Shown piece after piece: positions 1 to 64,000 of a DNA stretch of 64,000 nt; position 1 is the stretch's first letter, and each line of letters begins with the position of its first letter. The position numbers were made by a program, and so were the translations under genes. The DNA comes from a virus. The stretch lies in UHGV virus genome UHGV-0198106; one strand, 5' to 3'. The notes under the pieces are model-generated. The model did not search any database. It had not been told where the DNA came from and was given only the letters and a program-made list of their open reading frames with translations.

Positions 1-534
1 ATGGCGATGCCAGATTTCAGAGGAGCTTTTACATACGATCCAAATACTGGGCACCTTTTCTGGTCAATGAGTAATATCTACAATAAACAGAAAGGACAAC
101 GTGCTGGGTGTGTTAATAGCAGGGGGTATCGTATACTGACCTTCAAGAAGAAATCATATCTAGAGCATAGAGTCATAGCTGAAATGTTTATACCTAGAAT
201 AGAAGGTAAAGATCAGATTAACCACAAGAATGGGGTTAAAGATGACAACAGACTTGAGAATCTTGAATGGTGCACAGGTAGTGAAAATTGCCAGCATTCT
301 GTAGATACAGGTCTTATGAAAGTTAAAAGTCTTGAAGAAAATCCAAATTCAAAACTTACTAAAGAGCAAGTCCTCTTCTGTATAGAGAACTATAAACCGA
401 GAGATAGTGAATTCGGCGCTAGAGCCTTATCTAGGAAATTTGGTGTTAACAAAAGCACAATATCTCTCATCATTAATGGTACAAACTGGAAAGGAGTTAA
501 ATATGAGCATGCCAGAAGTACAAAACCCGATTAA
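1..534 (+). CDS. HNH homing endonuclease (HNH_3-type)
   Basis: Track ORF; motif INHKNGVKDDNRLENLEW typical of phage HNH endonucleases; ATG sits at window position 1, so the true 5' end may lie upstream. Confidence 0.7.
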   Translation: MAMPDFRGAFTYDPNTGHLFWSMSNIYNKQKGQRAGCVNSRGYRILTFKKKSYLEHRVIAEMFIPRIEGKDQINHKNGVKDDNRLENLEWCTGSENCQHSVDTGLMKVKSLEENPNSKLTKEQVLFCIENYKPRDSEFGARALSRKFGVNKSTISLIINGTNWKGVKYEHARSTKPD

Positions 535-1255
535 CACGTATGGCTGGCTTAAGAAAGCTGTTGCCTTGTGGGCCGATCGAGATGATGACGAATTTGTTAA
601 TCAAATTCCAAACTTTATTAACTTTGCAGAGAAAGAGATTTATCGTAACTTACGTATTCCTCCTCTGGAAAAAGAAGTCTATTTAGATATCAAAGATGGA
701 GTGGCTTATATTCCTCCTGATTACTTAGAAGCTCAATGGATGATGAGAGCCAAAGATGGTACAATCTTCCAAGTAACATCTCCTGAGGAGATTAGCTATC
801 GTAGGCAGCATGGAACAATTAACCCATCTCACTGGAATAACCAACCTGTTAATTTTGCTCGTTTCGGGAGTCGTTTCATTTTCTACCCTAGCATTGAAGC
901 AGATACTCCATACTACCCTGATGATGGAAGCCCTTTGATTCCAGCAGAAAACTCAGTAATTCTTAGTTACTATGCAGACCCACCGGAATTCCATGAAGAC
1001 GCAGACACTAGTGCTATCCTTACTATCGCACCAGAACTTCTTCTGTACTTCACCCTACGTCATGCTTGTCTGTTTGTTCAAGATGATAACGGTGTTCAGA
1101 AATGGTCAGCATTAGGAAAAGCTATCCTTGATGAAATGGTAGAGCAGAATAAGAAACAGGAGTATTCAGGTTCACCTATCGCAATTCCGAACAACATGAC
1201 TCGACTTCAGAGCAGCCTGCCTGACATTTATGGCATTCGTACATCTCGTCCATAA
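503..1255 (+). CDS. hypothetical virion-module protein
   Basis: Track ORF 407..1255 trimmed to first in-frame ATG (503), preceded by AAGGAG at 491-496; overlaps 3' end of the HNH gene; no recognisable motif. Confidence 0.5.
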   Translation: MSMPEVQNPINTYGWLKKAVALWADRDDDEFVNQIPNFINFAEKEIYRNLRIPPLEKEVYLDIKDGVAYIPPDYLEAQWMMRAKDGTIFQVTSPEEISYRRQHGTINPSHWNNQPVNFARFGSRFIFYPSIEADTPYYPDDGSPLIPAENSVILSYYADPPEFHEDADTSAILTIAPELLLYFTLRHACLFVQDDNGVQKWSALGKAILDEMVEQNKKQEYSGSPIAIPNNMTRLQSSLPDIYGIRTSRP

Positions 1256-1264
1256 GGAGAAACC

Positions 1265-3808
1265 ATGATCAGTTATAATAATTCAGCACCCGATGCAATC
1301 AATAACGTAGGCCAATTTGGTGCTACTGAAGGTTCTATCGGAGCCTATAAACAAGCAGCAGAATATGCAGCTGATGCTAAATATTGGGCACTCTTGTCTC
1401 AAACTAAATACAACTCTGTGGAAGACATTCTCTCGGAAGTAGAGCGGCTCTATGCCCAAGGCCGTCTGCTTGAAGAAGATATTAAGCAACTTAAGGCAGA
1501 TTTTGAAGATCAGAATCAAGTCTTATTAGGACTTATTCAGTCTACAGGACAAGCTATTGACAACACAAATGCAGCTACAGAGCTTTCAAAAGAAGCAACA
1601 CAGAAAGTGCTGGATCAGCTTGATATCATATCTAACATGACTGTTCAGGTATCTCTGCTCCCTCCGGGCAGTTTAGCAACCGGTAGTTATGATAATGAGA
1701 CAGGTCAATTCTCTTTTGGTATTCCAGAAGGGACTCCCGGGCGAGACGGCACAGACGGAACTATTTCTGATATAGGATCTGTTGCTATAGGGGTTCCTGA
1801 TTCGGAAGATTATGGGTTCTATGTTGACTCAACAGATGGGGGTTTATACCGCACTTCAATGGATAACATTGCGAATCTTGTACCCTCTATTAGATCTGTT
1901 TCTATCAATGGAGGTCCAGAACAAACAGGAGATATTTCTTTTAATTCAGTATCCAGCTTCAAGAGCCGTACAGGTGATGTTATTCCACAAGCAGGTGATT
2001 ACTCTGTGGACCAGATTACCGGGGCAGCAAAAAGTGGAGCTAACTCTGATATTACCTCTTTGTCTGGGTTGACTTCTGCAATATTGGTTAGTCAGGGTGG
2101 TACGGGGGCAACTACTCCAGAATCGGCTCGTACTAATCTAGGATTAGGTTTAGTTGCTACTGAATCTATTGTACCTATCACGAAAGGTGGTACAGGAGCA
2201 AATACTGTCACGGAAGCAAGGTCTAATCTAGGATTAGGTTTAGTTGCTACTGAATCTATTGTACCTATCACGAAAGGTGGTACAGGTTCCACTAGTGCTG
2301 AGAATGCTCGATTAGCACTTGTAGCAGCAAAAAGTGGAGATAACTCTGATATTACCTCTTTTACTAACAAAGTGAGTTTTACACAACCAGTTAGCATCCC
2401 TGATGCGACAGTTAGTACAGAAGCTGCTTCCTATGGTCAAGTATTCCCAGCTCTAGAAATGTCAAGCAAGGTATCCTCTTACGATGGGTTTAATTCCATA
2501 GGCCGAGTCTTAAACCTCTCCGCACTTCAAACAGTAAACCCTCCTTCCGCTGGGATTACTATCAGAGTTGCATCTGCTTTTGCATCATCAGAAGCTCAGG
2601 CGATGCGAGGCGGTGGGTTGTTCCAAAGCATCCCTAGAGAGGGTCAGGTGAATGACTATGGTATAGTCGTTTTCCCTGTTGAAGAAGGTTTATATTGTTG
2701 GAAACGTTTGAACGTTACTACATATGAAGCAGAATTTTGGGGAGTTGTTCCTGACGGATCTACTGATAACGCTGTTGCTATCCAGAGAGCTATGGATTAT
2801 GCTAAACGAAATAAAGTGATTATTGATTTCCCAGCTGGGAACATCCACACTTCTGTAGCCGTTCCTATTTATGACAATTGTGGAATAAGGGGAAAAGGTA
2901 GGGCTGAGTCTACAGTGTTTTATAAAACATCAAACTCTTACACCCAAGTAGGTCCTAGTTATTCAGTGGATGCTCTCTGTGTGTTTATACCTTCTGTCTG
3001 GGATTTATCAGACCATGAGATGAAATCCTATTGTTCTCATGCCCATGTTAGTAAGTGTATGTTTAGACGTCTTGGCATGTCTGCATCAACAGCGGAGTCT
3101 ATTGCACCACAATATGGTCTCTTCTTAGGGAAGGCAGCTTCTCCTGTAGTAGAGGATTGTATCTTTGAAGGGGGTAAGACCGGGCTTAAGGCATATAATG
3201 CTTTTTCTGGAGGAATCATCCGAACCTCTTTTGTTCAGTTTAACAGGGTTGGTATTACGGGGTTTGACATTTCTTACTATAACTCTGAGACTGGAGTTTT
3301 ATATCAATCTGGCACCAGCATGGATATTAGAAACGTCGGAATCAGAGGGTACCAGACTGGTTTTTCTTTAGGTAGACTTCAGCATAGCACCATGACTGAT
3401 TGCTCTGTTGAAGAGGTATTTCCTCGACCTGAAGGTGGGGAGGCTTGGGCTTTCGAATTCATTGATCCTTATATGATTTCTATGAATGGGTGTGCTACTG
3501 AGTTCATATCAGGAGGTCAGATTAAGGTAAGAGGCTTTACTAATCCGAGCTTTAGTGCTGCCTTAAATGTCACTGGATATGTAGCAATAGACCAACAAAA
3601 CCCTTCTATAAGCACCCCATATTACAACATTGATGGTGGTGGTAATGTACTAAACGTAGTTTTCCAGTCGTGTGAACTAGGTAAGGCATCACTAGCTAAT
3701 CTAACAAACCCGGTAGTAGGTAGTGCAAACACTAAGGTCATCTATATAGGGACTACAGGTGTCGATCCAACCGTATCAGGTGGTGGGTCCTTTGTTAAGC
3801 TGGCATAA
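1265..3808 (+). CDS. tail fibre / tailspike protein
   Basis: 847 aa; ATG preceded by AAGGAGAAACC; two pairs of near-identical internal peptide repeats (NLGLGLVATESIVPITKGGTG x2, AAKSG-NSDITS x2); C-terminal half resembles beta-rich fibre/spike sequence. Confidence 0.6.
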   Translation: MISYNNSAPDAINNVGQFGATEGSIGAYKQAAEYAADAKYWALLSQTKYNSVEDILSEVERLYAQGRLLEEDIKQLKADFEDQNQVLLGLIQSTGQAIDNTNAATELSKEATQKVLDQLDIISNMTVQVSLLPPGSLATGSYDNETGQFSFGIPEGTPGRDGTDGTISDIGSVAIGVPDSEDYGFYVDSTDGGLYRTSMDNIANLVPSIRSVSINGGPEQTGDISFNSVSSFKSRTGDVIPQAGDYSVDQITGAAKSGANSDITSLSGLTSAILVSQGGTGATTPESARTNLGLGLVATESIVPITKGGTGANTVTEARSNLGLGLVATESIVPITKGGTGSTSAENARLALVAAKSGDNSDITSFTNKVSFTQPVSIPDATVSTEAASYGQVFPALEMSSKVSSYDGFNSIGRVLNLSALQTVNPPSAGITIRVASAFASSEAQAMRGGGLFQSIPREGQVNDYGIVVFPVEEGLYCWKRLNVTTYEAEFWGVVPDGSTDNAVAIQRAMDYAKRNKVIIDFPAGNIHTSVAVPIYDNCGIRGKGRAESTVFYKTSNSYTQVGPSYSVDALCVFIPSVWDLSDHEMKSYCSHAHVSKCMFRRLGMSASTAESIAPQYGLFLGKAASPVVEDCIFEGGKTGLKAYNAFSGGIIRTSFVQFNRVGITGFDISYYNSETGVLYQSGTSMDIRNVGIRGYQTGFSLGRLQHSTMTDCSVEEVFPRPEGGEAWAFEFIDPYMISMNGCATEFISGGQIKVRGFTNPSFSAALNVTGYVAIDQQNPSISTPYYNIDGGGNVLNVVFQSCELGKASLANLTNPVVGSANTKVIYIGTTGVDPTVSGGGSFVKLA
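2133..2286 (+). repeat. two identical 64-bp direct repeats (2133-2196 and 2223-2286) inside the tail fibre gene
   Basis: Read directly: ctaatctaggattaggtttagttgctactgaatctattgtacctatcacgaaaggtggtacagg occurs twice with a 90-bp period. Confidence 0.85.
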
Positions 3809-3816
3809 TCTATAGT

Positions 3817-3835
3817 CCCTCCCGTAATGGGAGGG
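3817..3835 (+). terminator. hairpin after tail fibre gene (weak terminator candidate)
   Basis: CCCTCCC-gtaat-GGGAGGG inverted repeat 9 nt after the stop codon; no clear U-tract. Confidence 0.3.
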
Positions 3836-3910
3836 GTTAGTAGCGAGTGTCAATAAGTGGTAATGAAATCATTATACTAATAAGAGGTTAATATATAGGA
3901 GACATTAAAA

Positions 3911-4129
3911 ATGAAAATGATGAAACAAGCTGTATACGGTTTAGTGTGTCTAAGTGCAGGTGTTGTGGTATCTACCGCAGTTCCTGTAGGCGCAGTTCAC
4001 CCATTAGTAACTGTCCCTGCTCAGGTAGAGAAGCTTAGTTCTCAGTGCAAGCAGAGGACAATTCAGAATAATTTAGTCGTTATTTGTCCTGATGCTGAAT
4101 CTAACGCTCTGAGAAAGATACTACCTTAA
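3911..4129 (+). CDS. small secreted/membrane protein (possible lysis accessory)
   Basis: 72 aa with hydrophobic N-terminus (VYGLVCLSAGVVVSTAV); immediately upstream of the lysozyme gene. Confidence 0.4.
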   Translation: MKMMKQAVYGLVCLSAGVVVSTAVPVGAVHPLVTVPAQVEKLSSQCKQRTIQNNLVVICPDAESNALRKILP

Positions 4130-4159
4130 TTTAAAGGGATTACAAAAAGGAGGTTAGAA

Positions 4160-4651
4160 ATGGACAACGCCGCATTGCCACCTGTACAGCTAAACTTAAG
4201 CCCAGCTGGAATGGAATTCATCATGAAGCATGAGGGTATGAGAACCAAAGCTTATAAAGATTCCGCAGGTATCTGGACGATATGTGTAGGGGCTACGCGC
4301 GACATGAATGGGTATCCGGTTAGACAAGGATTAACGTATTCTATAGAGGATTGTCTAGCTCTGCTAGATAGAGACACGCAAGACTCTGTTCGTGCTACTC
4401 AGAAGAACATAAAGGTTCCTTTGTTAGTTCATGAGTTTGATGCGCTCACTTCTTTCAACTTCAATGTTGGTAGTGGGGCTTTGAGCACATCTAAGCTAAG
4501 AAAGGTTATCAATGGAGAAGTGAAAGGTGATGTTTATTCCGAATTTCTTCGTTGGGATAAGATAACGGTCAAGGGAGAGAAGCAGAGAAGTCAGGGTCTT
4601 CATAACAGAAGGGTTGCAGAAGCTGATCTTTATACCGAAGGTAAATATTAA
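4160..4651 (+). CDS. lysozyme, glycoside hydrolase family 24 (phage lysozyme)
   Basis: AAAGGAGG then ATG; sequence FIMKHEGMRTKAYKDSAGIWTICVGATRDMNG... matches the lambda R / P22 gp19 lysozyme family pattern. Confidence 0.85.
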   Translation: MDNAALPPVQLNLSPAGMEFIMKHEGMRTKAYKDSAGIWTICVGATRDMNGYPVRQGLTYSIEDCLALLDRDTQDSVRATQKNIKVPLLVHEFDALTSFNFNVGSGALSTSKLRKVINGEVKGDVYSEFLRWDKITVKGEKQRSQGLHNRRVAEADLYTEGKY

Positions 4652-4663
4652 TGGAGGTGCCTC

Positions 4664-5467
4664 TTGGCTATTGAAACTAATGCGGTAGTAGTTACCGACT
4701 TAAACCCTCTCTATCCTCGTGATAGAGATTATATTTATGAAGGTGCAGCCCAGCTGCGCCTAGTTAAACAAGTATTACAGAACACATTCCCTAATTTAAC
4801 AGAACCTATGACTGTAGATTCTGATACACTAGCCGCTATCTCTGACAAAATTTCTTTTGCTGGGGATTATATGGATGTTGGCGGCCTGATGATTAAAAAT
4901 GGTACAGCAGGCACTGGTAATAATGATTTTACCACTAAAGCTCAAATGGAAGCTTTTATGCTTAACTGGATGCAAAACAAGATTTATAGGGTTGGGTCCT
5001 ACTACATCACTGAGGAGGATATCAATCCGGGGGATTCTACATCTTTAGGGTTTGGTATCTGGACAGCTGTTACTGGTGTTATTATGGGTGCCGGAGTTGT
5101 GAACCCTGACGGAACAGTCCCTAATGCTCAGCGTGTGGAGTTTACTGCTGGTGCTACTGGTGGTCGTGTTTACAACACGATTAAGACAGAGAATCTACCA
5201 TTAACCACAATCTCTGGTTCTAGTTTTTCTCTTTCTAACTATACACACACCCATACAACAACGTTTGGGCGAGGAGATGCTAGTGGTCATAACAGTTCAC
5301 CTAACTGGTACAACCCCGGTAGTGGATATTCTGCTGTAACAAGCTCTGATACCCACACCCACTCTATCACGGGTGATGCAACATTTGGCTATGATGACGT
5401 ATCTCGTCAACCTATAAATACGTTACCACCTTTCCGTGCAGCATATATCTGGAGACGTATTAGCTAA
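4664..5467 (+). CDS. tail fibre-like protein with HxH motifs
   Basis: TTG start 4 nt after GGAGGTG; C-terminal NYTHTHTTTF and SDTHTHSITG HxH motifs, as in phage fibre tip domains. Confidence 0.5.
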   Translation: MAIETNAVVVTDLNPLYPRDRDYIYEGAAQLRLVKQVLQNTFPNLTEPMTVDSDTLAAISDKISFAGDYMDVGGLMIKNGTAGTGNNDFTTKAQMEAFMLNWMQNKIYRVGSYYITEEDINPGDSTSLGFGIWTAVTGVIMGAGVVNPDGTVPNAQRVEFTAGATGGRVYNTIKTENLPLTTISGSSFSLSNYTHTHTTTFGRGDASGHNSSPNWYNPGSGYSAVTSSDTHTHSITGDATFGYDDVSRQPINTLPPFRAAYIWRRIS

Positions 5468-5476
5468 GGAGGAAGT

Positions 5477-8434
5477 ATGGCTCTCTACCCAATAAAATCT
5501 TTGGGTGCGGTTGGTGTTATTGCCGACCAATCTCCTACAGATCTGGCTCCTAATGCATTCACCAATGCAATCAATGCTCGGTTTGTAGAACAACGCGTCT
5601 TTAAAACGGGGGGCTCTGCCCCTCTTTCTTACGTCGAGAGTGATAAAGAAATAAAACCATTATCATTCACTTCAATGCCTTTTGACTACTTCAGTGCTAA
5701 CAAAAGTTTCTTACTAGTAGGTACAGATAAGAGTATTTTTAGGTTAAATAATGAATCTATGGTTGATGTTAGTCGAAGAGTGGCTACAGTTACCAAAAAA
5801 GCTGTGTCTTATATTAAAATCAATCCTGTATTAACAGAGATCATCCCTAAAGAAACATCTGTCATTATGAATTTTAATGAAAGCAAGATTCTCGAGGTAT
5901 CTCTTCTTCCAGAGGGTGTTACTTCTCCATCCCTCGTGTGGGAGGTTAGTAACCCTTCTTATGGCTCAATACTAGTTGACCCTGTCGATAGTAAGAAAGC
6001 TACATTAAGCGTCTTGTCTAATGAGGGAAGCTTCACTGTCACGATCTCTAATGAAGATGAATCTGTGACTACCAGCATTTCCGTAAGGGTTGTCGATTCG
6101 GATTCTGGTATTTTTCTTAACCGAGATTCTGTGCAACTACGAAAAGGTGGAACAACCACTCTTACAGCAACAACAAGTAAGACTCCACTAACATGGACTT
6201 CTTCTAACCCAGCCATTATCTCTGTAGCACCTAACGGTGACACTACTACAGCAGTGTTAACCGCTCAAGGGGTAGGTAATGCGCTGATAACTGTAAGCAA
6301 CGGGTCTAAGACCTCAGAATGCTCTGTTAGTGTTATTAATCAGATTGACAGTATATCTTTAAGTCAAACAGATTTACAGATTAACCGTGGGACGTCTTAT
6401 GTTCTGTATGCTAGCCTAATCCCATCAAATGCTGCAAATCAGAAAATAACTTGGACTTCCTCTAACCCAAACATTGCTACTGTTTCGGGAACAGGTCTTC
6501 AAGGCACTGTCTCTGGACTCACAGCTGGATTTACAGTTATAACAGCAACCACGGAAGAAGGGGGGAGAGCAGCCACTTGTAATGTTAGGGTTGAGTTATC
6601 AAGCAGAACTCTTTTTGCTGCTGCATCAGCTCCTTCTGAAGAATCCAGTTCTATGGATTCAGGTATCGACACCTCATCAATGTCAGAGGGAAACCCTTTT
6701 TATGATTACTCTATGGTTGATGGCGTTGAAGCTTATTCGATAAATGAAGCTATGTCTAGGTCAACTCAGCTTGAATCCTTAACTCTTGACATTGTGGATA
6801 CCGAAATTGATGTTGGGGATGAATTAGTAATAACTGCAACGGCATTCCCTGAAGGGGAGTATCTTTATAATTGGGTGGTAGACCAGCCGGGGTATCTATC
6901 CTCTACCTCCACTACCGACCCTTCTTTTACCTTAACTGCTATTAAGACTGGCAAAGTGAAGATAACCTGCACTGCTAGTCAAGTAGCTCGTAGAGATTAT
7001 GAAGCATTTGAGGAGTATCCCTGGTATAATACGATCATCTCTAACTGCGCAGTATTCACTACTCACTACGAAACCCCTCAAGTAAAAGAGTTTGCCTCTG
7101 AGTATTTCACAGATCTTCCGGGGTGGGGTGAGCAAACAATAGTTGATGCTAACGGAAATCCATCTGTTGTGAAATATAACTGGAAGTGCGAGAGGATTCG
7201 TGCATTTAATAATCGCCTATTTGCTCTTAATATGCGAGAGTCTAATGCATCAGGGGTTACTACTCATTACCCTCTTCGCCTTCGCTGGTCTAACTATGCT
7301 AATGAGAATAAGGCACCTACTCTATGGGATGATTTTGCTTATGATAGATATGTGACTTCAGACTTAGCAGCAAATGTTGTAGGACAGACTGAGGCTCTGG
7401 AAAATGGGTATGCCGGGTATATAGATCTAGCTGACTCAAATGGTAGTTTAGTTGAGATTCTTCCTCTTAAAGATTACCTGTTTATCTATACAGAGTTTGA
7501 GACTTACATTGGATCTCCAACTAACAACACATATCAGCCACTGATGTTCAAGAAACTATTCAATGATTCTGGAATCTTAGCACCTGAGTGTGTAGTTGAA
7601 GTTGAAAGTGGTCACTTTGTTGTTACTCAGAATGATGTTATTCTACACAATGGTGCAACCAAGAAGTCTATTGCATCCAACAGGGTCAAGAATATGCTTA
7701 TCAATGAGGTGTGTTTAGTAAACCCTTTAGCCACTAAGGTTCATCTGCATCAGGATAAGAAGGAAGTGTGGATCCTCTATGTTGGTCCCGGAGAACCTGC
7801 TGGGAGTTTTGCTTGTACAAAAGCTGCTGTATGGAATTATGAGTTTGATACATGGTCTTTTCGTACAATTCCATTCTCTCATTGTATTGGTTTAGTGGAT
7901 CCTCCGACTTTAGAGAAAGGTCCTACTTGGGTTGATTTCCAAGAGTATACTTGGGATGATCCATCAATTAGTGAGCTTGTGTGGAGAAAGGATTCTACTA
8001 ACTTCCGTCAGAGAGTAACTGTAGTAGGTTCTTGGATGAAAGGTTTTTACCAAGTAGACATAGGCCCTTATGACTATTCTTATGATAGGCTGAATGACAT
8101 TGTTGTCAAAAAGCCTTTAGAGATGAGACTGGAAAGAACTGGTATTGATTTTGACAATGTAACTAATGAATGGAATCAGAAGCACATAAATCGATTCCGT
8201 CCACAAGTAACAGGGTCGGGTACCTACATATTCCAAGCTGGCGGTAGTCAGTATTCGGACCAGGAGGATAGGCATATCCACAGTGAAAAGCCTTATATAA
8301 TTGGTGTGGACAGGCATGTAAGCGTCCGACTGAACCATCCGTATCTATTCTATAATGTTATAGATAATGATGTTAACAGTAATGCAGCTATCAATGGGTT
8401 AACTATTGAGTTTGCTGTTGGCGGGCGAAGATAA
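5477..8434 (+). CDS. large virion protein with Ig-like (Big_2-type) repeats
   Basis: 985 aa; AAGGAGG then ATG; repeated ~80-aa segments of the type VTAQGVGNALITVSNGSKTSECSVSV in residues ~200-380. Confidence 0.5.
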   Translation: MALYPIKSLGAVGVIADQSPTDLAPNAFTNAINARFVEQRVFKTGGSAPLSYVESDKEIKPLSFTSMPFDYFSANKSFLLVGTDKSIFRLNNESMVDVSRRVATVTKKAVSYIKINPVLTEIIPKETSVIMNFNESKILEVSLLPEGVTSPSLVWEVSNPSYGSILVDPVDSKKATLSVLSNEGSFTVTISNEDESVTTSISVRVVDSDSGIFLNRDSVQLRKGGTTTLTATTSKTPLTWTSSNPAIISVAPNGDTTTAVLTAQGVGNALITVSNGSKTSECSVSVINQIDSISLSQTDLQINRGTSYVLYASLIPSNAANQKITWTSSNPNIATVSGTGLQGTVSGLTAGFTVITATTEEGGRAATCNVRVELSSRTLFAAASAPSEESSSMDSGIDTSSMSEGNPFYDYSMVDGVEAYSINEAMSRSTQLESLTLDIVDTEIDVGDELVITATAFPEGEYLYNWVVDQPGYLSSTSTTDPSFTLTAIKTGKVKITCTASQVARRDYEAFEEYPWYNTIISNCAVFTTHYETPQVKEFASEYFTDLPGWGEQTIVDANGNPSVVKYNWKCERIRAFNNRLFALNMRESNASGVTTHYPLRLRWSNYANENKAPTLWDDFAYDRYVTSDLAANVVGQTEALENGYAGYIDLADSNGSLVEILPLKDYLFIYTEFETYIGSPTNNTYQPLMFKKLFNDSGILAPECVVEVESGHFVVTQNDVILHNGATKKSIASNRVKNMLINEVCLVNPLATKVHLHQDKKEVWILYVGPGEPAGSFACTKAAVWNYEFDTWSFRTIPFSHCIGLVDPPTLEKGPTWVDFQEYTWDDPSISELVWRKDSTNFRQRVTVVGSWMKGFYQVDIGPYDYSYDRLNDIVVKKPLEMRLERTGIDFDNVTNEWNQKHINRFRPQVTGSGTYIFQAGGSQYSDQEDRHIHSEKPYIIGVDRHVSVRLNHPYLFYNVIDNDVNSNAAINGLTIEFAVGGRR

Positions 8435-8438
8435 TAAC

Positions 8439-8470
8439 AAGGGAGCTTCGTGCTCCCTTTTCTTGTTTAT
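8439..8470 (+). terminator. rho-independent terminator
   Basis: AAGGGAGC-ttcgt-GCTCCCTT stem-loop followed by TTCTTGTTTATTG, directly after the 985-aa gene. Confidence 0.7.
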
Positions 8471-8484
8471 TGTAAGGAGGTTCT

Positions 8485-9453
8485 ATGGGTGCTGGTGGCT
8501 TTCGTAAGAATACCGGAAGAAACAACACAACACAACCTTATAGTGTGGGCTTTCTAAACACCTCTGAGAGTGTAGAAACTAATAACGTTGCAATATATGA
8601 TGAACTCCAGAATATTAGTACTGCAACTAATCAAATGTTCCAAGCTATAGATGAAATCCATGAGGAGATTGATGTTCGTATTAAAGCCCTTCATGCTATG
8701 AATTTGCAATTCGATGAACTAGAGAACCGTGTTACGACAGAGATTGAGACTGCCATTGCAGATATCATAACACAAATGGGTAATCTATCCACCGATGATA
8801 TTTGGGATAATTCGGTTAGCCCTCCTGTCAAATTGGATTCAACTATGTCTGGTATTAAGACTTCAATAGAAGGCAATACGGCATCTATTCAAACTGTTGA
8901 AGGTATCGTCAATGATCAAGGACAAGAGATTGCCCTTATTCAATCTGATTTAACGAATGGGACAGGTAGTGCTTCTCAGTATATGAAACTAACTGAGTAT
9001 GAAGCTACTTGGGGTGTTAATTCCACAGTAAATGGTAAGACAGCAGGGGTAAAGTTAACAAACAATGGATCTATAAGCCAATTCCAAGTAACAGCTGATA
9101 AGTTTGTGGTATCTGATGGCACATCAGGAAGTACACCATTCAAGGTTGAGAACGGTAGGGCTGTTATGGAGTTTGCTGACATTACTAACGTAGTTATCAC
9201 CTCTGCTCAAATTGCAACTGCGACTATTGAGTGGGGACAGATTACTAATGTATCAATAACCAACGCTCAGATCCAAAGTCTATCAGCGGATAAAATAACA
9301 GCCGGTACAATGTCAGGGACTAACTGGAGATTCACCGTTGGTGGTGATTTTGTTATGGGTGGTACAGGTGGGGCACAGTTGTGGATGAATGGAAACAGAA
9401 TAGACTTCTACGATGGAAGTGGTGCTCTGAGAATTAGAATAGGGAGTTGGTAA
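8485..9453 (+). CDS. virion structural protein (fibre-like)
   Basis: TAAGGAGG then ATG; internal short repeats (ITNVVITSAQI / ITNVSITNAQI); Gly-rich C-terminus. Confidence 0.45.
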   Translation: MGAGGFRKNTGRNNTTQPYSVGFLNTSESVETNNVAIYDELQNISTATNQMFQAIDEIHEEIDVRIKALHAMNLQFDELENRVTTEIETAIADIITQMGNLSTDDIWDNSVSPPVKLDSTMSGIKTSIEGNTASIQTVEGIVNDQGQEIALIQSDLTNGTGSASQYMKLTEYEATWGVNSTVNGKTAGVKLTNNGSISQFQVTADKFVVSDGTSGSTPFKVENGRAVMEFADITNVVITSAQIATATIEWGQITNVSITNAQIQSLSADKITAGTMSGTNWRFTVGGDFVMGGTGGAQLWMNGNRIDFYDGSGALRIRIGSW

Positions 9454-9454
9454 T

Positions 9455-10486
9455 ATGGCATATGGAATATGGGCACAACCAGTAGGGCCGGGGCCAGCAA
9501 CCCCTGCTCCCTTATTTATTGATAGCGGAAGTACTTTCCCTCAGTTCAAGAATAGTATAAGAGGGAGTTTTAACTTTAATGGAGCTGGGAGATCTTTCCC
9601 TATTAGTGGATGGGATGGTAGTGGTCAGATAATTATTGTCCCCACTGGTTCTCTGTGCTGGCAATGGGAAGTCCCTCCTAACTTAGTCCCTGATGTTTAT
9701 TGTGTAAATAACATCTATGTAGAAAATGCCTCATCTTTTAGGGTTACTCTGAACCAGAATCCTGGCAGTAACCCCCTGTTTGATTGTGGGTTCAACGTTT
9801 ATCAAATTTGGCCTAGAGCTGATAGGAATTACGGAATCACTTTCTCAAATACAGCAGACTATTTTTCCATATCAGATGCTGGAGTTGTTGGTCAATGTAT
9901 TTGGGCTTGGCAGGGGGTCATAAACAATGCCCTTCAGATACCAAATATCGGTGGGTTCAATATGGCAAACGCTGTTGTGTTCGCTAACTGGTCTGATGGA
10001 GGTCTTGGCCTGTCTTACACATCTGATGACAGAGTTATTCGTGTCTACCAGAACAGACCTTACGTAAACGGCAACACTAATGAGGGTGGTTCAGTGTTTG
10101 CTAGAGTTGCAGTATTCTGCAATGGGGCAGGGGTTCCGGAACATAATGGAGGTTTGAATATCTACTCTCCGGGTACCACACAATGTGTCTTCTCTACTAA
10201 CAGAACACCTTTCACTGTGGATACTTTTATAGGCTCAGGAGGTGGTAACACTGGAATGTCATACCCCATGATACCTCTTACCTCTGGAATAGGTGCAATA
10301 AAAGGCCAAGGCAGTGGATGGAGATATCAGCAAATGAGATCTCACACCATGAGTGGTTCTGCGATAGGAACTGGCTATGGAAGGTATCTGTTTCAGTGGG
10401 ATCAAAATTACGACCTAGGAGCTGACACTGTAGTTAATTTATCGGTTCCTGTAATAAATGCAGCTAAGGTTTTTGCTGGACTATAA
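9455..10486 (+). CDS. virion structural protein
   Basis: ATG 1 nt after the upstream stop (coupled); Gly/Asn/Ser-rich beta-type composition; position in virion module. Confidence 0.45.
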   Translation: MAYGIWAQPVGPGPATPAPLFIDSGSTFPQFKNSIRGSFNFNGAGRSFPISGWDGSGQIIIVPTGSLCWQWEVPPNLVPDVYCVNNIYVENASSFRVTLNQNPGSNPLFDCGFNVYQIWPRADRNYGITFSNTADYFSISDAGVVGQCIWAWQGVINNALQIPNIGGFNMANAVVFANWSDGGLGLSYTSDDRVIRVYQNRPYVNGNTNEGGSVFARVAVFCNGAGVPEHNGGLNIYSPGTTQCVFSTNRTPFTVDTFIGSGGGNTGMSYPMIPLTSGIGAIKGQGSGWRYQQMRSHTMSGSAIGTGYGRYLFQWDQNYDLGADTVVNLSVPVINAAKVFAGL

Positions 10487-10498
10487 CAAGGAGATATT

Positions 10499-11281
10499 AT
10501 GGCAATTAAGATGGGTATTGAAGAACTAGACCCAATGGTTCAACAGGCTTCAAAGAAGTATGGGATTCCTGCTGCTTTGATTCATGCTGTAATCCAAAGA
10601 GAGTCTAGTGGTCGTCCTACGGTGGCTTCTGGAACTGGTCCTGTAGGTTTAATGCAGATTAGTAAGGGGTTGGCTAAAGACTATGGATACAAACTGGAAG
10701 ATAGACTGGACCCAGCAAAGAATATTGACATGGGTGCTCGTTATATCAGAGATAACTTAAAAGCTTTTAATGGCGATGTTAAGAAAGCAATGGTTGGTTA
10801 CTCGGAAGGTATCGGTGGTGCTAAGCAAATGTTCGCTGGTAAAAGAGGGTTTACTCCACAAGCTCTTGACTCTATGAACAATAAACACTTTCTTCCTTTC
10901 TATGGTGATGCAGCTTCTCAGATTGCTAACCCTGTTGGAGCTTTGCAAGCTGTTCAACCAGTTAATCAGTTTAGTCCTGACTTGTTAGATAGAGAGAAGG
11001 CCGCACAAGCTCCGACTCAGGCAGAAATTGCTGCTTCTAAGACTGGTGTTTTAGGTGGCAATCCGGTAGAGTTTTACTCTGATGAAGTGCAAGATGGAGA
11101 AGATCAGAAGCCTCAACAGAACTTTGGTAATGCAGTATTAGGAGTAGCTGCTATGCTTGCAGGTAAACCTCCTACTTCTCAAACAGTTCAGAGGGCAAGT
11201 GCACCACATGCAGCAGGTTCTCAGTACAGTCCACAAACACAGGCAGTGCTCAGACGTTTGGCTAGCATTGGTGTAAAGTAA
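10499..11281 (+). CDS. lytic transglycosylase (SLT domain) virion protein
   Basis: SLT catalytic region ESSGRPTVASGTGPVGLMQISKGLAKDYGYK; AAGGAG upstream. Confidence 0.8.
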   Translation: MAIKMGIEELDPMVQQASKKYGIPAALIHAVIQRESSGRPTVASGTGPVGLMQISKGLAKDYGYKLEDRLDPAKNIDMGARYIRDNLKAFNGDVKKAMVGYSEGIGGAKQMFAGKRGFTPQALDSMNNKHFLPFYGDAASQIANPVGALQAVQPVNQFSPDLLDREKAAQAPTQAEIAASKTGVLGGNPVEFYSDEVQDGEDQKPQQNFGNAVLGVAAMLAGKPPTSQTVQRASAPHAAGSQYSPQTQAVLRRLASIGVK

Positions 11282-11300
11282 TAATCTTTAAGGAGGACTT

Positions 11301-12353
11301 ATGTCTTTATTTGGAAAATCAGCTTCTAGCAAAACCACAGTAGCCCCTTCCTCTCAGGTTGATGCCCTGCTGAAGCAGATTGTTGCTAATGCTCAGAATA
11401 TGCAGAACAACGATCCGGGATTCATCTCCCAACAGCTGGCTGGGTTTAATGGCAACCAACAGGGTGCTCTGAACAACTTAGCAGCTTCTACTACTCAGAA
11501 GCAATTGGCTGATATGTACACACCTCGTACACAGCAAGGGTTGGACCAATTAAACGCTCTTGCTCAACAGTATCAGAATATTGTTAATGGTGGTGGAGTA
11601 ACGGCTGAAGGGGTTAATAACTTTAGTAAAGGTTTGAATAATTCGGCTCTTGCACAAGCTACTAGCAAAGCAGCTTCTAATGTCTCTCTTGGCAATGGCT
11701 CTGACTCCGGCTCCCTCCGTAGGGCTGCGGCTCAAGGGGCTGCTTTGAATGGTGCTAACACTAACCTGTCTCGTACTATCAGTGGCAAGAACATGGGTGT
11801 AAGTGCTCTTCAACAAGATCAGAACTTCCAGAGAGGTTTGCTTGGTGCTCAGTCTGGTTTAGCTGGACAGAACCTCAATCTTGGTGCCCAAGGTGTTCAG
11901 GCAACTCAACAGGCTATTCAGAATCAACTCATGGCTGGTAATCTACAACAGCAACAAGCCCAAGCTCAAGCTGATATTAATTGGCAGAACGCTATTGGTT
12001 CTCAGCAGTATGGGTGGAATCAGCTTAACAACCAGCTTAATGTATTAAACAGTGTAAGCCCAATGGCTGGGTACACGATTAAGAATGCTGCTCCGGGGGT
12101 TAACACTGGACAACAGCTCCTAGGTGCTGGTATCACTGGATTAGGTATTGCAGGGCGTATGGGTGCTTTCTCTCCTAATCAACAGACTCAGAATGCTTGG
12201 AGTTCCTATAACAACTCAGGTGGGCAATCTGGAATGGCTGGTCCTATGATTGGAGGTTCTAATCTTTCTCAACAGAGAGGTCAGTCTAACTGGTTATCCA
12301 CAGCAGGTAGTAATATCTTAGGTGGTGTCTTAGGGGCATTCGGAGCAAACTAA
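11301..12353 (+). CDS. Q/N/G-rich virion protein (paralog A)
   Basis: AAGGAGG then ATG; low-complexity Gln/Asn-rich; N-terminus MSLFGKSASSKTT and Gly-rich hydrophobic C-terminus shared with the next gene. Confidence 0.5.
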   Translation: MSLFGKSASSKTTVAPSSQVDALLKQIVANAQNMQNNDPGFISQQLAGFNGNQQGALNNLAASTTQKQLADMYTPRTQQGLDQLNALAQQYQNIVNGGGVTAEGVNNFSKGLNNSALAQATSKAASNVSLGNGSDSGSLRRAAAQGAALNGANTNLSRTISGKNMGVSALQQDQNFQRGLLGAQSGLAGQNLNLGAQGVQATQQAIQNQLMAGNLQQQQAQAQADINWQNAIGSQQYGWNQLNNQLNVLNSVSPMAGYTIKNAAPGVNTGQQLLGAGITGLGIAGRMGAFSPNQQTQNAWSSYNNSGGQSGMAGPMIGGSNLSQQRGQSNWLSTAGSNILGGVLGAFGAN

Positions 12354-12365
12354 AGGAGATTTGAT

Positions 12366-13334
12366 ATGGGACTTTTCGGAGGCGGGGGTAGTAAAACTAC
12401 TTCCCAAATGATTCGCCCTGAATACATTCAACAGTATATTGACCAGCTTAACCAACAGATTGGTAATACTAGTTCAGGGGATTATGTTTATCGTGACAAT
12501 GTAGGGTTTAATAACAACCAGACAGAAGCTCTTAATAACTTGGCACAATCTGGCGCTCTAGGAACTCTCTCACAGCAATATATGGATGCAGCAGGTCAAG
12601 GGTTAGGATACCTAGATAATGCCTATAAAGGTTATCAGAGCCTCTCTGGACAAGGTGGGATTACTGGAGAACAGATTGGTGCTCTCGCTGGTCAACTGTA
12701 TGATGATGACGCTGTGCAAGCAGCCATTACAGCTAATAATGAACAGGTTCAACAGAATCTAGCACGTAATGCTCTTCCTCAGTTAGCTCAACAGTATGCT
12801 GGTCAGCAAGGCTCAGGTGCTCGTATGGCTAAATCTTTTGCCCAAGGTGATGCTCTGAATCAGATGCAAGGGCAAGCAACAGATATTACCAACAGTGCCT
12901 ATAACTCTGCTATCAATCAGGCTGAAAGTATCCTCTCTGGTAACAGACAGAATCAGGCAGCTGCTCTCTCAGGTCTTTCTACTATCGGTTCTAATCTTTC
13001 TAACTTAGGTCAGCAAGGTGCTAATTTGTCTCAACAGCAAATGATGAATCAATGGAATGCAGGGTTGCAGCAACAACAGCAACAACAGAATGAATATGAT
13101 AATGCCTACCAGAATGCTCAGAACGCAGCTAATTGGGGATGGCAAGATATCAACAACCAACTCGGTGCAGCAGGTGTACTTAACGGTGCTCTCGGACAAA
13201 CTACAACTACTAAAACATCTGGTGGCAAAGGTGGTTTCCTTGGTGGAGCTATGAGTGGTGCAGCAGCAGGTTCTTCCTTTGGACCTTGGGGTGCATTAGC
13301 TGGGGGCGTGATCGGTGGGTTGGCTAGTACTTAA
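12366..13334 (+). CDS. Q/N/G-rich virion protein (paralog B)
   Basis: AAAGGAG then ATG; N-terminus MGLFGGGGSKTTSQ and C-terminal GALAGGVIGGLAST parallel the upstream gene. Confidence 0.5.
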   Translation: MGLFGGGGSKTTSQMIRPEYIQQYIDQLNQQIGNTSSGDYVYRDNVGFNNNQTEALNNLAQSGALGTLSQQYMDAAGQGLGYLDNAYKGYQSLSGQGGITGEQIGALAGQLYDDDAVQAAITANNEQVQQNLARNALPQLAQQYAGQQGSGARMAKSFAQGDALNQMQGQATDITNSAYNSAINQAESILSGNRQNQAAALSGLSTIGSNLSNLGQQGANLSQQQMMNQWNAGLQQQQQQQNEYDNAYQNAQNAANWGWQDINNQLGAAGVLNGALGQTTTTKTSGGKGGFLGGAMSGAAAGSSFGPWGALAGGVIGGLAST

Positions 13335-13347
13335 TTAGGAGACAAAT

Positions 13348-14997
13348 ATGCAACAGACAACTTACGCTCAGGTCAGAAGTCGTGACCCGAGAAATACTTT
13401 CTATGGTGTTAATCCGGGAGCGGCTTCGGCCTCTCCTTATATGGCGAGACCTACTCAGACAGCAGATATTTCTATGTATCAACGACCTGCTATACCTGCT
13501 GGACTTTCTTCTCTTGTAGGTCAGACTTCAGTCGACTATCAGAATATGTTGAATCCTGTTCAGAGTAACGGGCTTCCTTCTGATATTCCGAATGATGTAC
13601 AACCTCAAGCACAACAGGCTGTAACTCTTCCTGAGTTTGAGAACCAAGAAACCATGCAAGCTGCTGGACTTTCTCCTTCTTCTATTCCTCAAGAATCAGA
13701 ACCTCTTCCGGTAACGCCTCCTACTAAACCGCTAGAAGCTGGTCCTATGGAGTTTACTCCTTCTCAGGTGGAACAGGCACAAGGTGTGATTAACACTCTT
13801 GCTCAAGGACAAGACACTGGTGATGGAATGGCTGCTGCTACTCGTGCTAAAGATCAAGAGCGTGTTAACAATGATATCTTGCAAGTTGCGAAAGCTAAAG
13901 ACCCTTCAGAAGCTTGGAACAAGCTACAGAAAGAGCCATTCTATCAGAACTCTAGTTTCTATACAGGTTTGATGGGTGTTGGTCTTTCAATCATGTCAGG
14001 TAAGTCTCCTATCGAAGCTTTCCAGATTGGTCAAGGTATGGCTAACCAAGACGAGACTAAGAAGCAACTGGAAGCTAACCGTGATGCTTTGATTGAACAA
14101 GGCTTCTCTCAAGACTCAATCGCAGCTGCTATTGCTAACGGAGACCCATCACTGCTGAAGATGAAAGCTGTAGACCCTGCTCAGAAAGAAGCATTGTATG
14201 CTGCTCGTGAAGAACGTCAGAATGCTGAATGGGATAGACGTCAACAGATTCAAGAGCAGACTATGCGTGAGCGTGCTGATGAGACTCGTCGTGCCGCTGA
14301 AGAAAGAGCTAACATGAACTTTGAACGTCAGAAAGAGTTGATTGGCTTCCGTGATAAGGTTAAGGCTGAACGTGCTGAACAAGCTGCTCAGAGTTTTAAC
14401 TTTAACCCGAAAGAAGTTCGTCTTGCTCAGAACACAGCTGAGGGTACAGTTGCTAAGCAGTGGGCAGAGAAAGGTGGTCTGTTTAACCAGTCCAACAAAG
14501 ACTTGGATTTGGCTGACAAGGCTGTTAAGGATAAAGACTATCAGACAGCTCGTTCTGCTTACATGCAGGCTATCATGAACTCCGCAAGGGCTGAAATTGG
14601 TGCTACTCGTTCTCTTACCGAAGAAGACTTGGGGCACTTTGCAGAAGACCCATCAATCTTCATTCGTGTTGGCAACAAGTTTGCACTGAAGTCTGGATGG
14701 CGTCCTACTGATGCTGCTCTTTCTTATGCTCGTAAGCAAGCTAACGTTGGTCACACCTCTGCAATGAAAGGTGTTGCTGATGCTAAGAAAGCGACAATTG
14801 AAGCTTACATCGGTTCTGGTATGGATAAGAAGAGAGCTACTGCATTGGTTAACCGTGCAATTCCTTCTGGTGGTTTCTATGACCCTCTAGGTGTTTTCTC
14901 TGAGCAAGCGGAAGAATCTGTTGGGGGTGCAGCAACCAACCCTAAGCTTAATGGTGCTTTATCAGCTGTCGAAGACACTAGCTGGTTCACGCAATAA
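13348..14997 (+). CDS. virion protein, function unknown
   Basis: 549 aa; TTAGGAG upstream; Pro/Gln-rich N-terminal part and charged helical C-terminal part. Confidence 0.5.
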   Translation: MQQTTYAQVRSRDPRNTFYGVNPGAASASPYMARPTQTADISMYQRPAIPAGLSSLVGQTSVDYQNMLNPVQSNGLPSDIPNDVQPQAQQAVTLPEFENQETMQAAGLSPSSIPQESEPLPVTPPTKPLEAGPMEFTPSQVEQAQGVINTLAQGQDTGDGMAAATRAKDQERVNNDILQVAKAKDPSEAWNKLQKEPFYQNSSFYTGLMGVGLSIMSGKSPIEAFQIGQGMANQDETKKQLEANRDALIEQGFSQDSIAAAIANGDPSLLKMKAVDPAQKEALYAAREERQNAEWDRRQQIQEQTMRERADETRRAAEERANMNFERQKELIGFRDKVKAERAEQAAQSFNFNPKEVRLAQNTAEGTVAKQWAEKGGLFNQSNKDLDLADKAVKDKDYQTARSAYMQAIMNSARAEIGATRSLTEEDLGHFAEDPSIFIRVGNKFALKSGWRPTDAALSYARKQANVGHTSAMKGVADAKKATIEAYIGSGMDKKRATALVNRAIPSGGFYDPLGVFSEQAEESVGGAATNPKLNGALSAVEDTSWFTQ

Positions 14998-15017
14998 GAC
15001 CTAAGTCCTGCCTTCTA

Positions 15018-15026
15018 TAATGTATA
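15018..15026 (+). promoter_or_regulatory. TAATGTATA motif upstream of the 1,435-aa gene (candidate phage-specific promoter element)
   Basis: Exact 9-mer ~40 nt upstream of the start codon; the same 9-mer recurs at 23543-23551 and as reverse complement at 23471-23479. Confidence 0.3.
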
Positions 15027-15064
15027 TAGGGGGTAGGACATTTTTATTTATAAAAGGAGACGTT

Positions 15065-18000
15065 ATGGCTAACATTAAACCGTGGGAAGAAGCTTCCAAA
15101 GCTCCTGCGTATCTGAATGCCTCTCCGGAGCGTCAAGCTCAAATGAGAGAACAATATAAGGCAGCAGGTGGCTCTATTCCTGAGGAACAACCAGTAGCAC
15201 AACCACAACAAGAAGAACGTGGTGCTATAGGTGAGTTTGCTCAAGGTGTGTCAAATGCTCTTCAATCTGGTGGTGCAAATATCTCTGCTAATCTTGCTAG
15301 AGGTATTGGAGGCTTAGTTGAGATTGGTGAAGATCTAACTGGAGCACAAACTGGTTACGGGAAGCGTATGCAAGAGAACGCTCAAAACCTCTTGAAAGAA
15401 CGTATGGATAAGATTGAGGATGGGATTGGTAAGTCTGCTGGTCAGTATGCTGGGGTGGTTGCCGACATTGGTCTGACAGTTGCTAACCCATTAGCTGCCG
15501 CTGCTATCATTGCAGGTCGTGAGACCGGTCGTGCATATGCAGACCAAACCCCTAAAGAGGGGGAAGATAAGTCTGTTCTAGATGCAGCCCTAGTTGGTGG
15601 TGCTAACTATGCAGCTCAAAGAATCCTTCCGGGTGCTGTTGGGACAGCTGAATCAGCTCTTGGTCGTATCGGTCAGAACGTTGCTAGTAACGCAGTGGCT
15701 GGTGCTAAAGGTGGTGCTCTTGTTGGTGCTGCTGAGGTTCAGAACAAATATGGTGATGACAATGATCTAGCTAAGACATTGGAAGGTGTTATAGAAGAAG
15801 GGGCTATGGGTGCTGCATTTGGTGGCGCAGTTGGTGGAGTTCATGGTTTGATTAGCCGTCCGGATTCTGCTGTCTTCAAGAACACTCCAGAGTATGCGAA
15901 GACTGATATTGCTGCTGATGACGAACTGATTCGTAGTGCTAAAAATATTGATGAATTGAAAGAAGCTTACTCTAAAGCTGAAACTGCTAACGCTGCTTCT
16001 GCTCTGAATCTTCTGGATGAGAATGGATTCCGTATTACAGATGCTGTTGCTGTAGATTCTCCTGCTGCTCAGCGTATTCTTAATACTGACCAAGCTCGTG
16101 CTGAGAAAGCTGCTTCTGTTCAGAAAGAACATTCCAATATTCCTGGCCTTAATCCTTTAGCTTCTCCTGCTAAGACTCGTGGTAAAGCTTTCGCTGATAA
16201 TGAGCACAACCAGAAACAGGCTGTTGCTATGAAGGATGCGATGGCTGACTACACCAAAGACAACACGAAAGCTCTTACAGATGTTCTAGATAACCTAGAC
16301 CGTGAATTAACTTCTCTCCGAGCTTCTGGTGATTTTACTGGTAGTCCGATTGATATTAAGAATCGTACACAAGCTGACCGTGATTTCATTGATGCTTACA
16401 AGACTTTCTACAATGAAGCAAATCGATTCAAAGCTCGTGAAGGTGAAGATTTTAATAACTTTGTAGAGAAAGCTACTGAACTACAGAAGATGGCTGATAA
16501 TGTTTCTCCAGAGATGAAGAAAGCTATCGGTGGGTTGAAGAAACTGAAAGGTATGCCTGAAGGTTTTAATCCTATCCAAGATGCTTACACTCTGAACAAT
16601 ACGGCTAAGTTCATGAGCAACCAAGATCGTGGCTGGACTTCCCTGACTGATGATGGCTTCCGTGAGGCTTCTTCTCCTAGTCTGGTAATGAATACTCTCG
16701 GTGCTGCTAAATATGCTCTGAATCGCTTCTCTTCTCAGCGTGCTCGCTCTCAACGTGTTAAGCAACAAGAATCTAACAGTGAAGCTATCCGCTCTTTAGC
16801 TCGTGGTGATTTGGAAGTTGCTCGTGCTAAATCTACTGCTGATGAAGCTCGGGCTAAGATGGAAGAAGAACCAGTTGTTGATGACATTAAATTTAAGACT
16901 CAAAATGATGTGGAAACCGAACCGGTTCGGGAGCCTTCTTCTAGTACTGTGACGGAAGAAAATCTTCCTTCCTCTGCTCCTCAAGAAACCCCTCTTACGG
17001 CTCGTGATTTAGTTGCTCAAAGACGCGCAGTTAAACAGGCAGAACAACGTCGTGCTCAAGAAGAGGCCGCACAGGCTCCAGAACCAACTGTAGAGGAACC
17101 AACAGTCAAAGCTGAGCCATTACCTGCCCGTGCTCCTAAAGCTCCTAAGGAAGCTGTACAGGACGTTAAACCGGCAAGTGGTGTAGAACGTTTAGCTGCT
17201 ATGTCTAGTGCTGCTCGTCAGGCTACTAAAGATCGTGCAGAACGTTTTGCTCGTTCTCTGTACTCTAAAGCTGCTAAGGCTAAAGCTACTGCTGAAAACT
17301 TCTTGGCTTATAAAGGTGACCCTAAGGAATTGATGCGTCGCATTCGTCAGGAAGATAATGCTATCAACACTGAACGTCATGAAGAAATGGCTCGTAACCA
17401 GCTAGCTTCTCAGCAAGGTATTGCTACTGCTAAGAACAACACTGTACGAACTAATTTTGCTGAATGGGTTAAGGAACGTGGTCTACCAGAAGACATTGCT
17501 ACTAAGGCATTACGTGCTGAGGAGAAAGGTTTAGGTGGGAACGTGACTAACTTGGATAGTCTGAAACGTCGTGCTGAAAGATTGTATCAGAAGCAGCGTG
17601 AGGATGAGTTTGATAGGTTGTATCAACAAGCTCTAGAAGAGAACAAAGCTTTTGATAGGAAAGATGCTCCTAAACTGGTTGACCAGAAGAAAGAGCTTCA
17701 GTCTGAGATTGATGCTTTGATTGATTCAGAACCTTTACGTCCTGCTCAGAAAGATGCTATGCGTAAGTTGATGAATGACTTTGTAGATGGGAAGTTTAAA
17801 TCTTCAGAGAAGGCTGGTAGGGAGGAGGCTTTGGAAGTTGGTCAGATGAAGGATATTTGGGATGGGTTTATTAACACCTATAACAGAGAAGTGAATGCCT
17901 TCAATAAAGCTAACAAAAACTCTCAGTACGAAGCTTTTGCTAAACACATACAAGCTCGTGAAGAACGTCTTGCTACTCTGAAAAACAAAGCTCAGGCTCG

Positions 18001-19372
18001 TTCAGATGCTAAGGCTGCTGTTGAGAATGAACGTAAAACTCTAGAGGCTATTGCAGCTCAGAAGAGTGAGATTGAGAAGATGATGGAAGGTTTACCTAAA
18101 CCTGTTCGTGAGGCTCAGGAATCTCGTACATTGAAACAGTTGGCTGCTCACCACGATAAGAACTCTCCAGTTCCTCCAGAGAAGTTCCGTAGTTACATTG
18201 AACGTATCCATAACGCCGAGTCAGATTACCTTGATCGTCAGCGTCGTTTAACTGATGCAGAGGAAGATGCTCGTCAGGCTAAGTGGAACAGGATGTATGA
18301 GCAAGCGGAAGAAATGAACCGTAAGTTTGATGTGGACAAGAGAGTTAAGCGCAGTGAAGAGCTTAAAGCGGCCCAAGAGCGTGAGAATGATCTTATGGCA
18401 GTACAACGTCAACGTGATGATATTCATCGCCGCCTGATGCGTACTATGGAAGATAAGGGCATATCTAGAGAGGATGCTGAAGCATTTGCTGGTTCCTATA
18501 TGGATAACCGTTATGCACTTCTTGAGAAGCCTATGACTCCGACTGAGCATCAGAATGCTCGTTCTCGTATCGAGGCTGATGTTGAGAAGTTTGCTAAGAA
18601 GTACGAATCAATGACTCCTATCGAGAAAGAGATTGTTAAGGTTACTGGAGATACTGAAGGTAAGCTTGATAACTTGGATGCGGATACTAGGAAGGCTGTT
18701 GAGGAGGCTCAGAAGGTTGACTCTGATATTAAGAAACTGCAAGAGGAAGAGTTGGAGATGGAGAAGGTTCGTTCTGCTCTGCCTGACGATGAAAGATCTC
18801 AAGCAAGTTCCGATATCTTGGAAAGTATCAAACAACAGGAAGAAGCCTTTGCTGATAAAGCAGAGAAAGCTTTCTTAAATGGGAAGAGCTTAGATGAGTT
18901 AGTCAGTGTGGCTGAAGTTTTAGACAGGGTTCATGGTGCTGACAAGGCTGGTAACAACCGTCGCTTTGTACGTGCATTGCAGACTGCTGCTGAAAACAAG
19001 AAGAAGTATGGTGATAATCCAGTAGCTTGGTTTAGTGCTGATGATTATTCTGCCATTGCTAAACTTGGTGCTTCTTCCGCAGGTGGTAACAAATCCAGAG
19101 CACTGGAGAAGATCTTTGGTTCTACAGCTGAACAGGCTAAGAGTAAGTTGCTTGGCAGGGATGATGTAGCGAAGATGAGACGCGTGATTGAAGAGAACCC
19201 TGATATTAAGATTCCTTCTTACAAGACAACGAATCGTACTGAGTACTTACAGTTCTTGGAGAAGTTTAATGACGAAGGGAAGCCGAAGATTAAACGTGGC
19301 TCATTGTCAGAGAAGCTTGAACGCAGTAAGCGTCAATCGAGACTCCGTGTAAGAGTTCGACCTAAGGAGTGA
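15065..19372 (+). CDS. large alpha-helical virion protein (internal/ejection-type candidate)
   Basis: Track ORF 15020..19372 trimmed to ATG 15065, which follows AAGGAG at 15054-15059; 1,435 aa, highly charged Ala/Glu/Lys/Arg-rich coiled-coil-type sequence. Confidence 0.55.
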   Translation: MANIKPWEEASKAPAYLNASPERQAQMREQYKAAGGSIPEEQPVAQPQQEERGAIGEFAQGVSNALQSGGANISANLARGIGGLVEIGEDLTGAQTGYGKRMQENAQNLLKERMDKIEDGIGKSAGQYAGVVADIGLTVANPLAAAAIIAGRETGRAYADQTPKEGEDKSVLDAALVGGANYAAQRILPGAVGTAESALGRIGQNVASNAVAGAKGGALVGAAEVQNKYGDDNDLAKTLEGVIEEGAMGAAFGGAVGGVHGLISRPDSAVFKNTPEYAKTDIAADDELIRSAKNIDELKEAYSKAETANAASALNLLDENGFRITDAVAVDSPAAQRILNTDQARAEKAASVQKEHSNIPGLNPLASPAKTRGKAFADNEHNQKQAVAMKDAMADYTKDNTKALTDVLDNLDRELTSLRASGDFTGSPIDIKNRTQADRDFIDAYKTFYNEANRFKAREGEDFNNFVEKATELQKMADNVSPEMKKAIGGLKKLKGMPEGFNPIQDAYTLNNTAKFMSNQDRGWTSLTDDGFREASSPSLVMNTLGAAKYALNRFSSQRARSQRVKQQESNSEAIRSLARGDLEVARAKSTADEARAKMEEEPVVDDIKFKTQNDVETEPVREPSSSTVTEENLPSSAPQETPLTARDLVAQRRAVKQAEQRRAQEEAAQAPEPTVEEPTVKAEPLPARAPKAPKEAVQDVKPASGVERLAAMSSAARQATKDRAERFARSLYSKAAKAKATAENFLAYKGDPKELMRRIRQEDNAINTERHEEMARNQLASQQGIATAKNNTVRTNFAEWVKERGLPEDIATKALRAEEKGLGGNVTNLDSLKRRAERLYQKQREDEFDRLYQQALEENKAFDRKDAPKLVDQKKELQSEIDALIDSEPLRPAQKDAMRKLMNDFVDGKFKSSEKAGREEALEVGQMKDIWDGFINTYNREVNAFNKANKNSQYEAFAKHIQAREERLATLKNKAQARSDAKAAVENERKTLEAIAAQKSEIEKMMEGLPKPVREAQESRTLKQLAAHHDKNSPVPPEKFRSYIERIHNAESDYLDRQRRLTDAEEDARQAKWNRMYEQAEEMNRKFDVDKRVKRSEELKAAQERENDLMAVQRQRDDIHRRLMRTMEDKGISREDAEAFAGSYMDNRYALLEKPMTPTEHQNARSRIEADVEKFAKKYESMTPIEKEIVKVTGDTEGKLDNLDADTRKAVEEAQKVDSDIKKLQEEELEMEKVRSALPDDERSQASSDILESIKQQEEAFADKAEKAFLNGKSLDELVSVAEVLDRVHGADKAGNNRRFVRALQTAAENKKKYGDNPVAWFSADDYSAIAKLGASSAGGNKSRALEKIFGSTAEQAKSKLLGRDDVAKMRRVIEENPDIKIPSYKTTNRTEYLQFLEKFNDEGKPKIKRGSLSEKLERSKRQSRLRVRVRPKE

Positions 19373-19380
19373 TAAAAGAA

Positions 19381-19420
19381 AAGCCCTCAAGGAGAAATCC
19401 AAGAGGGCTTTATTTGTTTC
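19381..19420 (+). terminator. rho-independent terminator at end of virion module
   Basis: AAGCCCTC...GAGGGCTT stem followed by TATTTGTTTC; lies between convergent plus and minus blocks. Confidence 0.65.
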
Positions 19421-19445
19421 TAAGTTTTAAAAACCGTCAAATTCA

Positions 19446-19571
19446 TCATACATCCCAATTTTCCTCGGATGCTAAGTAAGACTCTTCTCTGGCTTTTATT
19501 TCTTCAATAATCTCTGTAAGGCGATTTGTCATTTTAAGCAATTCATCCAGAATATCTTGACTATAGATCAT
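19446..19571 (-). CDS. small hypothetical protein (41 aa)
   Basis: Not in track; ATG preceded by AGGAGAAAAT; translates MIYSQDILDELLKMTNRLTEIIEEIKAREESYLASEENWDV. Confidence 0.35.
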   Translation of the reverse strand: MIYSQDILDELLKMTNRLTEIIEEIKAREESYLASEENWDV

Positions 19572-19579
19572 ATTTTCTC

Positions 19580-19804
19580 CTAGATCAAATCATAATATTG
19601 AATAATATCAGAGAGCTTGAACTCTCGAATCTCATCTTTCTCTATATCTATCGCTGTCATAATCCAACAAGGTTTGCCACCGTTATGAAAACGGGAGCTA
19701 GCAACGGAGGTTCGGAGTGGAATAACGGACCGGTCAGCAACCTCGCCTCTCCAGTTGCGATAGCGAAAGCGAAGCACTTGTTGCGTAGATTTTTTGATCA
19801 TCAC
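19580..19804 (-). CDS. hypothetical protein
   Basis: Track ORF, 74 aa; overlaps start/stop of neighbours, consistent with operon packing. Confidence 0.45.
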   Translation of the reverse strand: MMIKKSTQQVLRFRYRNWRGEVADRSVIPLRTSVASSRFHNGGKPCWIMTAIDIEKDEIREFKLSDIIQYYDLI

Positions 19805-20202
19805 TCGTTTCCTTTCTTGAATTGTTTTCTTGCATCGTTTTCCATCTTTGTTTTTAGTTTATGACAAGGGTCTTTACACAGAACCTGAAAACCTTCTTTC
19901 TCACACAGAGCACGAGAGATAATTTCATCCCAGCTAGCCTCATGGTCTAGAGGAACGATAGGATTTATATGATCTAAAGCCATATCCTTTACAGGGTGGT
20001 CAGAACCACACATGGCACACTTAAAGTGCATTGCCAGTCTACCTGTCTTCGGGTTAATCTTCTGCTCTGTCTTGGCGTCTGCTAGTGCATCGAACATGGG
20101 CTTCCACTTTCTAGTCAGAGAACGAATCCCTGACTTGATGAAAGAGTTGTAACGAGCTTCAGTCCACGTTCCGCTACAGCGTGTCTTCTCAGACTTCGCC
20201 AT
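19801..20202 (-). CDS. HNH endonuclease
   Basis: Cys/His HNH core HFKCAMCGSDHPVKDMALDHINPIVP ... CEKEGFQVLCKDPCHKLK. Confidence 0.6.
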   Translation of the reverse strand: MAKSEKTRCSGTWTEARYNSFIKSGIRSLTRKWKPMFDALADAKTEQKINPKTGRLAMHFKCAMCGSDHPVKDMALDHINPIVPLDHEASWDEIISRALCEKEGFQVLCKDPCHKLKTKMENDARKQFKKGNE

Positions 20203-20378
20203 AATCAGCTTCTTCCCAAACTCGTTTGTTTACACGATGACTTACTTTGCCTTCACGAGGAATACGTCCAGTCCGCTGATCAAACAGTTGATGCTTAATC
20301 TTTTGGTCTTTACGAGATTCACGATTGGAGGAGTTTTCATCATATGAACGATAATCAAATTTACCCATTATAACATCC

Positions 20379-21200
20379 TTATTCCCAAGATTTGTTTAAC
20401 CATGACCAATCAAATAGGTCTTCTGGAGTCTGACCAACAAAGAGAAGCCGAGCATTCTCAAGCATTTTCTCTTCATCTTCAGTATCGAACTTCTTATAAT
20501 ATTCCATTCGCACTATATGATACATGGTCCATTTGTCTGTAACACCAGCTAGTAATTTAGCTGCTGCCTTCTTCCCTATTCCTTGACGTCGAAGCTGAAG
20601 CTTACCACCCCACATAACTTCTTTGCGTTCCCCACATCCGGGGATATTATCCGTACCATCTCCAATCAACATTTGATAGAAGAAGTTTTGCCATGAAACT
20701 AAATCGGATACGTAGTGAGGGGGAACCTCTTTCTGCCTTTCTCCACAAGCCCAGCGATAATGCCATCCGGGGGTTATTAATAAATCTTTGTCTCTAGTAC
20801 AGATGATAGTGTTCTTGTCTCTACGCTGCCTTTCAGCTAAAGCGTCATCTGCTTCTCTACCAAAGACGTCAATATACTCATAGTGCTCTTTGATATAATC
20901 TCCGACCGCTTTCCAGTGGAAGGGTTTCTCAGATATTGCTCGATTACCTTTATAATCCTGTTGCTTAGCGATATCGAAACGGAAGTTACCACCTTCGCTG
21001 AAGTAGAATACAACCTTACTACAACCCGAGCGAGCTATAATTGTATCAATCTTGTACTGAAGTCGTTCAATCATGAAATTGTAATCGACTGGAACACGTC
21101 CTGTGTCAAGGAATGGATGCTCCTGAGTAAGGGCACCCACCTCATATCGAAGAACATCCGCGTCCACAATTGCTACTTCAGGGAGCTTAACTTCTTCCAT
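20379..21200 (-). CDS. 5'-3' exonuclease / flap endonuclease
   Basis: Acidic N-terminal segment IVDADVLRYEVG, CTRDKDLL and H3TH-like GDGTDNIPGCG as in FEN-family phage exonucleases. Confidence 0.8.
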   Translation of the reverse strand: MEEVKLPEVAIVDADVLRYEVGALTQEHPFLDTGRVPVDYNFMIERLQYKIDTIIARSGCSKVVFYFSEGGNFRFDIAKQQDYKGNRAISEKPFHWKAVGDYIKEHYEYIDVFGREADDALAERQRRDKNTIICTRDKDLLITPGWHYRWACGERQKEVPPHYVSDLVSWQNFFYQMLIGDGTDNIPGCGERKEVMWGGKLQLRRQGIGKKAAAKLLAGVTDKWTMYHIVRMEYYKKFDTEDEEKMLENARLLFVGQTPEDLFDWSWLNKSWE

Positions 21201-21201
21201 G

Positions 21202-22372
<1,171 letters not shown>

Positions 22373-22615
22373 AATGCATCTCTTTATAAACAGTTTCCGT
22401 GTTCTTCTTCCAGTCGGATAAACCAGTAAGAACCCTCTGAGCAACTTCATCAGCTGCCTTACTTCTTTCAATCTCTAACTCTTGTTGATGCTTCTCTTTA
22501 TCAAGATTGTTACTGTCTGTTCGGTATTCATTGAACTTCATACCTCCAAAGAACACGAGAGCAGAGAAGATGATAAAACCTACATTATCACTTAATGTAC
22601 TTTTCATATTGTCTC

Positions 22616-22643
22616 CAACGAAAAAAGCCACCCGAAGGTGGCT
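22616..22643 (-). terminator. rho-independent terminator
   Basis: On minus strand AGCCACC-uucg-GGUGGCU then UUUUUCG; directly downstream of the SSB-like gene. Confidence 0.8.
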
Positions 22644-22664
22644 AAGCTATAACAAGGAGAGTTA

Positions 22665-23411
22665 TCAGAAAGGCGAATCGTTATCATCTTCATAAGTAGA
22701 AGCAGGCTCTTTATCAATCGTAGGGATTGAAGGAGTAGCTTCTTTCTGTTCTGTTTCAGAAGCACGAGTAATTTCACGACCAGCCAGAGGCATGTTCTTA
22801 GCGTCATTAGCTTGAGTAAGCAGGTTGCGCTGGAACGGGAACATCAGTTGATAGGATGCTACGTTCTCATCGGTTTCAGCATATGGTTCGAAGAATACCA
22901 GAGGACTACGAGCTTCACCAACTGCTGCACGGTATTTGGTTGGGATTGGAGAAATGGTCTTGATGGAGTTTTTAACTTCACCAGCTTTATTAGTGTAAGA
23001 GTTAACCAGAATGTTAACAGGCTGACCTAACAGAACATCCTTGAACCAAGATAGATCACCTTTCAGTGCTTGAATGCTTGGGTCAATCATCTTGCAAAGA
23101 TCAAGAATACCAGAGTTCTTAGCTCGTGGGTTTACATCATAGCTCTTGAACTGGCAAGCCGGACGTGGTTCTAATGCCTTACCATCGGAATCTTTACCAG
23201 TAGCATCAACGCCAATCAGCTCGAAAGCTAAATCCATACGGAATGCTGGATTCTTAGGAGTTACTGCTTTGGTCTTCGGGTCAATCCAAGGGTCACGATT
23301 GTGAACACCCAAACCTACTACACGAACAATACGTGCTTCGTATTCACCATCAGGGATTACATCGTAGTTGGATTTACGGGAAGAAGTTGCGATAGTTGGA
23401 ATCATGCTCAT
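22665..23411 (-). CDS. single-stranded DNA-binding protein (T7 gp2.5-type candidate)
   Basis: 248 aa with acidic C-terminal tail ending DDNDSPF, as in SSB proteins; located in replication block. Confidence 0.55.
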   Translation of the reverse strand: MSMIPTIATSSRKSNYDVIPDGEYEARIVRVVGLGVHNRDPWIDPKTKAVTPKNPAFRMDLAFELIGVDATGKDSDGKALEPRPACQFKSYDVNPRAKNSGILDLCKMIDPSIQALKGDLSWFKDVLLGQPVNILVNSYTNKAGEVKNSIKTISPIPTKYRAAVGEARSPLVFFEPYAETDENVASYQLMFPFQRNLLTQANDAKNMPLAGREITRASETEQKEATPSIPTIDKEPASTYEDDNDSPF

Positions 23412-23839
23412 TATTAAATTTCCTTATTTAGTTTGAAAGATTGTTGCTCTCTTTGAGCGGTTATGTATAGTATACATTACGCTTATACCGATAAGAGTAC
23501 TATATAGTATAAGTATCTTTGGTAGTAGATATAACATACCAGTAATGTATATATTGTATAGCTGATAAAGTTATTGCACGGGACTGACGACGATAAGGCG
23601 CAGACGACAATCTCTCATAAGTTTGTAAGAAATTGAGAGACTACCGGAAGGGCAGGAGCCACCTGCGTGATAAAAATAGAGAATTAAGGAATCCTTGATT
23701 TAGGTTGTAGGGACTCCTAGGGACTTTGATTCTCTATTTAAAAGAATAGATAATTATTACATCTAACACTAAACAAATTGATACAAAAACAAGAAACTTC
23801 TCATAAACACCCATTACTTATTACCTATTATAAAGAAAG

Positions 23840-24028
23840 TTAAATCAAGCATCCATCACAAACATAATCTCCACTAAGAGACTCTTGTAACAAACGATTT
23901 TGTTCCTCTGAATATAAAGAATCTACTAACTCTTTTAACTCTGAAAGAGTAATGAAATCAATAGTATTTCCATTATCTAAAATAGAAGAGTTAAGTAAAT
24001 ATTCATTATCTTTAATTTTATTAATCAT
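23840..24028 (-). CDS. hypothetical protein
   Basis: Track ORF, 62 aa; start overlaps stop of upstream small ORF (ATGA). Confidence 0.4.
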   Translation of the reverse strand: MINKIKDNEYLLNSSILDNGNTIDFITLSELKELVDSLYSEEQNRLLQESLSGDYVCDGCLI

Positions 24029-24165
24029 TCTTCATTTCCTTTTACTTCAGCGTATACTTTAACTTCTCCTTTAAGAACTTCTTTGGAAGCATTAGCACTT
24101 TCTTCAGAGTGATGCACAACGGTGATCTCTTTCTTTCCAATCTTATAGGTGTGAATCCAAATCAT
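24025..24165 (-). CDS. small hypothetical protein (46 aa)
   Basis: Not in track; AAGGAA then ATG; MIWIHTYKIGKKEITVVHHSEESANASKEVLKGEVKVYAEVKGNEE; stop overlaps next start. Confidence 0.4.
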   Translation of the reverse strand: MIWIHTYKIGKKEITVVHHSEESANASKEVLKGEVKVYAEVKGNEE

Positions 24166-24177
24166 TTAATTTCCTTA

Positions 24178-24576
24178 TTAACGTATAACCAGAGGCTCTT
24201 CAGAGTACACAGGAGCGGCTATTTCTACAGGAGGTGCTGCCCTAAGGTCATTAAGTCTTACGCCCTTCAGCATACCGTCTAGGTGGTCCTTTTTGGGGAT
24301 TCCAACAGGGAAGTCGTCAATCCAGATATCTACAAAGAAACCTAACTGTCGACATACCTCATCCTTCTGCACACCATTACAAAAGATGACAGGGATTTGC
24401 AGGGTCTCTGCATCGTACAGGATATCCACGTTATCATAACCATTAGGCTCTGAGAAACGGAAAGTCACGAATCTTACATCATGTCCATACTCTTTCATCA
24501 AGCCTATTACATCTCTCCACAGACGTCTATCTGCTGTGTAAGTGTCGTCATAATCTAAACCAATATTCATATCCAA
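24178..24576 (-). CDS. HAD-superfamily phosphatase-like protein
   Basis: N-terminal DxDxT-type motif (GLDYDDTYT) and later acidic DD motif (VDIWIDDFP). Confidence 0.4.
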   Translation of the reverse strand: MDMNIGLDYDDTYTADRRLWRDVIGLMKEYGHDVRFVTFRFSEPNGYDNVDILYDAETLQIPVIFCNGVQKDEVCRQLGFFVDIWIDDFPVGIPKKDHLDGMLKGVRLNDLRAAPPVEIAAPVYSEEPLVIR

Positions 24577-24591
24577 ATCCTTTAGACAAGA

Positions 24592-24612
24592 AAAGCCGCC
24601 CTAAGGCAGCTT
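24592..24612 (-). terminator. terminator hairpin (possibly bidirectional)
   Basis: AGCCGCC-cuaa-GGCAGCU stem (G-U wobble on minus strand) flanked by T-runs on both sides. Confidence 0.5.
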
Positions 24613-24617
24613 TTTAT

Positions 24618-24794
24618 TTAACTGTTCACTTTAGCTTCAAGTGTTTCATTTTCAATGCTCAAATCAATCACTACACCAGTAAGCTCAACAACTGCTTGGC
24701 GAAGGGCATCTTTACCCATGGAGTGTACTTGAGATAAGAAGAAAGCTTTACCTTCTTCAGTGGATAGGGTTTCTTTCAGTTCAGTTGCAGTCAT
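24618..24794 (-). CDS. small hypothetical protein (58 aa)
   Basis: Not in track; GAGGAAAAGA then ATG; translates MTATELKETLSTEEGKAFFLSQVHSMGKDALRQAVVELTGVVIDLSIENETLEAKVNS. Confidence 0.4.
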   Translation of the reverse strand: MTATELKETLSTEEGKAFFLSQVHSMGKDALRQAVVELTGVVIDLSIENETLEAKVNS

Positions 24795-24986
24795 TCTTTT
24801 CCTCTCTCTCTTTCCATAATTCAGCTAATTCCAAATAGTATTGCGCTTCATCAGCACGTCCTTGTTCATTACAGATGGTGCTTTGACGATAGCACCAATC
24901 CGATGGCATCTCTTCCACTTCAATCTCCTTGTTATGAACCAATCAATAAGACTAGTTCATTAGTGTTCCAGTTTTTCAGTTCTGAA

Positions 24987-26831
24987 TCAATGGGTGTGCA
25001 TCCAATTTAATCCAATCTGACAATCAGATGCTAATTCACAGTGCATGTTTAGATATTCTCCTGCTTTTTTAACACAAGTCTCAGCTATCTCTTTCATTTT
25101 ATCAATGTCGTTACGGTTGACAGACCACTGTGCTTCATCATGATAGTCAATCACCTTATTTCCTCTAATACCCTGCTGCTCTACCCATTTATTTGTGAAC
25201 AAAATGGAGTATTTCATGACAATGGCACCTGCACTCTGGAGTAGGGTATTCAGGGCTTTATGCACCATAACCTTACCAGTAGCATCCCGTCTCATGGTCA
25301 ACTTACGACCATCCACACCTTCAAGAGTACCTGTTTCTGCACGAGCTTGTACTCTCTCCAAGACAATTGGGATACAAGGGCATTCTGCTAAGAAACGTTC
25401 TCTGAGAATTTCACCCTCTTGAGCACCTCCTCCAACAATCTCTCCAATCTTAGCTGCGCCTGCCCCATATAGAAATCCATAGATAAAAGTTTTTGCATTA
25501 TCTCTAGTTGGTAGGCCAGCTAGTTTCTGATTGTGGGAATGGATATCACCTGAGAGAAGAACCTCTCGATAAGTATAAGCAGCCTCTAAGCCTTTCTCAG
25601 CCCTAAGATACTTAATTTTATCGTTCTCTGCTTTGGCTTCTTCCATCATGTCAAGGCACTCTTTCACAAGATAGTGCACTAACATACGCAACTCTAACCC
25701 AGAACCATCATACCCTAAGAATACTTCTTTACCAGCGGGTATGTAATATTTGTAAGCACCTACAGGTTTGTCTTTCTTCCCCGGCTTACCTTTCTCGTAA
25801 ATTACGTTAGTACCTTTTCGTATATAACAACCATCAGGAACAACGTTAGTAATAACGAAAGGACGAGAGTGATCACTGTCTGAGTTATAGTCAGACTCAA
25901 ACAAACTGCGACACTCGTGACCAAACAGACCACGGGAGGGAATATTAACCACGATACGATGTTTGAATCGAAAAGTCGGCGTAGCGCAGCTGTTAGCTTC
26001 TGCTGAAAGTTTACCATCTTCGCGTTCCTTTGCTATAAGTCCACTGATAAGACCTAGCCTGTGAGCCGCTACAACGCGTCTCTTAAGCAAACTCCCAACA
26101 CTCCCTAGCTCACCCCCTAGCCCTTCTTCAAGAGTCTCCTCGAGGTTTGTAGGAGCTGTAGGCCACTTGTTTGATGTGGCTAGTGCTTTCTTAATCTCAT
26201 CAAACGTTACAGGATTACGGCGATTCGGGTTTAATCCCAAACCAAATACGTAAGCCTTCATGTAATTCTTAGTCTTAAATCTAAAATGCTTTTCTAAGAA
26301 TTTCTTTATATCAGCGTCAACCATCTCGGCTGTCTGCTTTTGCTTAGCATTGCCTCGCATCCAAGCAGTATACCATGCTTGGTATGTTCCATACTTTCTC
26401 ATATCTTTCTTAATTTCGAAAGTATTCCAAGGCTTTTTAGATACGTTAAACTCTGGAGGAAGAAAGCCCTCATCCATAAGAGCTTCTTTAACTCGTGCAT
26501 CCTTCGATGGGTCAAAGTCTACGTATTCGACACAGGTGAAAGCTCCACCAATGTCCTCCCTCTTCAGCCCAACCCTATCACAATAGGCTTGAGGCCACTT
26601 CTGCAAAGCTCCAGACTTCTTAAACGGCTTCATATAAGTAGAGCCGTCTAATCTCATCTTAGGTAAGAGAGGAATTAGTTCTTTATCAATATTAACAATA
26701 ATCTCTTTAAGGAGGTGAACATACCACCGAGCATTTCTTCGGTTGAAACTCACTCCGTGCTTTGCTTGCTTAGAGATTATATCAGCGACAGTCATCTCTG
26801 TCAAAAATGGAAGAGCGTCCGGGTTGCTCAC
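24987..26831 (-). CDS. DNA polymerase, family A, polymerase domain
   Basis: Motif A DGSGLELR, motif B RDNAKTFIYGFLYG, motif C VIDYHDEAQW; GTG start; no exonuclease motifs in this ORF. Confidence 0.9.
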   Translation of the reverse strand: MSNPDALPFLTEMTVADIISKQAKHGVSFNRRNARWYVHLLKEIIVNIDKELIPLLPKMRLDGSTYMKPFKKSGALQKWPQAYCDRVGLKREDIGGAFTCVEYVDFDPSKDARVKEALMDEGFLPPEFNVSKKPWNTFEIKKDMRKYGTYQAWYTAWMRGNAKQKQTAEMVDADIKKFLEKHFRFKTKNYMKAYVFGLGLNPNRRNPVTFDEIKKALATSNKWPTAPTNLEETLEEGLGGELGSVGSLLKRRVVAAHRLGLISGLIAKEREDGKLSAEANSCATPTFRFKHRIVVNIPSRGLFGHECRSLFESDYNSDSDHSRPFVITNVVPDGCYIRKGTNVIYEKGKPGKKDKPVGAYKYYIPAGKEVFLGYDGSGLELRMLVHYLVKECLDMMEEAKAENDKIKYLRAEKGLEAAYTYREVLLSGDIHSHNQKLAGLPTRDNAKTFIYGFLYGAGAAKIGEIVGGGAQEGEILRERFLAECPCIPIVLERVQARAETGTLEGVDGRKLTMRRDATGKVMVHKALNTLLQSAGAIVMKYSILFTNKWVEQQGIRGNKVIDYHDEAQWSVNRNDIDKMKEIAETCVKKAGEYLNMHCELASDCQIGLNWMHTH

Positions 26832-26847
26832 TTTATACTCCTTTAAA

Positions 26848-27252
26848 TTATTGGTAAAGTAAATCTGTAAATGCTTGATTGTCAGCTATTGCATCTAGGT
26901 CATTAGGGGATACTCGGATAATGTTACCTTCAACTCTCCACGGAGATGACGTAGGTGAAGACCTAACTTCAAGAGGCTGCTCTCTGACTAGATGGGCCAT
27001 GACCCTCTGATTAGCAACTTCTTCTCTTTCTCGAATAGCTCTTTGGATGTAAGCCAGCTTCATACCCCAAGCTTCTTCAAACTCTTGAGGGTGCTTATCA
27101 CTGATAACTACATACTGACGTTCAGGTATACCAGAGCGAATCTCTGATAATAATTCATGAAACAAATCTAGTTCATGTTCAGTGAGATTCATTTCGATAT
27201 CATCCCACTTGAGGACTAAGAATCTGTTTTGATGTCTAGTTGGTAATGACAT
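26848..27252 (-). CDS. hypothetical protein
   Basis: Track ORF, 134 aa. Confidence 0.45.
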   Translation of the reverse strand: MSLPTRHQNRFLVLKWDDIEMNLTEHELDLFHELLSEIRSGIPERQYVVISDKHPQEFEEAWGMKLAYIQRAIREREEVANQRVMAHLVREQPLEVRSSPTSSPWRVEGNIIRVSPNDLDAIADNQAFTDLLYQ

Positions 27253-27255
27253 AAC

Positions 27256-27504
27256 TCAACCTTTTGGGAATGGGATCAGGTTTTCTACTGCAACGCGAAT
27301 TCCTTTGTTTACTTTTTTATTCTTATAAGAGATAAACTTCCCGTCAGCTCCACGAAGGATTACATTAGTACGAGCTGTAGAAGGGACCTGCTTGATAGCT
27401 GATACACATTGCTGGGAAGTCAATTTGGTTGCAGCGTAAAAGGTAGTTGTAATGGAGCCAAATTTAGTGTTATCAGTAATGGTTACAGTTTTTACAATAG
27501 ACAT
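27256..27504 (-). CDS. hypothetical protein
   Basis: Track ORF, 82 aa. Confidence 0.45.
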   Translation of the reverse strand: MSIVKTVTITDNTKFGSITTTFYAATKLTSQQCVSAIKQVPSTARTNVILRGADGKFISYKNKKVNKGIRVAVENLIPFPKG

Positions 27505-27541
27505 ATTTTATTTACCTAATAAGATTAATTTTAGTTTATAT

Positions 27542-27570
27542 AAAAGAAAAGGCCACCCGATTGGGTAGCC
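27542..27570 (-). terminator. rho-independent terminator
   Basis: On minus strand GGCUACCC-aauc-GGGUGGCC followed by UUUUCUUUU; just downstream of gene ending at 27576. Confidence 0.75.
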
Positions 27571-27575
27571 TCATA

Positions 27576-27893
27576 TTATGATGAGCTTAAAGCTCCTTTG
27601 CGAGATCCAGCTGCTTTTCCAGCTCGATCACCACTTTTGCCGCCGTTTGAACGGTTTGAGCTGACTGATTCAACACGTAAGTTGCTTGACGCATTAGAGC
27701 CTCCAGACTTGACAGCTCGTTTGTGTCCAACGTCTTTACCTCTGACAGCAGCTTTTCCATCGCGCTTTTCAACGATGCGACGTGCACGGTGGCGCTGAGC
27801 ATCTCCGCTCTTGCTCCCAACGCCTGTTTCACCACGGGCAATTGCGGTACGTCTTTCTTGTGCATAATCTCTCTTTCCTACATGGTCTGCCAT
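27576..27893 (-). CDS. basic Gly/Lys/Arg-rich small protein
   Basis: AAGGAG then ATG; an alternative fully overlapping frame (27587..27865) also has a plausible RBS. Confidence 0.45.
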   Translation of the reverse strand: MADHVGKRDYAQERRTAIARGETGVGSKSGDAQRHRARRIVEKRDGKAAVRGKDVGHKRAVKSGGSNASSNLRVESVSSNRSNGGKSGDRAGKAAGSRKGALSSS

Positions 27894-27949
27894 TTAGAAC
27901 TCCTTAATATATCAGTGTACACTAAGGAGTATACATTATAAGTTACTAT

Positions 27950-28687
27950 TTAAGCTTTCTTTTCCATTGCTTTAACAATCGCCTTACAGAAACCAGAACG
28001 AACAATGTCATCCGATTCACCATCTACAATCTCAGCATACTCATACAGATCGTGTTCATCAATAAAATTAGTAGCCCAAGTTAGGCCACTCTCACGACCA
28101 CGCATATCATGCTGGTTTGTATCACCCATGCAGAACAGTTGAGAGGTTTCTCCCAATCGAGTCATGATGGAGAAGGCTTCATCCTTAGTTGTGTTCTGGA
28201 ACTCGTCTACGATAACAATAGCATCATTGAAAGAACGACCACGGAGATATTCCAGAGGTACAAATTCAATGTTACCATTTCCGATTTGGCATTCATAGAA
28301 TCCCTTACCATATCGCTGAGTAATAACATCAATAATAGGCATCAGGTACGGTTCAAACTTCTCACGCATCCCTCCAGGAAGTAACCCAAGAGAGTTACCC
28401 ATGCCAACTGAAGGTCGACTTAGGATGATCTTCTGAATCTTACCACTCTTCAGTGCATCAATAACCGTGGAAGTGATTACAAAGGTCTTACCACAGCCCG
28501 CAGGAGCGTCTGTGAACACAACTTGTTTAGTCTTAATAGCATTGAGTAGCTCAGACTGAAACTGGTTCTGAGGGACTACAGGCTTTGCTAAAACCACCTC
28601 TTCATACTCTCGCTTACCCTTACGAGTAACAAGTGCTTCCCGACGAAGATCTTTCCGTGATTCTTTCCGTGATTGACGACGACTCAT
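27950..28687 (-). CDS. phoH: PhoH-like P-loop ATPase
   Basis: Walker A APAGCGKT and overall PhoH-family layout. Confidence 0.85.
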   Translation of the reverse strand: MSRRQSRKESRKDLRREALVTRKGKREYEEVVLAKPVVPQNQFQSELLNAIKTKQVVFTDAPAGCGKTFVITSTVIDALKSGKIQKIILSRPSVGMGNSLGLLPGGMREKFEPYLMPIIDVITQRYGKGFYECQIGNGNIEFVPLEYLRGRSFNDAIVIVDEFQNTTKDEAFSIMTRLGETSQLFCMGDTNQHDMRGRESGLTWATNFIDEHDLYEYAEIVDGESDDIVRSGFCKAIVKAMEKKA

Positions 28688-28869
28688 TTACGCTCTCCAA
28701 TTTCTTCGTAATGACACTCAGTGGTTAAACAGTCTTTACAGATTGCTGTATAAACCCTGACGTTAGTAAATCGTTTGTTCTTCCCTTTGGTTGGAGAGCC
28801 TTTGGCAAGCTCTCTGATAACCTTGTTACTTAAATGAAGGTTTGTTCCTTCGCATTTAGAGCACTTCAT
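28684..28869 (-). CDS. small zinc-ribbon protein
   Basis: 61 aa with paired CxxC motifs (CSKCEG ... CKDCLTTEC). Confidence 0.45.
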   Translation of the reverse strand: MKCSKCEGTNLHLSNKVIRELAKGSPTKGKNKRFTNVRVYTAICKDCLTTECHYEEIGERK

Positions 28870-29185
28870 GGTTCATATCTTTATGAATCCTGTAAACAGC
28901 TGTAGCCATACAAGCAACAGCCTCATTATGTGGGAGGTGCATCCCTGTAGAACCATCCCAATCCCTGAACTCATTGTCAAAGACTCCGGTAGGATCTGGA
29001 TACAAAGCTTGCAACTCAACCAAATCATTAGCAACTTGTTGCCATTTATCATCAGACCAGATAGGGTCATCCAACCAGTAATACAAATAGGAATGGATGA
29101 TCAATTGCCTTCTGTGCCGATTGATTACTTCAGCGGGACTTATCTCACTTCCATTTGAAGTCTTAAATGTATTACTGTCAATCAT
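28856..29185 (-). CDS. standalone NAD-dependent DNA ligase domain-Ia-like protein
   Basis: RRQLIIHSYLYYWLDDPIWSDDKWQQVANDLVELQALYPD resembles the LigA N-terminal Ia segment; only 109 aa, no ligase catalytic domain. Confidence 0.4.
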   Translation of the reverse strand: MIDSNTFKTSNGSEISPAEVINRHRRQLIIHSYLYYWLDDPIWSDDKWQQVANDLVELQALYPDPTGVFDNEFRDWDGSTGMHLPHNEAVACMATAVYRIHKDMNHEVL

Positions 29186-29388
29186 TATGAAAATTTCCGT
29201 TCTGTTAAAAAGTACTGAACTTCATTATCCGGAGACCAAACCTTTTCTCCATTTACTAATTTCTTAGCATCTTTGTATGAAACACAATCCAAAGCAGGAG
29301 TATCAGGTGTTGGTTTCCCTAGGAAATATTTCCAAGTCCAACGTTCTCCATCATCATCTTGGCAGTCAAAAGTCCACAATGTTTTCAT
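29185..29388 (-). CDS. hypothetical protein
   Basis: Track ORF, 67 aa. Confidence 0.4.
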   Translation of the reverse strand: MKTLWTFDCQDDDGERWTWKYFLGKPTPDTPALDCVSYKDAKKLVNGEKVWSPDNEVQYFLTERKFS

Positions 29389-29403
29389 TTCACAACCTTA
29401 AAT

Positions 29404-29646
29404 TTAAATGTTGTTGGGTGAGAATAATTCCACACTGTCAAGCATGTAGTAGGAGTAACCAAAGGGTTTGGCTGTTAAGTTGGAAACCCTTTTATCAAAA
29501 AGAGATTGAGAAACATCCTCTTCTACTCCAACATCCTCAAGCTGCTGCTTTGTAGGATAGTCAGTGAAAGAGCAAAGAATTTCTGTATCCTCTCCTCTGT
29601 CTGTATCCTCAACACGACTCAGAATCCAAATATTCTTCCTAACCAT
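29404..29646 (-). CDS. hypothetical protein
   Basis: Track ORF, 80 aa. Confidence 0.4.
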   Translation of the reverse strand: MVRKNIWILSRVEDTDRGEDTEILCSFTDYPTKQQLEDVGVEEDVSQSLFDKRVSNLTAKPFGYSYYMLDSVELFSPNNI

Positions 29647-29647
29647 T

Positions 29648-30304
29648 TTAATTCTCCAAAGTTTTCTTCAAAGCTGCCCATGAGACTGGGTAGAGCTTAG
29701 CCATTTCTTCATCTAGAGATTGGGCAAACACTCGAACTTCATACTGAGCATGAGAGGAGAGTCGCTGACGACACAACTCAAACCAGCCATATAAAGAACC
29801 AGTCCACACCCACTCAGTGATCATCCCCTGAGGAAGAACAAATCGGGCTTGCTCTGGTGCAACGAATTCAATCAACTTGTCATATGCTGCTAGAGAAGCT
29901 TCATATGCATCGTTAATCAGCATTAATGCTTCAGCTCGTTCTCCGTTGAGGAGTTGAATCCCTGAACCTGCATGGAGGTCCGAAGGTCTCGCAAAAATCT
30001 CTTTAGGGATGAAGACTTCAACTGCTCCATCTTTATACCGCCGGGACATTTCGTTCCACGAGAATCCAACCTGATGCTTGCCCAACTGTCTCGCAATTGC
30101 GATAGGTGCTTTGCATCGGAAACTGACTTGCGGGTGTCGGAATGGAGTACAGTGTTTTTCCCGTGCAAGGAAGTTGATAAGTTTTGTGTCTCTCTCATTT
30201 AAGTCACCTTCTCGAACAACACCGAAAGATACTCTAGCTGCATTGACTACAGATTTGTCACTTCCCATTGCTTCAATCAGTGTTGCTTGTAGTTGTTCGT
30301 TCAA
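29648..30304 (-). CDS. ThyX-like (flavin-dependent thymidylate synthase family) candidate
   Basis: Weak match to ThyX signature region (FRH...S...SRRY); sits among nucleotide-metabolism genes. Confidence 0.4.
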   Translation of the reverse strand: MNEQLQATLIEAMGSDKSVVNAARVSFGVVREGDLNERDTKLINFLAREKHCTPFRHPQVSFRCKAPIAIARQLGKHQVGFSWNEMSRRYKDGAVEVFIPKEIFARPSDLHAGSGIQLLNGERAEALMLINDAYEASLAAYDKLIEFVAPEQARFVLPQGMITEWVWTGSLYGWFELCRQRLSSHAQYEVRVFAQSLDEEMAKLYPVSWAALKKTLEN

Positions 30305-30743
30305 TTAAAAGTTCCTTTTTTCGATTCATGTAAACTTGATGAGCTTCTTCGGCAGTTCCATACATACCTAGATGTATATCTACTTTATCAATACAAATAA
30401 CAGCCCTATATCTGATAGTGCCTGATCTGTATTTGACAACCTTAACACCTTGAAGCCCTGTTTCCTTGTTTGATACTCTAGCCCCGAACTGGTTGTGGCA
30501 GTTTGTCGAGGTGTCCACCAACCTCAAGTTCTGTATTGAGTTGTTCTTCTTATTTCTATCGATATGGTCTATCTGAGAAGAAGGCCATTCTCCATAGTAA
30601 AAGAACCATGCCACTTTATGAGCTTTGTGTACTTTCCCTTTAAACCGCAGGGTTATGTACTTACTTCGAGTTCCTCCTAATTTCTTACCTTTTCGAAAGA
30701 ACTCTCCAGTTTCAGGGATATACTCTAAATCATCGATTACCAT
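30273..30743 (-). CDS. HNH homing endonuclease (HNH_3 + AP2-like)
   Basis: IDHIDRNKKNNSIQNLRLV HNH motif; overlaps both neighbours, typical of free-standing homing endonuclease insertions. Confidence 0.7.
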   Translation of the reverse strand: MVIDDLEYIPETGEFFRKGKKLGGTRSKYITLRFKGKVHKAHKVAWFFYYGEWPSSQIDHIDRNKKNNSIQNLRLVDTSTNCHNQFGARVSNKETGLQGVKVVKYRSGTIRYRAVICIDKVDIHLGMYGTAEEAHQVYMNRKKELLIERTTTSNTD

Positions 30744-31008
30744 TCAGAGCTGTATCCAAAAATGCTTTCAGGTTTGCTTCAGTCTGCATACCAGAGAGGC
30801 TGTAGTGTGCACCACTGTTACGGTCAGGCACAACGAAAGCAGGGATACTTCGTACACCATACTTAACAGCTTGTTCACGACCATCACCTTCAAGGATGTT
30901 AATCTCTTCCACTTCTACATCAAACTCCTTAACAACCTTCTCAAAGGTAGGAGCCATTGCTTTACATGGAGCACACTGATCACTATAAAACTTAATTACT
31001 TTAGACAT
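30730..31008 (-). CDS. thioredoxin-like protein
   Basis: CxxC redox motif QCAPCK in a 92-aa thioredoxin-fold-sized ORF. Confidence 0.7.
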   Translation of the reverse strand: MSKVIKFYSDQCAPCKAMAPTFEKVVKEFDVEVEEINILEGDGREQAVKYGVRSIPAFVVPDRNSGAHYSLSGMQTEANLKAFLDTALNGNR

Positions 31009-31016
31009 GTAAATCC

Positions 31017-31196
31017 TTATGCAGTCAGGAGGTGAAGCAGGAACGGGATAACAACAGCTACGATAACCATGATGGTTGATGCTGTTTGAATCTCACCTTT
31101 CTTATCAGGAGTTTCTTCAATAAGCTTACCAGAAGCCCAATAAATACCACCACCGATAAAGATAGCCCAAATACCCCATACGATTGCTGATAACAT
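31017..31196 (-). CDS. small two-TM membrane protein (59 aa)
   Basis: Not in track; AAGGATAT upstream of ATG; MLSAIVWGIWAIFIGGGIYWASGKLIEETPDKKGEIQTASTIMVIVAVVIPFLLHLLTA. Confidence 0.4.
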   Translation of the reverse strand: MLSAIVWGIWAIFIGGGIYWASGKLIEETPDKKGEIQTASTIMVIVAVVIPFLLHLLTA

Positions 31197-31256
31197 ATAT
31201 CTATATCCTTATAAATAAGTTCGCCCCACCTCGGGTTAGGAGGCAGGGCTTGAGTT

Positions 31257-31820
31257 TTAGTAAGACACATCACCACTGGAATGGGACATGTTACTCTTGA
31301 CGAAGTAACAATACTTGCCAAGACCTTCATTAATTTCTTGAAGCATACTCTGGTCGACAGGATAGGAGGCTAAATCGCCATCAAACTCATCCATCTTCTC
31401 GATAATACACATCAAGGTCATGCACATATCAGAGAGCATACCGTCCATATCTAGGTCAGCATTACCCTCTGAGAACCAAGCGTGAGAAAGATAATTAGCT
31501 GCTGTAGCATCCACCTTAACACAGTGGTATCGCATACGTTCAGCAATACGATCTCCTACTTGTCGTGCGTAATCTTCCAGCTCATCAAACATACCATGAA
31601 CACCCTGAAATCCTGCACCAGAGACGTTCCAGTGGTAGTTTTTAGCTTTGATATGCAAGAGTTCCATGTTAGCTTGTAAGCAGCTCAGGATGTGTTCTAG
31701 GCTGTTTCCACTAATCATACCCTGCATTGTTTCAAGGCGAGAGATTGAAAGCTCAGACCGGTCTAACACACTATAGCTGTCACGACCAATCTCAGGTAAA
31801 TCAAAGACATTCTTATGCAT
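31257..31820 (-). CDS. Dps-like ferritin-fold protein
   Basis: Dps signature NYHWNVSGAGFQGVHGMFDELED; start placed at ATG 31820 after GGAGAAAA (track ORF begins at 31868). Confidence 0.65.
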   Translation of the reverse strand: MHKNVFDLPEIGRDSYSVLDRSELSISRLETMQGMISGNSLEHILSCLQANMELLHIKAKNYHWNVSGAGFQGVHGMFDELEDYARQVGDRIAERMRYHCVKVDATAANYLSHAWFSEGNADLDMDGMLSDMCMTLMCIIEKMDEFDGDLASYPVDQSMLQEINEGLGKYCYFVKSNMSHSSGDVSY

Positions 31821-32142
31821 TTGGGTTTTCTCCATCAAGTTCAACTGAGTTAGCAACGTTACGTGCAATATTATCCATTACCTGCTGGGTAATTACGATG
31901 CAGTTCTGTGGGTCTACTGACTTAGAACGCCCCATTTCAGGGTCATACACCTTAACTCGCTTAGCAGTTGAACCTGTAACCTGAAGAACCTTCAACAGAT
32001 ATCCCTGATTACCGATAGACCAAGCAACAACATCACGATTCTTGATAAAGCGACCAAGCATATCACGATGATAAAACTGTTGCATCACCTTGGATTTTGT
32101 AATCTCTTCAGTGGGCGGGGCCACTTTACTCAAATCTAACAT
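31813..32142 (-). CDS. hypothetical protein
   Basis: Track ORF, 109 aa; 8-nt overlap with the Dps-like start. Confidence 0.45.
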   Translation of the reverse strand: MLDLSKVAPPTEEITKSKVMQQFYHRDMLGRFIKNRDVVAWSIGNQGYLLKVLQVTGSTAKRVKVYDPEMGRSKSVDPQNCIVITQQVMDNIARNVANSVELDGENPNA

Positions 32143-32214
32143 AACTCTCTCCTGTAAAATACAAATTCTTATTGTACTCTATATACATTTGAGAGTTATC
32201 ATATCTACTACCAA

Positions 32215-32409
32215 TTAGTAGTGCACTTTTCCACTGATATAAACACGACCAGAGGAGTACTCCTTGGCCTTATGAATACTAACGCTCTTAGTTAAGTCCC
32301 CATGGAACATAGACTTTTTAAAATCTCGAGCCTGTTGACGAGTAGGTAATGCGGTCATAGTCATACTTCCTGATGCCCACTTAATCTTTGCTAACCAGAA
32401 TTTTTTCAT
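32215..32409 (-). CDS. hypothetical protein
   Basis: Track ORF, 64 aa. Confidence 0.4.
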   Translation of the reverse strand: MKKFWLAKIKWASGSMTMTALPTRQQARDFKKSMFHGDLTKSVSIHKAKEYSSGRVYISGKVHY

Positions 32410-32451
32410 TTATCTTTCATCCACATTAAAAGAGAGATGAAGTAGACTTCA

Positions 32452-33006
32452 TCATACCATATCAGCATGATTTGTTCCACCAAAAGCTTTTGTTGGCCCT
32501 TGTTGATTATTATAGGAACCTTTCGTTGCGTAGCTATCCTCTTCCGAGGAGGAATGTTTAAAGAACTCCATTTGACCTATACGCATCCCCGGTTTAATTA
32601 GCAAAGAGTGGTGCTGTAGGACATTCTTGAATTCCATAGTTAACTGACTGCCATGCCAACCGCCATCAGCATGACCAGCGTGCATGTGCTCTAAGAAGCA
32701 ACGACCGACAGTAGACCGTAGCATGAAGTCACAGCTAATGTTGTCTGGAAGGTTGAATGTCTCCACTGTATGAGCTAAGAAACACTCACCCGGTTTGATC
32801 ACCAACCCCTCCTCTGGAATCATAACCTCATTGAAGTTAGGGGACTCTTTAGCAGAGATATCAACAACCCCATTAGCTGCACCTTCCATCAGAACGCGAT
32901 CTCCAATACGAACATCAATGCTGGAGGAATTAACAGCTGAGTGTGGTGCATCAATAACACCATCGTCAATTAATTTATGTAACTCTGGGCTTCCTAGTAA
33001 ACTCAT
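32452..33006 (-). CDS. dcd: dCTP deaminase family protein
   Basis: Collinear with the Dcd/dUTPase fold: IDVRIGD, IKPGECFLAHTVETFNLPDN, GWHGSQLTMEFKN, IKPGMRIGQMEF. Confidence 0.85.
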   Translation of the reverse strand: MSLLGSPELHKLIDDGVIDAPHSAVNSSSIDVRIGDRVLMEGAANGVVDISAKESPNFNEVMIPEEGLVIKPGECFLAHTVETFNLPDNISCDFMLRSTVGRCFLEHMHAGHADGGWHGSQLTMEFKNVLQHHSLLIKPGMRIGQMEFFKHSSSEEDSYATKGSYNNQQGPTKAFGGTNHADMV

Positions 33007-33027
33007 TCTTATTCCTTAGTTATTTGT

Positions 33028-34314
33028 TCACATTTCAAAAGAGAAACCGCGACCCGATTCATCGGCAAACCGAACTGTACGGGTTTGAGGTTCTAATACT
33101 TCAGGATTATTTGAAACAAATTGATCAGCGCGACTCTCTACCATATCTTCATCAGTCCACACAGCCCTAACAGGTGCGTTGATATCACCAACAGCAAAAC
33201 CCTGACCAGAGAACTGACGTGCGCCGACAGTAAAGCCATTTGATCGACCACGAGAAGGTCTAGCCATCCATTGCTCCATAGAATCGCTTGTAATACCAAG
33301 ATCTTCAAAAGATATTCTACGAGTAGGGCTTACTCTTCGTGACTCTTGTGCTCGACGCATTGTAGGGGATACAAAAACCCCTTCAATTGCATTGTGTCGG
33401 TTAGAGTCTTCTTCTCGACCAAGCAGATCACCACCCGTGTTAGTTGTTAAATTTGTCAACCCTTCAGACCAATACGCATGAATCTGGCTAGAGCTATGAA
33501 TGCTTGACATTAACTGAATCTCTTCATAAGGGATCCCAAAGAATCGACTCATGTCACGATTAACACAATAATGAGCACTTGTTGTATCCTCAATAAGAGC
33601 AACCTGACCTCGTTCGTTGACCAGATGACTAACTGGTTGAGGTGTAGGAAGGTATCGAGTTTGTGCCATATATTGATATGCAACAGATGGATCGGAGAAT
33701 CTTAATACCTGTGAATTAGGCCACTTCTTGTGAACATACTTGATTTCACGACTAGAGACAACCACTGGACAAGGAGAGGTCATAGCCAAATATCCCTGGG
33801 GGGTCATGAACAGCTTGTCAAGAGTCATCGCACCACGGCACATCATAGGAAAATTATCCAATACCTCTTCAATAGAAGTAGGATAATTAAACATGAATTG
33901 GATACGAACCCCATTCCACTGAAACTCAATAATATCAGTGAATGTTAGTTGAGAAGTCCCAGTATACGGCTCATCTGTAGATTCAGCAAGAAGGGATGCA
34001 TATTCAATATCTTGTGATTCTAGCCATTCCTTCACATTACTTTCAACCTCTCGTCCGAGATCTTGCCACTGGTCATGGTGGATAAAGGTATTTCGAGTTC
34101 TTGGGGCCTGTCCTCTGACAATAAAGATATCAATGTCATGAGGTGCTCTGTTATTAAGAACAGCATCACGAACAGCCCCACCAGTGATGATGGGACAAAT
34201 ACAGTCTGGAATCAAGTTGTTGTTAATCAACTGTTCAATGAAGTGACGACCAACAGTGATATCAGGTTGTTGAGCAACCTTATCTGCAATTCGGTTAATC
34301 GGGATAACAATCAT
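33028..34314 (-). CDS. class-II (CCA-type) nucleotidyltransferase with Arg/Ser/Gly-rich tail
   Basis: Head-domain motif IITGGAVRDAVLNNRAPHDIDIF; C-terminal ~150 aa low-complexity RS/RG-rich; start trimmed to ATG 34314. Confidence 0.55.
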   Translation of the reverse strand: MIVIPINRIADKVAQQPDITVGRHFIEQLINNNLIPDCICPIITGGAVRDAVLNNRAPHDIDIFIVRGQAPRTRNTFIHHDQWQDLGREVESNVKEWLESQDIEYASLLAESTDEPYTGTSQLTFTDIIEFQWNGVRIQFMFNYPTSIEEVLDNFPMMCRGAMTLDKLFMTPQGYLAMTSPCPVVVSSREIKYVHKKWPNSQVLRFSDPSVAYQYMAQTRYLPTPQPVSHLVNERGQVALIEDTTSAHYCVNRDMSRFFGIPYEEIQLMSSIHSSSQIHAYWSEGLTNLTTNTGGDLLGREEDSNRHNAIEGVFVSPTMRRAQESRRVSPTRRISFEDLGITSDSMEQWMARPSRGRSNGFTVGARQFSGQGFAVGDINAPVRAVWTDEDMVESRADQFVSNNPEVLEPQTRTVRFADESGRGFSFEM

Positions 34315-34315
34315 T

Positions 34316-34873
34316 TTACATTTTCCAATATAATGAAGGTGGGTCGTAAGGGTCAAATCCTGTGAGTTCACACAAGTATTTATAAACCTTAACAGTTAAG
34401 TTAACGTCCTGTTCACAATAAGTAAACATATCCTCAGTGAAAGCATCCCATGCTTCCTCTTGCTCACCGTAATCACCTTTAAGTTCCCCTAAGAACTCAC
34501 CCCATTGCTTCAAGCCATGACCTCTTGGGCCATGTCTAGGGTCGCCTTTCGGATACTCAGGACTGTCACCAATACGGTCAGGTTTAAGATATCGACTAAG
34601 ACATAAAGTGTCGAAGACGTTAAAACGATAGTCGATCAGATTGGGATACATTTTCTTCAGAGCACAAAGGTCGAAGTCAATAATGTTATGACCTAAGATC
34701 ACATCAGCTTCTGTAAGCTTACGAATCCCATCTTCAATTTGGTGAGGCCGATAGCCCCACCTTTCATCAGTTTCAACATCGAAAATATAAATACACCACA
34801 CTTTGGTTATATCATCGTATAGTGCATTACTCTCGATATCGAATGCAAACACTTTCTTCTTTTTCTTTACCAC
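34316..34873 (-). CDS. 3'-5' proofreading exonuclease (DEDDy), separate gene
   Basis: Exo I FAFDIES, Exo [11 protein letters not shown], Exo III YCEQD; GTG start. Confidence 0.8.
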
Positions 34874-35121
34874 GGTGAAGCTCCATCTGCTTGACTGACG
34901 AGAGAAGCTGCATCCTCTCCGTTAGTTAAAACGAATGGATTATCTTCGTCAACTTCAAAGTCTTCCCTTTCTACAAGTCTGCCGGTCTCACTGATATACT
35001 TAGTATAACAGACACCTGTCTGACCGTAGTTACGTTCTTTCAGTAATCGAATGACTGAGAGGTTCTTAGCTAAGCCATCAGCTTGCTTGTCACGCTCAAA
35101 GCCAATGATACACTGACACCA
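34867..35121 (-). CDS. primase-helicase, 3' exon (C-terminal segment)
   Basis: Encodes [36 protein letters not shown]..., collinear with the C-terminus of T7 gp4-type helicases; no own canonical start; exact splice junction uncertain by ~20 nt. Confidence 0.55.
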
Positions 35122-35747
35122 CAAAAGTTCAGATATGATCGCTACTCATACCCCGCACCACTACATGCTGCTTACAGTTTCCTGCAAGATCGGACTATCT
35201 CACCACACAAAAGTGTGCCTACTGCTTCCATTTAAGTCAATGTTAATGACACCACTTGGCTGTACTTCGGTCTTATGACCACCCTAGTCTCTGCACTTTC
35301 TAAACAGTCTTCCGTTTATAATTAAAGAAATTGTAACCTCTCTGAACATTCTCAGCGTTGGTTACCCACTCCAAATTAGTTGCCACGTTATTATCTCTTG
35401 TATGGTCCAAGTGATCAATAAATGGATAATTGTGAGGGTTAGGAACAAAGGCAATAGCTACTAGTCGGTGCATGTAGAATTTCTTTCTTTGTCCCGTATC
35501 CATTCTTAAGTAAACAGTTAAATATCCGTTGCCATGTCTGGCCCCTAAGATAACATTGCCTGTTTTACTATTATAAATCGTACCATCAGGCCGCACCCAA
35601 TAATTAGATGCACCTTCTATTTGTTTCTCTTCCATAAAGCCTCCTTGCTCTTGGAAGACTGTCTAGCTTAGCTCAGGATTGGCATATCTTTCGACTTAGC
35701 TTTCCCTGAGTTCAATAGGTTTTACATGCGCAGGTTTGTTTACGCAT
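35122..35747 (-). mobile_element. group I intron candidate carrying an HNH homing endonuclease ORF
   Basis: About 620 nt insertion between helicase motif H3/H4 region and the C-terminal exon; contains a complete HNH ORF; boundaries approximate. Confidence 0.5.
35300..35635 (-). CDS. intron-encoded HNH homing endonuclease
   Basis: HNH_3 motif IDHLDHTRDNNVATNLEWVTNAEN with N-terminal YWVRPDGTIYN module. Confidence 0.7.
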   Translation of the reverse strand: MEEKQIEGASNYWVRPDGTIYNSKTGNVILGARHGNGYLTVYLRMDTGQRKKFYMHRLVAIAFVPNPHNYPFIDHLDHTRDNNVATNLEWVTNAENVQRGYNFFNYKRKTV

Positions 35748-37277
35748 AAGGGAACGAGAACCAGTGAACTGCACTTCACGTACCTGTCCACCTTCTTCGT
35801 GAGGAGCACCACCTGCCGGAGCATTGAGGTGAGATAGAACGAAAGCGGTAAAGTCTAATTCTTTACACATACCAGCAAGCTCGGAAGCAATCTTACTGAT
35901 TTCAGTGTTAATCTCTGAAGGTGTTAAATGAGATACCAGAGCGGTAATGTTATCAAGGATGATAAACTTACACTGGTTTTCAACTACCCAGAAACGGATA
36001 CACTGTTTAATGTCTTCCCATTCGTTCTGTCCGAAGTTGTCATACAAGAAGAATTTGTCTGCATAACGAAGTGCTTCATTACGCAAATCCTCCTCATCAT
36101 ATTCAACATCTGGTCGGTGGAAAGGAATAGATGCTGACTTACCAGCAATGTTCTTAACAGACATGCCTACCTTCTCTTCCAAGAAGAAGCCACCTCCATT
36201 AAAACCATGCTCTAAGCACAGATGAGCAACCAGCTCGTGAGCAATGAGTGTTTTACCACTCCCTACTCCACCACCAATTGCTACCACCTCTCCCCATCGA
36301 ATACCGAAGGTCATTTCATTCAGAGTCTTCCACGGATAGGGGATACCCCATTCTGCTTTCTTCAGAGCATCATCAAGACAATCAAAGATTGTTACAGCAC
36401 CAGCAGGAGATTCCCGCTTTGCTGAATACTTGAGAATGTTGAATAACTCTTGACCACGACCAGACAGAAGCATGTCATTCGCATCCTTAATCTCTTTCTC
36501 CACACCGTTGTATGGGAAAGTTCCTTTAGGAATACGAGCAAACTTGACATGAGGGAATAAAGAACGACCTTTTGTTAAAGCTATCTCACCTGCATCATCG
36601 TTGTCCATGCAGAGCACAACCTCCTCAAAACCATTTACGAAGTCTCGATTACGAGACAACACAGAAGAGATTGAACCTGCACCGAACGGTAAAGAAACAC
36701 ATGCTGGCTTAATGTTTGTTGCATTTGTAAAAGCTGTAAGGACATGGAAACCAGACATACAAGATAGCGGGTCTTCAAAAATGAATAGCTTCTTGTTGTA
36801 CACATCACCACGCTGAGCCTGTGCCATACCAAATAAATCTGCTTCTTTCACACTGCCAACGTAATAAAACTTCTTACTATCTAGCAGTTTAACCTCGTAA
36901 CCAACGATGTTTCCATCACGTTCACGAGGAAAGAAGTAACTGTCTGGTGTCTGACCATCAGTTTGGCTGAGGCCAATGCGACACTCAAAACGCTCTGATA
37001 CGGCTTTAGGGATTAAACGTCGAGTAAGTTCACCCTGAGGAAGCTCTAAGCAATCATCTAAGACTTCTCTCAACTCTTCAGGGGATAACTCTTTCTTCTC
37101 GTTTGGAGTAGGTGTAGTGCCCTTTTCGAACACTTCGTAATTCCCACAACGGTTACAACTTCCCCACTCCTCACCGGTCTCTTCGTTACGGAAGAGAATC
37201 ATGTGGTTGTGGGTTTTATCACGACCATGAGAGATACATTCCTTACAGCCTGTGTCTCCCAAAATGATCTTTGACAT
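35742..37277 (-). CDS. primase-helicase (T7 gp4-like), 5' exon
   Basis: Zn-ribbon (CKEC...CNRCG), TOPRIM CMDNDDAG, helicase Walker A GGGVGSGKT and Walker B FIILDN; collinear with T7 gp4 through QFTGSRSL; track ORF runs on into the intron to a stop at 35712. Confidence 0.8.
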
Positions 37278-37303
37278 GCTCTTCCTCCTTGGAATCCTTG
37301 AGC

Positions 37304-37516
37304 TTAGTAGAACGAACGGATTTCATCCCACACTTGTTCCTGTTCTTTCCTATAAAAAGAAAGTTGGGTCTTGAACATCTCCACTGATGATTCAAAGTTT
37401 TTGGTTTGTGCAGCTTCAACGAAACGCTCGTGTCGGTTGATTTTGCACCGTAACATTAAATACTTGGCTTCAAGCCTCCGAAGAGCCTGCCTTTTCTCAA
37501 AATTCATTTTAGTCAT
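37304..37516 (-). CDS. hypothetical protein
   Basis: Track ORF, 70 aa. Confidence 0.4.
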   Translation of the reverse strand: MTKMNFEKRQALRRLEAKYLMLRCKINRHERFVEAAQTKNFESSVEMFKTQLSFYRKEQEQVWDEIRSFY

Positions 37517-37742
37517 ACTCTACTTCTATATCATAGTCAATATAGGGTAGAAGCTCTAGGAGCTCAGGCGGGAAATCATCTTGAGTGATACGGTCAGTTC
37601 TTGTATTATAGGCTACATCACCTCCCTCAGAGATGGCCCAATCTCCATTCTCTATCTGGGGGATTGTGGAGAAGTTATAAAAAACAATATCAGTATCCTC
37701 ATCATAGAATGCGGATACACATTTTATCTTTTCGAACTCCAT
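37509..37742 (-). CDS. hypothetical protein
   Basis: Track ORF, 77 aa, acidic. Confidence 0.4.
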   Translation of the reverse strand: MEFEKIKCVSAFYDEDTDIVFYNFSTIPQIENGDWAISEGGDVAYNTRTDRITQDDFPPELLELLPYIDYDIEVEYD

Positions 37743-37743
37743 A

Positions 37744-38163
37744 TTAACCCTCGTTTTTTAGATACTCTGACCAGTCTCCTGACTCAACCAGAACATCTTG
37801 TTCTTCGTCGATATGATAAATCCAAGCGATAACAGTTTCACCTGAGTCCATCTTAACAGCAATCTGGGTACGCTGATAGAAGCTATCTTCAGGGCTATGT
37901 TTGTTGTAGCCTTCCAGACGGTCATATGGACCTTCCAGACCTGCTTTGTCAGTAGCAAACACTTCTACACGAACAGGCTTATTGTTATTGCTGTGTGCGA
38001 GAGAGATGCTCGGGAAGTAGGAACCACCGTAACGGAACAGATCGAAGTTATCTTCAGTCCAACCTTCACCAATAGATTTAGCACCAGCTCGGTCATTAAT
38101 TAAATAGTTAGCTTGACCGCTTCTCAAACTTCCATAAGTTGCTACGTAAATTACTTCTGACAT
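37744..38163 (-). CDS. gamma-glutamyl cyclotransferase-like (AIG2/GGCT fold) protein
   Basis: N-terminal YVATYGSLRSG (YGxL) typical of AIG2/GGCT-like proteins; 139 aa. Confidence 0.5.
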   Translation of the reverse strand: MSEVIYVATYGSLRSGQANYLINDRAGAKSIGEGWTEDNFDLFRYGGSYFPSISLAHSNNNKPVRVEVFATDKAGLEGPYDRLEGYNKHSPEDSFYQRTQIAVKMDSGETVIAWIYHIDEEQDVLVESGDWSEYLKNEG

Positions 38164-38232
38164 TATCTATACCTTTGTTGGTTTGTTTAGTTTATCCGAA
38201 CTAGCCCCCTCTTTCGAAGAGGCTAAAGCAGA

Positions 38233-38418
38233 TTACTCTGTAATAAAGATTTTGATTACACCACAGATTGCTGCACTCTCAAACATTGCAACAGCTTCAC
38301 TTCCCTGAAAGAAGGTCACTTTGCCATCAGAGAAGTTAAACATATCAGCATCTAGGTCCATAGCTCGCATTTCACCAGCGGCATTGGTATCTTTAAACAG
38401 AACTTTATACTTATTCAC
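38233..38418 (-). CDS. hypothetical protein
   Basis: Track ORF, 61 aa; 4-nt overlap with upstream gene. Confidence 0.35.
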   Translation of the reverse strand: MNKYKVLFKDTNAAGEMRAMDLDADMFNFSDGKVTFFQGSEAVAMFESAAICGVIKIFITE

Positions 38419-38663
38419 AGATAGGTCACTCCTTTGTCTTGTTGTGCTTCAGCGATGATACGTTCTACACATTCCATAGAATACTTATCACCACGTTTCA
38501 GGAAAGTTACAATTGCAGAGAATTGATTACCAATCATTCGCTGATTAGTAATACCCCATTCCTCACACAACTTACGCAACTCTTTACGAGAGCCTACAAT
38601 CAGAGGCTCTTTTTGTTCCATCATTCCATTTTGTACTAGATCTTCCAATGAAAACATATCCAT
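38415..38663 (-). CDS. hypothetical protein
   Basis: Track ORF, 82 aa. Confidence 0.4.
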   Translation of the reverse strand: MDMFSLEDLVQNGMMEQKEPLIVGSRKELRKLCEEWGITNQRMIGNQFSAIVTFLKRGDKYSMECVERIIAEAQQDKGVTYL

Positions 38664-38669
38664 ATATCC

Positions 38670-39866
38670 TTAGTAGTTTACAACAGTGCCATCATTCAGG
38701 GTAAGGCTATTAATCTGCAACACACGACCAAGCTGACGATCACTAATTGGTGCGTTCCAACCAGAGCGGTAGAAGTTACGACCGCAGAAGAAAACAATTA
38801 CATTACTTGCTACAGTTGAGCCGTTTTCAGGATGCTTGATGTTCGCGATATAATAACCACGACGCAGGGTACGACGGGTGATTGGGTTGATCTCTAACCC
38901 TTGTTCTTCCACTTGCATTGTTTCAGGAACAGGTTCAGATGACTCTTCAGCAACTGGCTCAGCTGTCAATGCAAAGTTCTCATCATCCGCTGAGTCAGCA
39001 AACTCAACTTCCGACTCTTCAACAGGCAGTTCGTAAGCAACGCGGTAGTCAGGCTCAACACCAGAGAAGCTCTTAACAAACTCAACAATGTTGTGAGTGT
39101 AAGTTTCCAGAGTTGTACCAGTCAGACCCGGAGCAGTGTTTACTTCCAGAACCCAAGCGTTAGAGCCTTTACTAATCAGGTCAACAGCGCCGAAGTTTAA
39201 ACCCAGAGCAGACACAGCTTTGTGGGCTTGAATCAGAACTTGATCAGGAGGAGCTTCAGTGAAAGAGTTAGAGTAAACCCAGCCAGTGTGATGGTTGCGA
39301 ATATTTTCACGATAGCTTTCCAGTTCACGATATCCATTACGACGAATCTTCTTCTGAACGTAAGTGATAACACCTTCGAACACATGAACACGCCATTCAC
39401 GACGCGGACCTTGAATACCTTTCGTATACAGAGGAGCACTTGCAGTACCTTCTCCCGGAAGACGTACGGTGATGCCTTCACCAGAATGTCCAGTTAAGGT
39501 TGCACGCTCATAAACGATTTCGTTTTGGTTCCAGCTCTGAGCTACTTCACGATCAACGGTATATTCAACAGTCTTAACTCCAGCCAACCGTAATGCGTTA
39601 AATGCTGCAACTTTATTAGCTGCTCGGTTCAGGGCTTCAACAGGGTTCAGTACGGTTGCACCACCAAAGAAAGAAGCATCATAACGACGGTTGCCATAGT
39701 TTACAACAATATCACCGGCTCGAGAACGATAACGAGAGTTTTCTGATACCAGAGACATTACGTTAGCATTCAGTCGAAGTTCCTGAATCTTAGCATTAAT
39801 AGCAGAAGTAAGTTCACGAACTGAATCAGAAGGGCCATAAGGGAGAACACGGATACGAGTAGTCAT
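38670..39866 (-). CDS. ATP-grasp family ligase
   Basis: ATP-grasp C-terminal motif GAVDLISKGSNAWVLEVNTAPGL; acidic linker plus extra C-terminal domain. Confidence 0.75.
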   Translation of the reverse strand: MTTRIRVLPYGPSDSVRELTSAINAKIQELRLNANVMSLVSENSRYRSRAGDIVVNYGNRRYDASFFGGATVLNPVEALNRAANKVAAFNALRLAGVKTVEYTVDREVAQSWNQNEIVYERATLTGHSGEGITVRLPGEGTASAPLYTKGIQGPRREWRVHVFEGVITYVQKKIRRNGYRELESYRENIRNHHTGWVYSNSFTEAPPDQVLIQAHKAVSALGLNFGAVDLISKGSNAWVLEVNTAPGLTGTTLETYTHNIVEFVKSFSGVEPDYRVAYELPVEESEVEFADSADDENFALTAEPVAEESSEPVPETMQVEEQGLEINPITRRTLRRGYYIANIKHPENGSTVASNVIVFFCGRNFYRSGWNAPISDRQLGRVLQINSLTLNDGTVVNY

Positions 39867-39868
39867 TG

Positions 39869-40093
39869 TTAGATACCTTTAAGTTTAAGAATTTCGTTAC
39901 GAGTTTTTTGAATCTGAGCTTCAATTTCGAAGTAGTCATTGAACGCATCGTTCTCTACTTCATCGGATGGTGCATCAATCAGACCGAAAGCGAACGGATA
40001 CAGCTTTCGCTGCTCCGTTACTAATTCGATATGAACTCCTATGTAATACTGTAGGAGAGTAATCTTCGGTTTCTTAGGAACCAGATTTGACAT
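39869..40093 (-). CDS. hypothetical protein
   Basis: Track ORF, 74 aa. Confidence 0.35.
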   Translation of the reverse strand: MSNLVPKKPKITLLQYYIGVHIELVTEQRKLYPFAFGLIDAPSDEVENDAFNDYFEIEAQIQKTRNEILKLKGI

Positions 40094-40307
40094 GAGGTTC
40101 TACCTTAATGCCTTTGATTTTTACATAATCAGCAAGTACGTTATTGATCACCGTTGGGAACGGAACCTCAACCTGTGTCTCAAGTACTTGACCAATACCA
40201 GCTTGCATCCACTTCTGGATTGCACGAAGGTTGTCACATCCTGTGCTCGTCATCGGGATACGTCGAGTAGTTACAACATTATCCAACATCATCTTACGAA
40301 TTTCCAT
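40074..40307 (-). CDS. hypothetical protein
   Basis: Track ORF, 77 aa; overlaps neighbour. Confidence 0.35.
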   Translation of the reverse strand: MEIRKMMLDNVVTTRRIPMTSTGCDNLRAIQKWMQAGIGQVLETQVEVPFPTVINNVLADYVKIKGIKVEPHVKSGS

Positions 40308-40312
40308 CTGAT

Positions 40313-42343
40313 TTAACCTCTATTCAATGAACATTTAGGAGAATTACAATAAACTTGATTCATAGAACCAAGCGTACAACTTTCAGCATCGCGCCACGGA
40401 ATCTGCTTAAAACACTCTGAGCAGTATCCGAGGGTTGACCACATGGCTTTGGTGAAGTCAGTGCTTCGATTTCCGTCGAAGCTGACAACAGTTTTGCGGA
40501 GAGCTGTTCGTGATTCAGGAAACACACCTGCTTTCTCAGCAGGTTCCTCCTTTTTTGGCTTAGTCGAGATTGCAAAAATACTGTTGCCACGTTTCTCAAC
40601 ATAAGCATCAACAACATCTTCCAGAGTGATACCTGTTTGTTTCGCTGAGGAGGGTAATACGGTCATACGACCAATCATTTCCTCAGTTACACGTACAGCA
40701 ATTTCAGGACGACGGGTGTTTGTTGTATCTGTTGCTTTAATCCAGACATAACCATCTTTGATCGTAGCATTAGACACTTTCTTCTTTACTTCTACAGCAC
40801 AGTCTTTACAGATATCTTCACCACGGAGGCGGCTAAGTTCTTCATCGAACTCATTCTCTGTTTTAACCTCACCACAGATTTCACAAACACCGATAGGAGT
40901 CTCCTCCTCTTCTTCCTCTTTAGGTTTAGTCAACCTTTCCAGACACTCGGGATGCCAGTAGCACTGATATGCGAAGACTGCTTTAGGTGCATCCTTCCAA
41001 TCAATGTGCTTGTCACAACCACCACAATCACCATGAGAGTGTGCTTCCCAGAATTTACGAGTGATAGTAACGCCATTCTTGTTGACGAAACTATCATTCA
41101 TGTCAAAAGGGATATCATCATCGAAGTCAGCAGTAGTTGACTCAGGCTCCTTTTTCTCCAGAGATGGGTCAACAAAACGACCTGCTGTGATTACTAAACG
41201 AACCATAGCATCGACTTCGGAGATGCAGGATACTGTCCCACGGTAAACAATTTTAGGGTCTTTCAGGGCATCCTGATAAGCCTTAATGTCTACGTTATGA
41301 ACATCACCTTCAATGTACTCTTGAGATTTCTCATCGTAGATATAACCAATCATCTTACCACGAGAAGGAACAGCACCAGCAGTTGCATAGGGAACAAATT
41401 CATGTGGTGTGATTTCCACAGTCATGTCGCGGCGAATATCAATGTTTCGATCGCTTGCGATTTTGTTTTGACTTACCACTGCGTTTCTTCGACGAACGTC
41501 TGCCGCTGTCACTCCCGGCTTCGTGTCGTAAGGATTGCTTGTACTGCTTTTTGAGGAGCTTTGATAATTGCTTTGGCTGTAGTTGTTCGAGTAGTAACTG
41601 GCCCAACGATTGACTACCGTAAAAACCGGAAGCTCATGGGCGACCTCTTCAACCAGAGTCATGCTGTTGTTTGACATATCAAAGATATATTCTGTACCAA
41701 CTTTACATTCAAAGTGCTCATCAATTCGGTTTTTGTGAGACTTAGAACGCTTCAGAATCCACATCAGCATATCTTCTTCAGAAGCACCAAACCAATCTCT
41801 ATTACAACGTGCGAGATGGAAAGGACGCTCTTCGTTACGAATAATATGAAGACGGTTATCAGAAGCATCATGCCAGATTAAGGTGAAAGCACCATCCAGC
41901 TTTTGAATAGTCTCTGCTGCACCAATAGTGTTAATAGAGTAGCAGATGTTCTCACTGTCTACCTCGAAGTTTTTACTGTCAGGTAACAGATCTTGGTCCA
42001 TCAAGGTTCCGTTATGAACCAGAGTGATGTTACCGTGTTGGAAAGGATGGGCGTTCTTGGCGTTAACTGCACCTTTCGTTGCATGACGACTGTGACCAAC
42101 AATCCATGAAGGTGCTACAGTATAAGATGTTTCACCAGTGGTGTGCTTCTTATACTCATCTTGTAGGATGAATGCGAAAGAGGGAAGAGCTTCCTTATAA
42201 GTGAAGACTTCCTTAGTACTTTTACGCTGACCAAAGATACCAGAGGAATGTTGTCCTCGGAATACCCCAGCATAAAAGAGTTGGTTGAATACGTCTAAAT
42301 CGGTGCTTGACAGATTACCGCCAGCTAATACGATGCCGCAAAT
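40313..42343 (-). CDS. class-II (Ntn) glutamine amidotransferase domain protein with Cys-rich C-terminal region
   Basis: GATase motifs CGIVLAGG, GHSRHATKG, NAHPF, HNGTL are encoded upstream of the first ATG/TTG (track start 42004); frame is open to a TAG at 42347-42349; only start placing Cys at position 2 is ATT 42341-42343, 8 nt after AGGTGGA. Confidence 0.6.
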   Translation of the reverse strand: MCGIVLAGGNLSSTDLDVFNQLFYAGVFRGQHSSGIFGQRKSTKEVFTYKEALPSFAFILQDEYKKHTTGETSYTVAPSWIVGHSRHATKGAVNAKNAHPFQHGNITLVHNGTLMDQDLLPDSKNFEVDSENICYSINTIGAAETIQKLDGAFTLIWHDASDNRLHIIRNEERPFHLARCNRDWFGASEEDMLMWILKRSKSHKNRIDEHFECKVGTEYIFDMSNNSMTLVEEVAHELPVFTVVNRWASYYSNNYSQSNYQSSSKSSTSNPYDTKPGVTAADVRRRNAVVSQNKIASDRNIDIRRDMTVEITPHEFVPYATAGAVPSRGKMIGYIYDEKSQEYIEGDVHNVDIKAYQDALKDPKIVYRGTVSCISEVDAMVRLVITAGRFVDPSLEKKEPESTTADFDDDIPFDMNDSFVNKNGVTITRKFWEAHSHGDCGGCDKHIDWKDAPKAVFAYQCYWHPECLERLTKPKEEEEEETPIGVCEICGEVKTENEFDEELSRLRGEDICKDCAVEVKKKVSNATIKDGYVWIKATDTTNTRRPEIAVRVTEEMIGRMTVLPSSAKQTGITLEDVVDAYVEKRGNSIFAISTKPKKEEPAEKAGVFPESRTALRKTVVSFDGNRSTDFTKAMWSTLGYCSECFKQIPWRDAESCTLGSMNQVYCNSPKCSLNRG

Positions 42344-42422
42344 TTTCTAATCCACCTGAAGGGTAAACCCTTTCATCTAATTAACCTTTAAATTGTGCCC
42401 CTTTATCAGAGGCACCCATTGA

Positions 42423-43526
42423 TTACAGCGCTTGCTCTAACTGATACTCCAGATGATCTGGAATGTACCCTGTGATATTATTATCAATATGGCCTGACTC
42501 ACGAAGTAAGTCAAAGATCTCACGGATACATTGCTCTGGTGCAGATCGTACAGTAGATAGATCTGTTGTATTAAGCATGACCAAAATCTCTTGGTACAAG
42601 TTGTTAGCATTCCCTCGGACATATCCAAGGTATCCATAGAAGTCTGAGATAAGACGTAAGTCAACAAGAACTTCTCCACTTGGGTTGGTTCGACGTAAAC
42701 GAATACGACCAGACTGCTCTACTTCATGAGAACGGCAGTACAAAACATCACGGGCCATACAATACCCTGAATGCAAATCCAATTCATCCAGACTGTAATC
42801 TAGTGGAAGATAAGGAAGCATTGGGGCAAATCGTACAGTATTTAAATGCTCGATAAACTGATCATTGCTCATCTCTGCGTTATCTAAAGCCAGCTTCTTC
42901 AACATTAAGAAGCGGTTAACCAGATTGAGAAGTTGACCACGTTTCCACTTAGGCTCACTGATACGGAACTCGATCGAACCATATTGGGCAAGTGGCAGAA
43001 GGTTCAGAGATGTATATTTATCCCATGAACGAACCAGACGGTTGAAGAACTCTTCATCGTCGTAGTTAAATGCGTCAGAGGCATTCATTACCTGTGCTTG
43101 TACCACTGCGAAAGCAGGGCAGAAGTTGCTACGGTAACGATGGTAGCCTGAACACTTGAACAACATCTTTTCATAGAAGGTCCAAGCTAGAATGGTCTTC
43201 TTGAGGATATTACTATCAGCATCCCTCATATCCATATGAACGTGAGTAGAGCAACGCCAAGTCCCCTCGGCGTGCGATTCAGCTACTGCTTCACTCAGGT
43301 TGTTGATAGCGTCTAACAACTCCTGTCCGTTGTAAGGTCGTGAACATACCATTTCACAACCGTTACGCAGGGAACCATCCTCTGTGCAATCCCACATATC
43401 TGCTTCGATATGTTCAGAACCTTCGAGTTCAAGTTCAATACCGACACCGCACTGAAGTGCAATTGAACTATGCGCCTCAGTTAAACGACCTTCTCGATAT
43501 CCAAAAGTTTGCGCTACAGTTGTCAT
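42423..43526 (-). CDS. glutamine-synthetase-fold carboxylate-amine ligase-like protein (amidoligase candidate)
   Basis: N-terminal GVGIELELEG resembling the G-I-E-x-E motif of GCS2/YbdK-type ligases. Confidence 0.45.
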   Translation of the reverse strand: MTTVAQTFGYREGRLTEAHSSIALQCGVGIELELEGSEHIEADMWDCTEDGSLRNGCEMVCSRPYNGQELLDAINNLSEAVAESHAEGTWRCSTHVHMDMRDADSNILKKTILAWTFYEKMLFKCSGYHRYRSNFCPAFAVVQAQVMNASDAFNYDDEEFFNRLVRSWDKYTSLNLLPLAQYGSIEFRISEPKWKRGQLLNLVNRFLMLKKLALDNAEMSNDQFIEHLNTVRFAPMLPYLPLDYSLDELDLHSGYCMARDVLYCRSHEVEQSGRIRLRRTNPSGEVLVDLRLISDFYGYLGYVRGNANNLYQEILVMLNTTDLSTVRSAPEQCIREIFDLLRESGHIDNNITGYIPDHLEYQLEQAL

Positions 43527-44140
43527 AACGAATCCACCAACGTAATATTATAATTGCTAAGGTTTTCAGAGATGTGATGAAAATGTTCCAGAAGTCGCAT
43601 CGGTTGCTGACCGTAAGAGTCACGAGGTGCTTCCAGATCTACCTGACCTACCCGTGCACCTTTATAATGCACTTTACCATCTGTAGGGTTGATGTAAATG
43701 TAACGAGTAACCAATCCATCAAATTCAGGATTGAATAGACTGTAAACCATTTCCCCAGAGATAGAACGACCAACCCCCGGAGCATTTCGAATCTTGTTAC
43801 CCACCAAACCCTTCGCTCTCTGACGAACAGGGTTGATATGAGTCCAGCTTACAGTGTTACCATTATGGAACAGATAGCCAACATCAGGTGATTCAAGAAT
43901 CAAGGTTGGGTCAAACACTGGAATATTCATCGTAGTGTTTCGGAGAATCCCGTTCTCATTCTTGTACCATTGCTCTACAACAAAGTACAGAGCTTGTTCT
44001 GCTTCATGTGAGAAGTCGTCGCTGCGGAAGTTACCTCTCTGCTCAACACCAATCACAAAACAGGGAAGGTTGATGTTGCCTGCTCGTTTAGCAATCCATG
44101 TGCCACTATAGTAATGAGAAAAATCAGCTACTAAGCTCAC
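43523..44140 (-). CDS. hypothetical protein (amidoligase-operon member)
   Basis: Track ORF, 205 aa; 4-nt overlap with upstream gene. Confidence 0.45.
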   Translation of the reverse strand: MSLVADFSHYYSGTWIAKRAGNINLPCFVIGVEQRGNFRSDDFSHEAEQALYFVVEQWYKNENGILRNTTMNIPVFDPTLILESPDVGYLFHNGNTVSWTHINPVRQRAKGLVGNKIRNAPGVGRSISGEMVYSLFNPEFDGLVTRYIYINPTDGKVHYKGARVGQVDLEAPRDSYGQQPMRLLEHFHHISENLSNYNITLVDSL

Positions 44141-44149
44141 GATAACCTC

Positions 44150-44956
44150 TTATGCTACCTGAAGGAGTTTGATCTGCTGGTCCGCTTCTTTAACGTTATT
44201 ACCGTTAATAATTTCGTGAAGCTTCTCAATCGGAAGACGAGAGTGCAATGCCATCAGAGTGGACATATCACACTGCTGAACAACCTTGTCAACCTGATCG
44301 TAAACAAACTTACGATTTTCACGATCGTTAATCCAGAAGTTGGACAGTGAACGGTATTCAATACCGTAGTCCTTATAACGGATTGCAGATGCTTTGCCAT
44401 AAAGTTCTTTACGGCGAGTATCTTTATCCATGATAACTGCTGGGAGTGATAGGAAGTAGTCACACAGCACACCCAGCATCATCTGAGTTTGCAGAGTGAT
44501 ATCCAAAGAACCAACTACGCCAAGATGTACGTGACCACCGGCAGTACGAAGCCCCTTGTTCTGAGAAGTCGGGGATGGATTCTTCTGACCAGTGAAAGCG
44601 TTGAAATCAGGAGTACATCCGAAGATGAACGCTGATTCATTGAAAGTCTTCATCTCCTCTTCAGTGAAGATGTGAGAGCTAACACCCGGAGCTGTTTCCA
44701 TGTCCAGTTTGTTCAGGACTCTATTGGTGAGATCAATACCACGTTGCATGTTATCATTAAACGCTTCAAAACCGCTCTGTGGGTCAATATCAAACTCAGC
44801 CAATACGTTGTCCTCTTGAAGACGAACATCCTTAGCCAGAGCGATCTTATCGTCCTTAGAGCAGCCTAGAAGACCGGCTACAGAGGTGATGATTCCGTTG
44901 CTAGTACGAACGAAGAGCTCAGGGTCGCTGCCTATTAAGAATTTGCGCTTAGTCAT
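44150..44956 (-). CDS. second GS-fold amidoligase-like candidate
   Basis: N-terminal FLIGSDPELFV resembling the G-x-[DE]-x-E-[LF]-F motif of GS-fold ligases; weak. Confidence 0.35.
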   Translation of the reverse strand: MTKRKFLIGSDPELFVRTSNGIITSVAGLLGCSKDDKIALAKDVRLQEDNVLAEFDIDPQSGFEAFNDNMQRGIDLTNRVLNKLDMETAPGVSSHIFTEEEMKTFNESAFIFGCTPDFNAFTGQKNPSPTSQNKGLRTAGGHVHLGVVGSLDITLQTQMMLGVLCDYFLSLPAVIMDKDTRRKELYGKASAIRYKDYGIEYRSLSNFWINDRENRKFVYDQVDKVVQQCDMSTLMALHSRLPIEKLHEIINGNNVKEADQQIKLLQVA

Positions 44957-45920
44957 TGTAATACTCCACTAGTTCAGAAAAGAGAGATGAGATTGTGTTA
45001 CCAACTTCTTCAGTCGTAAGGCCAGAAGTTGGACCAGTACGCTGAATCAATCGGGCTGTAAAGTTTTGTACTGTAATGTTTTCCAACTTATTGTCTATTG
45101 TTTCACGTTTGTGACCATGACAGCTGGACCAGAGTCTTAACCACTCTGACATTGTTTCATACTCGTCCGGGTCTTGATCTTTAGCACGAGCAAATCTTCG
45201 TAAGGCATCTTGGTTATGGTTGCGAACATAACCGTCCTTGTTGTCACCAACACCGAAGGGGTTTTGAACCCACACTTGTTTCGTGTATTCATCAGAGTCT
45301 ACAACCAAAGGAAGGAATGCTGCTGCTGACATATTGTTGTTAATAACAATGGATGTGTTCTCTCCACTCCCATTGGAGGTTCCTCGTTGAGACCATCCAC
45401 CGAAGAAGTCTCGACCTAACCCAGCTAACACTAGAGCAATTCCGATGCGTTTACGCTTCAGCCACTCTTCCCTGTCTTCAATTCCTTCTGATAGGAAATC
45501 CATTCCACGATACTGCCCTTCCAGAATACTACGGAAGAGCATAAGTCCTGTGAAGATTTGATCTGCTGGATGCTCACGGAGGTTGACAGCAACACTATTC
45601 GCTGAAGTGATCGTAAATACATCACGATAGCAAGACATAGAGTTCATAATGTCTGCTGTTTCAACCAAGTTCTTTTCAATGTCAGATGCAGCGAGACCAT
45701 GAAAAGAGTGAGTCCAGTAATTCAACATCTCCAATTGCAAGTTGATATCACGGTTGAAGCGTTTATGAATCCCTTCTTCCATTACAGAGTCGCCATTAAT
45801 GTCATTTATGACTTGGCCTTGCATGTAGTTGTGAATACCGAAGCACCCACGACCTAAGAACTTCTGTTCCCCTAAATCTTGTTGAAGATTCAGAGGTACG
45901 ATCGTTGTGGAGATTGACAT
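44949..45920 (-). CDS. hypothetical protein (amidoligase-operon member)
   Basis: Track ORF, 323 aa; overlaps downstream gene by 8 nt. Confidence 0.45.
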   Translation of the reverse strand: MSISTTIVPLNLQQDLGEQKFLGRGCFGIHNYMQGQVINDINGDSVMEEGIHKRFNRDINLQLEMLNYWTHSFHGLAASDIEKNLVETADIMNSMSCYRDVFTITSANSVAVNLREHPADQIFTGLMLFRSILEGQYRGMDFLSEGIEDREEWLKRKRIGIALVLAGLGRDFFGGWSQRGTSNGSGENTSIVINNNMSAAAFLPLVVDSDEYTKQVWVQNPFGVGDNKDGYVRNHNQDALRRFARAKDQDPDEYETMSEWLRLWSSCHGHKRETIDNKLENITVQNFTARLIQRTGPTSGLTTEEVGNTISSLFSELVEYYND

Positions 45921-45930
45921 AACTAACCTT

Positions 45931-47130
45931 TTATTTTCCTAAAAATAATCCGCTCATAATACCATCCCATTCAGAGGATGGAACCACTGAATACTCCGAA
46001 CTTTGGTCCAGAGTTCCACTACTAAATCGCTGAATAATGTTATAGATGTTGAACATATCCTTAGTCTCGATACGATTACCGTAGAGTAATTTGTCAGCTG
46101 TTCTTTCACCTTTAGATACCCGACGAACAAAGTTAACCAGAAGGTTGTCACATTCAAGTGTTTCTGATCCACTCTTTACTAAATCGGGGTGCATCACCGG
46201 CAAGAACATTGAGTTATTAACTCGTAAATCTGATGTTTCGTTATTTTCATAACTAATCCATTTAAAATCTTCATCACGGAAGTGACCACAACCATGATTG
46301 TACGACTGCTGACGCCAAGGCACTTTAAATGCTTCAGTATACTTATCAGCCATACCAACTGTAAACAGTGATGCTGGGAAGATACAAGCATCCCAATCAT
46401 TACCAACCAGAGTTGTTTTTGTTTCTCCTAAGAGGTTAGTGTAAGTGCTAACCATTCGTGAGTAAACATAGGCCTGAAGGATTGTCCAGCCTTCAACCAA
46501 CCATTTATGAAGGAAGGTTTCAACCTGACTCTCTTCATCTTCACAATAGAAGGTTCGGTCTAACATCAAATAGAACAGACAACGGTCAGCATGGACATTC
46601 TCAGTTGCTACACCCATAAAACCTTTTTCGTGCCAGCGTAAACAGGAGGGACGGTCTTTGTCCACAAATGCTTCCATAGCTTCCAGTACAGCACGAGGTG
46701 TGGTTTGATACTCAGGGTTTTTGTCATTCCAACGTTCAATGTTATTTTTAAGCTCACCTTCCTGATCAATATTACCCCAACCCAACCCTTTGGTTACAGG
46801 CTTTTTGTCACGATAACTCAGAAAACCTAACATATCTAAGTGGGTTCCAGAGTTCCAGATATGTTTAATATCGCACATATCCATCTCGTCACTTAACAGG
46901 CAGTCTTGCCCATCTGCACTACGAATATTAGATGCTTCGCTCCAAACCTTAACGTGCATATTCCACCCACGAGTTGCCTCATAGGTGTTAGGTTCAAAAT
47001 ATTCATCGTATTTGCCATCATCACCTTCATCAGCACCACCGTTATAGTTGCGGAGCTGAAGGAATCCATAGCAAGGAGGATAAACCGTTAAAACATTACC
47101 TTCAGTATCTTCTAATGTTACTGGAAACAT
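45931..47130 (-). CDS. hypothetical protein (amidoligase-operon member)
   Basis: Track ORF, 399 aa; Cys/His/Trp-rich. Confidence 0.45.
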   Translation of the reverse strand: MFPVTLEDTEGNVLTVYPPCYGFLQLRNYNGGADEGDDGKYDEYFEPNTYEATRGWNMHVKVWSEASNIRSADGQDCLLSDEMDMCDIKHIWNSGTHLDMLGFLSYRDKKPVTKGLGWGNIDQEGELKNNIERWNDKNPEYQTTPRAVLEAMEAFVDKDRPSCLRWHEKGFMGVATENVHADRCLFYLMLDRTFYCEDEESQVETFLHKWLVEGWTILQAYVYSRMVSTYTNLLGETKTTLVGNDWDACIFPASLFTVGMADKYTEAFKVPWRQQSYNHGCGHFRDEDFKWISYENNETSDLRVNNSMFLPVMHPDLVKSGSETLECDNLLVNFVRRVSKGERTADKLLYGNRIETKDMFNIYNIIQRFSSGTLDQSSEYSVVPSSEWDGIMSGLFLGK

Positions 47131-47141
47131 TGTACCAACCT

Positions 47142-47504
47142 CTATTGGTTTTTAATCAACTCAATTGACTTACGGATATAAAGAATATCTCGGAAGTTTC
47201 TGTAGTTGTTCATAAATTGGTGCTTCTGAAACTCAGCTTCAAGCAGAGCTTCTTTAGCACTTTCGTAGTTCTGGCGGGCAAGATGTACAACCCGCTCTGG
47301 TAACGTGTTTGCGCGACGTATAACATACTTGTGAGCTTTCATATTACTTTGCTCACGAGCAATCTTACTTTTCGCTACCGTAATACCATTTGCAATCCAA
47401 GCAAGCTCTTGCTCAAGTTCTTCGTTGGACATACCACCGAGGTTTGATGCAACCTTGTTCAGAGTTTCAATATTAACGTTGCCCTTAATGGGACGTGTAT
47501 TCAT
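47142..47504 (-). CDS. hypothetical protein
   Basis: Track ORF, 120 aa, helical. Confidence 0.45.
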   Translation of the reverse strand: MNTRPIKGNVNIETLNKVASNLGGMSNEELEQELAWIANGITVAKSKIAREQSNMKAHKYVIRRANTLPERVVHLARQNYESAKEALLEAEFQKHQFMNNYRNFRDILYIRKSIELIKNQ

Positions 47505-47506
47505 GC

Positions 47507-47659
47507 TTACTCCTGTTGTTTACACTCGTCAATAATCCACTGATAAGTGGATTGCCCAGAAAAGAAACACTGAATAAATCCAGATGTTCTCTGCGTTACC
47601 AGTGCTAGTGCACAAATCACTACCGCTGCTGCTAGCAGTTTTAAATCTAATTTAGACAT
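47507..47659 (-). CDS. small membrane protein (50 aa)
   Basis: Not in track; AGAGAGGAAAT then ATG; MSKLDLKLLAAAVVICALALV... hydrophobic helix. Confidence 0.35.
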   Translation of the reverse strand: MSKLDLKLLAAAVVICALALVTQRTSGFIQCFFSGQSTYQWIIDECKQQE

Positions 47660-47678
47660 ATTTCCTCTCTTTGAATTT

Positions 47679-47703
47679 AAAAAAGGACTCTCCGAAAAGA
47701 GTC
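47679..47703 (-). terminator. rho-independent terminator
   Basis: On minus strand GACUCU-uuucgg-AGAGUC followed by UUUUUU. Confidence 0.7.
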
Positions 47704-47885
47704 AAGCTTTAAACACAAAAAGATATTACCCAATATCTGTGGATAACCTGCTCTTAAAATATCTATCCGACGGATGTTTGAGGAATACTCCTCGCCCTAG
47801 CATCGGCCCCATACGGGAAATATATTAAGATTAGGTTAGTTGAGTCAGAATAACTCACATAGCCCTCCGAAGAAGGCTATAGGTG

Positions 47886-48119
47886 TTACTCACCTTTCTT
47901 GGTACGGTCTTTGGCAGTTTTGCCAGTGCGGATGCGATGAGAAACGTTAACCAGAGTGCCACCATCAACTACGGTAACGCTCTTGTTTTTAGCCAGATCG
48001 AACACAGTTTTCTCTGTGCCACCCAAGCGAATTTGCTTAGATTCGCTGAAGGTTTGGGTTGATTTGGATTGGAACTGGAACGGTTGACGGATTGCATCAA
48101 TTGCACTTACTTTAGACAT
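47886..48119 (-). CDS. hypothetical protein
   Basis: Track ORF, 77 aa; AAGGAA upstream of ATG. Confidence 0.4.
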   Translation of the reverse strand: MSKVSAIDAIRQPFQFQSKSTQTFSESKQIRLGGTEKTVFDLAKNKSVTVVDGGTLVNVSHRIRTGKTAKDRTKKGE

Positions 48120-48270
48120 AGGGGAAATTCCTTAAAAATTATGGCTGCGTAGAGGGAATTCCCTACGCAAATTGGGCCGCCTAAAAAGAGGCGTCATAGT
48201 ACTAAAAGGAGGAGAGAAGAGGGCTTATTTAGCTACCTTTTTCTGTCCGTTTACGAACCGAATAATTACG

Positions 48271-48516
48271 CTACTCCTGAACCACTGACATGCGAATCAT
48301 TTCCACCTGAGTATCAGCACCTTTAGCACATAAGACCCCTGTGAGAAGATTTACCACAGTAATCCAACCGTTAACTACACTAATATTGCTAGAAGTGTTT
48401 TCAACTCTCATGTAATATTGAGGAGATGCTGAGCCACGTTGAATTACGAATGGGTTTCCGGGAATGATAGTAGACAAGGAAACAGTATTATCTTTAATCT
48501 TGGGAATGATCTTCAC
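48271..48516 (-). CDS. hypothetical protein
   Basis: Track ORF, 81 aa. Confidence 0.4.
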   Translation of the reverse strand: MKIIPKIKDNTVSLSTIIPGNPFVIQRGSASPQYYMRVENTSSNISVVNGWITVVNLLTGVLCAKGADTQVEMIRMSVVQE

Positions 48517-48524
48517 ATTGATTC

Positions 48525-48836
48525 CTATTTAAGTTTGAGGCTAATATTAAGGTGCATACATGCCCTGTTCTGTACAGCAGCATAACTTCTACCGAGCATG
48601 TCAGCCATTCTCTGAATAGACATGAACCCGGCATTACGGATAACAAACTGATCTTCTTCTTCAGACCACTTCAATCGAGCTTTAGCACGAGAGATTTTAA
48701 AACGAGAACACGCAGCATTAATAATCTGTGCTGTTGTTCCCATCATGACAGCCGTTTCTTCAACAGAATGTTCACTGATAAGCTTCTTCAGCAAATCAAT
48801 CTGCCAAGGAGTCCATTGGATTTGTGCGGGTTTCAT
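48525..48836 (-). CDS. Myb/SANT-like two-repeat DNA-binding protein candidate
   Basis: Trimmed to ATG 48836 after TAGGAGG; two W-x-x-[EQ]-x-D-x-L...G-x-[ST]...A...R repeats (WTPWQIDLL..., WSEEEDQFV...GRSYAAVQNR). Confidence 0.45.
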   Translation of the reverse strand: MKPAQIQWTPWQIDLLKKLISEHSVEETAVMMGTTAQIINAACSRFKISRAKARLKWSEEEDQFVIRNAGFMSIQRMADMLGRSYAAVQNRACMHLNISLKLK

Positions 48837-48857
48837 ATAACCTCCTATTAAACATTT

Positions 48858-48886
48858 ATATAAGACTTGCTTAGATAAAGATTCAA
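48858..48886 (-). promoter_or_regulatory. sigma70-like promoter for the Myb-like gene
   Basis: On minus strand TTGAAT-17 nt-TTATAT about 20 nt upstream of the RBS. Confidence 0.4.
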
Positions 48887-49153
48887 TAAAATAGGGGGAG
48901 GGGACGAATCCTCCCATATCCTATTAATTAAGTTTGCATGTAAGATCTAACAATCGGTTGCCTTTGTAGGAATAAGCGTTATGCTAATCCAGCACTAAAC
49001 TCCCGCCCCCCTTAGTGGGCTGGGTTATTAAAGGGTAACGCCCCTTATGGGCTAGTTACGTGAATGTTAGTTTGATAGGAGATCTGAAGTCCTATCTCAA
49101 AGGACTCTCGTAAGAATCCTTCACGATAGTCACGATTTGATCATGGTAACTCT

Positions 49154-49375
49154 CTAATAAACTAAACCTACAACCTTTGCATCAGCTTGAGGAGTGACTT
49201 CAGCGGCTGGACGAAAACCATCAACAACACCGTTGCCAATGTTGATGCAGGTGATATACCCTCCAACCACTTGATTACCCTTAATCCAAAAAACCTCCCC
49301 ATGTCTAAAAGCACTTCCGATAGGAAGTGAGGACAGAGGGACTACTGGCAATGATTGCTCAGCTTCTAACAACAT
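49154..49375 (-). CDS. hypothetical protein
   Basis: Track ORF, 73 aa; AAGGAG then ATG. Confidence 0.45.
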   Translation of the reverse strand: MLLEAEQSLPVVPLSSLPIGSAFRHGEVFWIKGNQVVGGYITCINIGNGVVDGFRPAAEVTPQADAKVVGLVY

Positions 49376-49384
49376 AATAACTCC

Positions 49385-49627
49385 TTAATCGTAGTCAGTA
49401 TTCCAAAAGTCATAAGTAAAATCGCCCTTAGGGCAACCATATATAATGAAGTATGTCTTCTTAATCCTTTCCTTCAATGTGTAATAAAGACCATCACTGA
49501 AGTTACCAATCTTTACTTGGAAGCGTAAAGAGCGAGCATCCCTTCGAAGCATAGATATTAGCTGTACTCTGCTACTTCCAGCCATCTCTTCAAGAAGCTT
49601 CTTTGTGTTCCAATAATGAGCTGTCAT
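49385..49627 (-). CDS. hypothetical protein
   Basis: Track ORF, 80 aa; AAGGAG then ATG. Confidence 0.45.
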   Translation of the reverse strand: MTAHYWNTKKLLEEMAGSSRVQLISMLRRDARSLRFQVKIGNFSDGLYYTLKERIKKTYFIIYGCPKGDFTYDFWNTDYD

Positions 49628-49631
49628 ATTA

Positions 49632-49928
49632 TCACTCCTTACCGGTTGTTTTTACTGAGCCACCACACCACAACGCTGTGTCAATCACAACATTGTCTGG
49701 CGTAGATTTCTCTTCGTTGATAGACGGGTTAGCATTAGAGCAGGTTGCTCCGTTCCAGCGCATATCAATTTCACCAGAAGGAACCTTCTCACCCTTATGC
49801 CAGCGAGAAACACAAACACCTTCCACTGCTACTGCACACCATCCATCAGGACGGCTCTGTACGCAGCCTGTAAGGACCACACAGACAAGGAAGATACAGA
49901 TTAAGGATATTACACCACCCCAACTCAT
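49632..49928 (-). CDS. Cys-rich lipoprotein (paralog 1)
   Basis: Signal peptide with lipobox LTGC; RPDGWCAVAVEGVCVSRWHKGEKVPSGEIDM... paralogous to the 57573..57902 product. Confidence 0.55.
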   Translation of the reverse strand: MSWGGVISLICIFLVCVVLTGCVQSRPDGWCAVAVEGVCVSRWHKGEKVPSGEIDMRWNGATCSNANPSINEEKSTPDNVVIDTALWCGGSVKTTGKE

Positions 49929-49940
49929 AACTACCTCATT

Positions 49941-50456
49941 CTATTTAGTTAACCAAAAACCTTTCGGCTTTTTAACAACACCAAGAATCCTACATCTCTT
50001 ATGGACAGCCGAATCACTAACACTCAGTAACCTCCCTACTACATACACGGGGTAAATGTCTATTAAAGACTGAAGAGATTCTTTTGTTATTTCAAACCGT
50101 CTGCTATCTAATTTGGCACAAAGCTGTGAGCAAAACCTTTGGTTGCTATTCTCTGAAACAAGGTAAATCTCTCCACAAAAAGAACATAACCTTTCTTCCA
50201 TGACAGCCCCATGATGGTGCCTGCTATGCTCCTCATAAGTCATGATTTCTAAATTAGATGGTTCGTTGTTTAACTTATTCTCATCCTTGTGATGAACCAC
50301 TAGGTCAGAGTTCAGTTCGACACCGTAGAAATTTTGAGCAACATATCTATGAACATACACCTTTCCAGCTTTATTGGCCATAGGGTGTGTTGGTTGGTAC
50401 ACATACAAATAACCAACACCTTTATCAACAACTGCTTTACTTAGATCTAGCTTCAT
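49941..50456 (-). CDS. HNH homing endonuclease
   Basis: HNH_3 motif VHHKDENKLNNEPSNLEIMTYEEH plus C-terminal Cys cluster. Confidence 0.7.
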   Translation of the reverse strand: MKLDLSKAVVDKGVGYLYVYQPTHPMANKAGKVYVHRYVAQNFYGVELNSDLVVHHKDENKLNNEPSNLEIMTYEEHSRHHHGAVMEERLCSFCGEIYLVSENSNQRFCSQLCAKLDSRRFEITKESLQSLIDIYPVYVVGRLLSVSDSAVHKRCRILGVVKKPKGFWLTK

Positions 50457-50464
50457 AATACCTC

Positions 50465-50568
50465 AAGAGCTCTTAGCGAGGGTGACAGGACTCGAACCTG
50501 CATACTCCATTTACTTCTTTAACGACCGCTTAGAAGGCGGGGAAGATACACCCTCACTAAGAGCTCTC
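50465..50568 (-). other. structured element: 20-bp inverted repeat enclosing tRNA-like T-arm and anticodon-like hairpin
   Basis: Arms aagagctcttagcgagggtg / caccctcactaagagctctc; on the minus strand GCAGGTTCGAGTCCTGT (T-arm-like) and CCGC-CTTCTAA-GCGG (UCU anticodon-like loop); no canonical D-arm, so not called as tRNA. Confidence 0.3.
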
Positions 50569-50576
50569 GTTAATCC

Positions 50577-50828
50577 TCAAGCACAAGCAGGGAGAGTGAT
50601 GATTTTATACTGACCTTCAAACTCTCCAAACAAACCCAAGAACGTAGGGCTATATGTGCCAGTACAAACAAACTCATCAAAGAGTTCATTGTACGAGGGC
50701 TTAATCTTCCAAGCCCACACATAGCCCATCTTATCAATCGCAATGTGACGAGTGTTCAGAGGAACAGTCATCATCACATCATTAACTGCGATCACTTTAG
50801 TTATTGGTGCAGCTTGGAAGTTTTTCAT
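50577..50828 (-). CDS. hypothetical protein
   Basis: Track ORF 50577..50861 trimmed to ATG 50828 (MKNFQ...) with GGAAAA upstream. Confidence 0.4.
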   Translation of the reverse strand: MKNFQAAPITKVIAVNDVMMTVPLNTRHIAIDKMGYVWAWKIKPSYNELFDEFVCTGTYSPTFLGLFGEFEGQYKIITLPACA

Positions 50829-50830
50829 GA

Positions 50831-51103
50831 TTAGTTTTCCCATTTTCCTAGATATAGACAATATATTCTACCACCGTCCGGATATGTTTTGGTATGAGCT
50901 TCAGCTAAAGAGGCACATGCATAGTAAGAAAGTTCTTGTGAGCTTCTTTTTACGGAGAATAGCATATTATCTGCTGTATGTGGCTCTGACCTGAAACCTC
51001 CGTACCAAAACCCAGAACTTTCATAGTCACTTTTGTAGATACTCTCCCTTTCCTTACAGCCAAATGCAGAGATAAGACACACTAGGATTATAAGCTTTTT
51101 CAT
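50831..51103 (-). CDS. secreted protein / lipoprotein candidate
   Basis: N-terminal MKKLIILVCLISAFGC signal; start overlaps the stop of the upstream small ORF (ATGA). Confidence 0.45.
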   Translation of the reverse strand: MKKLIILVCLISAFGCKERESIYKSDYESSGFWYGGFRSEPHTADNMLFSVKRSSQELSYYACASLAEAHTKTYPDGGRIYCLYLGKWEN

Positions 51104-51276
51104 ACTTTACCTTTGATAAAAATGTCATTACCACAGACACAGCATGAACGAACAACAGTAGCGCCACGCTGAATGATATGAACCTCTTCCTTAACCAGAT
51201 TAACACGAGCACCACAGCAAGGAGAGTTAACATAAGAGTAACCAGCTTGCGTATTCTTGATTGTTTGCTTAGACAT
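51100..51276 (-). CDS. small Cys-rich zinc-ribbon-like protein (58 aa)
   Basis: Not in track; GAGGAAG then ATG; MSKQTIKNTQAGYSYVNSPCCGARVNLVKEEVHIIQRGATVVRSCCVCGNDIFIKGKV. Confidence 0.4.
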   Translation of the reverse strand: MSKQTIKNTQAGYSYVNSPCCGARVNLVKEEVHIIQRGATVVRSCCVCGNDIFIKGKV

Positions 51277-51320
51277 TTTAGCTTCCTCTTGTTAGTTTAA
51301 GTAAGAGCTGTCCCTTAATT

Positions 51321-51349
51321 AAAACAACAAAGGCCACCCGAAGGCAGCC
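51321..51349 (-). terminator. rho-independent terminator
   Basis: On minus strand GGCUGCC-uucg-GGUGGCC (two G-U pairs) followed by UUUGUUGUUUU. Confidence 0.65.
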
Positions 51350-51810
51350 TTTTATTTATTAACTGTTATAGGTCCAATTGCCTTGCTTGTTACGGATGGC
51401 TGACATTGCATGAAGCCAGAAGCCTTCCAGTTTCAGAGCACCATTAGCTACTGCATCCATACGTTCAGGGCGGTTCATACGTTTGGTTGATACTTTCATA
51501 CCTATCTCTCTCTATTAGTGGAGGCATTATTGCCAGTTGATATAGCGGATGACTCTCACTATAGAGCCAATTACTCTACAAACTAGTGAAGACTCCCTAC
51601 CCCTAGAGAGTCTCCTAAATCCCAAACCAATATGTACCCCTACATATCAGAAAGTATATCGAAAATTAACAGGTTTTAGTCTAGCACCGGATGTTTGAGC
51701 AAGCTCTCCCTAGCGGTGTGGCATATGCCTGAATTAATAAGTTAATGAGGAACACCCTCACATAGCCCTCTGATAAACACAAGGGCTATAGGTTGATGTT
51801 ACTTAGTTTT

Positions 51811-52113
51811 TTATACTTTAAGCTCGTCAGAGAGCTCCTGCTGCTTAGCAATAGCTACTCGCAAGTCTTCATTAGCACGAGCAAGGCGTAATACTTCATG
51901 GTTAAGATTCTGAAGACGCTTGTTTCTGTCCTCTACTTGCATAATAAGATCGTTGAGTGTTACTTTAACTTTCTCATTATACATCTCATCTACTTGAATC
52001 AAAGATTTATACTTTCTCTCCCAGCTTGCTGCTTTGTTTCTTAGAACAATAAATCCTATAACGCTGATAGTTAAACAGCTTACAAAAAGGAATTTATATA
52101 TCTCTAAAGTCAT
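51811..52113 (-). CDS. membrane protein with coiled coil
   Basis: N-terminal TM FLFVSCLTISVIGFIVL followed by charged helical region (100 aa). Confidence 0.4.
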   Translation of the reverse strand: MTLEIYKFLFVSCLTISVIGFIVLRNKAASWERKYKSLIQVDEMYNEKVKVTLNDLIMQVEDRNKRLQNLNHEVLRLARANEDLRVAIAKQQELSDELKV

Positions 52114-52311
52114 ATTATTTACCCTTTATCAGAGATTAAAAGTAATATTATTTAAGTAAGTTATATTTAGTAAACTTATTTTCTAAGAAATTTTCAAAGG
52201 GTCTATATACAGAGCATTACCATAGTCCCAGAATACTACCATCTTTTTCAATAAATTTACTAAGTGGTTGGTTTATAAAGGAATTTAGTTTGTCAAATCT
52301 GGCACCAGTGA

Positions 52312-52701
52312 TTATTCCCTAGAGCTGTTATCGAACACTAAATCACCACAATACATAGGATTGGCATACCATTTTGGCACCCCTTCGCTCTTACTCTGAA
52401 AGTAAGTCCCACTGTACAGCGGAACATAATTCTTCTTAAGGGCACGTTTAGCTAGCCGCTCGCTTTCTCCAATGGCTTGCTTAGTCATCGGATTTTTATC
52501 ACGAATCAGCTTTACATAACGTTTATAAGGTTTCTCCTGTTTTAATAGTACCGGAATCCACTCAAACTGGTTCTTTTGTCTTATCACCTGTTCAGCGGTC
52601 AGTTTTCGTTGGGCCATTCTATTTATCACGGTATCCGCAACCATAGCTTTACATGCGGTTGGCTGATTCCCTGCCTCATAATAAATAGTCAATGTCAACA
52701 T
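52312..52701 (-). CDS. SleB-type cell wall hydrolase (Hydrolase_2 family)
   Basis: TIYYEAGNQPTACKAMVADTVINRMAQ ... QFEWIP matches the SleB-family conserved core. Confidence 0.6.
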   Translation of the reverse strand: MLTLTIYYEAGNQPTACKAMVADTVINRMAQRKLTAEQVIRQKNQFEWIPVLLKQEKPYKRYVKLIRDKNPMTKQAIGESERLAKRALKKNYVPLYSGTYFQSKSEGVPKWYANPMYCGDLVFDNSSRE

Positions 52702-52941
52702 TAGCTGGGCCGTTGTTATCAGAACTTGCTACCTCCTATTCTACGGGTACAAAAAAGCCCCAGCCGTAGCCGGGGCAAACCTGAAAGCAACACATGACCG
52801 TTGCTATAAATACACTCGCAAATGCACTTACAGCAACGCAAAAAGCCGCTCAAAGGCGGCTATGCGGAAGCTTCAAATGGGGAGAGGGCACTACGCGACA
52901 GAGAGAGCGTCATAGTACTAAAAGAGGGGGCTATAGTCCTA

Positions 52942-53385
52942 CTATTTAACCCTTGCCTCTTTGATGGGGTCAATGTATTTTTCAACTCCCCACTTGTGTT
53001 TACTATCTGCGTAGAAAACATCAGGTGCGCACTGGCTTGTCTTAGGGAATGCTTGAGGGTCTTTCGTGCTACCCTTAAACTTCTGCTTACCACGGGTGCG
53101 ACCATTACAGAAGATTTCTAACTTCTTCTCCTCTTCTGTTTTAGCTCCCCCGCTCTGTAATAAAGAACGTTTATGATCGGCTAACAATAACGCATCAGCA
53201 CGATGAACACGATGGCCTACACGTTTTGCCACACTGGAAGGAGTATGGGATTCAGCCTCAGCCTTTGCAGCACGACGTTTTAAACTACGCTTACTGACGT
53301 GATTGGTTGCCTTTGGTTTCTCTTTCTCTAATTCAGAGATAGCAAAACAACGACCGCCCTTCATGCTGATTTTTGATTTAGCCAC
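52942..53385 (-). CDS. basic protein, possible nucleic-acid binding
   Basis: GTG start after AAGGAA; 147 aa, Lys/Arg-rich. Confidence 0.4.
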   Translation of the reverse strand: MAKSKISMKGGRCFAISELEKEKPKATNHVSKRSLKRRAAKAEAESHTPSSVAKRVGHRVHRADALLLADHKRSLLQSGGAKTEEEKKLEIFCNGRTRGKQKFKGSTKDPQAFPKTSQCAPDVFYADSKHKWGVEKYIDPIKEARVK

Positions 53386-53454
53386 AATCTTATTCCTTTC
53401 AGTGATAAGTTATATCGGGCAAGCCCATCAAGGCGATAGGCTTGAACAAACAAC

Positions 53455-53661
53455 TTAATTGAGTAAACCGAACGACTTCCAACTACGTGTTAAAACTGTA
53501 CCATCATCCATCTTAACGGACATGTTGAGAAATTTCTTTCCTTGTGTACTAATCGTTGCAACTACTCCTGTCATTGCCTTACCTTTATTTAAGTATCGGT
53601 ATGAAACACGACGGCCAAGAAGGGCGATAGGGGTCTTGCTAAGAGGTTTAATGTTAATCAT
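53455..53661 (-). CDS. hypothetical protein
   Basis: Track ORF, 68 aa. Confidence 0.4.
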   Translation of the reverse strand: MINIKPLSKTPIALLGRRVSYRYLNKGKAMTGVVATISTQGKKFLNMSVKMDDGTVLTRSWKSFGLLN

Positions 53662-53882
53662 GATGCTTGATACCTTTTCATATATTCAATGCGGTGGGAG
53701 TGTTTGTATGATGCTTTAATTGCCATTGCTCTAACCTCTTCTAAGCGTTGGTTTTCGTAAACCTTCTTTGCTTCTTCATGGTTATGGCGTTTCTGGAGAA
53801 TCCTACTACATTTGCGATGGTTTCCGGTGCTGCGATGTTTCTTACAAATAGGACATTTACCAAAGCCTTCACTAATGATCAT
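53658..53882 (-). CDS. small Cys/His-containing protein
   Basis: Track ORF, 74 aa, GKCPICKKH motif. Confidence 0.4.
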   Translation of the reverse strand: MIISEGFGKCPICKKHRSTGNHRKCSRILQKRHNHEEAKKVYENQRLEEVRAMAIKASYKHSHRIEYMKRYQAS

Positions 53883-54106
53883 TTTCTCAATCCTAACTTA
53901 CGTAGCACACGGCCTAACGTTGTTTCTTGCGTGATGGTATAACTAATCGCTTCATGTTCTAACGTCTCAATCTTCATTGGAGACGGATACCATTCACCAG
54001 TAAGTATACATTTACATTCAACGCCATACTTTTTAGATAGGCGGTAATGCTGACCGTTGCGAAGGTTTCTGTAGATCGTGGTATGCGTAGTTAACATAAT
54101 CGTCAC
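53879..54106 (-). CDS. hypothetical protein
   Basis: Track ORF, 75 aa. Confidence 0.4.
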   Translation of the reverse strand: MTIMLTTHTTIYRNLRNGQHYRLSKKYGVECKCILTGEWYPSPMKIETLEHEAISYTITQETTLGRVLRKLGLRK

Positions 54107-54208
54107 CTTTGATTAGATTCTTTTATTAGCACACTGAATCAATGCACTGATAAAAGAAAAGGCGCTACCCGTTAAGATAGCGCCTCATGTTTATTCAAAT
54201 TGTCTTAC

Positions 54209-55108
54209 TTATGCTGCCTGACGTGCTGCCATAATTTCAGCCGCTTTACGCAATACTTCTTCCTCTTCTTCTTTCGCAGCTTGTTCGGTACGGGTAGCAA
54301 CCGTTGAAGAGATACGACCGCGCAGACTTTCTAACTTCTCCTGCATAGCTGCAACAGCCTTTTCCATTTCATCAGCATATGAATCAAGTGATTCCAGTTC
54401 CTTGCTTGATGCGTTCATCAGATAGTCATCAGAGATCGCTACAGTTGAGGCCGTTACTTTCTTGATGAGTGAGTCGAAAGACTTCTTAACCTTCCCAACT
54501 TCTTCACTTAAGGCAATAGTGTTATCACTAGTTGCGCCGTTGCGTTCATCAGCCAGCAACTTGGCTTCAATGCGGATTGCGTTCAAGCGTTCAACCAAAG
54601 CGTAAATATCTTGGTTAAAATCTTCCTTGTTTTTCGCCGGGATTTGCAGGTGTGCCGCCACGTTGTCGTTACAGCCTTTGTAGAAGTTAGGATTATCAAC
54701 TTCAATTGCACGACCTAAAGCAAAGTTTTCGAAAGCGTTTGACCAGCGAGCGCGGTTTTGCTCCATTTTGGTTTTAATCTGCGCTTCTTTCGCATCTTCT
54801 TTAGCTTTCGCTTCACCTTCCAGATTAATCCACTTTTTACGACCATTTGCCGCATCGGTGTTAAACTTGATAGGGGTTAAGAAAGTGATTGCGGTAGCAA
54901 TAACATCCATATCGCGGAAGCGTTCAGTTAACAGGAAATCAACCGCCGCTTGTAATACGTCCAGTTTCTTACCGTTGCTGCGGAAGTGCTGTAAGTGCCC
55001 TAACAGGAAGTTAGATACGTCTTGCTTAATCGCTGCGTTGTTGCTGCGGATGTTGTTAGCCAGAGCGTTAAAACCAGATTCGTTAACCAGAGTAAAGATT
55101 TTAGCCAT
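54209..55108 (-). CDS. first early gene product, function unknown
   Basis: Trimmed to ATG 55108 after AAAGGTGA; first ORF downstream of the three tandem early promoters; helical, Ala/Glu/Lys-rich C-terminus. Confidence 0.5.
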   Translation of the reverse strand: MAKIFTLVNESGFNALANNIRSNNAAIKQDVSNFLLGHLQHFRSNGKKLDVLQAAVDFLLTERFRDMDVIATAITFLTPIKFNTDAANGRKKWINLEGEAKAKEDAKEAQIKTKMEQNRARWSNAFENFALGRAIEVDNPNFYKGCNDNVAAHLQIPAKNKEDFNQDIYALVERLNAIRIEAKLLADERNGATSDNTIALSEEVGKVKKSFDSLIKKVTASTVAISDDYLMNASSKELESLDSYADEMEKAVAAMQEKLESLRGRISSTVATRTEQAAKEEEEEVLRKAAEIMAARQAA

Positions 55109-56031
55109 GATATTCACCTTTCAATTGTAAGGGCACTATGCCCCGCTCTCTATGAGCTTGCTTAAGTCACTATTAACTTAACTCTAACCACTCACTTTTT
55201 AAGTAGTTACAGGTAAGTGAGGCGGTCTTATCAGGAGTTAACCTTTCCGCCTCCTTATCCGTGATGTTTCATCTGGTATCTTTAATTAGTCGCTATAAAC
55301 TAAGCCGACCTGATAGCGATGATCAATCATCACAATAAGGCAGTGCGTCCGACTCTAATTAGTTACATTTATTGTAACCGTCGGCAATATCGTCTACTTT
55401 GTTTTCGCTCTCGCCTATCCTTTTGTATCAACTCTCAATCGCTAGTCATCGCCCACTACGGGATACTATTGCGAAAGAGTCATTGACCGTCTAATGTTCC
55501 GACGTTTTATATCTTTCGGCAAGTTTACTACATAAACCGACTATGTACTTTCATCATAAGATGAATCTCAAGCCGTTCACATCGTAAACGTTCACACTAA
55601 GCCTTATTGTTAAATAGCAATTTGCCACTTTTTAACCGCTCCCCGCCGCTCGCAATTGAGCTTGTATTCGTCGGACTTGTCTACCCTGATTAACTTCTTT
55701 CACTGTAGCGCCTTGTTAGCGATGACCGCCGCTACCCTTAACCGTGGGCGATTAGCTTAAGTCTCTGCGTGCACTCAGTGAATCCGTTTGTCAGTGGTGA
55801 CGTTTCCAGTAAGGGATTGCAAGATTGTTTCCTCTGATAGTTTAGAGAATCTTACACCGTTTTATCTGGCATACTTTCCGATGGTTATTATCTTCAAGCA
55901 TGTTCAACCGATATAGAAGAACGTTTAAATTGTTAAAGAGCGGTAAATCTATCAGCATGTTTACTCACGCTATGCAACTGTTAGCCGTTGTCTCGCTTCG
56001 CTTCGGAATGTTTCCCTTAGCTAATGTGCTC

Positions 56032-56060
56032 ATTATGACCTATCTCTCAGCGCCTGTCAA
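56032..56060 (-). promoter_or_regulatory. early promoter P1 (sigma70-type)
   Basis: On minus strand TTGACA (56055-56060), 17 nt, CATAAT (56032-56037); A-rich tract upstream of -35. Confidence 0.55.
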
Positions 56061-56208
56061 CCATCTTTTTAATCTTTTTCGTCGTTCCCTTTATTGGGAG
56101 GATATATCAATCAGCTATATTTGATTGAGGATTACTAAGCGGCTCGGCTAGTGAATCAGGTCATATTGTTAAAGAACTTGTTAGCGGTGTATCTGCTAAC
56201 TGGTAATC

Positions 56209-56236
56209 ATTATAACTTATTAGATTACCTTGTCAA
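56209..56236 (-). promoter_or_regulatory. early promoter P2 (sigma70-type, consensus hexamers)
   Basis: On minus strand TTGACA (56231-56236), 16 nt, TATAAT (56209-56214); A-tracts upstream of -35. Confidence 0.6.
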
Positions 56237-56355
56237 CTCTTTTTATCGTCCTCTTTTTATTCTTTTCCCTTATCTCGCGCGAATCTTTGCGAAAGGGCAG
56301 GACGATAAGTTTTTAAAGAGCATTTGCAAGTTTCCTTGCTTTGTTTCTGATACCC

Positions 56356-56383
56356 ATCTTACTACGTTTGAGCATCTTGTCAA
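56356..56383 (-). promoter_or_regulatory. early promoter P3 (sigma70-type)
   Basis: On minus strand TTGACA (56378-56383), 16 nt, TAAGAT; A-tract upstream. Confidence 0.45.
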
Positions 56384-56640
56384 TCTTTTTTATTTCTTAT
56401 CGATTACCTGTTTTTCGTACGACTTATCAGGTTGTCTACTTGGTACTGCTTAACCGATGAATAGATAATAGAGGAAGTGAGGAAGGAAAGCAACCTTTAT
56501 TTTGATTATTTTCAGGGAGGAGAGATATAAAGGAACGCGCACGCGAATAACACACTAGAACAGGCTTGTAAAGCAATATTTGACGCTCTCAGACGCATCA
56601 CAACGAGCTAAAAGAGGGTAAGGCATACAATCGCCTTAGA

Positions 56641-56666
56641 AATGAGAAAAGCCTCACTAGGAGGCT
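56641..56666 (-). terminator. rho-independent terminator upstream of the early promoters
   Basis: On minus strand AGCCUC-cuagu-GAGGCU followed by UUUCUCAUUUCU; downstream of gene ending 56743. Confidence 0.65.
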
Positions 56667-56742
56667 CACAGGAAGGATTAGAGAATCAGATAAATTATGA
56701 CCATAGGCATGACCACGGCACAATACAGCAGAAAGATTAAGC

Positions 56743-57120
56743 CTATGGATTTACACACTGACCATTACCGGATTTTATTTCGTTCATAGATTCATCAAAG
56801 AGCGTCAACGACGAGCGCAGCAAGTGATCGACCGTAATTTGCTTACCAGTGGTTTCGTTAGTCATGTGGATAGACTTGTCGTAGGTTATGACACTCTCAA
56901 AATCTTCTACATGTAAAATAATAACCTTAGGTGACTTTTTACCAGTTTCATAATCTTCTATAAGATAGGTGCATTGCAAGCCTTCGATAGTATCAGGCGT
57001 GAACGTTGCAGCCTTTACACTACCAATAGACGACAGCAGGACACCTAACAGAAGAACAACCAGAAAGAAGCCTACAATCACTTTCACTACAAACTTGATA
57101 ACACCCATGATAATAGTCAC
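56743..57120 (-). CDS. membrane-anchored/secreted protein
   Basis: N-terminal hydrophobic segment VIVGFFLVVLLLGVLLSSIGSVKA; 125 aa. Confidence 0.45.
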   Translation of the reverse strand: MTIIMGVIKFVVKVIVGFFLVVLLLGVLLSSIGSVKAATFTPDTIEGLQCTYLIEDYETGKKSPKVIILHVEDFESVITYDKSIHMTNETTGKQITVDHLLRSSLTLFDESMNEIKSGNGQCVNP

Positions 57121-57202
57121 CTATAGTTATAAAACGTAAGAATAAAGCATATCAGAGACAAATAACGCCACTGTAACAACGAATAAGCACCGCCAAAAAT
57201 AA

Positions 57203-57475
57203 TCACTCTTCTTCATTACTACCCTCGACAAAAAATGCTATACTGATCTGTTCCACTTCTTCCAGCGATAGAAGAATCCCACGTTGAGCTAAATACTTCC
57301 CAATAGTGAGATAATCTTGCACTAAATAGACCGCAGGAAAGCTAATGGTTTTTATCTCACCTTTCGTAAGAAAAGACAAATAAGCATAGTCGATTGACTC
57401 ATCAAAGGAGAGCGTAACGCCACCGTAATTATGCGTATCAATCAGCGCAATAGTTTCATTACCCATTGGTATCAC
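57203..57475 (-). CDS. hypothetical protein
   Basis: Track ORF, 90 aa. Confidence 0.4.
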   Translation of the reverse strand: MIPMGNETIALIDTHNYGGVTLSFDESIDYAYLSFLTKGEIKTISFPAVYLVQDYLTIGKYLAQRGILLSLEEVEQISIAFFVEGSNEEE

Positions 57476-57572
57476 ACTCCCAAAACAATTAAGAAATAGT
57501 AAGCAATTGCAGTAGCAATCACCGTGAAAATCAAAGATAACAAAGTAGAACTGGTATTACAAACCCTTCTTT

Positions 57573-57902
57573 TTAAATGTCCCATTCTTTACCCTTAGTG
57601 GAAGTGTTGCCACCGCAATGAGTTGCTCGGGAAATAAAGTCTGACTTCTTCCAATCAGCTTGTGTTTTCATATCACGCTCACGATAGGCCTTCTCATCAA
57701 CAGATCCACCATTAGAGCAACTAGCACCTTCGTACTTCATATCAATCTCACCAGCAGGAACCTTAACACCATCTTTCCAACGCATCACACAAGTGCCCTC
57801 AACTTCCAGAGCACACCAACCATTGGGACGCGGAGAAGAAGAGCATCCTACAGTTGAGAGAACAGCTACAGATAAAAGAGCAGATGCAATCAGAGTTTTC
57901 AT
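57573..57902 (-). CDS. Cys-rich lipoprotein (paralog 2)
   Basis: Signal with lipobox-like TVGC; RPNGWCALEVEGTCVMRWKDGVKVPAGEIDM... parallels the 49632..49928 product. Confidence 0.55.
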   Translation of the reverse strand: MKTLIASALLSVAVLSTVGCSSSPRPNGWCALEVEGTCVMRWKDGVKVPAGEIDMKYEGASCSNGGSVDEKAYRERDMKTQADWKKSDFISRATHCGGNTSTKGKEWDI

Positions 57903-57969
57903 TGTCTTGATTCCTTTAGTGTTGTCTTAATGAGGTAACAATACTGCCAATCTATAACCGTGTCAACTA

Positions 57970-58449
57970 TTATTTTGCTTTAACACAATCACCCATCTGA
58001 AAGCGGAAAGTCCAAATACTGTTATCTTCCCCACTGTAGACAGAGGTGGCTAACATGGTTTCTTGCATTGTGCCATATGTTACCAGATTAGTCACAACTT
58101 TAGAACCTTTAATAGTCTGCACATCGCCAAAAGTAATCAACTCTGGGTCATTGTCTTTACGGGAAAGCAGAATATCCTCATTATTCTGGTTGTCAAGTGT
58201 ACGAGTAGACAATACCATGCCACGATTGGTTACGTTAGATAATTTAACTTTCATCAACGTAGTGACATTATCTGAATCCAATCCTTTACAAACCAGCCAA
58301 CCTTTAGGGGCGTTGCTAACGAAGGTGTCAGCAGCATCACTCATGACTACAGCAGCTTGAGCAACTGGAGCACTAGCAATCTTGTCAGCGATAGCCATGC
58401 TACCGAAGGTTAATACCAGAGCACCGATTACAAAGTTTGCCTTATTCAT
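57970..58449 (-). CDS. secreted (periplasmic) protein
   Basis: N-terminal signal peptide MNKANFVIGALVLTFGSMAIA; 159 aa. Confidence 0.5.
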   Translation of the reverse strand: MNKANFVIGALVLTFGSMAIADKIASAPVAQAAVVMSDAADTFVSNAPKGWLVCKGLDSDNVTTLMKVKLSNVTNRGMVLSTRTLDNQNNEDILLSRKDNDPELITFGDVQTIKGSKVVTNLVTYGTMQETMLATSVYSGEDNSIWTFRFQMGDCVKAK

Positions 58450-58515
58450 GATTGATTCCTTTAGTTGGTATGCTTCGTTTCAATGAGATAAATATATTTC
58501 TTACTACCTAACATG

Positions 58516-58701
58516 TCAACAATTAATTTCAACTTTCTTACTACTAAACTGAGCACCATCAAACTTGCTTGGTTTATCAACTACTTCTAATCTTTTGTCA
58601 GTGAACAACTCAACCACTTCACTAACAATCAGAGCAAGTAAAGGAAGCACTACAGCTATTACCATCATTACTAAGATTATCATCTCTACTACTCCAACCA
58701 C
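58516..58701 (-). CDS. small single-TM protein
   Basis: 61 aa; hydrophobic stretch MIILVMMVIAVVLPLLALIV. Confidence 0.4.
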   Translation of the reverse strand: MVGVVEMIILVMMVIAVVLPLLALIVSEVVELFTDKRLEVVDKPSKFDGAQFSSKKVEINC

Positions 58702-59356
58702 TCAATCGATAGATTCAATTTACCACTACCTGATAAGGAAAGCAAGCCCACGGGTAAACTATTTCTACTATCTATATAGGACGGGGACATACAACCGCAG
58801 GACAGACCACGGGGAAAGGTAGCTAGATAGTGCGGTAGTAATATACCACTTAAATAATCATCAACTCATAAAAGAAAAAGACCAACAGAACGCTGAAAAA
58901 AGAAAGGAATAAAAGAAATTATTAAAAGAAATACAATCATCCACTTAATTAATACATACATCATTATTGCACTCATAATCATTACATTTAGAATCATTTA
59001 CATTCAAACTATGGGGGCTTGTGACTATTACTCATGGGCATTATATCGCCTCAATCTATTGGTACAGTGGAAGACTAGCCTCTCATCCACTCTTTAAAGG
59101 GGAACTAAATAAACGGGTAGGTAATGTATTGGGTAGTATACACGGGGAAAGAATAACGGGGAGTAGGCACGGGGAAAGGTTGGAACGTGGAAGGAGGTGT
59201 AAAGGCATTGCCAATAACCCTTTTTTAAATGAGGACTCCCCCTTTTTAGGAAACGCGCGGGAAGCGGCTAGCCCCACTCGGTCAAATCAGGATTTTAAAC
59301 TCTTATATATAACTATGGAGGGTTTAATTACGGGATTGGATACTGCACATGAAGTA

Positions 59357-59402
59357 GCCTTAACGTGACATGGCCTTAATGTGATAGTGCCTTAACATGA
59401 CG
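59357..59402. repeat. three tandem 14-bp iterons GCCTTAAYRTGAYR (16-bp period)
   Basis: gccttaacgtgaca (59357-59370), gccttaatgtgata (59373-59386), gccttaacatgacg (59389-59402); ~50 nt upstream of the first packaging-block ORFs. Confidence 0.6.
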
Positions 59403-59582
59403 TCCCCTTTATGTTTTAACTTTTATCAGAGGGATGTATGACTGAAGATGAATATGGTAGCTTCTCTGAAGAAGACTACGAAAAGGAATACAGGTATACT
59501 CACGGGTGTTAATGTGAGGTGGCCTTTACGGGTAGGTCTTATGATGTGCCCTTTATATTTTTTTTACTCAGAGGACAAAAGT

Positions 59583-59693
59583 ATGGGATGGTTACTGTTG
59601 GGTTTAATTCTTTTTGTCACTGTTCCTATTGTTGTTGTGTTTGGTTACATAGCCGCTGACTTATTAGGAATAAAGAAGGGAGATGAATTATGA
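59583..59693 (+). CDS. small TM protein (36 aa)
   Basis: Track ORF 59448..59693 trimmed to ATG 59583 after GAGGA; MGWLLLGLILFVTVPIVVVFGYIAADLLGIKKGDEL; stop overlaps next start. Confidence 0.35.
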   Translation: MGWLLLGLILFVTVPIVVVFGYIAADLLGIKKGDEL

Positions 59694-60046
59694 GATTGGA
59701 TTTAAGAGGTTGTACTAGGTCAGTTATATTGTTCAGAGGTTATGCTATCAAGATTCCTACTTTTAAATCTTGGAAGCTTTTCTTAAAAGGGATTCTTGCT
59801 AACCTACAAGAGAGACATTTCTCTGAGATGAAAGACCCCAACCTTTGTCCTGTAGTCTTCTCTGATAAGTTTGGTTTCTTAGTAATAATGAAGAGGTGTA
59901 AGGTGGTTAAGCACAGAGGATTGTGGATGGCAGAGCTTCACACCTTGAAAGGCTCCCTTCCTAAAGAATTTTACCTGTCAGACCTTAAGCCAGAAAATTA
60001 TGGATACCTAGGCGGACGGTTGGTTAAATTAGATTATGGAGATTGA
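59690..60046 (+). CDS. hypothetical protein
   Basis: Track ORF, 118 aa. Confidence 0.45.
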   Translation: MRLDLRGCTRSVILFRGYAIKIPTFKSWKLFLKGILANLQERHFSEMKDPNLCPVVFSDKFGFLVIMKRCKVVKHRGLWMAELHTLKGSLPKEFYLSDLKPENYGYLGGRLVKLDYGD

Positions 60047-60270
60047 TCATGAATTTAATATTAGACTTTTTATCAGAGGTGATTCCACGGTTCAGAACAG
60101 AGACTTGTGCCTTTGTTAAGATATCCCCTGAAGAATTAGAATGCATTGGTCGTCTGGTTGACTTAGATGACGATGAAGAATTTGATGCAACGATGGAAGT
60201 TAGTAGCCTAGGATGGTTATTTTTCCGAGCGTTCACCACTATCAAACCACACACTTATAAGGAATATTAA
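60043..60270 (+). CDS. hypothetical protein
   Basis: Track ORF, 75 aa, acidic. Confidence 0.4.
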   Translation: MIMNLILDFLSEVIPRFRTETCAFVKISPEELECIGRLVDLDDDEEFDATMEVSSLGWLFFRAFTTIKPHTYKEY

Positions 60271-60273
60271 TTT

Positions 60274-60675
60274 ATGTTAGATTTAATCCACACTACTCGC
60301 CCTGATTCTAAAACTAAAACACAACCATCTACTCTGGAAGTAGTTGAATACGAATCTACTAAATATGATCACCTCCCTGACTATGCTCGTGCAATGATTG
60401 AGATGATTGAAGAAGCTGAATATGAAATGCTCCATGATTACATTACCTCCAAAGATGAATGGCATCGTGATGTTCGCATCGAAGAAGATGGTACAGAAAC
60501 AATTACGTGGATTCACAAGAGTGAATTAGTAGACGACGCACTGCGAGACTACGAAAAATTTTTGGTCGACGGCTCTATTCTTTTAGAGGAAGGAAAGGGT
60601 GCAGAACTTCCGTGGGAAGGTGAGACGATTGCTCTAGGTAAGATGTTTAATCTGTCCGTTGGTGATTGTAAGTAA
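60274..60675 (+). CDS. hypothetical protein
   Basis: Track ORF, 133 aa, acidic. Confidence 0.45.
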   Translation: MLDLIHTTRPDSKTKTQPSTLEVVEYESTKYDHLPDYARAMIEMIEEAEYEMLHDYITSKDEWHRDVRIEEDGTETITWIHKSELVDDALRDYEKFLVDGSILLEEGKGAELPWEGETIALGKMFNLSVGDCK

Positions 60676-60680
60676 TGTTT

Positions 60681-60705
60681 GCCTCCGTTGGGAGGCTTTT
60701 TGTGT
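60681..60705 (+). terminator. rho-independent terminator
   Basis: GCCTCC-gttg-GGAGGC followed by TTTTTGTGTTG. Confidence 0.8.
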
Positions 60706-60731
60706 TGTTGATAATGTAGAAGGAGTATAAA

Positions 60732-61205
60732 ATGTTTGGAGAAAACGGAGAACTCACGCCTGCACAGGTAGCTGAGATTACAGGAAGATTACCCGGAGTA
60801 ACGGAAGAACTTGAAGGCCGTGGTATGAACCCAAGCAATGGGAAGTTTCAAAAGGGAAATAAATTCGGACGACCCAAAGGTAGTAGAGGTAAGCTGACAC
60901 AATTAATGTTGGACCGTGTTGCTGCAAGTCATTTGTCTCCTGATGAAGTGTTAATTCAAATTTACGAAGATCCCAATATTCCACCTGATCTTAGATTCAA
61001 GGCTGCATCAAAAGTTGCAGATCTGGTATATCCTAAGGCGGCCTCTGTTGAAGTTAAGATTGAGGAAGAGAATGTAATCAACGAAGATTCACTGAATGCA
61101 CAAATCAAGGACTTCTTGACTGGAGCACTTGGTATCGACGTTATGCCTCCAGAAGAAGACAACTCTGAGGACGCTGAAAAGGGGGAGGAAGCGGACGAGA
61201 GTTAA
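60732..61205 (+). CDS. possible terminase small subunit / DNA-binding protein
   Basis: 157 aa immediately upstream of terminase large subunit; basic segment GNKFGRPKGSRGK and acidic C-terminus; assignment by position only. Confidence 0.35.
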   Translation: MFGENGELTPAQVAEITGRLPGVTEELEGRGMNPSNGKFQKGNKFGRPKGSRGKLTQLMLDRVAASHLSPDEVLIQIYEDPNIPPDLRFKAASKVADLVYPKAASVEVKIEEENVINEDSLNAQIKDFLTGALGIDVMPPEEDNSEDAEKGEEADES

Positions 61206-61235
61206 GTAAAGGAAAGAAGGGGAGGTTCTTTGACG

Positions 61236-61260
61236 AAGGGACTTTCCCTTTTCTATTTTT
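61236..61260 (+). terminator. rho-independent terminator
   Basis: AAGGGA-ctt-TCCCTT followed by TTCTATTTTT. Confidence 0.75.
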
Positions 61261-61274
61261 AAACTGGAGGAAGT

Positions 61275-62816
61275 ATGTCATTAGATAAACAAATTTATGA
61301 AGCTCTAACTGGTAACAACCTTAGTGTAGATGAAAAGAAAGCACTATTGAATATGTTGAAAGAGCGTGACCAATGGAGGAAGTATAATAGGATTTTGTCT
61401 TTCAAGGCGTATGACTTCCAAAAGAAATTTTATGCAGCAGGATTGAAGCATCGCTTTAGATTCTTGTGTGCAGCGAACCGTGTTGGTAAATCTTATAGCG
61501 AGGCATACGAGTTTGCTTGTCATGTCACAGGTCGCTACCCAACTTGGTGGACAGGATATAAATTTAAAAGACCTATCTTAGCATGGGCAGTTGGTATTAC
61601 AGGGGATTCCACAAGGAAAGTATTGCAAAAGGAATTGTTTGGTACACCTATCGGAAAGGATACAAATTTATTAGGGACAGGTGTCATTCCTCGTGATGCT
61701 ATCGTCATTGATACGATAGAACGAGATGGTAACAAACTTCAAATCGTACAAATCAAACATCAAAATGAGAGAGGAGAGTTTGACGGTTTAAGTACATTAG
61801 AATTCCGTTCAACCCAACAGGGTGAACACACATTGATGGGTGCAACAGTTGATTACATTTGGTTAGACGAAGAAGATCCATACGAGTCTATGGCTATATT
61901 CGCACAGTGCGTCACACGTACACTCACAACTAAAGGTCTAGTTACAATTACAGCTACACCAGAGAACGGTTTAACTGAACTGGTAGATAAATTTATGAAA
62001 GGTGAAGGAGATGAGAACACAGGTTCTCTATATTTCCAGAATGCTTCTTGGTGGGATGCTCATGCAGACCTAGGTGGACATATCACTGACCAAGATATAA
62101 AAGATATGACTGAAGGTATTCCAGCGTGGCAATTAGAGATGCGTTCAAAAGGTATGCCATTGTTAGGAAGTGGTTTGATTTACGATGTATCGGATGACAC
62201 AATTAAATGTGAACCATTCGAAATTCCTGATACGTGGAAACGTGTCTGTGCAATTGATATTGGTATTGATCACCCAACTGCTGCTGTTTGGACAGCTTAC
62301 GACGCAAACACGGATACTATCTATGTTTACGACTCATATAAAGAAGGTGGCTTTACTCCAGTGTATCATGCTCCAGCTATTAATGGTCGTGGTCAGTGGA
62401 TTCCTGTCATCCTACCGCATGATGCGGACAATATTGAGAAAGGTAGTGGTTCATCTGTTGCTCAATTCTATAAGAATGCAGGAGTTAACGTACAGAGTGA
62501 TACCTTCTACAACAAAATTGGAATGGATGGTAAAAAGAACTTCTTTGTAGAACCGGGAATCACAGATATCCGTGAAAGAATGATGAGTGGACGCTTTAAA
62601 ATCTTTAACACAGCCGCTAACGCTAAGCTATTCGAAGAGAAAGCTAGATATCACCGTAAGGTTGGTAAGATTATTAAAGAACATGATGACTTAATGGATG
62701 CAATGCGCTATTCAGCGTGCTCTGTTACACATCGTGGTCGCTCTAAGCATGATGTTAGCTACGGAAGCGCTTCTTTGTATGAGGCAAACGTAAGCAGATG
62801 GAATCAGAGCTACTAA
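61275..62816 (+). CDS. terL: terminase large subunit
   Basis: 513 aa; N-terminal ATPase region (AANRVGKSYSEAYEF), C-terminal nuclease-type region (VCAIDIGIDHPTAAVWTAYD); followed by portal gene. Confidence 0.8.
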   Translation: MSLDKQIYEALTGNNLSVDEKKALLNMLKERDQWRKYNRILSFKAYDFQKKFYAAGLKHRFRFLCAANRVGKSYSEAYEFACHVTGRYPTWWTGYKFKRPILAWAVGITGDSTRKVLQKELFGTPIGKDTNLLGTGVIPRDAIVIDTIERDGNKLQIVQIKHQNERGEFDGLSTLEFRSTQQGEHTLMGATVDYIWLDEEDPYESMAIFAQCVTRTLTTKGLVTITATPENGLTELVDKFMKGEGDENTGSLYFQNASWWDAHADLGGHITDQDIKDMTEGIPAWQLEMRSKGMPLLGSGLIYDVSDDTIKCEPFEIPDTWKRVCAIDIGIDHPTAAVWTAYDANTDTIYVYDSYKEGGFTPVYHAPAINGRGQWIPVILPHDADNIEKGSGSSVAQFYKNAGVNVQSDTFYNKIGMDGKKNFFVEPGITDIRERMMSGRFKIFNTAANAKLFEEKARYHRKVGKIIKEHDDLMDAMRYSACSVTHRGRSKHDVSYGSASLYEANVSRWNQSY

Positions 62817-62820
62817 AGTA

Positions 62821-62850
62821 AGGGGAGGTTTGTCCTCCCTTCTTTTATTT
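62821..62850 (+). terminator. rho-independent terminator / attenuator
   Basis: AGGGGAGG-tttgt-CCTCCCT followed by TCTTTTATTT. Confidence 0.75.
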
Positions 62851-62876
62851 AAGCTATCAACCGAGGGAGAGAATAG

Positions 62877-64000
62877 ATGGCTAAGCAAAAATATAGTGAA
62901 GAGGTGTTGGACGAGTTACGTGTTGACCTTCAACGTCGTTTTAATTACGCTCAAGGTTACGTTGACACGGCTGTTAAGGGCTATGCTCGTGAAGCTTGGG
63001 AATATTTCTATGGTAACTTACCTGCACCAGTAACTGCTGGCAGCTCTAGTTGGGTAGATCGTACTGTTTGGGAATCTGTTAACGGTACACTGCAAGATAT
63101 TATTAACGTATTCTGTTCTGGTGATGAAGCGGTTACTTTCGTAGCTGACAACCAACAGGATTCTGATGCTGCTGATGTAGCAACTAAATTAGTTAACCAA
63201 ATTCTTCTGCGTGACAATCCGGGATACAATATTATCTCTTCTGCTGCACAAGAATGCCTGGTTACTCGTAACTCTTTTATCAAATACTATTGGGATGAGC
63301 ACACTTCTACTCAAACTGAAGAAGCTGAAGGTGTACCACCGGAAGCATTGGCTGCATATGTTCAGGGACTAGAAGCTGGTGGACTTAAGAATCTGGAAAT
63401 CTTCACTGAAGAGAATGAAGATGGTACAGTAGATGTTAAAGTTACTTATGAACAAACTGTTAAACGTGTGAAAGTTGAATATGTTCCTTCAGAGCAAATC
63501 TTTGTTGATGAACATGCTACCTCTTTTGCAGATGCACAATACTTCTGTCATCGTGTACGTCGTTCTAAAGAAGATCTGGTTGCTATGGGCTTCCCTAAAG
63601 ATGAGATTGAAGCATTCAACGACTGGACAGACACGATGGATACCACTCAATCTACAGTTGCTTGGTCTCGTACTGACTGGCGTCAGGATATTGATGCTGA
63701 TATTGGCACAGATACCGAAGATATTGCTTCTATGGTTTGGGTTTATGAGCACTACATTCGTACAGGTGTTCTAGATAAGAATAAAGAGTCTAAACTCTAT
63801 CAGGTTATTCAAGCTGGTGAGCATATCCTTCACACTGAAGAAGTAACTCACATTCCGTTTGTAACCTTCTGCCCGTATCCGATTCCGGGTTCCTTCTATG
63901 GTCAATCAGTCTATGACATTACGAAAGATATTCAGGATTTACGTACCGCGTTAGTTCGTGGTTATATTGATAACGTCAACAATGCTAACTATGGTCGATA
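62877..64000 (+). CDS. portal protein (3' end beyond window)
   Basis: ATG 62877 after GAGGGAGAG; open frame to window end (not in track for lack of a stop); MAKQKYSEEVLDELRVDLQRRFNYAQGYVDTAVKGYAREAWEYFYGN...; position after terminase. Confidence 0.65.
   Translation, partial: MAKQKYSEEVLDELRVDLQRRFNYAQGYVDTAVKGYAREAWEYFYGNLPAPVTAGSSSWVDRTVWESVNGTLQDIINVFCSGDEAVTFVADNQQDSDAADVATKLVNQILLRDNPGYNIISSAAQECLVTRNSFIKYYWDEHTSTQTEEAEGVPPEALAAYVQGLEAGGLKNLEIFTEENEDGTVDVKVTYEQTVKRVKVEYVPSEQIFVDEHATSFADAQYFCHRVRRSKEDLVAMGFPKDEIEAFNDWTDTMDTTQSTVAWSRTDWRQDIDADIGTDTEDIASMVWVYEHYIRTGVLDKNKESKLYQVIQAGEHILHTEEVTHIPFVTFCPYPIPGSFYGQSVYDITKDIQDLRTALVRGYIDNVNNANYGR

What the first reader, a model, noticed from the sequence alone, without database searches (positions are those of the whole stretch)
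2024..2361. Exact DNA repeats inside the tail fibre gene
Seen in sequence: a 64-bp segment is duplicated exactly (2133-2196 and 2223-2286), and a 38-bp segment recurs with one mismatch (2024-2061 and 2324-2361). Exact identity at DNA level suggests recent duplication or ongoing recombination. Inference: a variable repeat-number region that may modulate fibre length or host range.
Basis: seen in the sequence. Interest (0 to 1): 0.4.

Follow-up and report, generated by a model that had tools for sequence, protein, structure and literature searches.

The report
Recombining shaft repeats in tail fibre
Two in-frame 30-amino-acid shaft modules in the tail-fibre/tailspike gene of an E. coli podophage share a 64-bp stretch that recent recombination made identical; this is a real but ordinary example of how phage fibres homogenise, gain and lose repeat units.

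Summary
There is a 64-bp exact repeat (2133-2196 and 2223-2286, 90 bp apart, in frame) and a 38-bp repeat with one mismatch (2024-2061 and 2324-2361). Neither occurs in shuffled sequence.

The gene (1265-3808) is the long tail fibre of a Kuravirus (phiEco32/SU10-like coliphage). It has three parts:
- an SU10 gp12-like anchor (aa 1-239);
- a shaft module of 30-aa "GGTG…ARxNLGLG…VPIxK" units, bracketed by two AAKSGxNSDITS motifs (the 38-bp repeat);
- a beta-helix depolymerase (aa ~393-847).

This is not a fresh 90-bp duplication. Thirteen relatives have the same two-unit layout, but with diverged units (28-32 of 53 nt identical). Orthologous units coding almost the same peptide differ at 7-13 synonymous codons. 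In the window, a unit-2-type sequence has overwritten unit 1, which points to recent gene conversion.

Such identical tracts are substrates for unequal crossover. Unit number ranges from 1 to 4 GGTG among 120 database relatives. It reaches 5 and 7 in the isolates XT73 and XT32, which are at least 99.7% identical in the flanks, although the XT counts may be affected by assembly.

An effect on fibre length is plausible (about 4 nm per unit, by analogy with the R2 pyocin shaft). An effect on host range is untested. The phenomenon is of a known kind and of modest interest.

The parts
503..1255 (+). Tail adaptor gene (context): the fibre docks on this protein
   Evidence: Pfam PF24175 SU10_adaptor, E 4.6e-29. 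SU10 structure paper PMC9509320.
1265..3808 (+). Long tail fibre / tailspike gene, 847 aa (identical to DAE36441.1, 'MAG TPA: tail protein')
   Evidence: ORF list. PDB 7z47_D, SU10 'putative tail fiber', E 8e-97. PHROG tail fibre families. Exact look-up.
1265..1981 (+). N-terminal anchor and coiled-coil domain (aa 1-239), homologous to SU10 gp12
   Evidence: Query aa 1-239 aligns with 7z47_D residues 1-235, i-Evalue 2.3e-76. AF2 predicts a long helix at aa 52-119.
2024..2061 (+). 38-bp repeat, copy 1: encodes AAKSGANSDITSL, the motif that opens the shaft module
   Evidence: The motif is conserved in SU10 gp12 (aa 464-480) and PhiM1 gp47.
2096..2185 (+). 30-aa shaft unit 1 (GGTGATTPESARTNLGLGLVATESIVPITK): a unit-1-type variable half followed by a unit-2-type constant half
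2133..2196 (+). 64-bp exact tract, copy 1 (constant half of unit 1 plus the first 11 nt of the next GGTG)
2186..2275 (+). 30-aa shaft unit 2 (GGTGANTVTEARSNLGLGLVATESIVPITK)
2223..2286 (+). 64-bp exact tract, copy 2
   Evidence: An independent scaffold breaks at 2277|2278.
2276..2365 (+). Terminal unit (GGTGSTSAENARLALVAAKSGDNSDITSFT), which closes the module
   Evidence: It is conserved in ES17, the XT phages and P0032-P0051.
2324..2361 (+). 38-bp repeat, copy 2: encodes AAKSGDNSDITSF, next to a junction where relatives switch to unrelated C-terminal domains
   Evidence: Breakpoints of similarity cluster at aa ~368 and ~393.
2441..3805 (+). C-terminal right-handed beta-helix depolymerase (tailspike) domain, aa ~393-847
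   Evidence: Pfam PF12708, 41.3 bits against a cut-off of 27. PDB 24qi_A tailspike depolymerase, E 1.7e-10. Foldseek top hits are all phage tailspikes. 50% identity to the PAS7 tailspike.

Best explanation
The repeats are the DNA footprint of a modular, recombination-prone shaft segment in the long tail fibre of a Kuravirus.

Architecture. The protein has three parts: an SU10 gp12-like virion anchor, a shaft made of 30-residue units (GGTG, a variable 8-9 residues, ARxNLGLG, then xVxxExxVPIxK), and an exchangeable beta-helix depolymerase. A conserved AAKSGxNSDITS motif brackets the shaft on each side.

Shown. The two-unit layout is ancestral in this clade, and normally the two units are diverged. 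In the window, the constant half of unit 1 has been replaced by an exact copy of the constant half of unit 2. This gives a 64-bp tract with no differences at all, synonymous ones included.

Inferred. The replacement arose by intragenic gene conversion, or an equivalent unequal exchange, during phage replication and recombination. Once two 64-bp identical tracts sit 90 bp apart, misaligned homologous recombination or replication slippage can delete the intervening unit or add further [variable + constant] units in 30-aa steps, always in frame. The neighbouring XT lineage shows exactly this series: [V1C][term], [V1C][V2C]x3[term] and [V1C][V2C]x5[term].

Inferred by analogy. Each unit probably adds about 4 nm of trimeric 'helix-plus-turn' shaft, judging from the R2 pyocin Shaft domain. 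If so, unit number sets how far the depolymerase is held from the tail. The conserved bracketing motif probably also serves as a homology patch for swapping C-terminal receptor-binding domains between phages.
For: Identity of the phage and gene:
- The window backbone is about 91-92% identical at nucleotide level to Kuravirus XT32, XT18, XT73 and ES17.
- The fibre N-terminus matches SU10 gp12. The adaptor gene lies immediately upstream.

Unit structure and frame.

The layout is ancestral:
- P0032-P0044 (13 clusters, 76-80% identical over aa 1-393) all have GGTG at residues 278, 308 and 338, and the motif at 256 and 356.
- Their unit-1 and unit-2 constant halves are only 28-32 of 53 nt identical (42 of 53 in P0044), against 53 of 53 in the window.
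- The window's unit-1 slot holds the unit-2-type peptide LVATESIVPITK instead of SVSVENVVPLTK.

Identity is not due to protein constraint:
- Window unit 2 against orthologous units differs synonymously at 7-13 of 22 codons. The paralogous pair in the window has 20 of 22 identical codons, and both differences lie at the tract edges.

Patchy homogenisation elsewhere:
- P0038 has 36 nt exact between unit 1 and the terminal unit. P0036 has 33 of 37 nt identical in the variable halves. P0044 has exact patches of 23-26 nt.
- TH34 has two fully identical 90-bp units, and TH42 has a 53-nt exact patch.

Copy-number variation:
- Runs of 1, 2, 3 and 4 GGTG occur in 31, 37, 46 and 3 of the 120 relatives respectively.
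- L012 has 1; ES17 and MAUZ01 have 2; XT73 has 5 and XT32 has 7, with exact 90-bp units.
- XT32, XT73 and XT18 are at least 99.7% identical in the flanking ~7 kb.

Structural analogy:
- One unit aligns with the R2 pyocin fibre at 6cl6 residues 233-284 (E 1e-4). The paper describes this Shaft domain as 70 residues and about 93 Å of intertwined helix-plus-turn repeats (PMC6116203).
- AF2 places one short helix on each xxARxNL segment, at low confidence.

Junction role:
- Similarity of relatives to the window ends in clusters at aa ~227, ~293, ~368 and ~393.
- The C-terminal domain recurs in unrelated phages (PAS7, TL-2011b, Aeromonas phages).
Against: - No second genome with this exact allele and a different unit number was found. 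Instability of this particular array is therefore inferred from relatives.
- Most close relatives share the same count (3 GGTG), so the number is fairly stable where the units are diverged.
- The XT counts come from arrays of 270-450 bp of perfect repeats. Short-read assembly could miscount these. XT18 has an aberrant 121-nt unit with a frameshift that looks like a misassembly.
- The shaft region of SU10 gp12 is unresolved in cryo-EM (only residues 1-90 were built).
- The AF2 monomer model has pLDDT below 50 across most of aa 206-414. The match to the pyocin Shaft is weak (E about 1e-4) and lacks its HxH iron site. The figure of about 4 nm per unit is therefore an extrapolation.
- Nothing here links unit number to any phenotype.
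Confidence: 0.75

Rival explanations
1. Simple recent tandem duplication of one 90-bp unit: a one-unit ancestor like ES17 or P0051 duplicated its unit, and the copies have not yet diverged.
For: One-unit alleles exist: ES17, P0051, P0058 and P0059. The single unit of P0051 has exactly the window's unit-1 peptide start, GGTGATTPESARTN, joined to a unit-2-type constant half.
Against: A fresh duplication would give 90 of 90 nt identical. Here the first 37 nt of the two units are only 21 of 37 identical, with 4 non-synonymous and 4 synonymous codon differences out of 12, next to 64 nt with no differences. Thirteen relatives already have two units at the same residues.
Confidence: 0.1
2. Inter-phage (not intragenic) recombination: a misaligned crossover between two co-infecting Kuraviruses, one with one unit and one with two, joined [V1 C2] to [V2 C2].
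For: Fibre genes in this group are strongly mosaic, with clustered breakpoints. Every unit boundary carries the conserved AAAGGTGGTAC sequence, which could act as a crossover point.
Against: The two C2 tracts would then come from different parents. Orthologous C2 tracts of different phages differ at 9-18 of 53 nt, so exact identity would need near-identical parents.
Confidence: 0.08
3. Assembly artefact: the window is a metagenome-assembled contig, and the repeat structure or copy number was created or collapsed by the assembler.
For: The source is a MEGAHIT-style contig, k119_19566. An independent scaffold of the same phage has a 100-N gap exactly at 2277|2278, inside the second tract.
Against: Both assemblies contain both tracts with identical sequence on each side of the gap. 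The reading frame is intact, and the positions of GGTG and of the motif match 13 relatives residue for residue. A k-mer of 119 exceeds the 64-bp repeat, so the path through it is read-supported (inference). The existence of the repeat is therefore safe. What remains possible is that the true array is longer or heterogeneous.
Confidence: 0.05
4. Identity is maintained by selection on an embedded DNA or RNA element (promoter, terminator, structured RNA or recombination site) rather than by recent recombination.
For: None found.
Against: Orthologous tracts vary freely at synonymous sites. There are no promoter- or terminator-like sites in 2000-2400. There is no Rfam hit there.
Confidence: 0.02

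Closest known systems
SU10 gp12, long tail fibre proximal protein (PDB 7Z47 chain D; Siborova et al. 2022, PMC9509320)
   Same: The N-terminal 239 aa are homologous (E 2e-76). The gene sits in the same position after the adaptor gene. The same AASSGANSDITSLSGLT…QGGTG motif and two 30-aa GGTG units occur at SU10 residues 464-544.
   Different: In SU10 the units sit about 210 residues further along. SU10's C-terminus joins a separate distal fibre protein, gp13. The window has no gp13 homologue and instead fuses a depolymerase beta-helix. SU10's two units are diverged at DNA level. The repeat region of gp12 was not resolved structurally.
Escherichia phages vB-EcoP-XT73, XT32 and XT18 and the metagenomic contig MAUZ01000001 (same fibre architecture)
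   Same: They share the anchor, the bracketing motif, the first/internal/terminal unit logic, and exact identity of the constant halves.
   Different: The unit sequence differs (DVSVENIVPISK). The whole 90-bp internal unit is repeated exactly 3 or 5 times, whereas the window has a single internal unit. The C-terminal domain differs beyond aa ~560.
T4 gp37 small-domain duplications flanked by conserved motifs (Tetart et al. 1996, J Mol Biol 258:726; reference listed in PMC3157838; content from my own knowledge)
   Same: These are in-frame duplications of a short fibre segment, generated by recombination between short conserved repeated motifs inside a fibre gene.
   Different: The sequence is unrelated and lies in the distal adhesin tip. 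Those duplications were shown experimentally to expand host range. Here the segment is in the shaft and no phenotype is known.
R1/R2 pyocin fibre Shaft domain (PDB 6CL6/6CL5/6CT8; Buth et al. 2018, PMC6116203)
   Same: One window unit plus its neighbour aligns with '…ILPLARGGVGSNTAAGARSTIGAGVPATASL' (E 5e-5 to 3e-4). That domain is a trimeric, intertwined, repeat-built 'helix-plus-turn' rod.
   Different: The similarity is weak. The pyocin Shaft has an HxH iron site that is absent from the window module. It has no tandem 30-aa periodicity and no reported copy-number variation.
Conserved-motif-mediated module swapping in T-even fibre and adhesin genes (gp38 glycine-rich motifs; Trojet et al. 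2011, PMC3157838)
   Same: Short conserved motifs separate variable segments and coincide with recombination junctions.
   Different: The protein, the fold and the motif are all different.

Membership tests
Kuravirus / SU10 gp12-like long tail fibre (proximal) protein | N-terminal adaptor-binding and coiled-coil domain homologous to SU10 gp12 | tested here: met
   aa 1-239 aligns with 7z47_D residues 1-235, i-Evalue 2.3e-76. phrog_10305 tail fibre, E 1e-82.
Kuravirus / SU10 gp12-like long tail fibre (proximal) protein | Encoded immediately downstream of the SU10-type adaptor gene in a Kuravirus structural module | tested here: met
   PF24175 adaptor at 503-1252. The same gene order occurs in XT, ES17, SU10 and others. 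The backbone is about 91% identical at nucleotide level to Kuraviruses.
Kuravirus / SU10 gp12-like long tail fibre (proximal) protein | Partnered with a separate distal fibre protein (gp13) to form a two-segment fibre | tested here: not met
   The next ORFs are a 72-aa holin-like protein, a lysozyme, a Gp10_C short fibre and a Big_2 nozzle protein. As in ES17 and the XT phages, the fibre instead carries its own depolymerase domain.
Phage tailspike depolymerase (right-handed parallel beta-helix, Pfam PF12708/PF13229) | Pectate-lyase-like beta-helix domain above Pfam's curated threshold | tested here: met
   PF12708 scores 41.3 bits against a cut-off of 27. PF13229 scores 21.7 against 25.9, which is below threshold.
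Phage tailspike depolymerase (right-handed parallel beta-helix, Pfam PF12708/PF13229) | Fold similarity to solved tailspikes | tested here: met
   The top Foldseek hit is 24qi, the Belisarius tailspike (E 1.4e-13). It is followed by AS12 gp42, Depo32 and CBA120 TSP2. The C-terminal domain has pLDDT 70-89.
Phage tailspike depolymerase (right-handed parallel beta-helix, Pfam PF12708/PF13229) | Glycan-cleaving activity and catalytic residues | not testable with these tools
   There is no close characterised homologue with mapped catalytic residues. This needs biochemistry.
Pfam 'Phage tail fibre repeat' (PF03406, recalled from memory as the classical lambda Stf / P2 H repeat) | Match of the repeat units to the Pfam repeat model | tested here: not met
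   An hmmscan of the 149-aa module at E up to 10 returned only ALK_LTK_GRD (E 0.073) and CAF17_C (E 5.7). No tail-fibre repeat family appeared, nor did one appear for the whole protein.
R-type pyocin / P2-type fibre Shaft (helix-plus-turn) domain | Sequence similarity to the Shaft segment | tested here: inconclusive
   E 4.9e-5 to 3.3e-4 over about 52 residues. This is significant but short.
R-type pyocin / P2-type fibre Shaft (helix-plus-turn) domain | Buried HxH iron-binding site | tested here: not met
   There is no histidine anywhere in window aa 245-393 (sequence). The pyocin HNH lies in the part of the alignment opposite 'SARTN'.
Variable-number tandem repeat (in-frame VNTR) in a structural gene | Head-to-tail units of near-identical DNA, with unit length a multiple of 3 | tested here: met
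   The period is 90 nt. In the window, 64 of the 90 nt are exact, although TRF calls no array. In XT73, XT32 and TH34 the full 90 nt are exact.
Variable-number tandem repeat (in-frame VNTR) in a structural gene | Copy-number polymorphism among otherwise near-identical genomes | tested here: inconclusive
   This is met for XT73 against XT32 (5 against 7 GGTG, flanks at least 99.7% identical), but assembly error cannot be excluded. For the window's own allele, only one other assembly exists, and it has a gap at the repeat.

The most novel reading that the evidence does not exclude
The GGTG array could be a contingency-like 'length ruler'. Within a single Kuravirus population, unequal recombination at the homogenised 64-90-bp tracts would continuously produce fibres of different length. 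That standing variation would then be selected according to the thickness of the host's O-antigen or capsule layer, tuning how far the depolymerase is held from the nozzle. The scaffold break at the repeat and the 5-versus-7-unit difference between near-clonal XT isolates would be its first traces.
Probability: 0.15. Interest if true: 0.5.

Novelty: new member of a known kind. Interest (0 to 1): 0.25.

Why it matters
Fibre and tailspike modularity governs phage host range and is exploited in phage engineering. This locus gives a clean, datable example of intragenic gene conversion creating the substrate for in-frame expansion of a fibre shaft. It also marks natural junctions, the AAKSGxNSDITS motif and the GGTG unit boundaries. 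At these junctions Kuravirus fibres tolerate insertion, deletion and domain exchange, which is useful for designing chimeric receptor-binding proteins. Practically, it flags a region where short-read assemblies of these phages break or miscount (XT18, scaffold L024). It does not reveal a new mechanism.

Tried and rejected
- Tandem Repeats Finder found no array. There are only two units, and they are partly diverged.
- Pfam has no family for the repeat module, even at E up to 10.
- A protein-database search with the 186-aa module alone returned only short fragments (326 aa or less) and was uninformative about copy number. The full-length query worked.
- A scan of IMG/VR for the unit-boundary DNA pattern gave 0 hits. 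The metagenome scan gave one contig. The search for related loci on IMG/VR gave only 3 loci.
- A third protein search, with the XT32 fibre, found no further XT-type alleles beyond MAUZ01 and XT18. The XT copy-number series therefore could not be extended.
- A literature search for the XT phages found nothing relevant. A search for 'tail fiber, tandem repeats, number of repeats' found nothing useful.
- The AF2 monomer model is unreliable across the repeat region (pLDDT below 50), so no geometry was derived from it.
- A regulatory DNA or RNA element was considered. There are no promoter or terminator sites in 2000-2400 and no Rfam hit, so this was rejected.
- The antisense ORF 2092-2397 (101 aa) is treated as a by-product of the repeat.
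- A diversity-generating retroelement was considered and set aside. The copies are exact and lie in tandem in frame, rather than forming a template/variable pair that differs at adenines. I did not scan the window for a reverse transcriptase.
- A Chi-like recombination hotspot at the unit boundary was considered: GCTGGTGG is absent from the units (sequence).
Full report
**1. Observation**

The repeat finder reports a direct repeat at 2133-2207 and 2223-2297. Its first 64 nt are identical, and the start-to-start spacing is 90 nt. It also reports a 38-nt pair at 2024-2061 and 2324-2361 with one mismatch and spacing of 300 nt.

Searching the whole 64-kb window on both strands with up to 3 mismatches finds only these copies. 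None of 100 dinucleotide-preserving shuffles gives a single match. Both spacings are multiples of three, and all copies lie in frame in ORF 1265-3808 (847 aa). Tandem Repeats Finder calls no array, because there are only two units and 26 nt of each are diverged.

**2. The gene and the phage**

The first 25 kb of the window are 88-92% identical at nucleotide level to E. coli podophages of the genus Kuravirus (XT32, XT18, XT73, ES17, SU10, phiEco32).

The ORF lies directly after the SU10-type adaptor gene (PF24175). Its first 239 residues align with SU10 gp12, the long tail fibre proximal protein (7z47_D, i-Evalue 2e-76). According to the SU10 structure paper, gp12 docks as a trimer on the adaptor (PMC9509320).

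Residues ~393-847 form a pectate-lyase-like beta-helix. The evidence is as follows:
- PF12708 scores above its threshold.
- PDB 24qi, a tailspike depolymerase, matches at E 1.7e-10.
- The AF2 C-terminal domain has pLDDT 70-89, and its top Foldseek hits are all phage tailspikes.

There is no gp13-like distal fibre gene. The next ORFs are a holin-like protein, a lysozyme, the short fibre and the nozzle protein. The protein is therefore a fibre anchor fused to a tailspike, as in ES17 and the XT phages.

The exact protein is already public as DAE36441.1, 'MAG TPA: tail protein', on a 69,090-nt metagenome contig.

**3. Anatomy of the repeat region**

Translated, the region reads:

…QITG-AAKSGANSDITSL-SGLTSAILVSQ / GGTGATTPESARTNLGLGLVATESIVPITK / GGTGANTVTEARSNLGLGLVATESIVPITK / GGTGSTSAENARLALV-AAKSGDNSDITSF-TNKVSFTQP…

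It therefore consists of 30-residue units. Each starts with GGTG, continues with a variable stretch (V) and ends with a constant half (C).
- The 64-bp repeat is C plus the first 11 nt of the next GGTG.
- The 38-bp repeat encodes the AAKSGxNSDITS motif that brackets the module.

The same motif and units occur in SU10 gp12 (residues 464-544), in Pectobacterium phage PhiM1 gp47 (8vbx) and, more weakly, in the R2 pyocin fibre. Many PHROG tail-fibre families match the module. No Pfam family matches it, even at E up to 10.

**4. Comparison with relatives: a conversion, not a fresh duplication**

A search of the large protein collection returned 217 relatives, of which 120 were listed.

Thirteen clusters (P0032-P0044) are 76-80% identical to the window over aa 1-393 and carry unrelated C-terminal domains. 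All have GGTG at residues 278, 308 and 338, and the motif at 256 and 356. The two-unit-plus-terminal layout is therefore ancestral.

In those relatives the two units are different:
- Unit 1 ends …LGLGSVSVENVVPLTK and unit 2 ends …LGLGLVSTESIVPITK.
- At DNA level their C halves are only 28-32 of 53 nt identical, or 42 of 53 in P0044 (using loci).

In the window both slots carry the unit-2-type sequence and are 53 of 53 identical. The V halves remain 21 of 37 identical.

Protein constraint cannot explain the identity. Window unit 2 differs from orthologous units coding almost the same peptide by 7-13 synonymous codon changes out of 22. The two paralogous tracts in the window share 20 of 22 codons, and both differences are at the tract edges. 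At the 57-83% per-site identity seen in such comparisons, a run of 64 matches has probability between 2e-16 and 7e-6.

The most economical reading is a recent gene conversion of C1 by C2.

Other genomes show other exact patches:
- P0038 has 36 nt shared between unit 1 and the terminal unit.
- P0036 has 33 of 37 nt identical in the V halves.
- P0044 has exact patches of 23-26 nt.
- TH34 has two completely identical 90-bp units, and TH42 has a 53-nt patch.

Patchy homogenisation among these units is therefore recurrent in the genus.

**5. Copy number**

| Source | GGTG in the longest 30-aa-spaced run |
|---|---|
| 31 of the 120 listed relatives | 1 |
| 37 of the 120 | 2 |
| 46 of the 120 | 3 |
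| 3 of the 120 | 4 |
| 3 of the 120 | none |
| IMG/VR locus L012 | 1 |
| ES17, metagenomic contig MAUZ01000001 | 2 |
| Window | 3 |
| XT73 | 5 |
| XT32 | 7 |

The XT arrays follow the logic expected from unequal crossover between identical C tracts. MAUZ01 is [V1 C][term]. XT73 is [V1 C][V2 C]x3[term]. XT32 is [V1 C][V2 C]x5[term]. All internal units are 90 of 90 identical.

XT18, XT32 and XT73 come from the same sewage source and host. They are at least 99.7% identical over the ~7 kb compared, apart from the array and an HNH gene.

The window, [V1 C][V2 C][term], is the minimal state that carries the substrate: two 64-bp identical tracts 90 bp apart.

Caveats:
- Arrays of 270-450 bp of perfect repeats are hard to assemble from short reads.
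- XT18 has an aberrant 121-nt spacing that frameshifts the gene into two annotated CDS. This is probably a misassembly.
- A second, independent scaffold of the window phage is 100% identical on both sides but has a 100-N gap exactly at 2277|2278, inside the second tract.
- No variant of the window's own allele with another unit number was found.

**6. The 38-bp pair**

The motif pair is present in every relative examined. Within-genome nucleotide identity ranges from 26 of 39 to 37 of 39. The window is highest, with all 11 same-amino-acid codons identical, but P0044 and P0033 come close at 10 of 12. This is a conserved peptide motif with some homogenisation, not a duplication.

The points where relatives stop resembling the window cluster at aa ~227 (52 proteins), ~293 (11), ~368 (8, just after the second motif) and ~393 (21).

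The C-terminal domain recurs at 38-63% identity behind quite different N-termini: the PAS7 tailspike, prophage TL-2011b, Aeromonas phages, and P0045, P0055 and P0063.

The module boundaries, including the second motif, thus coincide with recombination junctions for swapping the receptor-binding domain. That the motif acts as the homology patch is an inference.

**7. Likely function**

Shown: the units are in-frame parts of a fibre protein, lying between the anchor and the enzyme.

Inferred: they form the trimeric shaft.
- One unit aligns with the C-terminal half of the R2 pyocin 'Shaft' (E about 1e-4). That domain is a 70-residue, ~93 Å rod of three intertwined chains built from short helix-plus-turn repeats (PMC6116203).
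- Scaling by that figure gives about 4 nm per 30-aa unit.
- AF2 (monomer only) places one short helix on each xxARxNL segment, but pLDDT is below 50 there.
- The pyocin HxH iron site is absent from the window module (no histidine in aa 245-393).
- In SU10 this part of gp12 was not resolved.

A role of unit number in host range is untested. Kuravirus long fibres are thought to recognise O-antigen (BASEL preprint 10.1101/2024.09.12.612763). Specificity should therefore lie mainly in the depolymerase domain.

**8. Comparison with known systems, and novelty**

The behaviour matches well-known fibre-gene plasticity: in-frame duplication of small fibre segments through recombination between short conserved motifs. 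The T4 gp37 case (Tetart et al. 1996) is cited in PMC3157838, and its content is from my own knowledge. Conserved motifs as recombination linkers are described for the gp38 glycine-rich motifs (PMC3157838).

I found no paper describing this particular 30-aa GGTG unit or its copy-number series in Kuraviruses. The Kuravirus review notes only that the fibre genes are the most variable.

I therefore rate it a new member of a known kind. It is real, nicely documented and useful for engineering and for assembly quality control, but it is not surprising.

**9. Verdict**

| Question | Verdict |
|---|---|
| Observation | Confirmed |
| Recent recombination | Yes |
| Variable unit number in relatives | Yes |
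| Simple duplication | No |
| Effect on host range | Unknown |
| Interest | 0.25 |

Noticed in passing
window 1-534 (+), overlapping the adaptor gene start at 503: An HNH_3 homing-endonuclease ORF (PF13392) sits between the capsid-decoration region and the adaptor gene. It is present at the same site in XT18, XT32, 1-6af, 1-6bf and the P0044 contig. It is absent in ES17, SU10, XT73, the Ptacy phages and WFI101126. It is therefore a presence/absence polymorphism even between the XT isolates, which are at least 99.7% identical.
   Followed up: partly
L001 (OR757434.1, phage XT18) 3484-3742: The fibre gene is annotated as two CDS because one repeat unit has an aberrant 121-nt spacing: a chimeric junction, GGAGCC|TGTTCC, that shifts the frame. 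This is probably a short-read misassembly of the 90-bp array, or possibly an illegitimate recombination.
   Followed up: partly
L024 3576-3675 (ERZ28630220 scaffold_21), equivalent to window 2277|2278: An independent scaffold of the same phage is 100% identical on both sides but carries a 100-N gap exactly inside the second 64-bp tract. Gene callers therefore see only a 401-aa C-terminal fragment (P0153).
   Followed up: yes
MZ417522.1 'Mycolicibacterium phage J1' (24,953 nt), hits H37 and H96: A record labelled as a mycobacteriophage contains a Kuravirus fibre gene whose match statistics are identical to those of E. coli phage ES17. It is likely a contaminated or mislabelled record.
   Followed up: no
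window 3809-8434: There is no homologue of the SU10 distal long-fibre protein gp13. The fibre gene is followed by a 72-aa holin-like ORF (3911-4129), a lysozyme (4160-4651), a Gp10_C short fibre (4664-5467) and a 985-aa Big_2-containing nozzle protein (5477-8434).
   Followed up: partly
window 50477-50555 (-): An Rfam tRNA hit scores 30.2 bits, just above the gathering score of 29 (E 0.028). ARAGORN calls no tRNA in the window.
   Followed up: no
L025 (MT446407.1, TH34) and L026 (MT446413.1, TH42), SU10-type fibres, aa 492-640: TH34 has two fully identical 90-bp GGTG units plus 53 identical nt of a third. TH42 has a 53-nt exact patch between neighbouring units. SU10 and ECBP2 have only diverged units. 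The same homogenisation therefore occurs in the other fibre clade.
   Followed up: partly
window 2092-2397 (-): A 101-aa antisense ORF spans the repeat region and itself contains a repeated peptide. It has no support as a gene and is probably a by-product of the repeat.
   Followed up: no

Follow-up and report, generated by a model that had tools for sequence, protein, structure and literature searches.

Tandem Gln/Asn-rich paralogues of a Kuravirus: ejection proteins and candidate components of the outer-membrane end of the DNA-delivery channel

The analysed DNA, hereafter the window, is a 64,000-nucleotide stretch of the virus genome UHGV-0198106, in which two adjacent genes, A and B, encode paralogous Gln/Asn/Gly/Ala-rich proteins orthologous to gp21 and gp22 of phage SU10. 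We propose, with a probability of about 0.6, that these ejection proteins build the outer-membrane end of the DNA-delivery channel. In short-tailed phages, no component is less well understood than the ejection proteins, and Kuraviruses are candidate therapeutic phages. Since the identity of gp21 and gp22 as ejection proteins has already been published, that finding itself adds little; the new links lead from Kuravirus gp22 to a predicted outer-membrane channel of Bruynoghevirus, from a short Gly-zipper hairpin to gp7* of P22, and to lysin-fused forms in uncultured podophages. Combined, these links allow gp21 and gp22 to be assigned, in a testable way, to the outer-membrane end of the SU10 channel, a point beyond the resolution of the SU10 cryo-EM; the odd composition of both proteins would find a functional explanation in a helical bundle held by hydrogen bonds, not in a prion-like domain.

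The window is a Kuravirus (SU10/phiEco32-like phage of E. coli), being about 95% identical in DNA to the Kuraviruses SU10, ES17 and myPSH2311 and matching SU10 in the gene order gp17–gp24. Judged by amino acid identities of 98.9% between A and gp21 (both 350 aa) and 98.8% between B and gp22 (both 322 aa), A and B are the previously described Kuravirus ejection proteins gp21 and gp22. In SU10, both proteins were seen in virions by mass spectrometry, with sequence coverages of 53% and 49%, respectively (PMC4281155; PMC9509320 Supplementary Table 1), and both are missing from genome-release intermediates, i.e., they are lost on genome release (PMC9509320). Cryo-EM of SU10 revealed no resolved or ordered density of ejection proteins in the heads (PMC9509320). 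Virion location and release have been published for SU10 alone, and the identity of about 99% suggests the same for the present phage. A sequence-only reading of the window had proposed that the two are internal or ejection proteins and may build a conduit across the envelope, which agrees with these data on the near-identical orthologues. In the literature searched there was no mention of the paralogy, composition, Gly-zipper hairpin or remote homologies of SU10 gp21 and gp22. An SU10-like element of an E. coli contig was absent from the 5,426 complete E. coli genomes searched.

The coordinates of the gene pair, its motifs and its neighbours are given in Table 1.

Table 1. Features of the A/B gene pair and of neighbouring ejection genes; positions refer to the window
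Feature	Position	Strand	Description
SLT lytic transglycosylase gene	10499..11281	+	SU10 gp20 orthologue, 97.7% aa identity; Pfam SLT E 1.7e-23; phrog_12507 E 1.8e-175
Shine-Dalgarno of gene A, AAGGAGG	11290..11296	+	Direct sequence reading; strong
Gene A	11301..12353	+	ORF, 350 aa; starts MSLFGKSASSKTT; orthologue of SU10 gp21, Q/N/G/A-rich ejection protein
N-terminal motif of A, M-S/G-LFG...S-K-T-T-V-x-P	11301..11360	+	Low column entropy in the family alignment; common to B
Q/N-rich core of A (about residues 18–252)	11352..12056	+	Predicted all-alpha; AlphaFold2 secondary structure, pLDDT 39, low confidence
Conserved block of A QLNNQLNVLNSVSPMAGYT (residues 241–260), then first Gly-zipper hydrophobic segment LLGAGITGLGIAGRMGAF (residues 273–290)	12021..12170	+	
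Second Gly-rich hydrophobic segment of A WLSTAGSNILGGVLGAFGAN (residues 331–350)	12291..12350	+	KD hydropathy +0.80; kept in A orthologues
Shine-Dalgarno of gene B, AAGGAG	12353..12358	+	Direct sequence reading; strong; overlaps the A stop codon
Gene B	12366..13334	+	ORF, 322 aa; starts MGLFGGGGSKTTSQ; orthologue of SU10 gp22 ('DNA injection protein'), paralogue of A
Q/N-rich core of B (about residues 19–274; long helices 151–189 and 199–274)	12420..13187	+	Predicted all-alpha; AlphaFold2, pLDDT 44.7, low confidence
C-terminal Gly-zipper hairpin of B GFLGGAMSGAAAGSSFGPWGALAGGVIGGLAST (residues 289–322)	13230..13331	+	Top conservation in the B family; proposed membrane-inserting V-shaped helical hairpin
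549-aa ejection protein gene	13348..14997	+	SU10 gp23 orthologue, 87.6% aa identity; phrog_12130; dN/dS 0.21
About 1435-aa ejection protein gene	15065..19372	+	SU10 gp24 orthologue, 97.1% aa identity; phrog_14629

Two adjacent genes directly downstream of an SLT gene, with Gln/Asn/Gly/Ala-rich cores and Gly-rich hydrophobic C-termini, had been described here from the letters alone, and each of these points was borne out: both ORFs lie exactly where they had been placed at 11301–13334, the upstream gene matches Pfam SLT, and the hydrophobic segments were located at residues 271–290 and 331–350 of A and 289–322 of B. The composition is 26.6% Q+N, 13.7% G, 13.1% A and 6.6% K+R+D+E for A, and 25.2%, 15.5%, 13.4% and 8.7%, respectively, for B. 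Among the window's 57 non-overlapping ORFs of 100 aa or longer (medians 9.2% Q+N and 25.4% charged residues), A and B are the top two in Q+N and the bottom two in charged fraction. Internal repeats were found in neither protein. Overlapping or antisense ORFs at 11550–11816 (−), 13005–13199 (−), 11881–12048 (+) and 13057–13254 (+) were without support and were disregarded.

The paralogy of A and B, suspected earlier from their similar N-termini, is genuine and no artefact of composition. BLASTP with compositional adjustment gave 30% identity over 269 aa (E 4e-13) with the N-termini aligned, and the Smith–Waterman score was 277, against 94.5 +/- 12.4 when sequences were shuffled globally (z 14.7) and 111.4 +/- 13.3 when they were shuffled within 20-aa windows (z 12.5). 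Both proteins belong to phrog_4287, 'DNA ejection protein', an assignment new in the present analysis: residues 1–350 of A match profile positions 1–392 (E 5.1e-118), and residues 1–310 of B match positions 1–321 (E 3e-109).

Absence from virions together with lack of conservation had been named as the outcome that would speak against the sequence-only reading. This outcome did not arise: alongside the SU10 virion data stand dN/dS values versus SU10 of 0.028 for A and 0.023 for B, the lowest in the ejection cassette, and conservation that persists in both families down to about 40% identity, with invariant columns. The two genes co-occur on the same contigs over the whole divergence range. The dN/dS of about 0.02–0.03 argues that the composition of A and B is functional rather than prion-like junk. 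The lowest-entropy block of the A family (0.53 bits) is QLNNQLNVLNSVSPMAGYT, and the region of the adjacent segment LLGAGITGLGIAGRMGAF has a KD hydropathy of +0.79; this motif also occurs in the long relatives P0091 and P0111.

AlphaFold2 monomer models were built from alignments of 16 sequences for A and 68 for B, and only their secondary structure was used. Searches of PDB sequences with the single proteins and with the A1 and A2 profiles gave nothing but chance matches at E>0.5, and Foldseek found no PDB match to the low-confidence B model. A and B reached no Pfam family, neither P22_gp7 nor a Gly-zipper family nor any other; the C-terminal 69 aa of B matched the Gly-zipper families Rick_17kDa_Anti and Gly-zipper_YMGG below threshold (E 2.2 and E 8.4), and the relative P0077 matched Gly-zipper Pfam at E 0.0024, also below the cut-off.

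The B-family profile matched gp53 of Bruynoghevirus LUZ24 with E 1.1e-6 (hmmsearch, Z=1000), and hhalign gave a probability of 92.7% and E 4e-7 over 216 columns, the aligned part of B being its core region. LUZ24 gp53 in turn matched phrog_4287 (E 2e-10), and the B-type relative P0062 matched phrog_7477 (E 1e-5), the PHROG to which LUZ24 gp53 and Pa223 gp56 belong. On these profile matches, the B family and Bruynoghevirus gp53 are remotely homologous, a kinship at the superfamily level rather than membership in phrog_7477. The A-family profile did not match LUZ24 gp53, and A is tied in only via B. Pa223 gp56 is a virion protein predicted to form a gp14-like outer-membrane channel with transmembrane helices at 278–291 and 296–311, the outer-membrane role being a prediction from AlphaFold3 and MemBrain (bioRxiv 10.1101/2025.06.11.659172). 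Genus, size (313 aa) and gene order, rather than an alignment, suggest that LUZ24 gp53 corresponds to Pa223 gp56.

A second, shorter link leads to P22 gp7. By hhalign, the B family matched residues 195–227 of the gp7 family with a score of 41.5 (E 3e-5, Prob 73%) over only 30 Gly-rich columns, which beats 100 of 100 column shuffles (maximum 34.3). The hairpin similarity could be due to homology or to convergence. Neither the A family against the gp7 family nor the gp7 family against LUZ24 gp53 (Prob 3%) gave a match, and P22 gp7 was not matched by A or B in direct BLASTP. Neither A nor B matched PF25688 (P22_gp7) even at E<=10, at a gathering threshold of 28 bits and with 428 bits for P22 gp7 itself, and B is outside this Pfam family. 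The segment concerned has a described function: residues 191–229 of gp7 form outer-membrane pore helices in situ, its V-shaped hairpin supplies 24 of the 36 pore helices, and gp7* is an ordered dodecameric helical bundle held by specific Q/N hydrogen bonds (bioRxiv 10.64898/2026.09.03.749273).

The composition of P22 gp7 (17.9% Q+N, 14.4% G, 17.0% A, 10.5% charged) and of LUZ24 gp53 (16.3% Q+N, 17.6% G, 13.7% charged) qualifies the earlier remark that A and B are unusual and prion-like: they are outliers within their phage, but their composition is typical of such ejection proteins.

The SLT gene opens a five-gene ejection-protein cassette with the order SLT, A/B, 549 aa, and about 1435–1450 aa. 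SU10 virions contain gp20 and gp23, both of which are lost when the genome is released (PMC9509320). Synteny makes the 549-aa gp23 orthologue a candidate periplasmic-tunnel protein by position, and the position and size of the gp24 orthologue make it a candidate inner-membrane or cytoplasmic component; the mechanical ORF of the latter begins at 15020, and the sequence was read to have an RBS-preceded ATG at 15065. Since BLASTP of gp23 and gp24 against LUZ24 gp51 and gp50 gave nothing significant, their match to the periplasmic-tunnel and inner-membrane components of LUZ24 is one of synteny and size only. Scans for sigma-70 promoters (17 sites versus 19.3 in shuffles) and for one-mismatch matches to the phiEco32 late-promoter motif (22 versus 20.3) gave no excess over chance, and a terminator scan gave 12 sites versus 8.7 in shuffles. 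A terminator-like hairpin was observed at 15005–15039.

The following sequence of events is proposed. A and B would be made late and packaged with the DNA inside the prolate head. Once the tail needle is released, they would be expelled via the portal, nozzle and tail channel ahead of the DNA, accompanied by gp20, the SLT transglycosylase, and by the larger gp23 and gp24; the near absence of charge would allow transit in an extended state. Outside the virion, the Q/N/A-rich helical cores of about 250 residues may refold into a multi-subunit helical-bundle tube on the nozzle tip, with the Gln/Asn side chains forming an inter-helix hydrogen-bond network, and the C-terminal Gly-zipper segments may enter the outer membrane as short helical hairpins to form the pore of a trans-envelope DNA channel, this being the role of P22 gp7* and the one predicted for T7 gp14 and Pa223 gp56. 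The gp20 enzyme would cut peptidoglycan, and gp23 and gp24 would prolong the channel over the periplasm and the inner membrane. We infer that the channel is oligomeric, that insertion takes place in the outer rather than the inner membrane, and that A and B form a hetero-assembly; the two proteins probably co-assemble.

Several other readings were weighed. A and B could be ejection proteins whose Gly-zipper segments lie in the inner membrane, or which line a periplasmic channel, the outer-membrane pore being provided by the nozzle with the short fibres or by another protein. The 28-nm nozzle of SU10 may extend to or through the outer membrane on its own (PMC9509320), and Gly-zipper helices are generic membrane-insertion elements, the matches to 2TM Gly-zipper families being weak and non-significant. 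This arrangement nevertheless appears unlikely: in gene order, A and B take the place of gp14, preceding the 549-aa and 1450-aa proteins, the only two relatives with an assigned role belong to the outer membrane (P22 gp7* by experiment and Pa223 gp56 by prediction), and hairpin arms of about 12–15 residues fit the thin hydrophobic core of the outer membrane, as in gp7*. One could also regard the Q/N-rich regions as prion-like disordered domains that form an amyloid, gel or condensate in the capsid, serving as a plug or DNA-organising matrix and adopting no defined channel structure after ejection. A Q+N content of 25–27% with very low charge (7–9%), an extreme outlier in the phage, the low AlphaFold2 confidence throughout A and B, and SU10 heads without ordered ejection-protein density (PMC9509320) would all fit such a state, which we nevertheless consider highly improbable. 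Position-specific conservation to about 40% identity, with dN/dS of 0.02–0.03, is unlike a constraint on composition only, and together with the long helices predicted consistently, at low pLDDT, for both proteins it disfavours a prion-like disordered domain. Moreover, A and B lack internal repeats, the compositionally similar P22 gp7* folds as an ordered dodecameric helical bundle (bioRxiv 10.64898/2026.09.03.749273), and low monomer pLDDT is to be expected for obligate oligomers.

The division of labour within the pair could differ from that proposed here, with one paralogue alone serving as channel subunit and the other co-packaged incidentally, its task being that of a chaperone, assembly factor or packaging adaptor. 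A single copy suffices for the Grimontviridae relatives in Privateer and Cronobacter phage A24, and the chaperone-like Peptidase_S74 tail on some single copies suggests a need for folding assistance. However, SU10 gp21 and gp22 are both found in virions at comparable coverage (PMC4281155) and both lost on genome release (PMC9509320), both paralogues have kept the N-terminal motif as well as Gly-zipper segments and experience purifying selection of equal strength, and the two co-occur on the same contigs throughout, so that a lone channel subunit seems very unlikely. At the other extreme, and as a decidedly speculative extension of the preferred reading, A and B might form an obligate hetero-oligomeric channel, both outer-membrane and extracellular, e.g., 6 A + 6 B on the six-fold nozzle. 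P22 gp7* handles a C12-on-C6 symmetry mismatch through two alternating conformers, 'outer' and 'inner', and in Kuraviruses gene duplication might have fixed these two positions in separate proteins; a Q/N 'polar zipper' might permit reversible unfolding for tail transit, and the ancestral single copy might have needed an auto-cleaving Peptidase_S74-type chaperone tail that the pair has lost.

Among known systems, SU10 gp21 and gp22 show no difference of substance from A and B and have the same neighbours, SLT gp20 upstream and gp23 and gp24 downstream. In the Grimontviridae, gp18 of Proteus phage Privateer and gp89 of Cronobacter phage A24 matched the A1 profile at E 1e-29 to 1e-30, and the 'DNA ejection protein' of this group matched phrog_4287 at E 1.8e-98. 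As with A and B, Privateer gp18 is a virion protein by mass spectrometry, and two virion proteins, one of roughly 555 aa and one large, are encoded downstream. Unlike A and B, the Grimontviridae protein is encoded only once, measures about 410 aa, contains 17–21% charged residues, has no adjacent SLT gene, and ends in a lysine-rich C-terminal tail similar to the intramolecular chaperone Peptidase_S74 (A24, E 1.8e-4); the neighbouring genes in Privateer and A24 yielded no further copy of the phrog_4287 type. Such a tail also occurs in the relatives P0092 and P0096. In distant podophages, the A/B-type module is fused N-terminally to SLT (P0111) or Hydrolase_2 (P0092), both within structural modules carrying SU10_adaptor, and these fusions argue for a probable functional coupling to cell-wall lysis.

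LUZ24 gp53/Pa223 gp56 resembles B as a 313-aa, G/Q/N-rich virion protein with a C-terminal Gly-zipper hairpin, and it differs in being a single copy with no adjacent SLT gene and with an unalignable N-terminal region. Its position is that of A and B, ahead of ejection proteins of roughly 505 aa and roughly 1055 aa, the phage having an adaptor and hub like those of SU10; the LUZ24 gene order gp53, gp51, gp50 parallels A/B, 549 aa, and about 1450 aa. P22 gp7 is likewise an all-helical ejection protein of similar composition encoded first in its ejection-protein operon, but it is a single gene of 229 aa, is N-terminally processed by the host OpdA, and shows no similarity detectable beyond the last 30 residues.

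The T7 ejectosome follows the same general logic. The A1 profile against T7 gp13–16 and against P22 gp14, gp20 and gp16 gave nothing at E<10, and no T7-type PHROG matches were found for A and B. The internal proteins of T7 are stacked into an ordered core, and no such stack is seen in SU10; the SLT domain of T7 resides on gp16, whereas the Kuravirus SLT is a separate first gene. In both cases, lytic transglycosylase activity goes with the set, and T7 gp14, gp15 and gp16 follow the order of small membrane, mid-size tunnel and large protein (PMC8954989). The gp14-like, gp15-like, gp16-like order of T7 and P22 (PMC8954989) parallels the SLT, A/B, 549-aa and about 1450-aa arrangement of the Kuravirus cassette.

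A and B, the products of two adjoining genes, were each found exactly where the sequence-only reading had placed an ORF, just 3' of a lytic transglycosylase gene as it had proposed. The likeness it described between them was borne out: BLASTP with compositional adjustment aligned the proteins at 30% identity across 269 residues (E 4e-13), and their Smith–Waterman score of 277 exceeded that of global shuffles by 14.7 sd and that of shuffles within 20-residue windows by 12.5 sd. On the strength of these alignments, A and B are genuine paralogues. Q+N make up 26.6% of A and 25.2% of B, with Gly at 13.7% and 15.5%, Ala at 13.1% and 13.4%, and K+R+D+E at only 6.6% and 8.7%, respectively. Among the 57 non-overlapping window ORFs of at least 100 aa (medians, 9.2% Q+N and 25.4% charged residues), they have the two highest Q+N and the two lowest charged fractions, and the Q/N/G/A-rich composition described as unusual is extreme for this genome. 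Gly-rich hydrophobic stretches occur at A 271–290, A 331–350, and B 289–322, bearing out the Gly-rich hydrophobic C-termini that had been claimed.

Coordinates of the gene pair and associated features in the window, and of genes for tailed or fused relatives at their own loci
Feature	Position	Strand	Description	Basis
Gene A	11301-12353	+	350 aa, begins MSLFGKSASSKTT	ORF
Gene B	12366-13334	+	322 aa, begins MGLFGGGGSKTTSQ	ORF
Shine-Dalgarno of A	11290-11296		AAGGAGG, strong	sequence
Shine-Dalgarno of B	12353-12358		AAGGAG, strong; overlaps A stop codon	sequence
SLT lytic transglycosylase gene	10499-11281		directly 5' of A	Pfam SLT, E 1.7e-23
gp19 orthologue	9455-10486	+	343 aa, between tail needle and SLT genes	Pfam DUF6453; phrog_1265 'membrane protein'
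Bidirectional terminator-like element	8439-8459		perfect 8-bp-stem GC-rich hairpin, T-runs on both strands, AAGGGAGC-ttcgt-GCTCCCTT; within late operon, nozzle/tail-needle gene interval
Terminator-like element	15005-15048		between gp23 and gp24; 15-bp-stem hairpin, then TTTTTATTT
Late-promoter motif	15018-15026		TAATGTATA, in the hairpin loop	exact phiEco32 gp36-sigma consensus (PMC8948821)
Probable gp24 start	15065		RBS-preceded ATG (MANIKPWEE)
Cronobacter A24 gp89	L003 5866-7098		lysine-rich tail
Privateer gp18	L002 5869-7098		lysine-rich tail
P0111	L008 10001-13930		module and SLT domain
P0092	L009 9834-13295		module, Peptidase_S74 and Hydrolase_2; lysine-rich tail

As already known, A and B are the orthologues of gp21 and gp22 of phage SU10. 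Across 10400–15100, the window shares 92–95% DNA identity with about 70 Kuravirus phages (Gordonclarkvirinae) that infect Escherichia and Shigella, including myPSH2311, ES17, SU10, NJ01, and phiEco32. Synteny with SU10 covers gp17–gp24, among them gp17 (nozzle), gp18 (tail needle), gp20 (transglycosylase), gp21 (350 aa), and gp24 (1473 aa); SU10 gp22 (322 aa) is annotated as a 'DNA injection/ejection protein', and gp23 has 551 aa in RefSeq and 515 aa in Supplementary Table 1 of PMC9509320. In purified SU10 virions, gp21 and gp22 were detected with 53.4% coverage (11 peptides) and 49.1% coverage (5 peptides), respectively (Mirzaei et al. 2014, PMC4281155). Both are in the virion protein list of Siborova et al. 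2022 (Supplementary Table 1, PMC9509320), a study that terms them ejection proteins prolonging the nozzle into a trans-periplasm channel and resolved no density for them; the assignment is repeated in the Kuravirus taxonomy paper (PMC9965538). The proposal that the pair are internal or ejection proteins that may form a conduit is therefore supported, and it was already in print for these orthologues (PMC9509320). Against that proposal the sequence-only reading had set absence from virions and lack of conservation; the orthologues are present in virions and are under strong constraint, A being 98.9% identical to gp21 (dN/dS 0.028) and B 98.8% identical to gp22 (dN/dS 0.023), the lowest ratios in the cassette (gp23, 0.21; gp24, 0.069). 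We put the probability that A and B are ejection proteins at about 0.9. No mention of gp21/gp22 paralogy, composition, or the C-terminal Gly-zipper was found in the SU10 and Kuravirus literature searched. The present analysis adds the paralogy, a superfamily link to a predicted outer-membrane channel of Bruynoghevirus, a gp7-like C-terminal hairpin, lysin-fused and S74-tailed relatives, and a functional reading of the composition.

Divergence from SU10 was mosaic when 5477–9453 was compared with 10499–13334. In the nozzle protein gp17, amino acid identity falls to just 74% and synonymous sites are saturated, and the needle gp18 is 82.6% identical (dS 1.6), versus 96–99% identity and dS 0.18–0.36 for gp19–gp22 and gp24; gp23 is an outlier in this pattern by its dN/dS. 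The mosaic suggests that the nozzle and needle genes may have been replaced by recombination, or in a replacement driven by host range. The gp19 orthologue also has a very low charge (9.9%), with 13.4% Gly; SU10 gp19, a hypothetical protein ('membrane protein' in RefSeq), was undetected in virions despite the position of its gene between those of the needle and the transglycosylase (Supplementary Table 1, PMC9509320). Exact copies of TAATGTATA number four in the window, versus 0.77 expected by chance. Since a terminator-like hairpin and this late-promoter motif lie between gp23 and gp24, gp24 may be transcribed apart from gp20–gp23. The real start of gp24 is probably the ATG listed in the table and not position 15020, where the mechanical ORF begins.

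Both proteins match phrog_4287 'DNA ejection protein' (A, E 5e-118; B, E 3e-109). Neither matched any Pfam family, so that membership in Pfam P22_gp7 was rejected, nor any PDB chain by sequence or profile search. A word-indexed search of 5.8 billion proteins found only about 50 relatives of each, down to about 40% identity, with A-type and B-type proteins co-occurring on the same contigs across that whole range. When 1.84 billion cluster representatives were searched exhaustively with a profile, 356 proteins scored at E<=1e-3, only 23 of them at E<=1e-30. Many weaker matches are proteins of 900–1600 residues with the module at the N-terminus (residues ~5–300), several of which still match phrog_4287 (E 1e-20 to 1e-32). 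P0111 carries an SLT domain at residues 635–725, and P0092 carries Peptidase_S74 at 300–350 and Hydrolase_2 at 536–654; both genes lie in podophage structural modules with SU10_adaptor-family proteins. Judged by domain content, the long relatives are Rosetta-stone fusions joining the module to a cell-wall lysin, which is a separate neighbour gene in Kuraviruses. In P0111, P0092, P0091, P0135, and others, all from uncultured podophages, the phrog_4287 module is accompanied by SLT or Hydrolase_2 lysins and further hydrophobic Gly-rich stretches.

Cultured phages outside Gordonclarkvirinae that have the family are Grimontviridae and related prolate podophages (for example, Proteus Privateer, Cronobacter A24, and Aeromonas BUCT695), the Grimontviridae-type form being one protein of about 410 aa; no second copy was detectable among the neighbouring genes in Privateer and A24. 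Since these relatives are single-copy, the tandem duplication is a trait of the Kuravirus-type lineage. It is old, because both proteins are encoded within the SU10-like structural module of a contig labelled E. coli, the B-like one only 44% identical to B. This module (L006 8122-15875; GCA_023211535.1, DAHCAP010000002.1, 389 kb; also L007) encodes SU10_MCP, terminase, and SU10_portal, followed by SLT, 334-aa A-like, 322-aa B-like, 498-aa, and 1113-aa proteins. It may come from a relative of the strictly lytic Kuraviruses that is prophage-like or resident in some other way, or it may be an assembly artefact; the element had no match among 5,426 complete E. coli genomes. Single-copy relatives (A24 gp89, Privateer gp18, P0072, P0092, and P0096) carry a lysine-rich end (…GWW-SDASMKK…YDWEWN…GVLAQ…VDY) resembling the auto-cleaving chaperone Peptidase_S74, which scored E 1.8e-4 in A24, just at the cut-off, 2e-9 in P0092, and 6e-9 in P0096, and was below threshold in the Privateer and P0072 tails. 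If an ejection protein does carry an S74 domain, this would imply trimer-assisted folding and self-cleavage just after the Gly-zipper.

AlphaFold2 monomers were of low confidence (pLDDT 39.4 for A and 44.7 for B, the latter with a 68-sequence alignment). Both models have an all-alpha core, with low-confidence helices extending to about residue 252 in A and 274 in B (including B 151–189 and 199–274), and an unmodelled Gly-rich C-terminus; a Foldseek search of the PDB with the B model found nothing. Proteins that need to form large oligomers in order to fold are expected to give low-confidence monomer models; disorder would fit as well. Variation is lowest in the N-terminal ~20 residues of both families, in A 241–260 (QLNNQLNVLNSVSPMAGYT), and in B 261–320 (the junction and Gly-zipper hairpin). 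Such position-specific conservation argues for a specific fold and, together with the dN/dS of 0.02–0.03, makes a prion-like or gel function unlikely. That one paralogue is merely a chaperone is possible and not favoured, since the orthologues of both are packaged and released, and A and B are equally constrained.

The orthologues belong to the late virion proteins; they are packaged into the head and leave it when the genome does (PMC9509320). In the mechanism judged most likely, the very low charge and helix-compatible Q/N/A/G make-up would permit extended transit through the narrow channel of portal, adaptor, and nozzle. Once needle gp18 departs, A and B would refold into a helical-bundle tube at the nozzle tip, held by Gln/Asn hydrogen bonds, and insert their Gly-zipper hairpins into the outer membrane as its pore, while gp20 would cut peptidoglycan and gp23 and gp24 would supply the periplasmic and inner-membrane parts. 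Support comes from the gene order (SLT, A/B, 549 aa, ~1450 aa), which parallels the gp14-, gp15-, and gp16-like order of podophages (PMC8954989). We give slightly better than even odds to A and B being the outer-membrane end of the channel; the SU10 nozzle may deal with the outer membrane alone, which would place them in the inner membrane or periplasm, an arrangement that we consider unlikely. Somewhat less probable still is an obligate A + B hetero-oligomer, with the paralogues standing in for two conformers of processed P22 gp7 (gp7*).

The suggested comparison with internal virion proteins of T7-like phages gave no similarity to T7 gp13–16, nor was any found to P22 gp14, gp20, or gp16. The B-family profile (alignment A2) matched LUZ24 gp53 (313 aa) of Bruynoghevirus (hmmsearch E 1.1e-6, Z=1000; hhalign probability 92.7%, E 4e-7, 216 columns, B 63–314). 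Independently, LUZ24 gp53 matches phrog_4287 (E 2e-10), and the metagenomic B-type protein P0062 matches phrog_7477, LUZ24's own family (E 1e-5). The LUZ24 gene lies ahead of those for 505-aa and 1055-aa virion proteins, and gp56, gp54, and gp53 of the congeneric Pa223 have the same sizes and order and were all detected in virions (bioRxiv 10.1101/2025.06.11.659172). From genus, size, and order, LUZ24 gp53 would be the counterpart of Pa223 gp56 (313 aa), a predicted gp14-like outer-membrane channel whose predicted transmembrane helices (278–291 and 296–311) are the Gly-zipper hairpin; the closest structural relatives of the Pa223 adaptor and hub are those of SU10 (bioRxiv 10.1101/2025.06.11.659172).

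P22 gp7 is akin to A and B in composition (Q+N 17.9%, G 14.4%, A 17.0%, charged 10.5%). BLASTP of A and B against it found nothing, and the A family did not match the gp7 family. The B family aligned with the gp7 family over the final 30 columns only (probability 73%, E 3e-5), with LGGAMSGAAAGSSFG-PWGALAGGVIGGLAS opposite SGAIAGAGLAKLIGSSTPWGAAIGGGIGLLGS. The score of 41.5 exceeded 100/100 shuffles of all gp7 columns (max 29.0) and 100/100 shuffles of the last 45 columns (mean 25.0, max 34.3), so that residue order counts beyond composition. At most, the relation would be one of a C-terminal module, shared or convergent. According to a September 2026 cryo-EM preprint (bioRxiv 10.64898/2026.09.03.749273), gp7* is a dodecamer in situ, each folded-back subunit giving two helices to a 24-helix extracellular bundle on the tail hub, where a Gln/Asn hydrogen-bond network holds the helices, and its V-shaped C-terminus, from I191 to F229, forms 24 of the 36 outer-membrane pore helices.

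Follow-up and report, generated by a model that had tools for sequence, protein, structure and literature searches.

TAATGTATA as the very probable -10-like element of phage-sigma promoters in a phiEco32-like E. coli podophage, with five orthologous sites and one probable orphan

Does the 9-mer TAATGTATA, found at 15018-15026 just ahead of a gene for a 1,435-residue virion protein, mark promoters read by a sigma factor of the phage itself? A sequence-only reading of the window (the whole 64,000-nucleotide stretch of viral DNA analysed here) had proposed as much, seeing in the 9-mer a -10-type element for middle or late transcription. The phage proves to belong to the phiEco32-like podophages of E. 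coli (Gordonclarkvirinae): over a 10-kb stretch it shares 92-95% identity with some 70 E. coli podophages of this group, among them Paul, NJ01, ES17 and Bas91, DNA identity to phiEco32-like phages is 92-98%, and a BLAST map against phiEco32 (NC_010324, loci L001 and L002) is co-linear over almost the full length of the window. The proposal coincides with the published phiEco32 promoter scheme, to which five orthologous sites in the window can be related; TAATGTATA as a promoter element of the phage sigma factor is already known biology and not a new inference.

As given in PMC8948821, PMC4331800 and PMC4281155, the consensus of promoters used by the gp36 holoenzyme in phiEco32 is tAATGTAtA, a single element, with transcription starting 6-8 bp downstream of it. 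Six such promoters, three late and three middle, are described there upstream of genes 6, 13, 26, 40, 58 and 68. Their mapping is that of Pavlova et al. (2012, J Mol Biol), as relayed by PMC8948821, PMC4331800 and PMC12276001. A cryo-EM open complex built on P68, with AATGTA centred at -11.5, has the N-terminal domain of gp36 reading A-14, A-13, T-12 and G-11: the first two through N95 and S91, the partner of T-12 through S94, and G-11 through E79 and H80 (PMC12276001). In the same structure W90 and Y83 stack at the fork, the DNA is unwound from -11 to +2, A-34 and G-37 are touched by the C-terminal domain (Y186, R187), and sigma-2-like and sigma-4-like folds are present (PMC12276001). The small protein gp79 inhibits the sigma-70 holoenzyme and activates that of gp36, raising the activity of P26 and P68 3- to 4-fold; transcription from P26 is gp36-dependent and gp79-activated (PMC12276001).

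Both proteins have close orthologues in the window:

21468..22112, minus strand: sigma factor of 214 residues, orthologue of phiEco32 gp36 (207/212 identical, 98%)
38415..38663, minus strand: gp79 orthologue (81/82 identical, 99%), matching PDB 9m7y chain G

The first of these had been recognised as sigma-factor-like from the sequence alone, correctly so, and it matches PDB 9m7y chain F with an E value of 3e-142. All DNA- and clamp-contact residues of gp36 listed in PMC12276001 are intact in it: E79, H80, Y83, R84, W90, S91, S94, N95, Y186 and R187 are unchanged, as are D44, E47, E49, D50 and E54. A Pfam search gave a Sigma70_r2 match of 19.6 bits, below the 24-bit cut-off, and found no Sigma70_r4 match. 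The sigma factor of phage SU7 is only 79% identical overall, yet its DNA-reading helix is unchanged. In the Suseptimavirus-type phages SU7 and 4E8, TAATGTAAA is found some 18 nt upstream of the sigma gene's start (L003 8437 (-), L004 8983 (-)), a hint of autoregulation in those phages; nothing equivalent precedes the sigma gene of the window, since an ORF abuts that gene.

The sites orthologous to mapped phiEco32 promoters, together with one upstream block, are as follows:

60712..60720, plus strand: TAATGTAGA, orthologue of late promoter P6; phiEco32 1677 (+), also TAATGTAGA, with identical flanks
15018..15026, plus strand: TAATGTATA, orthologue of late promoter P26; phiEco32 26014 (+), with flanks identical from -35 to +25
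23471..23479, minus strand: TAATGTATA, orthologue of middle promoter P40; phiEco32 36632 (-)
27930..27938, minus strand: TAATGTATA, orthologue of middle promoter P58; phiEco32 42937 (-)
32182..32190, minus strand: AAATGTATA, orthologue of middle promoter P68; phiEco32 46862 (-), also AAATGTATA
32201..32214, minus strand: -35-like block TTGGTAGTAGATAT of P68, contacts to which are reported in PMC12276001

The P6, P26, P40, P58 and P68 sites have flanks identical or nearly so to those of phiEco32 between -35 and +25, and all five point the same way as the next gene, the leaders measuring 5-53 nt when start sites are extrapolated from phiEco32. At P26 the element, invariant in six phages, is separated by 38 nt from the start codon (ATG at 15065) of the 1,435-residue gene, in agreement with the distance of about 40 nt given in the sequence-only reading; the predicted start at about 15033 leaves a 32-nt leader. 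The predicted P40 start (about 23464) leaves a leader of 53 nt before the 248-residue gene-40 homologue (ATG at 23411), and TATACATTA at this promoter is invariant in 17 phages of three genera (Kuravirus, Suseptimavirus and Nieuwekanaalvirus) while its surroundings change. P58, with a predicted start at about 27923 and a leader of 30 nt before a 105-residue gene (ATG at 27893), has kept the 9-mer and leader in seven phages next to an unrelated upstream flank, a pattern of conservation that fits a promoter relying mainly on a -10-like element. For P68 the predicted start is at about 32175, 33 nt from the ATG at 32142 of a 109-residue gene. Between the P6 site, which closely follows a terminator-like hairpin at 60681-60696, and the gene-6 homologue (ATG at 60732) there are 11 nt, with a start predicted at about 60727; the large terminase gene comes further on. 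The sites at 27930 (-), 32182 (-) and 60712 (+) are additions to those first noticed, and the AATGTA core is intact at each of 15018 (+), 23471 (-), 23543 (+) and 27930 (-), these four being exact 9-mers, and at 32182 (-) and 60712 (+).

The sixth phiEco32 promoter, P13 (9101 (+)), has no counterpart here, since the window starts inside an HNH ORF inserted before the gene-13 homologue:

1-534, plus strand: ORF for an HNH_3 endonuclease (Pfam E 6e-13), immediately preceding the gene-13 homologue (503..1255)

phiEco32 carries P13 at the place of this endonuclease insertion.

Upstream of the elements, several blocks recur. TAAGACCTA occupies exactly -38..-30 in the late promoters P13 and P26 (window 14995-15003 (+); phiEco32 L001 9078-9086 and 25991-25999), and TTGGTAGTAGATAT is common at -39..-26 to P68 and to the site at 23543 (+). 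P6 has TTGGGAGG there, and neither TAAGACCTA nor TTGGTAGTAGATAT is present upstream of P40 and P58. The blocks TAAGACCTA, TTGGTAGTAGATAT and TTGGGAGG suggest classes of upstream elements.

Motif counts are a poor guide to these sites. The exact 9-mer occurs four times in the window, at 15018-15026 (+), 23471-23479 (-), 23543-23551 (+) and 27930-27938 (-), the first three having been located correctly in the sequence-only reading; 0.77 copies are expected, and at least four were reached in 3/100 shuffles. The 8-mer AATGTATA is present in six copies against 3.0 expected, a number attained by 10/100 shuffles, and the one-mismatch set of TAATGTATA shows no enrichment over the whole window (22 against 20.3 expected). 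Raw counts of TAATGTATA and AATGTATA are thus only marginally above chance, and the enrichment that had been suggested as a check yields, by count, a marginal or null result. What it does bring out is location: five of the six AATGTATA copies fall in non-coding DNA, which makes up about 9% of the window on a crude ORF map (the copy at 15019 was scored as non-coding since the real gene start is at 15065), and all five are orthologous to phiEco32 sites. These non-coding sites are unchanged across three genera although their flanks diverge. It is therefore placement and conservation, not enrichment, that lift TAATGTATA above chance.

That so short a motif also arises by chance is seen from the intragenic AATGTATA at 54005 (-) and from a near copy at 59122, treated below. 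The former was rejected, its position not being conserved and the single intragenic copy of phiEco32 lying elsewhere. Two further near copies were set aside: TTATGTATA at 23461 is not conserved among the 17 phages compared, and TATTGTATA at 23552 overlaps -6..+3 of the 23543 (+) promoter and lacks A-13. A conserved TAATATATA is positioned 13 nt before the start of the holin gene (3889-3897 (+); phiEco32 L001 14828-14836). It was left unassigned, with A replacing G-11 and a predicted start that leaves a leader of only 7 nt; chance may have produced it, or it may be a -10 element for sigma-70 or a gp36 site of low strength. Pattern scans of IMG/VR and metagenomes returned phiEco32-like contigs only, plus one chance match (L034).

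Judged by orthology and conservation, TAATGTATA is very probably the -10-like element by which E. coli core RNA polymerase bound to the gp36 orthologue recognises middle and late promoters. As has been shown for phiEco32, and here by near-identity to it, the N-terminal domain of the sigma factor would sit on the clamp helices and read A-14, A-13 and T-12 as duplex, with W90 stacking on -12 and E79 and H80 capturing a flipped G-11. DNA opening from -11 to +2 would then place the RNA start about 7 nt after the 9-mer. The C-terminal domain would grip the flap-tip helix and touch G-37 and A-34, while gp79 (38415..38663 (-)) would displace sigma-70 and stabilise gp36. So used, the element would mark three leftward middle promoters, at 32182 (P68), 27930 (P58) and 23471 (P40), and two rightward late ones, at 60712 (P6, for packaging and head genes) and 15018 (P26, for the 1,435-residue virion protein).

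The 9-mers could instead be ordinary A+T-rich sequence or weak host sigma-70 promoters with which the phage sigma factor has nothing to do. The overall motif count, barely above that of shuffles, would sit well with this, as would the sigma-70-type promoters annotated at some middle-gene positions in the SU10 genome paper (PMC4281155) and a weak 9/12 match, TAGATA-18-TATATT, that overlaps the 23543 site in a sigma-70 scan. However, that scan (two hexamers, 16-18 bp spacing) calls none of the sites at 15018, 23471, 27930 and 32182, and what is conserved is AATGTA, whose G falls at -11, and not TATAAT. Three genera share an unchanged 9-mer, whereas the positions expected for a TTGACA-type -35 vary freely, P58 being an example, and gp36-dependent, gp79-stimulated transcription has been published for sequences identical to P26 and P68 of the window (PMC12276001). 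We regard the host-promoter explanation as very improbable.

The P26 copy calls for separate comment on account of its setting:

15005..15051, plus strand: terminator-like hairpin with a 15-bp stem and loop ATGTA, then ATTTTTATTTAT; the best-scoring terminator-like site

The hairpin proper spans 15005-15039 (-22.8 kcal/mol, z -5.0), and the P26 element occupies its apex. With the motif exactly at the apex of a strong hairpin that is followed by a T-run, the 15018 copy might be a terminator loop only, its likeness to the promoter element incidental. The SU7 version of the hairpin is almost as stable (-21.2 kcal/mol, z -5.0): its stem differs at five positions, all 15/15 pairs being kept, and the changes pair only as G.U on plus-strand RNA. 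Through these five stem changes TATAATGTATATAGG is unaltered, which a loop alone would not need, and the phiEco32 orthologue, with the same sequence between -35 and +25, has been published as late promoter P26 and has served in transcription assays (PMC12276001). That the copy is nothing but a loop is accordingly most unlikely; terminator and promoter functions are in any case compatible. The hairpin at 15005-15051 would end the upstream late operon, late transcripts stopping there. With a P26 start predicted at about 15033, inside the 3' arm, P26 transcripts would be unable to form the hairpin and would read on into the gene, and RNA from 15033 onward is predicted to be unstructured (-2.4 kcal/mol).

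The least probable alternative, an operator in which the near-palindrome TTATGTATA-G-TATACATTA at 23461-23479 binds a dimeric regulator, can point to an inverted repeat at 23460-23480 (10 nt, with a gap of 1 nt) and to a second inverted pair (23471-23480 and 23542-23551), but the left half-site at 23461-23469 is not conserved, being TTTGTATAC or TGGTATAC in Suseptimavirus-type phages while the right half (P40) is invariant, and the sites at 15018, 27930, 32182 and 60712 have no palindromic partner.

One site proposed earlier is not supported as a promoter. A near copy of the 9-mer upstream of the packaging block is indeed present as described, but it lies in the terminal repeat:

59077-59270 (approximate): terminal repeat with the physical genome end, from the BLAST map against phiEco32
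59122..59130, plus strand: near copy TAATGTATT, judged no promoter, in the terminal repeat and variable among relatives

Located some 45 nt inside the left physical genome end, the near copy is replaced by TAATGAATA in phiEco32 and NJ01 and by AAAAGTAAT in EP335 in an alignment of seven genome ends. It has T at the last position, which is otherwise invariant, and no gene within 300 nt. Being variable, orthologous to no mapped promoter and inside the terminal repeat, it was rejected as a promoter; the packaging block's actual site is TAATGTAGA at 60712-60720. The ACGGGG repeats beside the near copy are invariant while it varies. Several such (C)ACGGGG(A) repeats occur inside 59077-59270, invariant among relatives, and are possibly recognition sites for packaging or end formation.

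Comparison with known systems places the window phage close to phiEco32. The consensus tAATGTAtA is shared, five of the six promoters have equal positions and orientation, and the cognate sigma factor and gp79 are 98% and 99% identical to the window proteins; the differences are that P13 falls outside the window and that the upstream flank of P58 in the window is unrelated. A weak tRNA match at 50477-50555 (-) scores 30.2 bits against the Rfam cut-off of 29 bits and is not called by ARAGORN. Its position is orthologous to that of the phiEco32 tRNA-Arg gene, and it is possibly a divergent or decaying tRNA.

Salmonella phage 7-11 likewise redirects the host core polymerase with a phage factor of the sigma-70 family, from promoters at equivalent genome positions. 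Its gp47 late promoters, however, have a different, bipartite consensus, GTAAtg-N16-aCTA (PMC8948821), its sigma factor is only about 15% identical, and it has neither gp79 nor a middle class. The window phage clearly belongs to the phiEco32 subgroup and not to the 7-11 subgroup.

The late promoters of T4 have TATAAATA, read by gp55 together with gp33 and the sliding clamp. Common to both systems are a single element in the -10 region, a small divergent phage sigma factor and a small phage co-activator. The sequence and the proteins are nevertheless unrelated, the gp36 system has no clamp dependence, and gp36 adds a sigma-4-like domain touching -37 and -34. With ECF (group 4) sigma factors gp36 shares sigma-2-like and sigma-4-like domains and a length of about 200 residues, but Sigma70_r2 is below the cut-off, Sigma70_r4 gives no match, and the promoter lacks an AAC/CGT-type -35/-10 pair. 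PDB and several GenBank records label the gp36-type protein 'ECF sigma factor'.

There remains the copy at 23543, which precedes no gene. The features concerned are these:

23543..23551, plus strand: TAATGTATA, probable orphan and seventh gp36-type element, divergent from P40; phiEco32 36704 (+)
23519..23532, plus strand: -35-like block TTGGTAGTAGATAT of the probable orphan promoter, at -39..-26, with G at -37 and A at -34
23558..23751, plus strand: candidate non-coding transcript or element of about 190 nt, conserved and free of ORFs

Neither this site nor its counterpart at phiEco32 36704 (+) is among the six promoters given in PMC8948821, PMC4331800 and PMC4281155. The predicted start is at about 23558, and no plus-strand ORF is present downstream, in 23558..23751. 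Within the window the exact 14-mer TTGGTAGTAGATAT is found only here and at P68, in each case 10 nt upstream of the 9-mer, and G-37 and A-34 of this block correspond to the published contacts of the gp36 C-terminal domain (PMC12276001). Among 17 phages of three genera neither TGGTAGTAGATA nor GTAATGTATATA changes and the spacer between them varies, a promoter-like pattern of conservation. In contigs from metagenomes and from IMG/VR that have another left neighbour, TGGTAGTA-N15-TAATGTATA persists together with the downstream block, its spacer being unrelated. Promoter and block, preserved as a unit, span 23519-23751 (+) in the window and L001 36680-36890 in phiEco32, and the promoter points away from every gene nearby. 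The 23543 (+) site is thus a probable orphan gp36 promoter with the same bipartite architecture as P68, and it would probably fire rightward into the conserved non-coding region.

That region is composite. At +1..+17 of the predicted transcript a 5' hairpin is 100% paired in seven distinct sequences, with compensatory changes in two pairs and one G.U pair valid on the plus strand only; its covariation score was reached by 0/500 shuffles. A middle module at 23575-23643 follows, in two unrelated alternative forms. The long form, with a TCTCTCA...TGAGAGA hairpin, occurs in the window, in ECBP2 (of a different genus) and in several metagenomic contigs, and a shorter form in most Kuravirus genomes. 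The spread of the two forms across genera points to modular exchange. After the module comes a near-invariant block of about 110 nt, containing a GCAGG/CCTGC hairpin and a long hairpin, which is 92-99% identical where the DNA of the neighbouring gene (gene 40) is about 80% identical. Since this block is invariant, no covariation is seen beyond the 5' hairpin.

Rfam searches of the window and of 23400-23900 brought up nothing relevant to this region, which has no match at the gathering threshold and only noise at E values up to 10. Folding energy does not choose a strand, both strands of 23558-23760 folding about equally well against shuffles, and no canonical terminator was called there on either strand. 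Read on the minus strand, TATTTTTATC comes after the long hairpin, so that a terminator of the upstream operon provides a mundane partial explanation. GC skew gives no pointer to an origin near 23.5 kb, dominated as it is by the switch in gene orientation at about 19.4 kb.

What the orphan promoter produces may be an antisense RNA, a transcript that activates an origin, or a non-coding RNA. Promoter-dependent replication origins are present in T7 and T4. We put forward tentatively, at somewhat less than even chances, that 23543 (+) is a genuine seventh gp36 promoter serving no gene, with a transcript of about 190 nt that is a non-coding RNA or an origin-activating or priming transcript.

The outcome is a corrected promoter map, with predicted start sites, in which five promoters have phiEco32 orthologues and one site is rejected. 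This phage very probably uses the well-studied sigma replacement of phiEco32, gp36 with gp79, so that its middle and late transcription units can be annotated precisely. At P26, a late promoter nested in the terminator of the preceding operon would constitute a compact transcription reset. Of all this, only the orphan promoter with its conserved target might repay experiment: should the region be transcribed, the phiEco32-like group would have its first assigned non-coding product or origin-type element.
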